NCBI RefSeq assembly: GCF_001194135.2
Contig: NC_068990.1
Location: 85,958,263 to 86,000,946 of the forward strand
Origin: Octopus bimaculoides
Taxonomy: Eukaryota
Length of the DNA stretch: 42,684 bases
Reading direction: 5' to 3'
This document shows, piece by piece, positions 1 through 42,684 of the stretch. How positions within the stretch are numbered: the stretch's first letter is position 1; every line of letters starts with the position of its first letter. The notes beneath the pieces are model-generated. The model was not told the origin of the DNA and did no database searches. It saw only the letters and a program-made list of their open reading frames with translations. The translations under genes and the position numbers were made by a program.

Positions 1-65
1 AGATTTAACTTAGGCAAATTTACAATTGTTGAATTTTGGCAATCTTCCACTCCTTTCATCGAAGG

Positions 66-291
66 CATCGTATACGCACCACCAGCTACCATCCCGCTTC
101 TAATGGGATGGTTGAGCGATTTCATAGGCAACTTAAGACTGCCTTACGCGCCTCGCCCAACCTGCAGTCTTGGGTTGAATTTCTTCAAGGTCGACGCTAA
201 TGGTCGTACAGAGATTGTGTCTGTCGACCGTCTGAAAAGAGCGTACCTTGACAAACCCTCAACTTTTGTGGACGACGTGCCCGTTTTTTAA
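66..291 (+). mobile_element. Gypsy/Ty3 LTR-retrotransposon integrase remnant, internally deleted
   Basis: The frame from 66 reads HRIRTTSYHPASNGMVERFHRQLKTALRA, the integrase core YHPxxNGxVER motif. A different frame from about 183 reads FKVDANGRTEIVSVDRLKRAYLD, the integrase C-terminal V(S/H)xDRLK motif. Confidence 0.88.
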
Positions 292-1097
292 ACACCGCAC
301 ACACCACTGTCAACAACATTACCACCACAAGGATCCAAATAAGAAATGCAAACTTTTCTCTGGTCCAGTGAAGGACATAATATAAATTTGTATGGGGTGT
401 ATGGTTGTGAAATTGTGTGTGTATGTGTATATACACATACATGCTCATAAGTGTGTATTTATGAGAAAGAGAGATCTTTTCCTTTTGTTTTTGTAATATT
501 TCCCAATCTCGGATACTTTAATGCACTAACAACAGTTACATATGTTAGGCTTAGCAATGCTTTGATGTCTACTAAATTTTAACACATTCGAAACCTGATA
601 ACGCACATAGAATCCTCAACAGTTCTTGAGAATCTCCATGTGTGGGTGTGCCATTCTGTATATGGCATGCCTGTGTGTATTGACTTCTAAAGCATGTTTG
701 TACTAAAACATGTTCTTCAAACACTGAAAGTTTATATATCCGTTCATGTCAATAGTACATCTTCGCACAGTTTCTTATTCCTTGTATTTTCACTGACTTA
801 ACTGTTCACTTACTGTATCTGACTCAGCCTAATTACAATTAGCCTAATTATGTTCATATTCTTAACAAGAATACACCATTTGTTTTAAGAGTATTGGTAA
901 ATAGCTTTATTTTATTTGGTGAGCAATGGTGGTGTTAGTGAAAGGTTTCCAACTGGTAAATCACTGGTGGCAGCGACAAGGGACTATCTGTGTGTCTATG
1001 TAACCGAGGTAGAACAAAATACCACAAGGTATTTTCAAGCAGGGTGAGTCGCATTGCAGTGAGAGGTGCCATCATTCTTAACCTACCATTATGATCA

Positions 1098-1376
1098 TTG
1101 CCAGTGCCACTGGACTGGCTCCCGTGCAGGTGGCACATAAAAGACACACCATTTCGAGCGTGGCCATTGCCAGTACCGCCTGACTGGCCTTTGCGCCGGC
1201 GGCACGTAAAAGCACCCACTACACTCTCGGAGTGGTTGGCGTTAGGAAGGGCATCCAACTGTAGAAACTCTGCCAGATCAGATTGGAGCCTGGTGTAGCC
1301 ATCTGGTTCACCAATCCTCAGTCAAATTGTCCAACCCATGTTAGCATGGAAAGCGGACGTTAAACGATGATGATAC
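1098..1376 (+). mobile_element. RTE-like LINE 3' UTR fragment (2 hairpin units + terminal region + GAT tail)
   Basis: It shares gcacccactacactct..gttaggaagggcatcca..ccatgYtagcatggaaagcggacgttaaac(gat)n with the copies at 6199, 7500, 30481 and 38191. Confidence 0.85.
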
Positions 1377-3871
1377 AAATGAATCATGGTCTTAAGTTTT
1401 CCTTTCATGTTGCTATTGGTTTAAACAGGTCTGCAGTATAATCATTTTGTTTGACATTTTTGGTTTTTTGTATTCACTCTCGATGTCAATTTTTTTATAA
1501 ACATCCTTTACTCGTTTTGATTTTCACCAATATATCCATTTCTATTGGTTGTTCTGTGGAGGTGGCCTAATTTGTAAATCTCTTTCAAAAATGACTGTCT
1601 TCTCCCAACAAAGTGAAATAAGATTTTTGGACTGTTAAAACTTATTTTAATGATCGTCACCAGGTGTCGTATTTCTAGACATAAACCAGAATGGATTTGA
1701 ATTTGGAATCTTTGAACTAAAGCTAATAATATACTTACCCATCCTTAAAACCACACTTGGTTCTTATTTTTTATTTGTTTGTTATTGGGCTATGGCCATG
1801 CTGGTGCACTGCCTTAAAGAGTTTAGTCAAACAAATACATCACACATACACACACACACAGTGAACTTCTCAACCATTTGGCCCTCTTCAGAATAACAAA
1901 GCTGATCGTGAAAATGTAGAGAAAATATTTAAAAAATTACAAAAATGTTCCTCCTCTAAAAATGAGGTTTATGGTCTGAGACAAACCAAAATTGTAACTG
2001 ATTTCAGACTTAAACTAAAAAGAAACCATGATCCAACTTTTATAAACTTGTTTACTTGAGTGCAAAAAAAAAAAAAAGAAAGATATACAAATTATATAAC
2101 TGATAATATAGGTACCAAAAATGTTTGGTAGTCACGGTGTACTCAAATATTAAGCCACCCCCCCCCCCCNNNNNNNNNNNNNNNNNNNNNGTGCCTTCTA
2201 ATTTTTGGCTTGACGTTTTTGTATTAAATTTCTCTCCATTATTACGCTTGACTAAATTTATATAGCTGTAATATGTATGAAGTTATCAAGAAATGGTGGT
2301 GCTGCCATACAGGAAACAAAAATGTTGTGAAATATTTGAAGTTTTAAAATTAATTATAGTTTGGTGACCAAAGTGTGGTAGTGTAAGACTGTTAACCTCT
2401 GTTCCTGGCACATGGTATTAAAAATAAGTACCATCTTAAGTCGTCTTGTGCCATTGTAAAATTCAGACAAGTTTGCTATTTCAGCAGCAGTAGCACCAGT
2501 AGTAGTAACTATAGTGGCAGGCAGTGTAAACAGCAGTCAGATGTTTTGTGTTTACACTTGCCAACTAATCTCCAGGAGGTACCAATCTCGCATTAATAAT
2601 TATATAAGACACACACATTTATAGGCACATATATGCATGTGGGTATGCACACACACACACACACACACACTTAGGCATGGTAACATTTACATAAAACTGT
2701 ATCATACATATTTTGTGTATTTATTTTAATGTATACTATTCAAACGATTATTGCTGTGTAATGTTTTTGTGTTGCTCATGTGGGAAATATATTACATCAT
2801 TTTGATAAAGAAAAAGAGAAGGAACAGCCATGGCTAGATTGCTTTTAGTCATAGATGCTGCCTGATCAAACTTGATCTAAGGTTAAACAATAAACAAGGG
2901 GCCTCTCTGTGTGTGTGTAAACCTTTTGTCTTGTGTGTGTGCTTTACACTTACATATACACATATTTACACATGCTCACACACATACATGAGAATGTTTT
3001 AATGCTCAGCTACAGACATGCTCTCTCCTACACACACACACACACACCCCTCAGTTCACTTTGTTTTTATAATCACAGTGTTGCATTGAAACAACCATAA
3101 CGTTAAACTTCTGGAAATGAATATTATTTTTGTTGATGAACCGAACCCAAGCTTAAGTGATTTCTCATATTGCTTTAAGCTTCCAAGAAAGGCATGAATA
3201 TCCCATGTTCCTTATTAGAGATCTTATAACTAAGGGTAAGGGGGGGAACAAAATGGTAACACCCCTCCACACACCGATAGCAGACACAGACATTGTAAAG
3301 AAATTTGGTCATGTGTAGGAGTAGGAATATGTAATACTGGTTCCAGCTGTTAATGAGAGTGAGGAGGAGGTGGAAGTGGTAGTGTCTAACTGGCATCTGA
3401 AGTGTGTCTCAATGAGAAAACTTACGCACCAACTGCATCGCCTACTGTAGTATGTAACCACCTCATACACTACACTGTACTGCTAAGTAGAATTCTTCAC
3501 AATTAGTAACATTTGGTTTCAGTTTAGAAGCGAAGCAATCCTGTCTCCACCACCAGACCTACCAGTAGGGAGATTCATTGAGAAATTTAGGCAAAGCCAT
3601 TCTGAATTATGGTTCTATGAATGTCAGAAACGGAAGCAGAATTTGGAAGTGCCGTGCGTAAGGTTTAAGTGTTGTTGATGACCAAGTCAGTACCAGTGAG
3701 TGGAGGAAACGTATCTACTCAAAGCCATATACAGGCATGCCTCAACTTCTGGTTTTTCCTCTTTTTCAACTTGATCATTTTGTAGAGAAAGTAATGGAAA
3801 ATAAATAAATAAATCTCAATTTCTGTTGATTTATCAGACTTTACGTCAGGCTTGGTGAACATATTTAAAAT

Positions 3872-4138
3872 CAGGGCTGTGGAGTCAAAACAAAAAACTT
3901 TGACTCCGACTCTGACTCTTGTACTGTTGGCACCTCCAATTCTGACTCCGCTTTATGTAATTGATTGTGGTCTACATAACTCATAAAACATATGCATACG
4001 CTTGTTCTTTGAGTAGGTCTATTTTTTGTAACTAGTTTATATCAAAGAATAAAGATATTGTGGGTCGGAATCAGTCGGTATAGATTTACTGACTCTGACT
4101 CCAGCTACCCCTTAATTGTTTCCGACTCCACAGCCCTG
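3872..4138. mobile_element. hAT-type MITE (family A)
   Basis: Perfect 15-bp TIRs CAGGGCTGTGGAGTC/GACTCCACAGCCCTG. The 8-bp flanks tttaaaat/ttaaaaag match at 6/8. A second copy lies at 24751-25299. Confidence 0.85.
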
Positions 4139-4331
4139 TTAAAAAGCATGAAAAATTTAAGAAAACATCTAAAAGCCAATACTGAACTGGAAAATCAAAA
4201 TACGAGTGAAAATATGTGCAAACCATTTATTAAAACAAATATAAGCCAACAAAGATTTTAAAATGTTTTCCCATTGTTTTTTAAGTAAAGTTGCTTTTGC
4301 TTGGAATGAAAGTTGATGTAAACCTGTGGAG

Positions 4332-4578
4332 CAGTGGTTCTTGACTAGGGTCCATGAATGGGGTCCACACAAACCTCGGGTCCATGGGTGGGGTCCATGC
4401 ACTGGGACTGAACCTAGAACCATGTGGTTGAGAAGCAAGCTTCTTACCACACAGCCACTCCTGTACCTAATTATAAAAATATAATAGTATTTTAAAATTT
4501 CAACTGGCAATAGGGGTCCAGTGGAGTAACATTGGAATCAAAGAGATCTGCAGGCAAAAAAATGGCCGAGAACCCCTG
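4332..4578. mobile_element. hAT-type MITE carrying a reversed SINE-head fragment (about 4393-4468)
   Basis: Ends CAGTGGTTCT.../...AGAACCCCTG with an 8-bp TSD ctgtggag/ctgtagag (7/8) and internal ggggtcc repeats. The inner segment is the reverse complement of the SINE family 1 head. Confidence 0.75.
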
Positions 4579-5312
4579 CTGTAGAGTGTTCTTTGTTAGC
4601 TTTTTGTATGGATAGTTTGATGGATGTTTGGTACGTAGTTTTCTACTGGAAATGGAGCGGCAGGCGTTTTAGTAGCAGTAAAGACATGGAGGATGCTGCT
4701 TGTAACAGTACGGTGGTGATTATAACATGTTGGTTGGTAATTAGAAGTTGTTTGTCTATCGGTAAAATACCCCCCCCCCCCCTTTTTATTTTACTTGTGA
4801 TAATTATCTAGAATATTTGGGTGTGTGTATGTATGTGTGTTATCTTTACCATTCCAGATAAGGGAGTCCCACTTAGAATGTAGTTCATATAGCAACAACT
4901 AATGTCTTACACTTAGTGGGCTACATCAGAGAGTGTACCGTTTCTAGAACATAGCCATGTTCTTGAGAGATCGTTTGTTGATGTGACATCTGTTCAGTGA
5001 GGAGGAATAGAATTAAATTACTGTTTAAACCAGGAAATAAATTTCCCATCCCCCATGTATTTTTACTTTATTAAATTTAATTAAACTATTATATTTCTAT
5101 TAAGAAAACAACTTTTTAGTCTGTAATTTGATAAGTTTAATCCCAACATTTTGTAATAGAAGCTGACTCCTTTTATTATATACTTTGTTTATTGTCTAAC
5201 GAAAAGGAACCAGAGCATTTAGCATTTGTAGGACTTCTTAGACTGGGGTGTGGTATAATATCTTGGTGAAGGTTACATAAGCATTGTGGTCTCTCTGCTT
5301 GTATGCGCATAA

Positions 5313-6390
5313 GTATGTAGAAAAGGAGTAGGTAGTAACTCTATAAGATGTACCCGGTGCAAGCTATGGACACATAAGAGGTGCAGCAACATCAAAGGCA
5401 GGTTAACTAGCAAGTTAGTTTTTGTTTGTGGCAGATGTTCAGGTGCAATAAAGACTGCAAACAAACAGGAAACAACTTCTATCTCATTCCAGGGTGAAAA
5501 ACTAGAGGTAGTCGATAGCTTCCGCTATCTGGGCGACCAAGTTAGTAGTGGGGGTGGGTGCGCTNNNNNNNNNNNNNNNNNNNNNNNNNNNNNNNNNNNN
5601 NNNNNNNNNNNNNNNNNNNNNNNNNNNNNNNNNNNNNNNNNNNNNNNNNNNNNNNNNNNNNNNNNNNNNNNNNNNNNNNNNNNNNNNNNNNNNNNNNNNN
5701 NNNNNNNNNNNNNNNNNNNNNNNNNNNNNNNNNNNNNNNNNNNNNNNNNNNNNNNNNNNNNNNNNNNNNNNNNNNNNNNNNNNNNNNNNNNNNNNNNNNN
5801 NNNNNNNNNNNNNNNNNNNNNNNNNNNNNNNNNNNNNNNNNNNNNNNNNNNNNNNNNNNNNNNNNNNNNNNNNNNNNNNNNNNNNNNNNNNNNNNNNNNN
5901 NNNNNNNNNNNNNNNNNNNNNNNNNNNNNNNNNNNNNNNNNNNNNNNNNNNNNNNNNNNNNNNNNNNNNNNNNNNNNNNNNNNNNNNNNNNNNNNNNNNN
6001 NNNNNNNNNNNNNNNNNNNNNNNNNNNNNNNNNNNNNNNNNNNNNNNNNNNNNNNNNNNNNNNNNNNNNNNNNNNNNNNNNNNNNNNNNNNNNNNNNNNN
6101 NNNNNNNNNNNNNNNNNNNNNNNNNNNNNNNNNNNNNNNNNNNNNNNNNNNNNNNNNNNNNNNNNNNNNNNNNNNNNNNNNNNNNNNNNNNNNNNNNNGT
6201 GACACGTAAAAGCACCCACTACACTCTCTGAGTGGTTGGCGTTAGGAAGGGCATCCAGCTGTAGAAACTCTGCCAAATCAGACTGGAGCCTGGTGTTGCC
6301 ATCCGGTTTCACCAGTCCTCAGTCAAATCGTCCAACCCATGCTAGCATGGAAAGCGGACGTTAAACGATGATGATGATGATGATGATGAT
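5313..6390 (+). mobile_element. 5'-truncated RTE-like LINE: ORF2 fragment (PHD-like finger + RT FxYLG motif), gap, then 3' UTR and (GAT)n tail
   Basis: The open frame 5313-5564 reads VCRKGVGSNSIRCTRCKLWTHKRCSNIKGRLTSKLVFVCGRCSGAIKTANKQETTSISFQGEKLEVVDSFRYLGDQVSSGGGCA. After the gap (5565-6198), the LINE 3' end appears in the same orientation. Continuity across the gap is inferred. Confidence 0.82.
5565..6198. other. Assembly gap (others: 2170-2190, 10649-11043, 23535-23800, 28043-28441, 29910-30479, 37768-38190)
   Basis: Runs of N. Most abut young repeats or satellites. Confidence 1.
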
Positions 6391-6954
6391 AAGCATGTCA
6401 ATGCATAAATGTCTGCGTTTGCTGTGCATGTCTGCATATGTGTGATGCGTTTCTCTCCTCCACCCGTCTACCTCATTACGCTGTCTCAAAGCTAGAAACT
6501 AAGAACAGATTCTATTTATAAAAGTCAGGATGGCTGTCGGTACCCGCTCCACCACCACCGCCATCCTGTTTTATTTTTGATGTTGGTGATTTCAGCAAGG
6601 AGTAATAATAATAATAAATAAAATGGGTATCATTTAACTTAAATTGCCTTATTTAAAAAAAAAAAGGTGTAAAAATTTCATATTTTTTATGAAAATCTCC
6701 AAAATTGATCAACTCTCCTCATCACCCCATCCCACTGTCTAAAAGTGAAAATGAGTGGCTATTTTTTCCGTTTCCACATGCGTAAATTTATAGTGAAATG
6801 GCAAAAGGATAATGGCATGTGAAGCCCTCACTATGAAACTTGGTATGCTAAAAATAACAGCTAAATGTCTGAAAAATGTTTGTGATTGTATGTGCACGTG
6901 TGCAACAATTTCTGTAGCTTATCTGAATGAACAGAGAAAGCACACAGAAATATA

Positions 6955-7661
6955 TGTGGAAGAGGTAGACCCAGGAGGACCTGGGATGAGGTGGTGAAGC
7001 ATGACCTTCGAATGTTGGGCCTCATGGAGACAATGACAAGTGACCAATACCTTTGCAGATATGCCATGCTTGAGAAGACCCAGTAAGCCAAGTAGAACCA
7101 GAGCTGTGACCTATGCCAGTGTTGCATAACCAACCCATTTAAGAGTACCCTTCAATCACTGGGTAATATGCTGTGCTTGAGAAGACATGTTGAGTCAAGT
7201 GAAATCATTGTCGTGGCCGATGCCAGTACCGCCTGACTGGCACCGGTGCCAGTGGCACATAAAAAGCACCATTCGAATGTGGTCGATGCCTGTTCCACCG
7301 GACTGGCTCCTCTGCTGGTGACACGTAAAATGCACCATACGAGTATGGTCAATGCCAGTGCTGCCTGACTAGTTCTTGCTCAGAGTGAAAGGTAAGATGT
7401 ACCCAGTGTAAGATATAGACACGTAAGACGTGCTGGTGGCACATAAAAAGCACCATTCGAGTGTGGTCAATGCCAGTGCTGGTGGCACATAAAAAAAGCA
7501 CCCACTACACCCTCTGAGTGGTCAGCATTAGGAAGGGCAGCCAGTTGTAGAAACCTTGCTAGATCAGATTGGAGCTTGGTACAGCCTCCTGGCTTGCCAG
7601 TCTTCAGTCAAGCTGTCCAACCCATGCTAGCATGGAAAGCGGATGTTAAATGATGATGATG
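6955..7661 (+). mobile_element. 5'-truncated RTE-like LINE: ORF2 C-terminus plus complete 3' UTR
   Basis: 6955-7086 reads CGRGRPRRTWDEVVKHDLRMLGLMETMTSDQYLCRYAMLEKTQ*, the RTE-type RGRPxxxW...DL C-terminal motif. It is followed by about 570 nt of UTR with tandem hairpin units and a tgatgatgat tail. This ties the abundant GAT-tailed repeat to the LINE. Confidence 0.88.
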
Positions 7662-7709
7662 TATTAGAAATAACTTTTTTATTGATTCTATTTTCTCTTT
7701 TCTTTACAG

Positions 7710-7902
7710 AACCTCGAGTTCCATGGGGTTATGCGATTCTTTTTCCAAGATGCTGGCGCCAAGGTTGCAACTAAATGCATCCGAGTGTCCAGCACCGCAA
7801 CCGCCAAAGAGGTAATTGATGTTCTCATAGAAAAATTCCGTCCGGATATGCGAATGTTGACGCAGAGCAATTATAATCTGTATGAAGTTCACCCAAATTT
7901 AG
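7710..7902 (+). CDS. AFDN: Afadin coding exon (probable exon 2), N-terminal part of Ras-association domain RA1
   Basis: The acceptor is tttctttacAG (7708-7709) and the donor is G|GTAAGA (7903). It translates NLEFHGVMRFFFQDAGAKVATKCIRVSSTATAKEVIDVLIEKFRPDMRMLTQSNYNLYEVHPNL, recognisably matching afadin DLEFHGVMRFYFQD...ATKCIRVSSTAT...EKFRPDMRML. Length 193 nt, phase 0 to 1. Confidence 0.97.
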
Positions 7903-8364
7903 GTAAGATTTCACTTCAATCACTCCAAAACTTGTAAGCTTTGTCTTCAACTTGTTGCTATTTCTTGTCTATTTAATGTTTGTTAGTGTTGGGATGTGGT
8001 GCATATATTCAAGAACACACCCTAGCATGCAATTATACATGTTTTATGCATGTGCGTAGACAGACACCCACACACATGAAGTTTGTAGGTTGATTATATT
8101 CCACATGTCTCTTAATAACATGTGTTTTATATTCCACATTTGTTTTTTAGTAATACATATGTTTATATTTTACAATCATCTGTTAGAATTACTGCTGGCT
8201 CGGTTGGTACAATGCCTATCAACCAAAAGGTTACAGGTTTGTGTTAATAGTACTGCAATAATAGTATAATGGTACTGCAATTGGCGCTAAAGTTAGGAAC
8301 TGTTGGATCTTATATGATGATGGATAACAGGAACCAACAAGCCAGAGATTGGCACTGAACTCCA

Positions 8365-8861
8365 GTGTCTGCTTTGGCGTGGTTTCTGCAGCTGGATGCC
8401 CTTCCTTATGCCAATCACTTCATGTACTAGATGCTTTCTTTTGTGGCACTAGCACTAGAGTAACTTGCAAGACAAGATCCCTATAGTGTTGGGGGCGTGC
8501 AAGAGAAGACCCCTGTAGTGTTGGGGGAGATGGAAGAAACGTACCTTGCTGAAGATAAAATTCATGGCTTCCCTTGCTCTTGTTACTTGTCTGTTTTAGT
8601 AGGGAACTTTAACTGTTTTTTAGATATAATTTTGTTTACAATGATTGTTTCCTGTATGTTCATCCAGAGGAAATATATTTACGATTCTGCTCTGATATTA
8701 GGGAGCCTGAAGAAAAGCAACCAGTACACTCTGTAAAGTGGTTGGTGTTAGCAAGAGTATCCAGCCATAGAAGCCATGGCAAAGCAGACATGGAGCATGT
8801 CAGATTCTGCTAAATCATCTAACCCATGCCAGCATGGAACACAGACGTTAAAATGATGATT
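8365..8861. mobile_element. Two degenerate LINE-3'-end-related copies in inverted orientation (about 8365-8420 minus; about 8720-8861 plus)
   Basis: gctggatgcccttcctt is on the minus strand, and agtggttggtgttagcaagagtatccagc...ccatgccagcatgg...gttaaaatgatgat is on the plus strand. Confidence 0.6.
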
Positions 8862-9869
8862 ACTCAGATTATTACAAGGTATTAATAACTGAAACATTTA
8901 ATACCTGTTTGTAGTATCTTTGTAATCTTACTGAAAAAAAAATTTTTTTTTTTCCTTTTACATCCAGTTCGAGATTCAGCTGAATGGTCAAATGCGGAGA
9001 TCCAATTTTTAGTGGTAGAAGTTTCTGGATCTACATTAATTCAATCAATGTAGAGTCTCATTTCTGAAAATGATAGTGTGATTTGAGAGAGATTTGGCTG
9101 CTGTTTTTAGCAGTCAGCGGTTGGGTGGAAACCTTTTAGATTATATTGTTCATCTTAGTCAGTCAGTCACAGCATAACTGTTTTATTATCATCAATGTGA
9201 AATACACAGAACTGACAACACGAGCAATATCAGCAACAATAACGACACTAGGAGACAGTCAATTAAAATCTACCCCAGTATTTGATGATGGAAGGATCAA
9301 ACATAGTCACCCTCTCTGAAATTTGTGCATATAATGTAAAGAGATGGAAATAATTATTGCAAAGCATTTTTGTTAGCTCTGCAGAAACTATCATCCACTG
9401 CCACCATTTTGTCTGAAAAACGTGACCGATTCTATCACTCACTACTTTATTGCAATAATAGTAATAATGATTTAATATGGGAAGCAGGTCACAAATTTGA
9501 GAAACCTAATTGATTTGCTCAACTTTCATACCACCTGATTGATATTTATTTTATTAGCTGTGGAGGGATAAAAGACAAAAGTTGCCTTTGATGTGATTTG
9601 AACTCCGTGTAGAGAGCTATATTAAACATAGCAATATATCTTGTCTGTGATGTCATTATTTCTACCTTTCTATTGCTTCAGCAGTAATAATATTAGGGGG
9701 TTTTCATTTTAGTTATTCTGCTCAGAGAAGAGAATGGTGATGGTATCTTTTATTACTTTCATGTTCTCTTATCTTTTACTTTCAAATGTGGTACATATTC
9801 CAGCATTTTTGTTTTGTTGAATTGCTTAGTTGTGAGGACGAATCAACACCAGTTGCCAAGTAGTAGTTG

Positions 9870-9918
9870 CTCTCTCTCTCTTTCTTTCTCTCTCTCTTTC
9901 TCTCTCTCTTTTTCTCTA

Positions 9919-9968
<50 letters not shown>
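9870..9968. repeat. (CT)n microsatellite
   Basis: Directly visible CT/CTTT run. Confidence 0.95.
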
Positions 9969-9971
<3 letters not shown>

Positions 9972-10009
9972 ACTCAATCCTTCACTCCTCACTCACTCAC
10001 ATGTGTGCA

Positions 10010-10165
10010 TGAGACTTCCATTCAGTTTCTGTCTGTCAGATTCACTCACAAAGCATTGGTCAGCCTGGGGCTATAATAGAAGACACTTGCTCAAGGTGTT
10101 GTGTGGTGGGATCAAACCTGGAACCATCTGGTTGAAAAGCAAGCTTCTTAATGACATAGCTATGA
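10010..10165 (-). mobile_element. tRNA-derived SINE family 1, 5' half
   Basis: Degenerate reverse complement of the family 1 head (compare 38958-39110). Confidence 0.75.
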
Positions 10166-11559
10166 CTAGAGAAAGTTTAAAAACAAAATTGTAGGGACTC
10201 AGTCAAAGAAGGAAGGGTAACAGCTATGTTATTTTTAGGTGACTGGTGGGAGGAAAAGAGGATGTTCTGGTCCGAACATTTGCAACAGAATGGTCTCTGC
10301 TAAGGACTTCAGTGGCTAGGTTGAGTTACGCTGGGTAATGGATTATATCTGTCACCTGAGACAAGACTTCACGCTGTTTAACTTCCAAATTCCACAAGAC
10401 TTCTATGCAGTGGAATTTGAACATGGAACTACTGTAGTTGCAGATTGAACTTCTTAACTACACATCCATGTTCAGTTTGCTGGCTTTTGTGTATTAGCGT
10501 TGGGAGGCATGGAGGGGTGGGTGGAGTAAGTCCCAGTGTGTGTGTGTGGGGGGGGGGATGGGTACAGACTTAATACCGAAGAGGAAGATCAAGGAGAAAT
10601 ATTTATCGCAGCTGGGAATGGGGGTAGGACATATTTGCTCAGGTTGACNNNNNNNNNNNNNNNNNNNNNNNNNNNNNNNNNNNNNNNNNNNNNNNNNNNN
10701 NNNNNNNNNNNNNNNNNNNNNNNNNNNNNNNNNNNNNNNNNNNNNNNNNNNNNNNNNNNNNNNNNNNNNNNNNNNNNNNNNNNNNNNNNNNNNNNNNNNN
10801 NNNNNNNNNNNNNNNNNNNNNNNNNNNNNNNNNNNNNNNNNNNNNNNNNNNNNNNNNNNNNNNNNNNNNNNNNNNNNNNNNNNNNNNNNNNNNNNNNNNN
10901 NNNNNNNNNNNNNNNNNNNNNNNNNNNNNNNNNNNNNNNNNNNNNNNNNNNNNNNNNNNNNNNNNNNNNNNNNNNNNNNNNNNNNNNNNNNNNNNNNNNN
11001 NNNNNNNNNNNNNNNNNNNNNNNNNNNNNNNNNNNNNNNNNNNGGGGAAAAAATAAAAGATTACTAATAATTATAATAATAATAATAATAATAGTAACAA
11101 TTCTAGTATATTGCTCCTACTTAATACATCCTGGTTAAATGTGGGTGCGTATGCCAATAGTGCCCCCCTTCCTCTTACCCAGTGTTATTACTTGATGCGA
11201 AGTCAGCTAATCCTTCTTTCCATCAATTAAGAGCTTTATCTCGACGGAACACCATTGCTAATGTCTTAGGTGCAGATTATCTTCAAATTTAATCCCGTCT
11301 TCCTTTTTCTCTCCTTCTCTTGTTTCTCCATCTTTGTCAGATGTTCACAAACTTCTTGTCTTAAGCTTCTAATTTTCCTGTCCAATTCCTGCTGACATGG
11401 TTAGGAAGCATATAAATACATCGACAATGGTGGTCACAGCAGTGTTAGTTGTGGTCATAGTAGTCACAGTGGTAATGCAGTTGATCACGGTAGCAGTAAT
11501 GGTAGTAGAATGTTATTCATCATCATCATCGTCAACTCTTGGACATTACTGCCTGGAGT

Positions 11560-11760
11560 CCTGAGATTTCTAGGACTGGTTCCCCAGTTTCCATGGCACA
11601 TAAGTGACAGTCCGCAACATTTTCTCTGAATTGGATGCTAGTCTACTGCAGGGTTACACCATTTCCTGCTGGAGTGGACTGGAGCAGCATGAAACGAAGG
11701 GTTTTGCTCAAGAACGGAATTTACTGCCCTGTCCAGGAATTGAAACCACAATAGTCATGG
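11560..11760 (-). mobile_element. tRNA-derived SINE with CORE-like centre (same family as 38440-38660), degenerate
   Basis: It shares actggag...tgaa..gaag.gttttgctcaaga....tgccc.gtccaggaatYgaaaccaca with the 38.5-kb copy. Confidence 0.6.
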
Positions 11761-13347
11761 TGGGAGAGTAATTAGTGATATAAACAATATCACAAATAAT
11801 TCAATATTGCACATATCCTATCATTGTGGTATTGTGTATTATCATATCATTGTGATATTGTCTATTATCCTATCACTGTGTTGTATTGTGTATTATCCTA
11901 TCTCTCTGTGGTATTGTATATTGCCCATCATCGCGTGTGATATTGCTTATCGTCATATCCGCTCTTCTGATTCCTTCACATTACATGATCATTTCCATCA
12001 TCTCGGTCATCTTTCCCGTACACATTTATCAGCTGAGAGACATTCAATATGCAACCAGTTAATCAATCACTGTTTTAAATTAGAAATGCTTATTTTGTTT
12101 CTCTGCTTTTTTTTTTTTGTACTTTATTTTTATTCTAGTTATTTCTGTTGGATAAGAATTGATTGCTGGTAGTGAAACTTGATTGATTTTGATGCAGCTT
12201 GTAATGCGTTCCTATTCCATTTGTCCCCCGCTCCATGGTTTAACAAACAACCCCATCAACTGAAGTGTTATTCCGAGTTAACAAGCAATGCTCTTATAAA
12301 CCTGGCATTAAGTGGAGGGATTTTTTTTCCTCGAGTGTCATTCCGTTTCTCAGCCCAAAGAAAACTTATTCATCTTGGCAAAGATTTTAGTAATAAGATA
12401 TTTTTCTAGTCTATATTGATCTTAGATGTTTACAGTATAGCATGTTTGCTTAATGAGTTTCCAGAACACCTACCACTGCTAACAGCTACCAAAGTTAGTT
12501 GAGTCATTGAGGAAGTCTTTGTCTATCTCATTTACTAAAAATAGCAGCTGAATAACTCCAATATCATATCTTACTATCTTAAAAAATAGGGCCCATTGCA
12601 TAATGAGGTCTTAGATTTATTCATTAAAAAGAAAAATCCTGAAATGGAATGTTTGATTATAGACTTCCTTGAGTGAGAACTGACCTGGAATTAGACAACC
12701 ACCACTAAAGTTAGTAAATTCTACCATTTGTATAGAGATGGTTGTAAACTATGACTTGCCTATTGTTTTGGATGGTGTAGTTTGTTTGCAGTTCACTAAA
12801 GAAGCATGTCCAAGCTTCCTGACATAATAATAATAATTTGGTGTATTGCCACTTCAAATTGTGAAGTTCACATGTACTCTTAGCTGAATTAACCAGGGAT
12901 TCATTGGAGGGATACAATGTCAGTCTTGGAAGGGTTTGAGCCGAGAGGATGTGTGTAGAAGACAAAATTTTGTCGTGCATATAGTTTGGCTTTTTACCAT
13001 TTTCTTTCAGTTCATCTAACCTCAATTAATATATAATTAATAATAATTACTGATTAAGTATCCATTGTTTTCCCTGCTGGCTTTTATGTAGTAGACATCT
13101 ACATTTCAATAGTTTTCCATACATCTTGATCTTGTCGTTTTGCCAGATGGTATCACTAATTACCTGAGCCGGCATAGAAGCCTCTATGTGGTCATTTGAC
13201 ATGCTAGAAATAGTTGCTAAATCTCGTGATCATGTAGGAAGGACACAATTGTGTAATATAGTTATCAATGCACTATTGTCTGAAAATTAGATGGGATGAT
13301 TTTGGTTAAAATGCTTTGGAGAGGTCTACTTGGTTCTCTGTTTACAC

Positions 13348-13414
13348 ATAGGTGCAGGAATGGCTGTGTGGTAAGTAGCTTGCTTACCAACCACATGGTT
13401 CCAGGTTCAGTCCC
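13348..13414 (+). mobile_element. SINE family 1 tRNA-like head only
   Basis: ataggtgcaggaatggctgtgtggtaagtagcttgcttaccaaccacatggttccaggttcagtccc contains A-box-like and B-box-like motifs. Confidence 0.8.
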
Positions 13415-13470
13415 CTTTTTTCTCGATATACAATATCTGTACACCACTTCAAACCCTATATATACATACA

Positions 13471-14752
13471 CAGGGTGCAGTGAATAAATTGATGTCTAAA
13501 TTACACAAAAATTCGAATAACACCAACATCTCATTTTAACATATATTTATAAAAATTAAATAAAAATATCTTGAAATACTAAAGAATAAATTTCTTCAAT
13601 AAAATCACCATTGGCTTCAACCATGGCCGCCAAACGACTTTGGAATCTCCTGCAACACTTTTGGAGAGTCTCCTTGTTTAAGTTGGTGAATGCTGCCATA
13701 ATCCTTGCCTTCAGTTCATCTTTGGTGTTGCAAGGAGTTTTGTTGGTCTCTTACTCAACTGCACTCCACACAATAATCAAGGGGGTTGTAGTCTGGGGAG
13801 TTAGGTGGCCAGATGTTAGGGGTGATACAGTCATAGAAATTGTTATACAGCCATGACTGGGTTCTCCTGCTTGTGTGACAGGGTGCAGAATGTTGTTGCC
13901 AGACATAAGGTCTTCCAGCAGCCACCCTCTTCACCCAGGGCAGCACTACCTCCTCCAGGCACTTGATGTAGGCCTCCGTGTTAAGTCTGTGGGAAGATGA
14001 ATGGAGGCATAATGTCACCATCACTAGTGATCACTCCAAACACCATGACGTTGACTGGATGTTTGATTTTTATCACTCTCAGTACATGTCTTGGGGACAC
14101 GGCAAGCCAACAGTTGTTCTGTGTGTTCACTATCTGATCCTGGCAGAAATTTTTCTCATCTGAGAAAAACCAAAGCATGTTTGGTTGGAGGTGGTGCTTG
14201 AGTTTGTTCAAAAGCTTTGTAGCACAGTCTTTGCTCTTGTCCTTGATGACTTGGGATAAAAATTGGCCCTCTCTCATCTTGTATAAGGAATACCGAATGT
14301 CTTCATTCATGTATTACCTGCCTGATAAGAAACTCAGACACTCACATGTACCTGATTGACTTGAAAGGATCGTTGTCATTCATAGCCTGAATCTCACCAA
14401 CAAATTCAGGAGTCCTTTTCTTGTCTGAGAACAATCAGTGAGTTTTCCAAGCTGCCATAGATTCCTAATCACCGTTAGACTCCTCCAACTCTTTCCGAAT
14501 CCTCTCTGCTCTGTCCTAAGATTGACACCCAAACACTCTGAAATGCTCATATTTGAGCTTCTGATGCAAATGCCAAGCAATACAGCATGTCATTTCCAAA
14601 TTTCTGGTAGAGTGAATTGCGTCATGGTACTGTCTTTCTCACACTGCCCGACTGACCCTACTATACTGTGTGGTCAACAAAATCAAAAACAAACCGTGCA
14701 CATAGGCAAAATTAAAAATACAAAGTGGCAACAGTTTACCCATTGCACCCTG
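13471..14752 (-). mobile_element. Full-length (1282 bp) decayed Tc1/mariner transposon, DD37D/maT family
   Basis: TIRs CAGGGTGCAgTGaaTAAAtTGaTGtC versus CAGGGTGCAaTGggTAAAcTGtTGcC match at 20/26. TA lies at 14753-14754 and CA at 13469-13470. Frameshifted transposase pieces read WFFSDEKNF...MVFGVITSDG (13981-14310) and WQQ[H]SAPCH...WPPNSPDYNPLDY (13755-14024), with 37 residues between the 2nd and 3rd catalytic positions. Confidence 0.92.
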
Positions 14753-14771
14753 TATGTATGTGTGTGTGTAA

Positions 14772-14808
<37 letters not shown>

Positions 14809-15128
14809 AAAACAACAAATCTGATTTTACACTGTTGTCACTGATTTTCACACGGCCCCATTTTGGCACAATTTTTCCTTTAAATGCTCATATATATATT
14901 TCCTTGTATATTTCCATAGACATTTTTTTGTTTCGCAGTTACCTTACCCTTTCTCACATTTTTATTTCTGCTGTTGTGTATCTAAATGCGTTGTCATTTC
15001 AAATGTATATTTTATACAATGTTTTACGTCTTAGAACAAAGCCTGGCTTGACAAAAATGTAATACCTATAGAAACCTGCATGTTATAAAATCCTTAGTCA
15101 TATGTTTGTGTGTGTATATATGTGTATA

Positions 15129-15183
<55 letters not shown>

Positions 15184-15935
15184 TATAATGAACAGCCTTT
15201 TTGTTTATTGTTCTTTTTGTCTGTGTTCCAACTATATTCTGGCAATTGAAGTATGTCTAATAAACATAGCTGTTTACTTACACCAATTTCTCTCTTTCTC
15301 ATACATGCTTTCCTTTTCTTTCTTTTTCTCTCCCTTCCTTCACATCCTCTTCTTCCCCCCCCCCCCATACCTTATTTCCATTCTACTCCATATTTCATTA
15401 TTTATGAGGAAGATTTGAATGAGGCTTCTTTCATGATTTTATTACTCTCTCTCTAAATGTACATTCACACATGCACAGACATTCTGTAAATATTAATTGC
15501 TGTTTGTTGGTGTCTCCATGGTTTCTTTCTATCTAGTTTTTCATTATCAGAGCTACTTTTTTCCTGTTCATTTCTAGGTTTTTTAACCAAAGAAAATAAA
15601 GCTGATTTAGTGCTGACTTACCCCTATTTTCTGCAAGTAAAAATCTAGAATCTGAGGAAACCGATGTGGCTCTCTGTTGGTCAGAATAAGCCAAAGGCTG
15701 GGTTTGTGGAATTTAATTCCATTACCATGAGGAGTAGAATGACCATGTAAAACCCTTGTTCTTTAATAGAATACAGCAAAAGACCAAAAGATCAAACATT
15801 CTACATCTTAGTTAATTCTATGTCCCACAAATTCTCCATATTGTAAATTCTTCTCCTTGCATCATTTAGTATACTGTAGGTCTCTGGCAACAAATTCAAT
15901 ATCCTATACCAATATTTACATTTACTATTTATTTT

Positions 15936-16238
15936 AGTGGAGGCACAATGGCCCAGTGGTTAGGGCAGCGGACTCGCGGTCGGAGGATCGTGGTTTCAAT
16001 TCCCAGACTAGGTGTTTTTGCTCAATAAACACGCACAACGCCCAAAGCTTCACGAGGCTCCAGCAGGGGGTGGCGGCGGCCCCTGTTGTACTCTTTCTCT
16101 CACTCTTTCTTCCTGTTTCTTGAGTAAAGCTGCAATGGACAGGCGTCCCGTCCAGCTGGAGGGGAACACATACGGCATGGAAACCGGCCCACGAGCCTGG
16201 CTAGGCTTTAAAAGGGCGCATAAAATAAAATAAAAAAT
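15936..16238 (+). mobile_element. tRNA-derived SINE family 3 (OR/CORE-like), tail type a
   Basis: The head agtggaggcacaatggcccagtggttagggcagcggactcgcggtc...ggtttcaattccc has A- and B-box-like motifs and is nearly identical to the head of the minus copy at 41196-41580. It ends in an A-rich tail. Confidence 0.88.
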
Positions 16239-16239
16239 A

Positions 16240-16372
16240 GAGAGTGTAGTGGGTGCTTTTACGTGCCACTGGCACAAAGGCCAGTCAGGCGGTACTGGCA
16301 ACAGCCACGCTCGAAATGGTGTATTTTACGTGTCACCTGCACAGGAGCCAGTCCGGCGGCACTGGCAACGAT
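16240..16372 (-). mobile_element. LINE 3' UTR fragment with two hairpin units
   Basis: Reverse complement of gccagtgccgccggactggc...gccagtaccgcctgactggc...cacgtaaaagcacccactacactctc. Confidence 0.85.
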
Positions 16373-16558
16373 CAGTTTCTATAGGTACAAGGTCTGAAAT
16401 TTTGTGGGAGGGGATTAGTCGATTACATCGACCCCAGTGTTTCGCTGGTGCTTAATTTATCGACCCTGAAAGGATGAAAGGCAAAGTCAACCTTGATGGA
16501 ATTTGAACTCGGAATGTAGCGGCAGATGAAATACTGCTAAGCATTTCACCCAACATCA
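16373..16558 (-). mobile_element. SINE family 4 (ATT-tailed; GCCTTTCATCCTTTC..GGTCGATAAA core)
   Basis: Reverse complement of the family seen at 32229-32914. The head abuts an (AAT)n run. Confidence 0.8.
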
Positions 16559-17269
16559 ATAATGATGATAATAATAATAATAATAATAATAATGCCTTAT
16601 ATTTATATCCTATTTCAACACAGAAAAGATTACAAGATGGTTGTACTTTAATCTCAAGTTAGCTCTGGTCAGGCAGACTTAGAAAGGTATTTCAGATATG
16701 GCTATCTTATCTCTTTGCATATCACAGAAATTATTTAATATGTACTTCTGTATTGAAGGTGGTAGAGAGGGTGTGATTTGAGTGAAATTCGGTTATTACT
16801 ATTAGGTCGTGCTTGACTGCCTAGAGGCTCCCTTGTTGGTTTTAGATAACAAGATTGTTTTCTACTGGAGTTTCTAAACAATGTTAATAGCTGCTGTGTC
16901 AATTGTATTTTTGTCTGATCACTTAAGAACGGTCACCAGAGTTCTATGAATGTCACTTGAAATGTCATCACTTTTGTTTTGTAAACATCACTGGATGCTG
17001 ACAGACTAGCTTCTCTGGTTATAGTTCTAGTCCATCTCAGTTATTTTGATCGAGGGTTTATACTCTGTAACCCAGGGTATCATTGTAGTTGTATGGTTTT
17101 TTTTTTTTTTTTTTTTTTTTTTATTTAAGAATTATATTTGATAAAAAAATAAGTTGCTGTTATAATTGATGAAAGAACAATCTTCTCTATCAATAATGGT
17201 ATACTGTGTGTGTTTGTGTGACAGAAAAGGAAAGAGCTTGTTAGATTGCACTGTAAGCTACTATCAGCA

Positions 17270-17365
17270 TTGTTTTAATGTCCACATTTCCATGCTTGCA
17301 TGGGTCAGACTTAATGAGGCAGATTTTTCTACAACCAGATGCTCTTCCTGTTGCCAACCATTGCC
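17270..17365 (-). mobile_element. Degenerate LINE-3'-end-related copy
   Basis: tttaatgtcc...ttccatgcttgcatggg...tttctacaaccagatgctcttcctgttgccaacca. Confidence 0.65.
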
Positions 17366-18682
17366 TGTTTTCAAGGAAGGTAATATTTCCCTTGAAAAGC
17401 AATAAACCCAATGGTTGGATATGTCCAAAGGAAAGAGATGCACAAGCATGCACCCACTCATGCACTTTCACGTGGTGACATGTTATGTGCCTGCATACAT
17501 GCCCACGCACTCTCTTGCATTGCATTTTTTCCTAGAAAGACATCAAAACCCACTTGGCAAATTTGATCTCACGAGGGTTTTGTGAGCAGGTATTAATGCA
17601 ACACCCCTATTTGGCCATTGGGCTTCTACATGCCAGATGATAAACAACAATTAGGTCAGCATCTAAAATACAAGTGAACACCTTTAGTCTACTACTACTA
17701 TTGCTGCTGCTGCTATTACTACTACTATTGTCATGTTTGGTTACTAATTAAAATTACTTCTTTTCTTAGATATAATCCACATTTCTGCACTCGTTGGCTG
17801 TTTTTCAGTATTCGGCATTTCTAATCCGTTGGGAATGGGTACAGACAAATGTGCAATCGCAAAGGGGAGCATTGTTCTCACGAGAGCATGTTCTGTTGCA
17901 ACAACTGCCCAATAGGATTGACAGCAACGAGGTTGTTGAGTGCATTCCAACACTTCCCTCGCATCACTGCAACAATGAAAAAGGGAAAAAAACAAAACAA
18001 AACAAACTACTCGTTGCATAAATAGGAGTGCATATGGCTACAGATGCAACAGTTTAATGTTGCATATGCACTTCAGTCGTGCAACCAAAGTGGTTGTCAA
18101 CTTTCAACTTTAAAGACTATGTACTTCATATATTTGTATAAACGCTGCCTGAATAAGAGTGTATAAATTAACATAATTGTTGAAATCATACTCTTTGTGT
18201 GGTGGTGGTGGTGGTGGGGGGGGTATGTGTATTGTAAGGGGACCTTCTCAAATTCGTTGGAATGGCATATTTGATAGGGGTGGGTGTCAAGCAGGGAGGG
18301 ATGGCATTGGTGTCTTATCAAATTGGGTGGAATTACATCGTATAGGTGTTTGTTCAAACTGGGTGGATGTTGTAGAAGATTGTTGAAAGCAAATATAGAG
18401 TTTCACTCATTAAACTTCTTTCATGGTTTTATCATCATCATCATCATTACCATCGCCATAACCAACATCTTCAAATTTACCCTTTTAGAAAATAATGTAA
18501 AAACAAGCAGACAAACTCGAGTACTTAATGAATGTTATATGTAAGGAGTGTTCCGGTTAAGTTATTGTATAGCATATATTTGATATACAATTCTAGATAT
18601 CAAATATTTGCTATATATAAGAAATATGACTAAAATTCTCTATGTATGTCATATTTGTGTGTGCTTGCATATATTATATACA

Positions 18683-18713
<31 letters not shown>

Positions 18714-18780
18714 ATATATCTATATTTATTTAAAAGCAGCAGAAATATAACAAAAGACTGTTACTCGGAGTATATATATC

Positions 18781-18825
<45 letters not shown>

Positions 18826-18842
18826 ACCTCTCTCTATATATA

Positions 18843-19535
18843 TAAGATTGGAAAGAAAATCTTGTCACATTCCAAGATGTGAATGAATCAAATACCTCTT
18901 TGGTCTTAATTGATATATTTGCTCAAGATAATATTTCCGCCTCTTTATTGGTAGCATAATCCCATTAATTGGTAAATTGTTGATACTTTGAGCGTAAAAT
19001 TCTTCTTGTTTCGAAACAAACAAATACTCAGAATTTTTTTTTTTTCAACCTCTGCATCGTAAACTGTTTCCCCTTGAAATATGTTGCAATGATCTGCAAA
19101 GATCATAGTCAGAGACGGAGCAAAATCAGGAAAGCTATGAGGAAGTTGCAAAACTTTTATATATTTAGTGCCATAACATTCTTCTGAGTGACTTGGGCAA
19201 TATACAGGGTGTCCATAAATTATCTTTAAGACTTCCACAATGTATTGTATTAAATTGTAAAAGGAATTTATGGACACTCTATATGATCAAGCATCATTGG
19301 TTGTATAGTAGGAGCGACACTTCTTTATGATTGACCAATGATGGGTGGTTTTTTTCTGCCAATTTTTGTGCAATGCTTTCCAATTGAGGATACTCTTCCA
19401 CATTGTTTCATTTTGGTCTGACACTTCATTAGACGACGCCCTTCATATTCCACTACAAAGCACAACCGTTCTTTTTTTTAGTATGGCTCTAGTTTGAGGA
19501 TGGATTCTTCTTTTTCATTCACTGCTAACCATTGT
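18843..19535 (-). mobile_element. Mariner (DD34D-type) transposase relic, frameshifted
   Basis: The minus strand gives QWL..., HTKK..VVL, PSLVNHKEVSLL and LPHSFPDFAPS[+2 nt]DYDLCRSLQH, matching mariner PSLVNRKGV.LLHDN and YSPDLAPSDYHLFRSLQ. A TIR-like taagattggaaagaaa follows TA at 18841. Confidence 0.75.
19205..19281. mobile_element. 77-bp Tc1/mariner-type MITE
   Basis: TIRs CAGGGTGTCCATAAATT / AATTTATGGACACTCTA match at 15/17, flanked by TA at 19203-19204 and 19282-19283. Confidence 0.82.
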
Positions 19536-19547
19536 TGTTTGTTGAAT

Positions 19548-19690
19548 ATCATCATTTAATATCTGTTTTCCATGCTGGCATGGGTTGGATGGTTTGACAG
19601 GAGCTGTCTCGGCAGAAGACTAGCGAACTTCAGTGTCTGTTTTGGCATAGTTTTTATGGCTGGATGCCCTTCCTAACACCAACCACTCCA
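19548..19690 (-). mobile_element. Degenerate LINE-3'-end-related copy
   Basis: atcatcatttaat..ttttccatgctggcatgggttgga...gctggatgcccttcctaacaccaaccactc. Confidence 0.75.
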
Positions 19691-21539
19691 TTTTTTGTCA
19701 CCCCTGATGACTCTACTCTGGAATGGTTTGGTAGCAAGTCAACTCTTCAATTATAAGCAGAGTGGGGTCAACTTTTTAATTAAGCTGAGAAGCAATTAAA
19801 TTATGAGATGACTTACTGACCAAGTTGTTTGTGGAAAGTGTTTTATAAGTGAAATGTGACTTGAATTGAACTGTTTTGTTAATTCCTGTACAATTTATAG
19901 ATTTTCAACCATGGTATTTTGAAGCTCACTTGGTTGTGCAGATTGAGAGGAATTGGTATGAGGAAAATTTCTTGCACAAAATTAGCCAAACCATTGTTGG
20001 CACATTTGGACACTTAATGCTTCCAGTGGTGGAATATTTCTTACTCTTTTTGAATTCATACGATTATGCAGTGTTAGAGGTAAAGATCATTACAAATTTA
20101 AACAGTATGGCAGAAGATAATCTGCAAAGGGAAAAAAAACCCATTAGAATATAAAACTGAAAGCTTATTTTACAACAAGTATTGAAAAAATGATTGCAAA
20201 ATGATCATTTAATAATGTGATAGGACTTTCTGTGTGTTTATGTGAGAGAGAGGCTCTAAGGAAATACTTGGGTGCTTATGTATATGTTTTCTTGTGAAAA
20301 AAGGTCATTATGTCATGTTGTGTTACCCTGTGCTTATCTGTCTGCTATTAATAATTCATAGTATCTTACTATAAACCTGGGCAGGAAATTGCTGTCTTCT
20401 TGGATTTAATTACAACTGTTAAAGTAATTTCTTTGCCTTGCATCCTTTTAGGGTTGATAAAATAAGCACCATTTGAGAACTGGTGTTGATGTAATTATCA
20501 ACTTAATCCATCCGCTGAAATTGCTGGCCTTGTGCCAAAATTTGAAATCAAAATTTCTGTTAACTTCCCAGCATGCATTACAGTGATTGCTGCTCATGCC
20601 ATCTTGCATGGTTTACAGATAATATTGGTAGAATAAATATTGTAACCCCCTCATTGCTCTCCCTAAGTGATTGATCTATCTACTAAACTTCTTGCATTCA
20701 AAGGAGCCTTAACATGGCCACTTACCCTCTTCACCTTTTCTATTCTTTTAAGAAGGGCAACAACACTTCCCTTTACCCATCACTCTTAATTTTTTTAGGG
20801 CTTCTCAGACTGGTGAGAAGAGGGGAGGAGATTGTGCTCAAACTGTAAATCCGGTTCAAAAGCTTGCAACGGTGTGAAGTCTGATTTAAACACCCAGGGA
20901 CCAGGTGGTGGTTTCAAACTGTGTGAAGTATTAAGTTTTTGCTGCCCTCCCACTCTTCAAGAACAGAAGTAAATACTGCAAGTCATTTTGTCCAGTGCTC
21001 TAGTTCTGCCAATTTGTCTGCTAGAAATAGTAGCCAAATCACATCATACCATATTATTAAGCTGAGAGAAAGTCACATTGCATAATGTAGTTGTATTTGT
21101 ATTATGTCTGGGGCAGGGAGAAGTTGAAATGCTTTTGGTCATGGGTCTGCAGCACTATCGGAGCTGGCCTGGAGCTGAACAGCAGATGCATACAAGCCAG
21201 ATGAATCATTTTACTGCACACTGCATGTGCTATATATGTTTCTTCCTGGTGTAAAATGTAAATATTTATCTTTCTCAGTTTTGCTTGCAACATACTCTTG
21301 TTTGTGTAACAAAAATAAACCCAGAATAATAGGAACAAGAACAACAGCACTTCTGTGTGATGGCTGATGTAATATGGTAGTGTTGTTTGTGGCCATATAG
21401 AGAACTGTTAGTGGAATTTAATCAAAATTTGGTTTTTTGGAATTGTTTCCTCTCCATCCCTTTTGCTTTGGTATTCATTTGAAACCAGAAATAGGTTAGA
21501 GTTAAATGCTAAATAAAATTACTTAGTAAAACCCTGTTG

Positions 21540-21915
21540 TGTAACTGTATATGTGGGTGGGTGCATGTAAATGTGTGTGTGTGTGTGTGTATGTATAAAT
21601 GCATGTAAATGTGTGTGTGTATGTATAAATGCATGTAAATGTGTGTGTGTAAATGCATGTAAATGTATGTGTGTAAACGTATGTAAATGTTTATATAGAT
21701 GCATGTTAATGTGTGTGTATGTATAAGTGCATGTAAATTGTGTGTGTGTGTGTGTAAATGTATGTATGTATAAGTGCATGTAAATGTGTGTATAAGTGCA
21801 TGTAAATGTGTGTATAAGTGCATGTAAATGTGTGTATAAATGCATGTAAATGTGAGTGTGTATATGTATGTATAAATGCATGTGTGGGGGTGCCTGTAAG
21901 TGTATATATGTGTGT
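21540..21915. repeat. Compound minisatellite: TGCATGTAAATGTG core + variable (TG)n + TATAA
   Basis: About 12 recurrences of tgcatgtaaat with 20-35-nt spacing. Confidence 0.9.
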
Positions 21916-23289
21916 GTATATCATTGGTGCACAATGGTGTGAATACTTTCTGGTTCTTAGGTTTGTAAAATGAAGGCAACTCTTTCTAAAAGAACGTAAA
22001 TCAAGTGAACTTAGCAATTCAACAAATAGGAGCAATTCAACAAATAAGGATGTGTTAAAGTGAGTAGTGGAGGGTTGACATAATTAATTACAGATGATGA
22101 GGGTAATATCCTAGCATGACCACGGTCCAATGTCTGAAACCTGTTAAAGAATTGAAGGATATCCTATAATACCTATTTCTTGTAAGTTGGAAGTGTGTGT
22201 GTATGAAAGGTTTTGAAATTGGAGAAGGATTAGCAGTGTCTGTGATTGTTTTTTTCAGGGTTTCAGTGTGATGTAGGGAGGACAATGTATTTGGACCTGA
22301 AACCTGTCTGAAATGTTTGTAGCAGAGAAGGCTTCGGCTGAAGGTGTTTGAGAACTGGGTGACTGGTGTTTATTGTCTTAAGAGTGGACAATTGAGTGTC
22401 TGTTTGCTGAGGGGCTTTTGTAACATCCAAAGGTAAACCCATGAGGTATCGGCAGTGATGCAATACCAGTTTTTAAGTATGTGATGGACTTTGAGAGAAA
22501 AAGAAGAGTTTTGCTGCAATATCACATAAAGAAGATAAGCATTGACTACTTTTCCGCTACATATGGCACACTTAAGATCTCCTTGTTCAATGAACTCTCT
22601 TTAGAGTAGGGCATAGTTTTAATGAAGATTTGGTTGCTATTTCTAGCTGGTCGAGCAACTGCATAGTGGCTCCAGTGGCGGCAGGAATTGGTGGTGTAAG
22701 TGGAAGTATTGGTTGGTTGTTTACATTTGAGGAATAAGTCTGCTTTGTTTACATACATCTGTTTTCCTCTGGAAGTCAGAACAGCGGAATGGAGAGGTGG
22801 AATGGCAGATGGTTGGGGAAGATTCTAGAAATCTAATATTTTCTCTGCAACCAACTCAGATCCAGTTGTTACGCAACCGTACACAGGGAAAAAGTCAACA
22901 TTCTTTATTGGGTGTGTTACACAAAACAGAAACAAACACAACATGCTAGGTTTCTTACTCATTTTCTCCCCCCCCCCTCACCGTTTCCAACTTGGCTTTC
23001 CCACTCTGTTGCTCTCATTTCTCTCTAACCCCCCCCCCCTCCATACCAATTAATTCAATCCCCCCTTCCTTCCTTTTTTACATTCTCTTCCTCAACTCAT
23101 TAACCTTTGCTCTTTGCTTTCCATTTATTTCTTTTCTCTTCTTCCCCTTTTCTTTCCAGTATCTTTTTTTTTTCTCATCTCATCCCATGTCCTATCTCCA
23201 CACATCTCCCTGTCTTTTTCTATATTCCTCCATTCTTTTTTCCAGCTCTTTTCAATCTTATTTTCTTTCACTTCCCACTCCTTTTTATC

Positions 23290-24022
23290 TTCCCCTCCTC
23301 CTTCCCCTCCTCTGTCCTTATGTCCTTCCCCTCTGTCCTTTCTTATGTCCTTCCCCTCCTCTGTCCTTTCTTATGTCCTTCCCCTCTGTCCTTTAAGTCC
23401 TTCCCCTCCTCTGTCCTTTCCTATGTCCTTCTCCTCCTCTGTCCTTTCCTATGTCCTTCTCCTCCTCTGTCCTTTCCTATGTCCTTCTCCTCCTCTGTCC
23501 TTCTCCTCCTCTGTCCTTCTCCTCCTCTGTCCTTNNNNNNNNNNNNNNNNNNNNNNNNNNNNNNNNNNNNNNNNNNNNNNNNNNNNNNNNNNNNNNNNNN
23601 NNNNNNNNNNNNNNNNNNNNNNNNNNNNNNNNNNNNNNNNNNNNNNNNNNNNNNNNNNNNNNNNNNNNNNNNNNNNNNNNNNNNNNNNNNNNNNNNNNNN
23701 NNNNNNNNNNNNNNNNNNNNNNNNNNNNNNNNNNNNNNNNNNNNNNNNNNNNNNNNNNNNNNNNNNNNNNNNNNNNNNNNNNNNNNNNNNNNNNNNNNNC
23801 TCTGTCCTTTCCTATGTCCTTCTCCTCCTCTGTCCTTTCCTATGTCCTTCTCCTCCTCTGTCCTTTCCTATGTCCTTCTCCTCCTCTGTCCTTTCCTATG
23901 TCCTTCTCCTCCTCTGTCCTTTCCTATGTCCTTCCCCTCCTCTGTCCTTTCCTATGTCCTTCCCCTCCTCTGTCCTTCCCCTCCTCTGTCCTTTCCTATG
24001 TCCTTACCCTCCTCTGTCCTTT
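23290..24022. repeat. Pyrimidine-rich 28-bp minisatellite (TCTGTCCTTTCCTATGTCCTTCTCCTCC), spanning a gap
   Basis: The period of 28 is seen at 23801/23829/23857. The unit is built from two TGTCCTT sub-repeats. Confidence 0.93.
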
Positions 24023-24750
24023 TCCTTCTATCCATTTCTATGTCTCCCCATCCATTTCTATATTCCTTCTGACTTTTCCTTGTCTACCTACTTTTTTCTA
24101 GTCTCTCCTCTGTTGTTTCCCCCCATCTCCTGTTCCCTATAACTCTCCCACTTTCTTACCAATACCTCTCAACACTTCATTCTCCAGAATCACTCTTCTA
24201 CTCCCCCCCCCCGGTTCCTTCATCTTCTCTCAGCTGTTGCCTTTTATCTTTTCCTCATCTTTTTAATATATATATGTTTATGTTTGATTTATCTATGATA
24301 AAAAGATTCTCACACTTGTTTTCTCTTCCCCTTCCAAACCTTTCACTGTGTCTGTGTGTCCCTGTTCATACCCCAATTCTGTGTCATTAAATATGACCCT
24401 CAGGCCAGGAGAATAAGATTACTTTCTGTTATTTCTTTTTTTTTTTTTTTGTATTGGTATTAATGTGTGGAATGCTTTTTTTTTTTTTCTTATCTCCTCC
24501 TGCTGCTCTTGTTTCCCCCAACTGTATGAGCTCAGAGCCAAATAGAAAACCTCTCTATAAGCCTGCTAGAAAGCAGCATCCAAACCTCCAAAATCATGTT
24601 TTACAAAAAGGACATTAGATAATACTCCTGGATACACTCTGCATGCAAAAAGATTGGATGGTCTTGTCTGGAATGGCTTTAATCATATGTTTGGTCAGTC
24701 AGAGCAACCATACAACTTATGATGATCTTTCAAAGCACCATGCTTATAAA

Positions 24751-25299
24751 CAGGGCTGTGGAGTCAACAAGAACCTCTGACTCCGACTCCCCTACTATTG
24801 GCACCTCTGACTCCTCTTTATGCAATTAAGTGATTGTGGTCTACGTCAGGGGTTTTCAAACTGTGGTCCGCGGACCACAAGGGGTCCGCAAGGACAAGAC
24901 GGGGTCCGTGGACAGCAAATACTTTTTATGGGCAATTTGATTTTATATGTTTTTTAATCGAAATCTTTTAATTGACAATAAACCTATTTGTTAAATACTG
25001 TTAAATAAATAAATGTAAAATGTTATTTTAAGCAAATATTTATGTGTAAATTTCATAAGCGTTTATAAGGGGGTCCCTAAGGTAAAGCCTGAAATATAAA
25101 GGGGTCCACAAGTCAAAAAGTTTGAAAACCCCTGGTCTATGTATCTCATAAAGCATATGTATACGCTTGTACCTTGAGTAGGCCCCTAGGTTATAACTGA
25201 TTTATATTAAAGAATAAAGATATTGTGAGTTGGAATCGATATAGTTTTACTGACTCCAGCCACTCCTTAATTGTTTCCAACTCCGACTCCACAGCCCTG
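24751..25299. mobile_element. hAT MITE family A with nested insertion
   Basis: It has the same 15-bp TIRs as 3872-4138, with TSD cttataaa/cttataat (7/8). Confidence 0.88.
24847..25134. mobile_element. hAT MITE family B (Charlie/Buster-like), nested in family A
   Basis: Perfect 16-bp TIRs CAGGGGTTTTCAAACT/AGTTTGAAAACCCCTG, with TSD gtctacgt/gtctatgt (7/8). Confidence 0.9.
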
Positions 25300-25324
25300 C
25301 TTATAATGATAATTTTTCAGAGTG

Positions 25325-25612
25325 TAAGCATGGCTGTGTGGTTTTGGGTTCAGTTCTAGCTCTGGGCCAACCAATGCCCTACAGGTGAATCTGGCGAAAC
25401 AGAGACTGTGGAAGCTCATTTGTGTGTTTGTGTTTGTTCCCTTCACCGTCACTTGACAATTTGTGTTGGTGCAAAAGACTGATAGAATAAGTACAAGAAT
25501 TAAATAAGAAAAAAAAAAAGAGAGAACAGTGCTGGGGACGATTTGTTTGACTAAAGCCTTCAGAATGGTGCCCCAGCATGGCCACAGTTCAATGACTGAA
25601 ACAGAGTAAAAG
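25325..25612 (+). mobile_element. SINE family 1-related copy, degenerate
   Basis: gcatggctgtgtgg...gggttcagttc...gactgatagaataagtac...gctggggacgatttgtttgactaaa...ggtgccccagcatggccacagt...gactgaaacagagtaaaaga. Confidence 0.65.
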
Positions 25613-26954
25613 ATTTTTTTTTTAAATGTTTGAGTAAGAATATTTAGACACAGAAGTTGCTTATTCAACTTCAGCTGTGTGTGTGATGGGTAGAAAGATA
25701 CTGGGAAGTTCTTAGGAAGCTGTTGACTATTTTTAGCTCTAAATATTCCACCAGTTCTGTTTGTTTGTTTGTTTATTTTATGTTTTTTTTTTCGATGTTG
25801 TTAACTGAATAATTATTTATAGTCGGGATGACCTGGTGATATTGAGAAAGAAATTTCTGTGTGCTGTAGAAGATTGGAAACGTGCTGCCAACGTGTGTGT
25901 TTTGTCTGCTGTTTCTTGGTTTCACTGTATTCATGAGATTCTGTAGTTATAGTAATAGTAGTAGTAGTAGCAGCAGCAGCAGCAGCAGTGACAGATATTT
26001 GGTTGGTTCTATTGACACAGTTTCACCCTTTCAGTGTCACATTGCTTAAAGCAGTCAATTGAACATCTGTACAGTTAAAAATAATTGACTGGTGGCTCAT
26101 TAAGAAAACGTAAATTCAGTAATACCCACTCACCTCTTTCTTCTCTGCCTCCTCCCCTCCTCCTTTAGTCTTTATTGTGTACTCCCCAACCACTGCACTC
26201 AATTACTTAATTATTCCCCTTCCTTTTCAGACTTTTGGAATTCCTTCCTTGTTTATGTTATTCCAAGATGTCAAACAGTCTTGGAGTACTTTCAAAGGAT
26301 CATAATCACTATCTTTGCCTCCTCTGGTTTACCAAGAATACATTTCTGAACTGTATTAGTCTAATCTGTTAACCCGTGAGATTTGACTAAAGGGTGACGT
26401 GTGTGACAGTGAAAGAGTTAGTCTCCCTCATTATTACTTTTAATTAGTTTGGGTGTTAAAAGCAGTGGAGTAACTGATATGGTAGAATACCTGGCAGACT
26501 AAATTACTTTCTCAATACATTTCCATTCCTTGATTTTCGGTGCTCAAATATCACTGAAGTTGGTAAAATAATCGGCTCGTCTTTGTTTACATGTATGATC
26601 AGTGTTTCACCCATAACCATCCTGACGTTTAGTAGAATCACTACATTGCCGGTGCTTATATATATATGTGTAAAGATCCAAGGATCAAGGTGTAGGAAGT
26701 TAGTAAGCTTCAAGCAGTCCATAGAAGGTATAAAATAACTTTCAGGAACAATAATGTTTCATTGACATAAAAGGTTGTAAATTTTTCTCATATTGAAAGT
26801 CAATAAACTGAAGTTATTTTATAGTTAACGGTTAGCAGCTATGAAACAGGTGTAGTCTAGGTTTTATCTACTCCATTCCCTAAATTTGGATATATATATA
26901 CATATATATATATATGTAAAATGTGAGTGTGATTGTGTTTAATAAACATAGACA

Positions 26955-27110
26955 CAGGAGTGGCTGTATGGTAAGTAGCTTGCTTACCAACCACATGGTC
27001 CCGGGTTCAGTCCCACTTCGTGGCACCTTGGGCAAGTGTCTTCTACTATAGCCTTGGGCCGACCAAGCCTTGTGAGTGGATTTGGTAGATGGAAACTGGA
27101 AGACGCCCGT

Positions 27111-27144
<34 letters not shown>

Positions 27145-27377
27145 GTGTGTGTGTGTGTATATATGTGAGTCTGTGTTTCTATGTCTGTTTGTCCCCACAA
27201 CATCACTTGACAACCAATGCTGGTGTGTTTACGTCCCCATAACCTAGCGGTTCGTCAAAAAAGATTGATAGAATAAGTACTAGGCTTACAAAGAATAAGT
27301 CCTGGGGTCAATTTGCTTAACTAAAAAGGCGGTGCTCCAGCATGGTCGCAGTCAAAGGACTGAAACAAGTAAAAGAG
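26955..27377 (+). mobile_element. tRNA-derived SINE family 1, full length, with internal (TA)n(TG)n
   Basis: The head ggagtggctgtatggtaagtagcttgc...ccgggttcagtccc has a B-box-like motif and the tail reads ...gactgaaacaagtaaaagag. It is colinear with 38958-39298 and 40154-40533. Confidence 0.9.
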
Positions 27378-27592
27378 CATTTAGTTTTGCTGTGAAATTA
27401 GGTCCTACAGTTCAATAAAGAGTGCTATTTCTTTTCAACGGTTTGGAAGGCAGAAGCAAGCAATTATTGACAAATCAGTTTTATTCTCATTCATGTTGCC
27501 AAAGCCCCCTGGTGGTCTAATCATGGAGCTTAATTTCATGGCATCATAATCCACAAATTAAGATCAAGGTCGCACACGCACACACACAAGCA

Positions 27593-27795
27593 TTTTGTAC
27601 TTGCTTCAGTCATTAGACTGTGACCATGCTGGAGCACTGCTTTGAATTTTTATTCAAATGAATCGACTCCAGTACTCCTTTTTAAAGCCTGGTATTTGTA
27701 TTGGTCTCTTTTTACTGAACTGCTAAGTTACAGGGATGCAAACACACCAACACTGGTTGTCAAGCAGTGGTGGTAGGGGACACAAACAGAAAGAC
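27593..27795 (-). mobile_element. SINE family 1-related 3' half, reversed
   Basis: The reverse complement reads cttgacaacc.gtgttggtgtgttt.catccc.gtaacttagcagttcag...gtgctccagcatggtcacagtc..gactgaagcaagta. Confidence 0.78.
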
Positions 27796-27824
27796 ACATA
27801 GACATTATATATATATATATATAT

Positions 27825-28010
27825 ATCATCATTTAACGTCCACTTTCCATGCTAGCATGGGTTGGATGATTTGACTGGGGACTGGTGAAGCAGATGGCTA
27901 CACCAGGCTCCAATCTGATTTGGCAGAGTTTCTACAGCTGGATGCCCTTCCTAATGCCAACCACTCAGAGAGTGTAGTGGGTGCTTTTACGTGCCACCAG
28001 CACGAAGGCC
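27825..28010 (-). mobile_element. LINE 3' UTR copy inserted in (TA)n
   Basis: Reverse complement of the 6199-6390 type, about 90% identical by eye, with (TA)n on both sides. Confidence 0.9.
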
Positions 28011-28605
28011 AATATATATATAATTGTTAAAGAGGACAACAANNNNNNNNNNNNNNNNNNNNNNNNNNNNNNNNNNNNNNNNNNNNNNNNNNNNNNNNNN
28101 NNNNNNNNNNNNNNNNNNNNNNNNNNNNNNNNNNNNNNNNNNNNNNNNNNNNNNNNNNNNNNNNNNNNNNNNNNNNNNNNNNNNNNNNNNNNNNNNNNNN
28201 NNNNNNNNNNNNNNNNNNNNNNNNNNNNNNNNNNNNNNNNNNNNNNNNNNNNNNNNNNNNNNNNNNNNNNNNNNNNNNNNNNNNNNNNNNNNNNNNNNNN
28301 NNNNNNNNNNNNNNNNNNNNNNNNNNNNNNNNNNNNNNNNNNNNNNNNNNNNNNNNNNNNNNNNNNNNNNNNNNNNNNNNNNNNNNNNNNNNNNNNNNNN
28401 NNNNNNNNNNNNNNNNNNNNNNNNNNNNNNNNNNNNNNNNNAATAAAGAGATGAAGAGAGAGAATAAAAAAGAAGCATAAACGTTCACAGTTCAACTTTC
28501 CGATGTTGCAGAAATAAGTGCATAAGCCCTCGTAATCCGTTACAGCACTTACCTAACATACCTAATCGTTTAGATCACCTGTGAACTAACTCCCCATACT
28601 TTGTA

Positions 28606-28640
<35 letters not shown>

Positions 28641-29585
28641 TTGCAAATTGATGTCTGTGGAGTGTTTATAAAATGCTTCCAGCAATTTCTACTCCCATTA
28701 TGTGTATTTTTACTTCTGTGTTATGTGTGTATATTCCATCACATTTGGTATACTCTTGTTGTTCCTATAGTAAGGTGTGTATCCTTGAGCTTGTAATGTA
28801 TGTGTGGTTGTGTGTGTGTATATATATGTGTGTATATCATTGCTCTTGTAATGTGTATTCTCGCTTCCTAGTTACAGTATATGTATCCCTGCTCCTGCAT
28901 TAAGCTCTGTTCTATCTTCCCATGACAACTATGTTGTAAGCATCAACTATAAGGGTCTCAGTCTCTCTCTCTCTCTCACATTCTTCCTCCCTCAGTGTTA
29001 AGCTGCTGAACATTATGAGCATATGGCTGTTCAGTGCAAGTTATTGTCTACTGACTGATTTTTGTCACTTATCTGTGTGCTATTTGACACTTGTGTTCTG
29101 GTTGACTGATCTGCTGAAGTAAATATATAGGCAGAGAGAAAGGTGGAGGTTTGCATGATTTTCTTACCTGTGATAGACCTGTTCTATATAATTGATTTTT
29201 AGTGTTGCTTTTTTCTATTCTTGAACCTAACAAGTTCAATGTCTTTTAGATATAAAGAATAGCATATCAAGGTAATATTGTTGATTTCAATAGTCTTCTT
29301 AGCTGCCTTATGCATGTACAATGGTGTGTGTGTGTGTGTGAATAAGAGAGAGAGAAGTGCATGTGTATGTAGCCTGTTAGTCTTTCCATTGTAGAAGAGA
29401 AAAAAAAGAAAAGAAAAACTGCCATGATCAGATAAAATCAAAAGAATGTAAAAGAGGTGGTTAGGCTTTGTCTCATGGGTTCATTGTTCGCAAAATTATT
29501 GTGAATTGTTGCAAGGAAGGGTGTGATTTGTATCCACCTGTTGGCAGTTAAATTGATTTTATTTCGCTTCTTGTTTGTGAGGATG

Positions 29586-29770
29586 TAATCCCTTTCGTAT
29601 TTTGGATTATTTTGTCAAATGTATTGCTTGTTTATTCACATTGTTTTGAATTTAATCATGCATTATGTCATAGCTTTGAGATTTCAATGATGCGATTGTT
29701 TAGTTTTAGAATGACATTGTAGGGTAGGTGCGAGAGGTCAGATCTGGCCAGTTTGAACATAAAACAGGTT
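29586..29770 (+). mobile_element. Truncated copy of the piggyBac-type MITE at 38735-38947
   Basis: It shares tttattcacattgttttgaa..aatcatgcattat..catagctttgagatttc.atgatg.gattg...tttagaatga...cagatctgg. Confidence 0.75.
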
Positions 29771-30480
29771 GGGCTGCATGTCATCATCATCATCATACGT
29801 CCATTTTCCATGCTGGCATGGAATATTTTTTATTTTAATTTATTCTTTCTTTTTGTGGGGGTCTTGGAAACAAATCACTACTGCTTTTATTTATTTATAT
29901 ATATATATANNNNNNNNNNNNNNNNNNNNNNNNNNNNNNNNNNNNNNNNNNNNNNNNNNNNNNNNNNNNNNNNNNNNNNNNNNNNNNNNNNNNNNNNNNN
30001 NNNNNNNNNNNNNNNNNNNNNNNNNNNNNNNNNNNNNNNNNNNNNNNNNNNNNNNNNNNNNNNNNNNNNNNNNNNNNNNNNNNNNNNNNNNNNNNNNNNN
30101 NNNNNNNNNNNNNNNNNNNNNNNNNNNNNNNNNNNNNNNNNNNNNNNNNNNNNNNNNNNNNNNNNNNNNNNNNNNNNNNNNNNNNNNNNNNNNNNNNNNN
30201 NNNNNNNNNNNNNNNNNNNNNNNNNNNNNNNNNNNNNNNNNNNNNNNNNNNNNNNNNNNNNNNNNNNNNNNNNNNNNNNNNNNNNNNNNNNNNNNNNNNN
30301 NNNNNNNNNNNNNNNNNNNNNNNNNNNNNNNNNNNNNNNNNNNNNNNNNNNNNNNNNNNNNNNNNNNNNNNNNNNNNNNNNNNNNNNNNNNNNNNNNNNN
30401 NNNNNNNNNNNNNNNNNNNNNNNNNNNNNNNNNNNNNNNNNNNNNNNNNNNNNNNNNNNNNNNNNNNNNNNNNNNNNNNT

Positions 30481-30681
30481 TTCATGCGGGTGACACGTAA
30501 AAGCACCCACTACACTCTCTGAGTGGTTGGCGTTAGGAAGGGCATCCAGCTGTAGAAACTCTGCCAAATTAGATTGGAGCCTGGTGTTGCCATCCGGTTT
30601 CACCAGTCCTCAGTCAAATCGTCCAACCCATGTTAGCATGGAAAGCGGACGTTAAAGGATGATGATGATGATGATGATGAT
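30481..30681 (+). mobile_element. Young LINE 3' UTR copy with (GAT)n tail, next to a gap
   Basis: Four substitutions relative to 6199-6366. Confidence 0.9.
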
Positions 30682-30684
30682 GTA

Positions 30685-30767
30685 GTATAGTAGAAGACAC
30701 TTGCCCAAGGTACCACAGAACCTGGAATTATGCAGTTGGGAAACAGGCTTCTTACCCACACAGCCAC
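30685..30767 (-). mobile_element. SINE family 1 5' fragment
   Basis: tatagtagaagacacttgcccaaggtaccac...cttcttacc.cacacagccac. Confidence 0.75.
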
Positions 30768-31707
30768 CCATTGAGGATCTCTGTAGAATAAATGATAGTA
30801 AAATTATATAAATAGATTTGTAAAAGATGTTATCAAAGAAGATGCACTTGCAGTGTGATGGTGGTGGTATCTTAACCATCTCTGTCACCAACCTGCCTAA
30901 GAACCCCTCTTCCGTCTGGTTATATGTGACAAGCTTCCTATTTTAAATCTGATCTGAAGAATTCCATATTAATTTATGTTCTGAACTCCAGTTTAATAAC
31001 AATGGTTATTTTATTAAATTCTTCATTATCAAATTTGAAACGTAGGCAATGTAATTTCAACAGAAATGAAATAAGAAAAGGTTTAATATTTGTGTGATTG
31101 AAGAAATTTCTCTAAAACTGTCAGTATGCTGTGATGTCAATGTTTTTTATGTTACTCCCCCCACCACCACCACCATCACCACTACTTTGTCATCATATTC
31201 TTCCTTTCTCAAGTTCCATATTTTTTAATCATTCTTTTACATAAATTCCATTCCTGGAAAAAAAAAAGAAGCATTTTTCTTTCTTTTAGTTCTTTATTAA
31301 AAACTTGTCTTATTTCTTTAAATAGTCATGTGACTTTTGTTGTCATTGTTGCTGCTGCAACTGCCCTTTTTTTTCTGTTTTTTTATTTTTATTTTTAGCT
31401 TCCCTGTTATTCCCCCCTCTTCTTTCTGTAGTCTTATTCTCCCATTATTTCATCACCAATGACACATTCCCTAATACACACTCCCTCCTCTCACCAATAT
31501 ACACCTCTACCCATATAGAAGGAGAGAAAGAGAACTTGCTTTAATTGAATTATTTATCCCCAATTAACATTGAGAATGCTTTCAAAGTCAGCTTCTTTCT
31601 ATTGTACGAAAAAAAAAAAAAATTTATTTCCGTTTTTCATCATCGTAATTGTTATTAAATTACAAAAGTCAGTTTTTTTTATTGTTGATTTCATTGTTAT
31701 TATTATT

Positions 31708-31930
31708 AGGGAGGCAAAACTGGTTGAATCGTTAGTGTTGGGATAAATAATTTACAGTATTTCTTCCAACTATAAGCATTCCTGGTTCAAATCTCTCTGG
31801 GGTCAGCTTTGCTTTTTATCCTTTCAGGGTCAGTAAAAGTACCAGTCAAGTGTTGGAGTTGATGGTATCAACTAACCTCCCTCTTCTCCAAATTGCTGGC
31901 CTTGTATCTAAATTAGAAACCATTATTATT
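31708..31930 (+). mobile_element. SINE family 4 copy, degenerate
   Basis: gaatcgttag...ggttcaaat...ctttgctttttatcctttcagggtc...agtaccag...gctggccttgta...(att)n. Confidence 0.75.
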
Positions 31931-32035
31931 TAATTAGAGTAAAAATTAATATTATTAAATATCAATTTCGACCAGTGGTCAGCATACTTAAAAAACATCC
32001 GAGGACCGTGATTTCTATTTAGATATAAAGAATAG

Positions 32036-32176
32036 GAGAGACCACTATGTGGATCCATGTATGCTAAAAATAGACACCAAACTGTCTTCCCATGAAATTT
32101 TGCTAATTTGAGATTTCGTGGTAAGACGGTGTGACATCTATTTTTAGCATACAAGGGATCCACATAGTAGTCTCTC
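32036..32176. repeat. 141-bp foldback / MITE-like long inverted repeat
   Basis: The left arm is gagagaccactatgtggatccatgtatgctaaaaataga...gtcttcccatgaaat. The reverse complement of the right arm is gagagactactatgtggatcccttgtatgctaaaaataga...gtcttaccacgaaat. The loop is about 13 nt. Confidence 0.88.
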
Positions 32177-32184
32177 ATTGTTTA

Positions 32185-32225
<41 letters not shown>

Positions 32226-32228
32226 ATT

Positions 32229-32914
32229 AAGAGGTGAGTTAGCCAAGTTTTGCTAGTGTCAGAATAAACACTCTGCGGAATTTCTTTCAACTCTATGCAT
32301 TTTGAGTTCAAATTCCACCTCGGTAAACTTTGCCTTTTATCCCTCTGAGGTTGATGAAAATAAAAGATCAATCATGTACTGGGGTTCATGGCATTGACTA
32401 GCTCCCTCCCTTTCTTCAGAACTGCTGGCCTTGTACCTAAATCAGAAACTAATTAAGATAAGGTAACAAGCTGGCAGAATCGTTAGCACACCGGCCAAAA
32501 TGCTTAATTGTATTTTGTCCCTCTTTACATTCTGAGTTCAAATTGCGCTGAGATCAACTCTACTGTTCATCCTTTCGGGGGTTGTTAAATTAAGTACCAG
32601 TTGAGTTCTGGGGTTGATGTAATCAGCTAGCTCCCACCCCTAAAATTCCCGGCCTCGTGCATATAGTAGAATGGATTATTATTATTATTAATGATATGGC
32701 GGTGAACTGGCTGAATCGTTAGCACGCTGAGCAAAATGCTTAGTGCTATTTTGTCTGTCATTACATTCTGAGTTCAAATTCTTCTGAGGTTGACTTTGCC
32801 TTTCATCCTTTCAGGGTCGATGAAATAAGTACCGGTTGAGTATTGGGGTTGATGTAATCGATTAGCCCCCTCCCCCAAAATTTCGGGCCTTGTGCCTATA
32901 GCAGAATTATTATT
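32229..32914 (+). mobile_element. Three head-to-tail SINE family 4 copies (about 32229-32453, 32455-32690, 32692-32914)
   Basis: Each has a gaatcgttagcac-type head, gagttcaaat (B-box-like), ttgcct..catcc.t....gg.tga..aa..agtacc, ggccttgt and a short ATT tail. Confidence 0.88.
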
Positions 32915-33318
32915 AAAGATGATGGATGCTAGTATTAATAGAATACTGACTGCATAAAATGTCTGATTTTTCTGTGTTCCATTTGATGTGTACACTGCAT
33001 TTAATGGGCAACCTGTTGCATTTGCCATGTACCCTGCATTCAGTTTTGTCAGAGAATTGACAAACACTTGACCTGTTGTAAAAGTTAAGCAAATAAAAAT
33101 TGAAGCAAGTTTTCTCTCCATTTATGGTTGGTATTTGAATACATTTTGTGCTATTACTTCAATGACTGTTGCTGCTACTGCAACTTCAAGCCAACAAAAT
33201 AAAAGAAAAAAAGAAAACAAAGACATCTACAAGGGTTGTCTGTCCTGCTAGAAATAGCTGTCAAATTATCTTCAAAGTACAATCTACCGTCTTGAAAGGG
33301 ACAAAATAGATTATTTAA

Positions 33319-33534
33319 CCCTTTTGATACCAACCTGGCTGAAACTGCCTCGGGCTCTGTAGCACAAATGTCTTATAAGTTTTGAATTAAAATCTTCCAC
33401 CAAACCTTAGTCACAATTCATGTTCCTAACACTAGCTTAATGATAACAAAGTTGTTTTACTAAATTCTTTGTTATATTTAAAATTAATTGAAAGAAACAC
33501 AGAGCATCTCAAAATAAATTTGGTAACAAAAGGG
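33319..33534. mobile_element. piggyBac-type MITE (216 bp)
   Basis: TTAA TSDs at 33315-33318 and 33535-33538. TIRs CCCTTTTGATACCAA / TTGGTAACAAAAGGG match at 14/15. Confidence 0.88.
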
Positions 33535-33699
33535 TTAATCCTTGATACACCAATGTCTGAGAAATGCACTTGGGTGGTCATTGATGGAATGCCAGCTAGA
33601 ATGTGAAGACCATCCAGTGGTTGCAGCTCGGACTTGGTCCTGGAGATGTTAAGTCTGCTGGAACAAGGTTGACCTGAAGTTCTATATCTCAAAGTAACT

Positions 33700-33945
33700 G
33701 TGTGGGTTGTCTTTTATCAGTATTGCTGTGGAGGGTTTTATCAAATAAATCAACCCCAGTACTTTTTTTTGTTTATATCTGGTATTTAGTCTATCAGTTT
33801 CTTTTGTCAAACTGCTAAGTTATGGGAACATAAGGAAATCAACACTGGTTGTCAAGCAGTGATGGACACAGATGCACACACTCTCTCTTGCATGCAACAG
33901 ACTTCCACAGAATTCCTATCTACCAAATTCACTCAGAAGGTACTA
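33700..33945 (-). mobile_element. SINE family 1-related copy, degenerate
   Basis: aaatcaaccccagtact...tagtctatcagtttcttttg.caaactgctaagtta...caacactggttgtcaagc...tatctaccaaattcactca. Confidence 0.65.
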
Positions 33946-34210
33946 GTTGACTTGATCAGAGCCAATCTGGGGCTGAGTAACATTTATTATACCTTGAATA
34001 TTCATGTTCAGAACATTATTTAATGTGTATATGCAGAGCTCAAGATACCCGACATTGAAAATGAATTCTAAAGAGAAACTGTTATCATAGAGAGGTTGAG
34101 ACAGACCAGGAATATAAATGTAGAACTGCAAGAATTAAGTGGATGTTACCAAATTCTCTTTATCCGTATTAATACTGAATCATTTGTTTTTTTTTCTTTT
34201 AATTTTACAG

Positions 34211-34323
34211 ATGAGAGGAAACTAACTGAGAATGAGTTACCACTGGTGATCCAACTGAACTGGGGCACTGATATGAGAGATGGACGTTTCTTACTGAAAT
34301 GTGAAAATGCAATAACTGCAAAG
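34211..34323 (+). CDS. AFDN: Afadin coding exon (probable exon 3), end of RA1
   Basis: The acceptor is ttttacAG (34209-34210) and the donor is AAG|GTGAGT (34324). G+AT gives D, then ERKLTENELPLVIQLNWGTDMRDGRFLLKCENAITAK (afadin ERRL...PLVVQLNW..D.R.GRF.LK.EN). Length 113 nt, phase 1 to 0, compatible with the upstream exon. Confidence 0.96.
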
Positions 34324-34859
34324 GTGAGTGGGTGGTGTCATGTTTGGAATACCCTTCTTAGCATTTTTATCTTTTGCTTATTCCGACACTTCTGTAACGG
34401 TCCTCATCATCCTGAACATCATTAGAGAAGTTCTAATTTTCAGATAATTATGAACCGTTTAATGAATGTAATGATTGTGGAAGTGGGAAGAACTGCAAGT
34501 CAACTGGAACTAGAAACCAAGATCTTGTCACTTCACATGAAAACCAAGTGATTTTCTGTTGGAATTAAGTTAAATGGTTACAGCCAGTTTCATTTACAGA
34601 ATTAATTTTTCTCATTTGCTCAAATATTTGCTTCGCAAAAGACCTGACAGCGTATGTCTGTGCTTTTGTTAGTAGTTTACTCATGAATGTAATTATTAGT
34701 TGGTGTATAGACGTTTTAGTGTGTATGAGTGCACCAGAAGAAGAAAAGTATATGTGGAGTATTAAGTTTTGAGTACAGAGATACTGGGCCTCACTGAGGA
34801 AATGACAAGGGATCGGGAGTTCTGGCGATTTGCTGTACTTGAGAAAAGGCATCAAGCTA

Positions 34860-35090
34860 AGTAAAATTACTGTCATCCATCCATACATACAGGCTTGTCT
34901 TTTACAGGTGCCAGTTCCAAATAAAATGCACTTGTGCCGGTGGCACATAAAAAGCACCCAGCACACTGTAAAGTGGTCGGCATTAGGAAGGGCGTCCAGC
35001 TGTAAAAACCATATCAAAAGAGAAGTCTTCTGCCTAGACGTCCAACCCATGCCAGCATAGAAAATGAATGTTAAATGATAATGATGATGA
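34860..35090 (+). mobile_element. Degenerate LINE-3'-end-related copy
   Basis: gtgccggtggcacataaaaagcaccc...cattaggaagggcgtccagctgta...ccaacccatgccagcat...gttaaatgataatgatgatga. Confidence 0.75.
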
Positions 35091-36509
35091 CCTGGCTGCA
35101 TCCATCAATACTTGACTGCATCTGCCACAGCCCGGTTGCATCCGCCTGGACCTAGTTGTGTCCACATGGTCTGTGCCATATGTTCACAAGATTTGGTTTG
35201 CCAGAAAGCTGCCAATTTTCCATTTATCTCCGTTACAAAGTGACTCCATTCATTACCTTGACTCTTAAACAACTGCTCTCATCTCGTCCTCATATCTTGT
35301 TATGACAGTCTCTTCCGTTGCTTCAACTTCTCAGCAGCTATAGTGTTGCTGTGACTGCAAGGACACTGTTTTATTTTGACATGCCGTCTGTTCAAACAAA
35401 ATCTGCCTGGTTTTTAACAGTTGTTTATGAAAAATGTGTCTGGTTGGTTGGGAGACTGGAGTGGGGGGTCAGTAACGCTTTTAAATACTCCTACCTGAAT
35501 AAAAGATTTCAAACCAGGCGGAGGGCTATTGTGTCTGTCTGGTGGTGGTCATGGGTAGATATTAACTCTAGTACCTTTCAGTTAATATATAGATAAGTCT
35601 TTTGGACGTGATGCAGTGAAGTTCTGGTAGTTATTATTTTCTTTTGTAATCATTCTAATCAGTTATTCAGCTTTAGTTTCAAGTTCAATGTTTATTGTAT
35701 TTATAGTAAATCACTTTTTTTTAACTTTGTGATGTAAATAACAATTTTCTATTGTTATTGTTGATGTTCAGACTCAACCTAGCCATGATTGAGCAGACAA
35801 GTATTCTTCTCACAACTCTCATTTTTTTGTCAAAGTGTATCAAGGTCTACATTAGCCAATATATCCTTCCATTTTAAAAATGAAACAGTCGGATTGTTTG
35901 AGAAAGATTTAGTTGCTATTTCCAGCATTTCAGGTGGCCATATTCAATGCTGCTGGTTTACTAAAAGCTTATATTCAATGTTGCTAGCTTACTAAAAGCT
36001 GTACAAATCTTGACTTCCATTGTGGAGCCTGATATCTTTAAGATTTAGAATTTAAAATGTTGCCCTCTCTGTCTCTCCATTGTAATAAAAACAAGTATTT
36101 ATTTTACTTGAGTGAGGTTTTACTCCTGTTATTAGTGAAACAGGTCAGTCCTTTTCTGGCCTCTAATTTCTTCTATATCAAAGCTGGTAGAAAGTGATGT
36201 GGGAGCTGTATGGAGATTTAGCTATAATAATCAGAGCAAATGATAACAGAGACCTCATTAGCTTCGTGTTTGCAGTCAGATTAAATTAAGGTCCAAATAA
36301 ATTCACACAGTCTGTTACTAGCTGACTAATTCTAGGGGTTTCTTTAATATGTTTATATAGCATATTTTCGCAATAGTAGTGTGTGTGTGTGTGTATTCTG
36401 CATACACTAACAGATTTGATCCAGTAAAAGGAGTATTTTTGCTATATAAAGCTTCCACTCTCTACACTGATATCACCCTCAGTCAATGGGGATGTTAGTC
36501 TTGCAGGCT

Positions 36510-36700
36510 GTATGGTGCCTTAACTAGTGTTGTTGCCACAATGGAAGCACCCAGTACATGATTTAAAGTGGTTGGCGTTAGGAAGGGCATCCAGCTGTAG
36601 AAACCACACCAAAACAGACATGGGAGCATAATGCAGTCTTTAGAACCCTTTGGATCTTGTCAAATCATCCGACCCATGCGAGTTTGGAAGGCAGCATTAA
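36510..36700 (+). mobile_element. Degenerate LINE-3'-end-related copy
   Basis: aagtggttggcgttaggaagggcatccagctgtagaaacc...tcaaatcatccgacccatgc. Confidence 0.7.
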
Positions 36701-36840
36701 AAGATTTTTTTTTTTTTAATGAAATAATGGGTCTGTTTTTAGTGCTGAAATATGTGTAGATTTTTTTTGTTTCTCTATAACATTAACTGTTCCTCACACT
36801 TAATAAATATGACATCTATCTATTTTTATAATCATTTCAG

Positions 36841-37120
36841 GATGAGTTTTTTGAGATAGAAAGGGATGTTGGAGGGTTCAAGAGAAAACTGTCGAAACGG
36901 GAGAAAAAAGAGAAAAAGAAGAGAGAGAAGGAGAGATTAAGAAACAAAGAGAATTTGGAGAAAGATGCCACCCTTGCAGAGAAACTTTACACAGATGTGC
37001 CAGAAAACAGTTTTACTCGGAGTATCTCTAACCCCGAGGCTGTTATGCGACGCCGACGCCAACAGAAAGTAGAAAAACGCCTGCAGGAGTTCCGTAATGA
37101 AGAAGGAGGTTCAGAATCTG
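36841..37120 (+). CDS. AFDN: Afadin coding exon (probable exon 4), Lys/Glu-rich RA1-RA2 linker
   Basis: The acceptor is atcatttcAG (36839-36840) and the donor is G|GTAAGA (37121). It translates DEFFEIERDVGGFKRKLSKREKKEKKKREKERLRNKENLEKDATLAEKLYTDVPENSFTRSISNPEAVMRRRRQQKVEKRLQEFRNEEGGSES, with the afadin motifs KR.LSK.EKKEKKKREKE and PE.SFTR.ISNPE.VM.RRRQQK.EKR.QEFR. Length 280 nt, phase 0 to 1. Confidence 0.97.
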
Positions 37121-38190
37121 GTAAGAATTCTTTGATTTTATTTATTCATTCATGAATAGCATGTTCTGTCAGGTCAGCGCCAGGCTAAACCCTTTACAGC
37201 ATTTAGTCTGGTCTCTTGACATCTTTAAATCCTTACAGAGTTTACGAAGATGTTTAATCACTCTAAGGTCGACAAAAATCAATACGAGTAAAATATTGGG
37301 GGGGTTTCACAGTTATAGGAATATACTTCTATACTTAGAGGACATTTTACTTCTATTAAGAATAACCTCTTCAATTCTTTCTCTTCCTCGTTAACTTTCC
37401 CCTTTCCTCTTCCTCTCTTCCCCTCTTTGTTTCCCTTTTTTCCTGTCTTACTCTCTTTTCTCATCTCCTATTTCTCTCTTCTCCCTTCTCATCTGATTAG
37501 GTCTTTTTATATATATATATATATTTATATATGTGTTGACCACTAACGTGGACATTCAATGTGCTAGAAATAGATCACATCTTGTGTCTAATAAGACCTA
37601 AAACATGAAACATAGCGTGATACCAAAACGTAAGCGGGCAAGACATTTAAAATCACCGAAAAAGGAACATTCTTAAACAGGGACCGGTTTCAAAATTTAA
37701 CAATCTTACCGACTGTCTATTTCTCTTCAGCCTGATTTGTAATGGAACCATAATCATCAGAACCCCANNNNNNNNNNNNNNNNNNNNNNNNNNNNNNNNN
37801 NNNNNNNNNNNNNNNNNNNNNNNNNNNNNNNNNNNNNNNNNNNNNNNNNNNNNNNNNNNNNNNNNNNNNNNNNNNNNNNNNNNNNNNNNNNNNNNNNNNN
37901 NNNNNNNNNNNNNNNNNNNNNNNNNNNNNNNNNNNNNNNNNNNNNNNNNNNNNNNNNNNNNNNNNNNNNNNNNNNNNNNNNNNNNNNNNNNNNNNNNNNN
38001 NNNNNNNNNNNNNNNNNNNNNNNNNNNNNNNNNNNNNNNNNNNNNNNNNNNNNNNNNNNNNNNNNNNNNNNNNNNNNNNNNNNNNNNNNNNNNNNNNNNN
38101 NNNNNNNNNNNNNNNNNNNNNNNNNNNNNNNNNNNNNNNNNNNNNNNNNNNNNNNNNNNNNNNNNNNNNNNNNNNNNNNNNNNNNNNNNN

Positions 38191-38340
38191 GTTAGGAAGG
38201 GCATCCAGCTGTAGAAACTCTGCCAAATCAGACTGGAGCCTGGTGTTGCCATCCGGTTTCACCAGTCCTCAGTCAAATCGTCCAACCCATGCTAGCATGG
38301 AAAGCGGACGTTAAACGATGATGATGATGATGATGATGAT
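38191..38340 (+). mobile_element. Young LINE 3' end with (GAT)n tail, next to a gap
   Basis: Identical to 6241-6390 over 150 nt. Confidence 0.92.
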
Positions 38341-38439
38341 ATATATATATATATATATCTTACTCCATATTTTGCTCTTCCATTCTTTCCCTCTCCTCAT
38401 AAACATGCACACACTTGGTTAGTCCACATCACTCCATGA

Positions 38440-38660
38440 GGAGCATAGGGCCGATCTCCTGGTTTCTGTGGCATATATATTCACTCCTGGATGGAATGCC
38501 AGTCCATCACAAGATTACTCCTGTTTTCCTGTTGAGTAGACTGGAGAAATGTGAAATGAAGTGTTTTGCTCAAGATTACAACAGATTGCCTGGTCCAGGA
38601 ATCGAAACCACAACCTTACAGTCATGAGTCCAACACCCTAACAACTAAGCCATGCCCCTC
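38440..38660 (-). mobile_element. tRNA-derived SINE with CORE-like centre
   Basis: The reverse complement reads gggcatggcttagttgttagggtgttggactcatgactgtaaggttgtggtttcgattcctgg (A/B boxes), then ttgagcaaaacacttcatttcac...ctccagtctactca. Confidence 0.78.
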
Positions 38661-38734
38661 CACATATTGCTCACACTATACTTGCATAAATGTGTACAAA
38701 CGAAATACCAGTAATATAATAAATCTTCTTTTAA

Positions 38735-38947
38735 CCCTTTTGTATTCAGATTATTGTGTCAAATATAATCCTTATTTATTGACATTGTTTTGAAATAATC
38801 CTGCATTATCTCATAGCTTTGAGATTTCGATGATGTGATTGATCATATTTAGAATGATGTAAGGCAAGTGTGAGGGGCCAGATCTGGCTGGTTTGCACAT
38901 AAAACAGAATATCTGGGCCTGATATGGCCAGTTTAAATGTTAAAGGG
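38735..38947. mobile_element. piggyBac-type MITE (213 bp)
   Basis: TTAA at 38731-38734 and 38948-38951, with CCCTTT/AAAGGG termini. Confidence 0.8.
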
Positions 38948-38957
38948 TTAACGAACC

Positions 38958-39298
38958 ATAGGCGCAGGAGTGGCTGTGTGGTAAGTAGCTTGCTTACCAA
39001 CCACATGGTTCTGGGTTCAGTCCCACTGCGTGGCACCTTGGGCAAATGTCTTCTACTATAGCCTCAAGCCGACCAAAGCCTTGTGAGTGGATTTGGTAGA
39101 CGGAAACTGAAAGAAGACCGTCATATATATGTATATATATATGTGTATGTGTTTATGTCCCTGTAACTTAGCGGTTCGGCAAAAGAGACTGATAGAATAA
39201 GTACTAGGCTTACAAAGAATAAGTCCTGGGGTCGATTTGCTCGACTAAGGCGGTGCTCCAGCATGGCCACAGTCAGAAGACTGAAACAAGTAAAAGAG
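38958..39298 (+). mobile_element. SINE family 1, near full length
   Basis: Colinear with 26955-27377, with a deletion in the middle. Confidence 0.9.
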
Positions 39299-39778
39299 AA
39301 CTCCTGTAAACAGTTACACTTATGTAGTTAGGATTATGACTGACCCCTAATTATAACATTTGACCTGTCCTGACTACATCTTGCCCCTATTTACAAGACT
39401 TGTAATCACTGTATTTGATCAGTCCTTAATAGTTGACTCTAGAAATAATTGTCTTTTTTATATATTTATTGTCTCCTCTCACCAATTACTGTACTCTGAA
39501 CTGAATTCTAGTTACAAAAAATTTTTTTAGTAACATGTTGTTATGGTTACCTGTGCAGTACGTTAGTGAAGTCGTATATACTAACAGAGCCAGACAATAT
39601 TGTATATAACATAGCTTTGTTGCTGTGTGTCTATATGTATATCTGCGTGTATTGCTGTGTTTGTGTATATCGTGCAAGGTAGTATATAGGCTTACCAACT
39701 ACATGTGTGTGAATACACATGAACATTTGTGCAAACATGAATTTGTCAACATACATTTGCATATATTTCTGCATGAAC

Positions 39779-39828
<50 letters not shown>

Positions 39829-40107
39829 ATGTGTTGTGCAGTAACATATTCCTAGATGCAGAAAAATCTGTTTGAGTCTGTTTCCTAGTTATTGGGTGCA
39901 TTTTTCTTCTGTGTATCTCTGTCTTCACGTGTATACTTAATATGCCACCATTTTACGAAACACAGACATAACACAGCAATTATTCACCATAGTGATTTCC
40001 AGTTATTTTAAAAGTGTTTATGGCTCTTTACCAATATTTGACAAACACAGTCAACAACCACACAGTCAACAACCACACAGTCCTGGAACCCCATTTTCAT
40101 CCTCTTG

Positions 40108-40153
<46 letters not shown>

Positions 40154-40158
<5 letters not shown>

Positions 40159-40319
40159 CGCAGGTGTAGCTGTGTGGTAAGAAGCTTGCTAACCAACCAC
40201 ATGATTCCTGGTTCAATCCCACTGCATGGCACCTTTGGCAAGTGTCTTCTACTATAGCCTTGGGCCGACCAAAGCCTTCTAAGTGGATTTGGTAGACAGA
40301 AACTGAAAGAAGCCTGTCG

Positions 40320-40363
<44 letters not shown>

Positions 40364-40533
40364 TCCTACCACCATCTCTTGACAACTGATGCTGGCGTGT
40401 TTATGTCCCCCTGTAACTTAGCAGTTCAGTAAAAGAGACCAATAGAATAAGTCCTGGGGTCAATTTGTTCAACTAAAGGCAGTGCTCCAGCATGACTGCA
40501 GTCAAATTACTGATGCAAACAAAAGAATAAAAG
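40154..40533 (+). mobile_element. SINE family 1, full length
   Basis: Colinear with 26955-27377. Confidence 0.88.
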
Positions 40534-40575
<42 letters not shown>

Positions 40576-41195
40576 GTGTTTGTGTCTGTCTACACACGCA
40601 CACATACACACATAACTGCTTCCACTCATTAACAGTTGAGTGGATAAAAAAAAAAAAATCTTATTAGTTTTCTGTAACTGATTGGGATGAAATATTGCAA
40701 AATTTATGAAAAAATTCCAAAACTTTAAACCAAGAAATTTTTAAATAAATCTAACAAAGACAAATCAAAGATGACTCTACTGCCATTTGGTAAGCAGCCA
40801 GGCTCTATATGCAGAAAAAAGGTGTTGGTAGGAATAGCATACAGAGTACATGTTGTAAGTTATGGATTGCAGGCAAACTGACTGGCATGAAGGATTCTGT
40901 GTGTAGCAGAATGTGCAGGCGTAATTAGCATAAAGAGCACTTATAAAATAAATTTATCCAAATGCATAGAGGGCTTTTCTGTAAGTAGTTAATAACTTCT
41001 GTTACCTTGGTGACCTAATTAGCAATGGCGGTATGTGCTCTGAAAGCATAGAAACCAATGTAAGAACAAGGAGGGAGCCTTTAATTTTGCTTGCATCTAA
41101 GAGATTTTCTTTCTGAGGAAAGAGCAGAATGCTTGTGTACAAAGTGTAATATTGCATGGTGGAGAGAGAGAGAGACCTGGGCATGCAATATGGGT

Positions 41196-41580
41196 GTGTT
41201 AGCACTCCGTCGTTTACAATGTCGAGGGTTCCAGTTGATCTGATCAACGGAACAGCCTGCTCGTGAAATTAATGTGCAAGTGGCTGAGCACTCCACAGAC
41301 ACGTGTACCCTTAACGTAGTTCTCGGGGATATTCAGCGTGACACAGTGTGACAAGGCTGACCCTTTGAATTACGGGCACAACAGAAACAGGAAGAAAGAG
41401 AGAGAGAAAGTTGTGGTGAAAGAGTACAACAGGGTTCGCCACCATCCCCTGCCGGAGCCTCGTGGAGCTTTAGGGGTTTTTTGCTCAATAAACACTCACA
41501 ACGCCCGGTCTGGGAATCGAAACCCCGATCCTACGACCGCGAGTCCGCTGCCCTAACCACTGGGCCATTGTGCCTCCACT
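41196..41580 (-). mobile_element. tRNA-derived SINE family 3 (OR/CORE-like), tail type b, with intact TSD
   Basis: Perfect 10-bp TSD CAATATGGGT at 41186-41195 and 41581-41590. The tRNA-like head contains TGGCCCAGTGG and GGTTTCGATTCCC. Confidence 0.92.
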
Positions 41581-42096
41581 CAATATGGGTAGGGGATGTG
41601 AAAAGGCTGGAAAGAAATGAGTGGGGGCATGTTCTGCTGGATTTGTGATGTTAATGTGTATGACTGACAAGATAGAAATGGACAGAAGAAAACTGGGTTG
41701 TCTGTTCTTGTCTCTTTATATTGTCCCTAATAAGAGGCTCAATGGAGCATCATGCTTGTCTTGTCTCATCATTATTACATCCACCTTAACGAAGGCAGAG
41801 GTATTGTTTTCAGTCACGTTTGTTTGTCTGTCTGTCCGTGGGCAAGATATCTCAAGAACTGCCAGATGGATTTGGATGAAACTTTCTGGAATGTTTCACC
41901 TTGTGACTGGCATGAACTGATTAGATGTTGGGATCGATCCACTACCAGACAAGGATTCTGGATTATTTTTCCATTTTTTAAAATTAATTTTGGTTCATTT
42001 TTAGTATTGCTTGTGAGAGCAGTTGAGTTTATTGCTTATTATTTTATTACTTAGCCTTTTATTGCTGAATCTTATAATTAAATTTTTTAATTCCAG

Positions 42097-42254
42097 GTGG
42101 CATGTTAAAGGTTTATGGGGAAGCTCTGAGCCCTAATATTCCTTACAAGACCCTCTTGGTCTCTGCAACAGATACGGCCAGTTTTGTGGTTGAAGAAACC
42201 TTAGAAAAGTATGGATATCCTAAAGAGGAGGCTTACAAATATTGCTTAGTCCAA
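42097..42254 (+). CDS. AFDN: Afadin coding exon (probable exon 5), RA2 domain
   Basis: The acceptor is ttttaattccAG (42095-42096) and the donor is CAA|GTAAGT (42255). It translates (G)GMLKVYGEALSPNIPYKTLLVSATDTASFVVEETLEKYGYPKEEAYKYCLVQ, matching afadin GGTLRIY...PNIPYKT.L.S..D.A.F.V.E.LEKYG. Length 158 nt, phase 1 to 0. Confidence 0.97.
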
Positions 42255-42313
42255 GTAAGTCTTGCATATTATTTGTATATATTATTTGTATATATTATAT
42301 GTATGTATATGTT

Positions 42314-42501
42314 TGTGTCTGTATTTGTCCCAACCATCATCGCTTGACAACCAATGTTGGTGTGTTTACGTCCATGTAACTTAGCAGTTCAGCAAAAGAG
42401 ACTGATAGAATAAGTACTAGGCTTACAAAGAATAAGTTCTAAGGTCGATTTATTCGACTAAAGGTAGTGCTCCAGCATGGCTACAGTCAAGGCTGAAACA
42501 A
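42314..42501 (+). mobile_element. SINE family 1 3' half
   Basis: cgcttgacaaccaatgttggtgtgtttacgtcc.tgtaacttagc.gttc.gcaaaagagactgatagaataagtactaggcttacaaagaataag. Confidence 0.85.
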
Positions 42502-42684
42502 ATATATATAGATATATATATAGAGAGAGAGAAAGAAAGAAAGGTGGCAGGCAGGCAGAATTTTGGTTTTAATTTTTGTCTTGAGGAATTCGGTTAACAA
42601 ATGAAAGCAGTAATATAGAATTATCCAAAATTCTGACTGCCTCCTTTCTCTCAATATACAATATCTGTACACCATTTCAAATAC

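Follow-up and report, generated by a model that had tools for sequence, protein, structure and literature searches.

A predicted PHD finger within the reverse transcriptase of an RTE-like LINE family, represented by a truncated copy in Octopus bimaculoides

An open frame in the Octopus bimaculoides genome that combines the cysteine and histidine pattern of a PHD finger with a reverse transcriptase (RT) motif raises two questions, namely, whether the finger belongs to the polymerase of a LINE and, if so, what it might do there. The window (the whole stretch of 42,684 nucleotides analysed) contains the following features at this locus.

5313–5564, plus strand: LINE ORF fragment of 84 open codons with a PHD-type finger and RT motif 7, its 3' side cut by an assembly gap
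5316–5438, plus strand: PHD-type finger, ligands 2 to 8, read directly as C-x10-C-x2-C-x4-H-x2-C-x14-C-x2-C, with a Trp two residues ahead of the His
5502–5537, plus strand: RT motif 7 (primer-grip hairpin), LEVVDSFRYLGD, which includes FRYLGD

Translation of 5313–5564 on the plus strand (VCRKGVGSNSIRCTRCKLWTHKRCSNIKGRLTSKLVFVCGRC...LEVVDSFRYLGDQVSSGGGCA) is identical to the peptide quoted in an earlier sequence-only reading of this DNA, which described an 84-codon open frame without a start codon; there is no ATG, GTG or TTG anywhere in this frame, a TAA directly precedes it at 5310–5312, and at its other end it stays open past 5564, entering a 634-base run of N at 5565–6198. The open frame holds seven of the eight predicted zinc ligands, with a spacing that matches the family mode, C-x2-C-x10-C-x2-C-x4-H-x2-C-x13-15-C-x2-C. 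The PHD signature named in that reading is borne out by comparison with the Pfam PHD family (PF00628), which the peptide matches at 24.8 bits (E 2.2e-5; gathering cut-off, 24 bits) without the first Cys, and by AlphaFold and Foldseek, which predict a PHD fold. Likewise, the FxYLG motif of the RT is present downstream in frame, as FRYLGD; the intervening linker, put at roughly 25 aa, exists, and its length is corrected to 21 residues from the last Cys of the finger to LEVVD or 27 residues to FRYLG. Homologues of the peptide are found with E down to 2.3e-28, the top matches being O. bimaculoides proteins; it shares 95% identity with P0071, 68% with P0034 and 53% with P0231, an intact ORF of 1060 aa. 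Judged by sequence comparison, a chance explanation of the PHD-type match is dismissed. What the window preserves here is an inactive RTE-like LINE copy, truncated at its 5' side, with no more than the final third of the single ORF. Its two ends and the gap between them are made up as follows.

5277–5284, plus strand: candidate target-site duplication ATAAGCAT, with a partner at 6389–6396 that abuts the (GAT)n tail; the longest word common to both flanks
5304–5312, plus strand: TGC GCA TAA, either the codon of the finger's first Cys with a TAA stop of three bases inserted in frame or, at the truncation point, flanking DNA that is unrelated
5565–6198, no strand: assembly gap of 634 N that conceals the thumb and the C-terminal part of the ORF
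6199–6364, plus strand: 3' end of the LINE family, a tail common to SINE copies, with the stop TAA at 6362–6364
6367–6390, plus strand: (GAT)8 microsatellite tail, the end of the element, read directly, two bases after the stop TAA

A blastx search with positions 5000–5330 gave no significant match to upstream RT sequence (E 21), which places the 5' truncation at approximately 5285–5319. From 5304 onward the DNA reads TGC GCA TAA GTA TGT, that is, C-A-stop-V-C, the corresponding family sequence being C-[GAS]-V-C (C-x-V-C). The first Cys, which had been called lost, is indeed missing from the open frame but may survive as TGC 5304–5306 upstream of the inserted TAA, where it is indistinguishable from chance sequence at the junction. 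The candidate target-site duplication ATAAGCAT is weak because 7% of shuffles reach a shared word of 8 bases; the imperfect pair CATAAGTATG/GATAAGCATG is an alternative candidate. Approximately 604 bases of missing sequence are expected in the gap, as estimated from P0034 and from the copy at 34736–35078. Beyond the gap, the translation of 6199–6364 matches the C-terminus of P0243 at 86% identity and resembles the C-termini of P0244, P0256, P0258 and P0066; codons 6320–6361 translate as QSNRPTHASMESGR, and those before the TAA at 6362–6364 could be untranslated, with the octopus ORF stopping earlier. The 3'-tail repeat occurs about 10 times within the window, and tRNA and Rfam scans of the window yielded no match. 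Two further traces of the finger are present.

40815–41166, plus strand: second, older copy of the LINE family in which the finger, motif 7 and the first part of the thumb are represented, detected by tblastn with P0034, P0231 and P0243
7393–7433, plus strand: remnant of finger-coding DNA, 41 bases, 85% identical to 5344–5384, detected by blastn

The older copy is decayed, with a frameshift, a 7-codon deletion within the finger and stops, and is split by a nested insert at about 41167–41585, whereas the remnant sits in a SINE-like derivative (7250–7653) whose end is the same tail as that of the LINE.

At E<=1e-3, a profile of the region identifies 4502 protein clusters, of which 1564 reach E<=1e-10, and a profile of the finger plus motif 7 identifies 1076 proteins at E<=1e-8 from many assemblies; with the second, degraded copy in the window, these matches answer the concern that the segment might be a one-off chimera. 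The only named source organisms among the matches are O. bimaculoides and the crab Petrolisthes cinctipes, nearly all the others being ENA, JGI or Logan contigs. The C4HC3 pattern with canonical spacing is found in 191 of the first 299 retrieved proteins, and the full set of ligands is a family property: in an alignment of 63 intact ORFs with 38–60% identity, 8/8 ligands are invariant, together with one Trp and one Pro. The F, Y, L and G of RT motif 7 are invariant in two family alignments. Each of the 78 intact ORFs examined, about 1000 aa in length, has the layout endonuclease, RT, finger, remaining RT, and the fuller order in intact relatives is APE endonuclease, RT motifs 1–6, PHD finger, RT motif 7, thumb and C-terminal region; the contig L001, from the genome of another organism, likewise shows a colinear RT, finger and C-terminus. 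In every one of the 78, the finger begins 56–58 residues past xADD and finishes 22–31 residues ahead of FxYLG, so that finger and RT share one ORF and frame at constant spacing. Scores of intact ORFs against the Pfam PHD profile range from 18 to 28.6 bits, some above and some below the 24-bit cut-off, and PHD outscores PHD_2 and C1_1 as the zinc-finger family in every protein scanned. That the element is an RTE-like LINE with a PHD finger inside its RT is, on this evidence, almost certain.

With respect to the clade, Pfam detects Exo_endo_phos (APE), RVT_1 and PHD in the intact ORFs, which, at about 1000 aa, occupy contigs of only 3.1–4.7 kb and thus leave no room for an ORF1. No Pfam match to RNase H, CCHC or another Cys-rich domain was obtained in the 8 intact ORFs scanned, and no Cys-rich stretch is apparent downstream of the thumb in the consensus of the 63-ORF alignment. 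Among relatives with a named source, the closest are APE-RT ORFs of Necator and of plants, with 28–38% identity. The C-terminal motif of the finger-bearing family presumably resembles that of BovB. The RTE-like assignment made in the sequence-only reading is therefore supported by the architecture, namely, a single APE+RT ORF, no RNase H or Cys-rich domain and a stop few bases before (GAT)n, the clade label being drawn from these features. The same organization characterizes RTE-clade LINEs (RTE-1, BovB, the octopus RTE-2_OV and the active O. bimaculoides RTE; PMC9115989), which have a single APE+RT ORF with no ORF1, RNase H or CCHC domain, a C-terminal RLRWxGH...GRPxxxW...DRxxWR region, a stop few bases before a simple-repeat tail and a tail-sharing SINE partner. 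The octopus RTE with a 1109-aa ORF contains an InterPro zinc finger that was labelled C2H2 and considered "relatively rare in RTE elements" (PMC9115989); in that work, the finger was not placed inside the RT, and the zinc-finger-carrying octopus elements were assigned to the RTE clade, their likeness to the present family being one of description only.

The finger-bearing ORFs span 123–133 residues from xADD to FxYLG (mostly 125–130), whereas only 62–70 residues separate these motifs in the closest fingerless relatives, from Necator, Orobanche, Capsicum, Tanacetum and further contigs, which do not have the insertion. The finger is an insertion of about 62–65 residues in the loop between RT motifs 6 and 7, inside the palm, and not between palm and thumb, the placement that the sequence-only reading had raised for checking. 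The top residue has a mean frequency of 0.63 in the finger, compared with 0.675 in the RT core, 0.585 in the APE domain and 0.39 and 0.22 in the two flanking linkers; by this measure, the finger is conserved to the same degree as the RT core and lies between variable linkers. In a neighbour-joining tree computed with the finger removed, 83 finger-bearing and 15 fingerless ORFs are split with a bootstrap of 94/100, and this separation of the finger-bearing group from its fingerless relatives on the RT tree fits a single acquisition of the finger.

The full-length AlphaFold model has a pLDDT of 87.4 and a pTM of 0.80; human L1 ORF2p (E 2e-39), R2 proteins, group II intron RTs and APE nucleases head its matches in PDB. 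The pLDDT of the finger is 83–89 in the fragment model and 90–95 in the full-length model, where values of 89–95 extend through the finger and both linkers; the predicted secondary structure of the finger consists of strands 806–808 and 815–817 and a short helix. PHD fingers (ING1/2/4/5, Pygo, BPTF, BAZ2B) make up nearly all of the top Foldseek matches of the finger in PDB, at target TM-scores of 0.6–0.67, rmsd of 2.7–2.8 A and probabilities mostly of 0.9–1.0. The predicted structure of the finger is accordingly a PHD fold, that is, an interleaved two-zinc fold with a small two-stranded sheet. Other zinc-binding folds were rejected: C1, with C1_1 scoring 16.5 bits at a cut-off of 26.5 bits and a C4HC3 ligand order, and FYVE and RING, by the same ligand order, with FYVE accounting for 2 of 50 fold matches. 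The order of elements in the model is a motif-6 strand (771–780), the finger (795–838), motif-7 hairpins (852–874, with a strand at 865–868) and thumb helices from 880, and the predicted location of the finger is thus inside the palm, just ahead of the primer-grip hairpin.

In 2003, Kapitonov and Jurka reportedly described CR1 and L2 LINEs whose PHD fingers lie in ORF1 or N-terminally. Such fingers precede the endonuclease, being located in ORF1 or where the ORF begins, and a contact with chromatin or the target was proposed for them (PMC4120745); here too, the PHD finger is an accessory module of APE-type LINEs, but it is set apart by position in that it interrupts the catalytic RT. A PHD finger inside an RT or endonuclease domain is also found in the Chlamys Penelope-like elements of Chlamydomonas, where it is inserted between RT2a and RT3 or inside the endonuclease, in five algal families (PMC8557442); these elements belong to another class, with a GIY-YIG endonuclease, the insertion site is different, and their range contrasts with the apparently large, animal-wide group to which the present family amounts. 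What distinguishes the present case is a PHD finger inside the RT palm, by the primer grip, earlier transposon PHD fingers having been noted as modules apart, in ORF1 or at an end. No description of a PHD finger inside an RTE RT was found in the literature searched; repeat libraries may already hold this architecture.

The location of the finger suggests a role. Motif 6a of R2 elements is situated between motifs 6 and 7 of the RT, and the finger would thus fill the same topological slot in a LINE RT, although in R2 this slot holds a short loop without a zinc-binding domain. The R2 loop contacts or wedges into upstream target DNA (PMC12180492, PMC11204384), during target-primed reverse transcription. 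By analogy, the finger might be a docked zinc module beside the primer grip, through which the ribonucleoprotein would gain a further hold on the target site. Net charge averages +5.7 over 290 fingers and is +11 in the window copy, with conserved K/R at P0231 positions 792, 800, 818, 819 and 824; this basic surface would contact DNA, and the aromatic pair described below might also engage a histone-tail methyl-lysine on a nucleosomal target. The function of the finger as a target-site contact module for DNA and/or the nucleosome is a tentative proposal that falls somewhat short of even odds. R2, unlike the family analysed here, finds its sites with the help of zinc-finger and Myb domains at its N-terminus and an endonuclease of the restriction-like type; its distance, its site specificity and its different endonuclease count against an R2-based mechanism, so that the analogy may not transfer. 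Given that fingerless RTE relatives transpose without the module, the finger would be an accessory and not a core part of the RT. Taken as a whole, the identity of the element combined with this mechanism is the best explanation of the data, with a probability of about 0.55.

The H3K4me3-reading PHD fingers of TAF3, ING1–5, BPTF, PHF13 and PHF23 have a neutral or acidic net charge. The chromatin-reader module surmised in the sequence-only reading would, in its strict form, make the finger a true H3K4me3-type histone-mark reader that steers insertions to chromatin states, DNA contact being secondary, and this we regard as unlikely. The solved relatives closest in sequence are indeed H3K4me3 readers, namely, TAF3 (E 6.5e-5), PHF13, PHF23, KDM5B, ALFIN-like and BPTF, and the nearest folds are the ING1/2/4/5 and BPTF fingers solved with H3K4me3 peptides; with these readers (TAF3, ING1–5, BPTF, PHF13, PHF23) the family finger shares C4HC3, the CxxCxxWxHxxC core, the predicted fold and aromatics at the two positions that wall the TAF3 cage. 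A Y, W or F stands two residues ahead of the first Cys in 54 of the 63 ORFs, and the Trp before the His is present in 63/63; these positions align with W868 and W891, the H3K4me3 cage residues of TAF3, and TAF3 I883 aligns with a conserved Ile of the family finger, so that both cage walls and I883 have conserved counterparts (PMC12238850). Furthermore, transposons have repeatedly acquired PHD fingers, for which chromatin roles have been suggested (PMC4120745, PMC8557442, PMC9940879). Against the reader function, the finger is strongly basic, as is the H3 tail, its net charge of about +6 setting it apart from the readers, and the Trp may be kept for structural reasons, as a core residue of such PHD fingers. 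TAF3 has acidic residues for H3R2 and for the lid of the cage, but the family finger has others in their stead, D877 aligning with Gly and D889 with K/S/N (M882, another residue not kept, aligns with Ser); the position embedded in an enzyme is a further difference. It is improbable that a large group of animal LINEs has a histone-mark reader in an RT palm loop facing the target DNA, with the nucleosome state at the nick site gating the initiation of target-primed reverse transcription.

The finger might, alternatively, have no target-site role and serve either to brace the palm structurally through its zinc or to clamp the RNA of the element itself or the RNA-cDNA duplex; in this capacity it may replace the C-terminal Cys-rich domain absent from RTE-type elements. 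The high pLDDT (89–95) through the finger and both linkers, together with the pTM of 0.80, suggests a docked rather than a tethered finger in the model, and the strongly basic surface and the lack of a CCHC or Cys-rich domain, by Pfam in the intact ORFs scanned, with none apparent past the thumb in the consensus, are compatible with such a function. Nevertheless, fingerless RTE relatives have a stable palm with a 62–70-residue xADD-to-FxYLG span, the highly variable flanking linkers suit a self-contained module better than an integral brace, and the conserved aromatic two residues ahead of the first Cys and the K/R patches exceed the needs of folding alone, which makes this alternative very doubtful. 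Finally, the prospect that the locus is an exon of a host PHD gene, a one-off chimera or a chance Cys/His pattern, which the UniProt name of octopus fragments ("Zinc finger PHD-type domain-containing protein") and the missing start codon and upstream RT sequence of the window copy might favour, is negligible, being ruled out by the in-frame FRYLGD, the order and spacing common to 78/78 intact ORFs, the 1076 proteins that match the finger-plus-motif-7 profile, the colinear contig L001 and the second copy in the window.

The choice of insertion sites in chromatin by LINEs that are not site-specific is still poorly understood, and the finger provides a testable handle on target engagement by an RTE-type ribonucleoprotein. 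It is also a natural case of a reader or clamp domain tolerated in a LINE RT, which is relevant to the retargeting of R2- and LINE-based gene-insertion tools. If the finger does read histone marks from within the palm, a chromatin sensor would be wired directly into the active-site domain of a polymerase. An octopus RTE element has been reported to be active and expressed in the brain (PMC9115989), and, the window copy itself being an inert fragment, it is through the biology of the finger module that the family bears on the debate over active RTE elements in the octopus.

The open frame at 5313-5564 (+) encodes VCRKGVGSNSIRCTRCKLWTHKRCSNIKGRLTSKLVFVCGRCSGAIKTANKQETTSISFQGEKLEVVDSFRYLGDQVSSGGGCA, the same peptide on retranslation as in the sequence-only reading, and the claimed lack of a start codon is borne out: the frame follows a TAA at 5310-5312, contains no ATG, GTG or TTG, and is still open at 5564, where it enters a 634-base N gap (5565-6198); the window holds seven such gaps. 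The highest-scoring proteins come from Octopus bimaculoides and are fragments (72% identity, E = 2.3e-28), which places the window in this species or one very near to it. In a Pfam search, the peptide matches PHD (PF00628, 24.8 bits with a cut-off of 24 bits, E = 2.2e-5). The first cysteine, previously considered lost, is indeed outside the open frame, but the stretch TGC GCA TAA GTA TGT (5304-5318) translates as C-A-stop-V-C, that is, the C-x-V-C of the family plus three bases, so that this cysteine may be retained, with the TAA as a possible three-base insertion.

As judged from sequence comparison, the Cys4-His-Cys3 finger is a feature of the LINE family and not a one-off. Short homologs contain, upstream of the finger and in the same frame, YADD...GLRVNxxKTKxM (RT motifs 5 and 6). 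A profile of the region searched against 1.84 billion representative proteins retrieves 4502 clusters at E<=1e-3, of which 1564 reach E<=1e-10; among them are ORFs of about 1000 aa, in which the Pfam domain order is Exo_endo_phos (APE endonuclease), RVT_1, PHD. The contigs carrying these ORFs span 3.1-4.7 kb and are thus too short to hold an ORF1 as well. The 78 intact ORFs sampled (950-1130 aa) all place the start of the finger 56-58 residues past the RT catalytic motif xADD and its end 22-31 residues ahead of FxYLG (RT motif 7). Among the invariant positions in an alignment of 63 of these ORFs (38-60% identity to the first sequence) are the eight ligands of the finger (7 Cys and 1 His), the Trp two positions before the His, the Pro preceding the first Cys and the catalytic ADD. 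A profile of the finger plus motif 7 matches 1076 proteins at E<=1e-8, and in genomic DNA of another eukaryote (contig L001) the RT, finger and C-terminal sequence are colinear. The sequence-only reading had named three ways in which its proposal could fail, namely an incomplete C4HC3 set in the family consensus, a finger in another frame or ORF than the RT, and a chimera confined to one copy; none occurred, and a further copy is present in the window itself (40815-41166). Many of the retrieved fingers carry the precomputed Pfam label PF27108.1, which may be a recent family already covering the LINE finger.

The closest fingerless relatives (proteins from Necator americanus, Orobanche, Capsicum and Tanacetum, and several further contigs) are alignable on both flanks and lack the finger. 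The xADD-to-FxYLG span is 62-70 residues in these proteins versus 123-133 (mostly 125-130) in the finger-bearing ones, so the insertion comprises about 62-65 residues. In an unrooted neighbor-joining tree, built after removal of the finger and its linkers, 83 finger-bearing ORFs separate from 15 fingerless ones with bootstrap 94/100, a topology consistent with one acquisition among the ORFs sampled. The mean top-residue frequency of the finger (0.63) lies just below that of the RT core (0.675) and above those of the endonuclease (0.585) and of the thumb plus C-terminus (0.55), and the linkers flanking the finger are the most variable regions (0.39 and 0.22); this pattern shows the finger as a discrete, constrained module.

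AlphaFold modeling of a fragment of 146 aa gives the finger a pLDDT of 83-89. With few exceptions, the closest folds in the PDB belong to PHD fingers, among them those of ING1/2/4/5, Pygo, BPTF, BAZ2B and TAF3 (target TM-scores up to 0.67, rmsd 2.7-2.8 Å across about 52 residues); the E-values are modest (0.015-0.1), which is not surprising in a domain of this size. The full-length model of P0231, an intact 1060-aa ORF, was built on the 63-sequence alignment (mean pLDDT 87.4, pTM 0.80); its best PDB matches are human L1 ORF2p (8uw3, E = 2e-39), R2 proteins, group II intron RTs and APE nucleases.

Order of elements in the P0231 model (residues)
771-780, motif-6 strand
795-838, finger, pLDDT 90-95
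852-874, motif-7 hairpins, with FCYLG at 866-870
from 880, thumb helices

Given this order, the finger is predicted to lie not between palm and thumb, as had been guessed, but within the palm, directly ahead of the primer-grip hairpin; the earlier structural interpretation is supported and sharpened. Both linkers are modeled with pLDDT of about 89-94, which suggests that the finger is docked rather than loosely tethered.

PHD fingers of LINEs are known in ORF1 or at the N-terminus of CR1 and L2 elements (PMC4120745, citing Kapitonov and Jurka 2003). Within the RT, PHD insertions are known from five Penelope-like families (Chlamys) of Chlamydomonas, where the site differs from that in the LINEs (PMC8557442), and a Chlamydomonas Gypsy polyprotein also contains a PHD finger (PMC9940879). 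A paper on octopus LINEs reports an active RTE in O. bimaculoides and a 1109-aa RTE element with a zinc finger labeled C2H2, "relatively rare in RTE elements" (PMC9115989); this element probably belongs to the same family. In our literature searches, no RTE-type LINE was described as having a PHD finger placed between motifs 6 and 7 of its RT. Automated annotation already labels fragments "PHD-type domain-containing protein", and consensus sequences of the family are very likely present in Repbase and Dfam. Thus, LINEs with an accessory PHD finger are a known kind, and the present architecture may have been catalogued, though not discussed.

The copy with the open frame is an inert fragment. 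Upstream of 5313 we detected no RT sequence, which indicates 5' truncation. Beyond the gap, 6199-6364 is a repeat with about 10 occurrences in the window; its last 14 codons, QSNRPTHASMESGR, match the C-terminal end of P0243, an intact ORF, at 86% identity, also resemble several other C-termini, and are followed by TAA (6362-6364) and (GAT)8. In the copy at 34736-35078, this tail repeat begins about 85 bases past the C-terminal DRxxWR region, so that about 604 bases are expected to be missing from the copy with the open frame, a figure near the gap length of 634 N. A candidate target-site duplication, ATAAGCAT, flanks the copy at 5277 and 6389 (7% of shuffles match that). We read 5313 to about 6390 as a single 5'-truncated insertion of about 1.1 kb; a join of two separate copies is possible because four of the seven gaps adjoin the same tail repeat.

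Related fragments, tail repeats and adjoining gaps in the window
6955-7083, 3' fragment of the same LINE family, C-terminal GRGRPRRTW...DxxxxR region, 63% identity to P0034 (a related LINE protein)
34736-35078, 3' fragment of the same LINE family, same region, 49% identity to P0034, tail repeat next
7250-7653, SINE-like element, internal sub-repeats of about 60 bases, same LINE tail at 7494-7653
5565-6198, 28043-28441, 29910-30479 and 37768-38190, gaps adjoining the LINE/SINE tail repeat of about 170 bases
6199, 30490 and 38191 (+) and 27997 (-), tail repeat starts by these gaps
6320-6364, QSNRPTHASMESGR codons and stop; also 1280-1360, 27836-27877 (-), 30611-30652 and 38270-38311

The assembly seems to break within this tail repeat family, so nearby gap sizes and joins need caution. 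The QSNRPTHASMESGR end, which recurs in SINE copies, matches the last codons of a distant intact ORF at 79-86% identity; the ORF of the octopus lineage may end earlier, past ...AVLEKTQ, in which case conservation of this stretch may be at the RNA level, for 3'-end recognition by the RT, and not at the protein level. The element at 7250-7653 holds a 41-base piece (7393-7433) that is 85% identical to finger coding DNA (5344-5384) and looks like a non-autonomous derivative keeping a scrap of the PHD region. The older copy at 40815-41166 carries stop codons and a frameshift and has lost 7 codons of the finger; further on, a nested insert (41167-41585) splits it. The minus strand of this insert resembles a tRNA-derived SINE head, for which ARAGORN and Rfam give no match; ORF-artefact peptides of a similar kind, at 9814-10194 (+), 26880-27206 (-) and 40097-40375 (-), point to a second abundant SINE family with dinucleotide repeats on its flanks. 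Of the protein signals noticed in the window, just one is not related to transposons: the ORF at 34096-34425 (+) matches the Ras-association (RA) domain (PF00788, 24.1 bits, cut-off 21) and may be a host exon. The 109-aa ORF at 13981-14310 (-) resembles by eye a Tc1/mariner-type transposase fragment (...FSDEKNF...NTQNNCW...), with no Pfam match at E<=0.01.

With regard to function, we tentatively favor, with a probability of about 0.45, a target-site contact module, a proposal drawn from the insertion site, the contacts of R2 motif 6a and a mixture of aromatic and basic features. The finger would occupy a slot like that of motif 6a of R2, which, as its name suggests, should lie between motifs 6 and 7. 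In target-primed reverse transcription complexes, the R2 motif 6a loop touches or wedges into upstream target DNA (PMC11204384, PMC12180492, PMC13188248). The closest solved sequence relatives of the finger are the H3K4me3 readers TAF3 (E = 6.5e-5), PHF13, PHF23, KDM5B, ALFIN-like and BPTF. The cage residues W868 and W891 of TAF3 (as defined in PMC12238850) align with two conserved positions, one being the invariant Trp and the other, two residues before the first Cys, being Y/W/F in 54 of 63 intact ORFs and 166 of 191 fingers; a conserved Ile aligns with I883. These similarities would favor a pure histone reader, which nevertheless appears less likely: Gly, Ser and K/S/N stand where TAF3 has D877, M882 and D889, and the finger is highly basic (net charge averaging +5.7 over 290 fingers, +11 in the window copy, K/R conserved at five positions), features at odds with a simple H3-tail reader. 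A purely structural or template-RNA role is less plausible still. As a target-contact module, the finger would bind DNA through its basic surface, and its aromatic pair may engage histone methyl-lysine where the target is nucleosomal. At the family level, the finger offers a lead of moderate interest, and one easily put to the test, on the engagement of chromatin by RTE-type LINEs.
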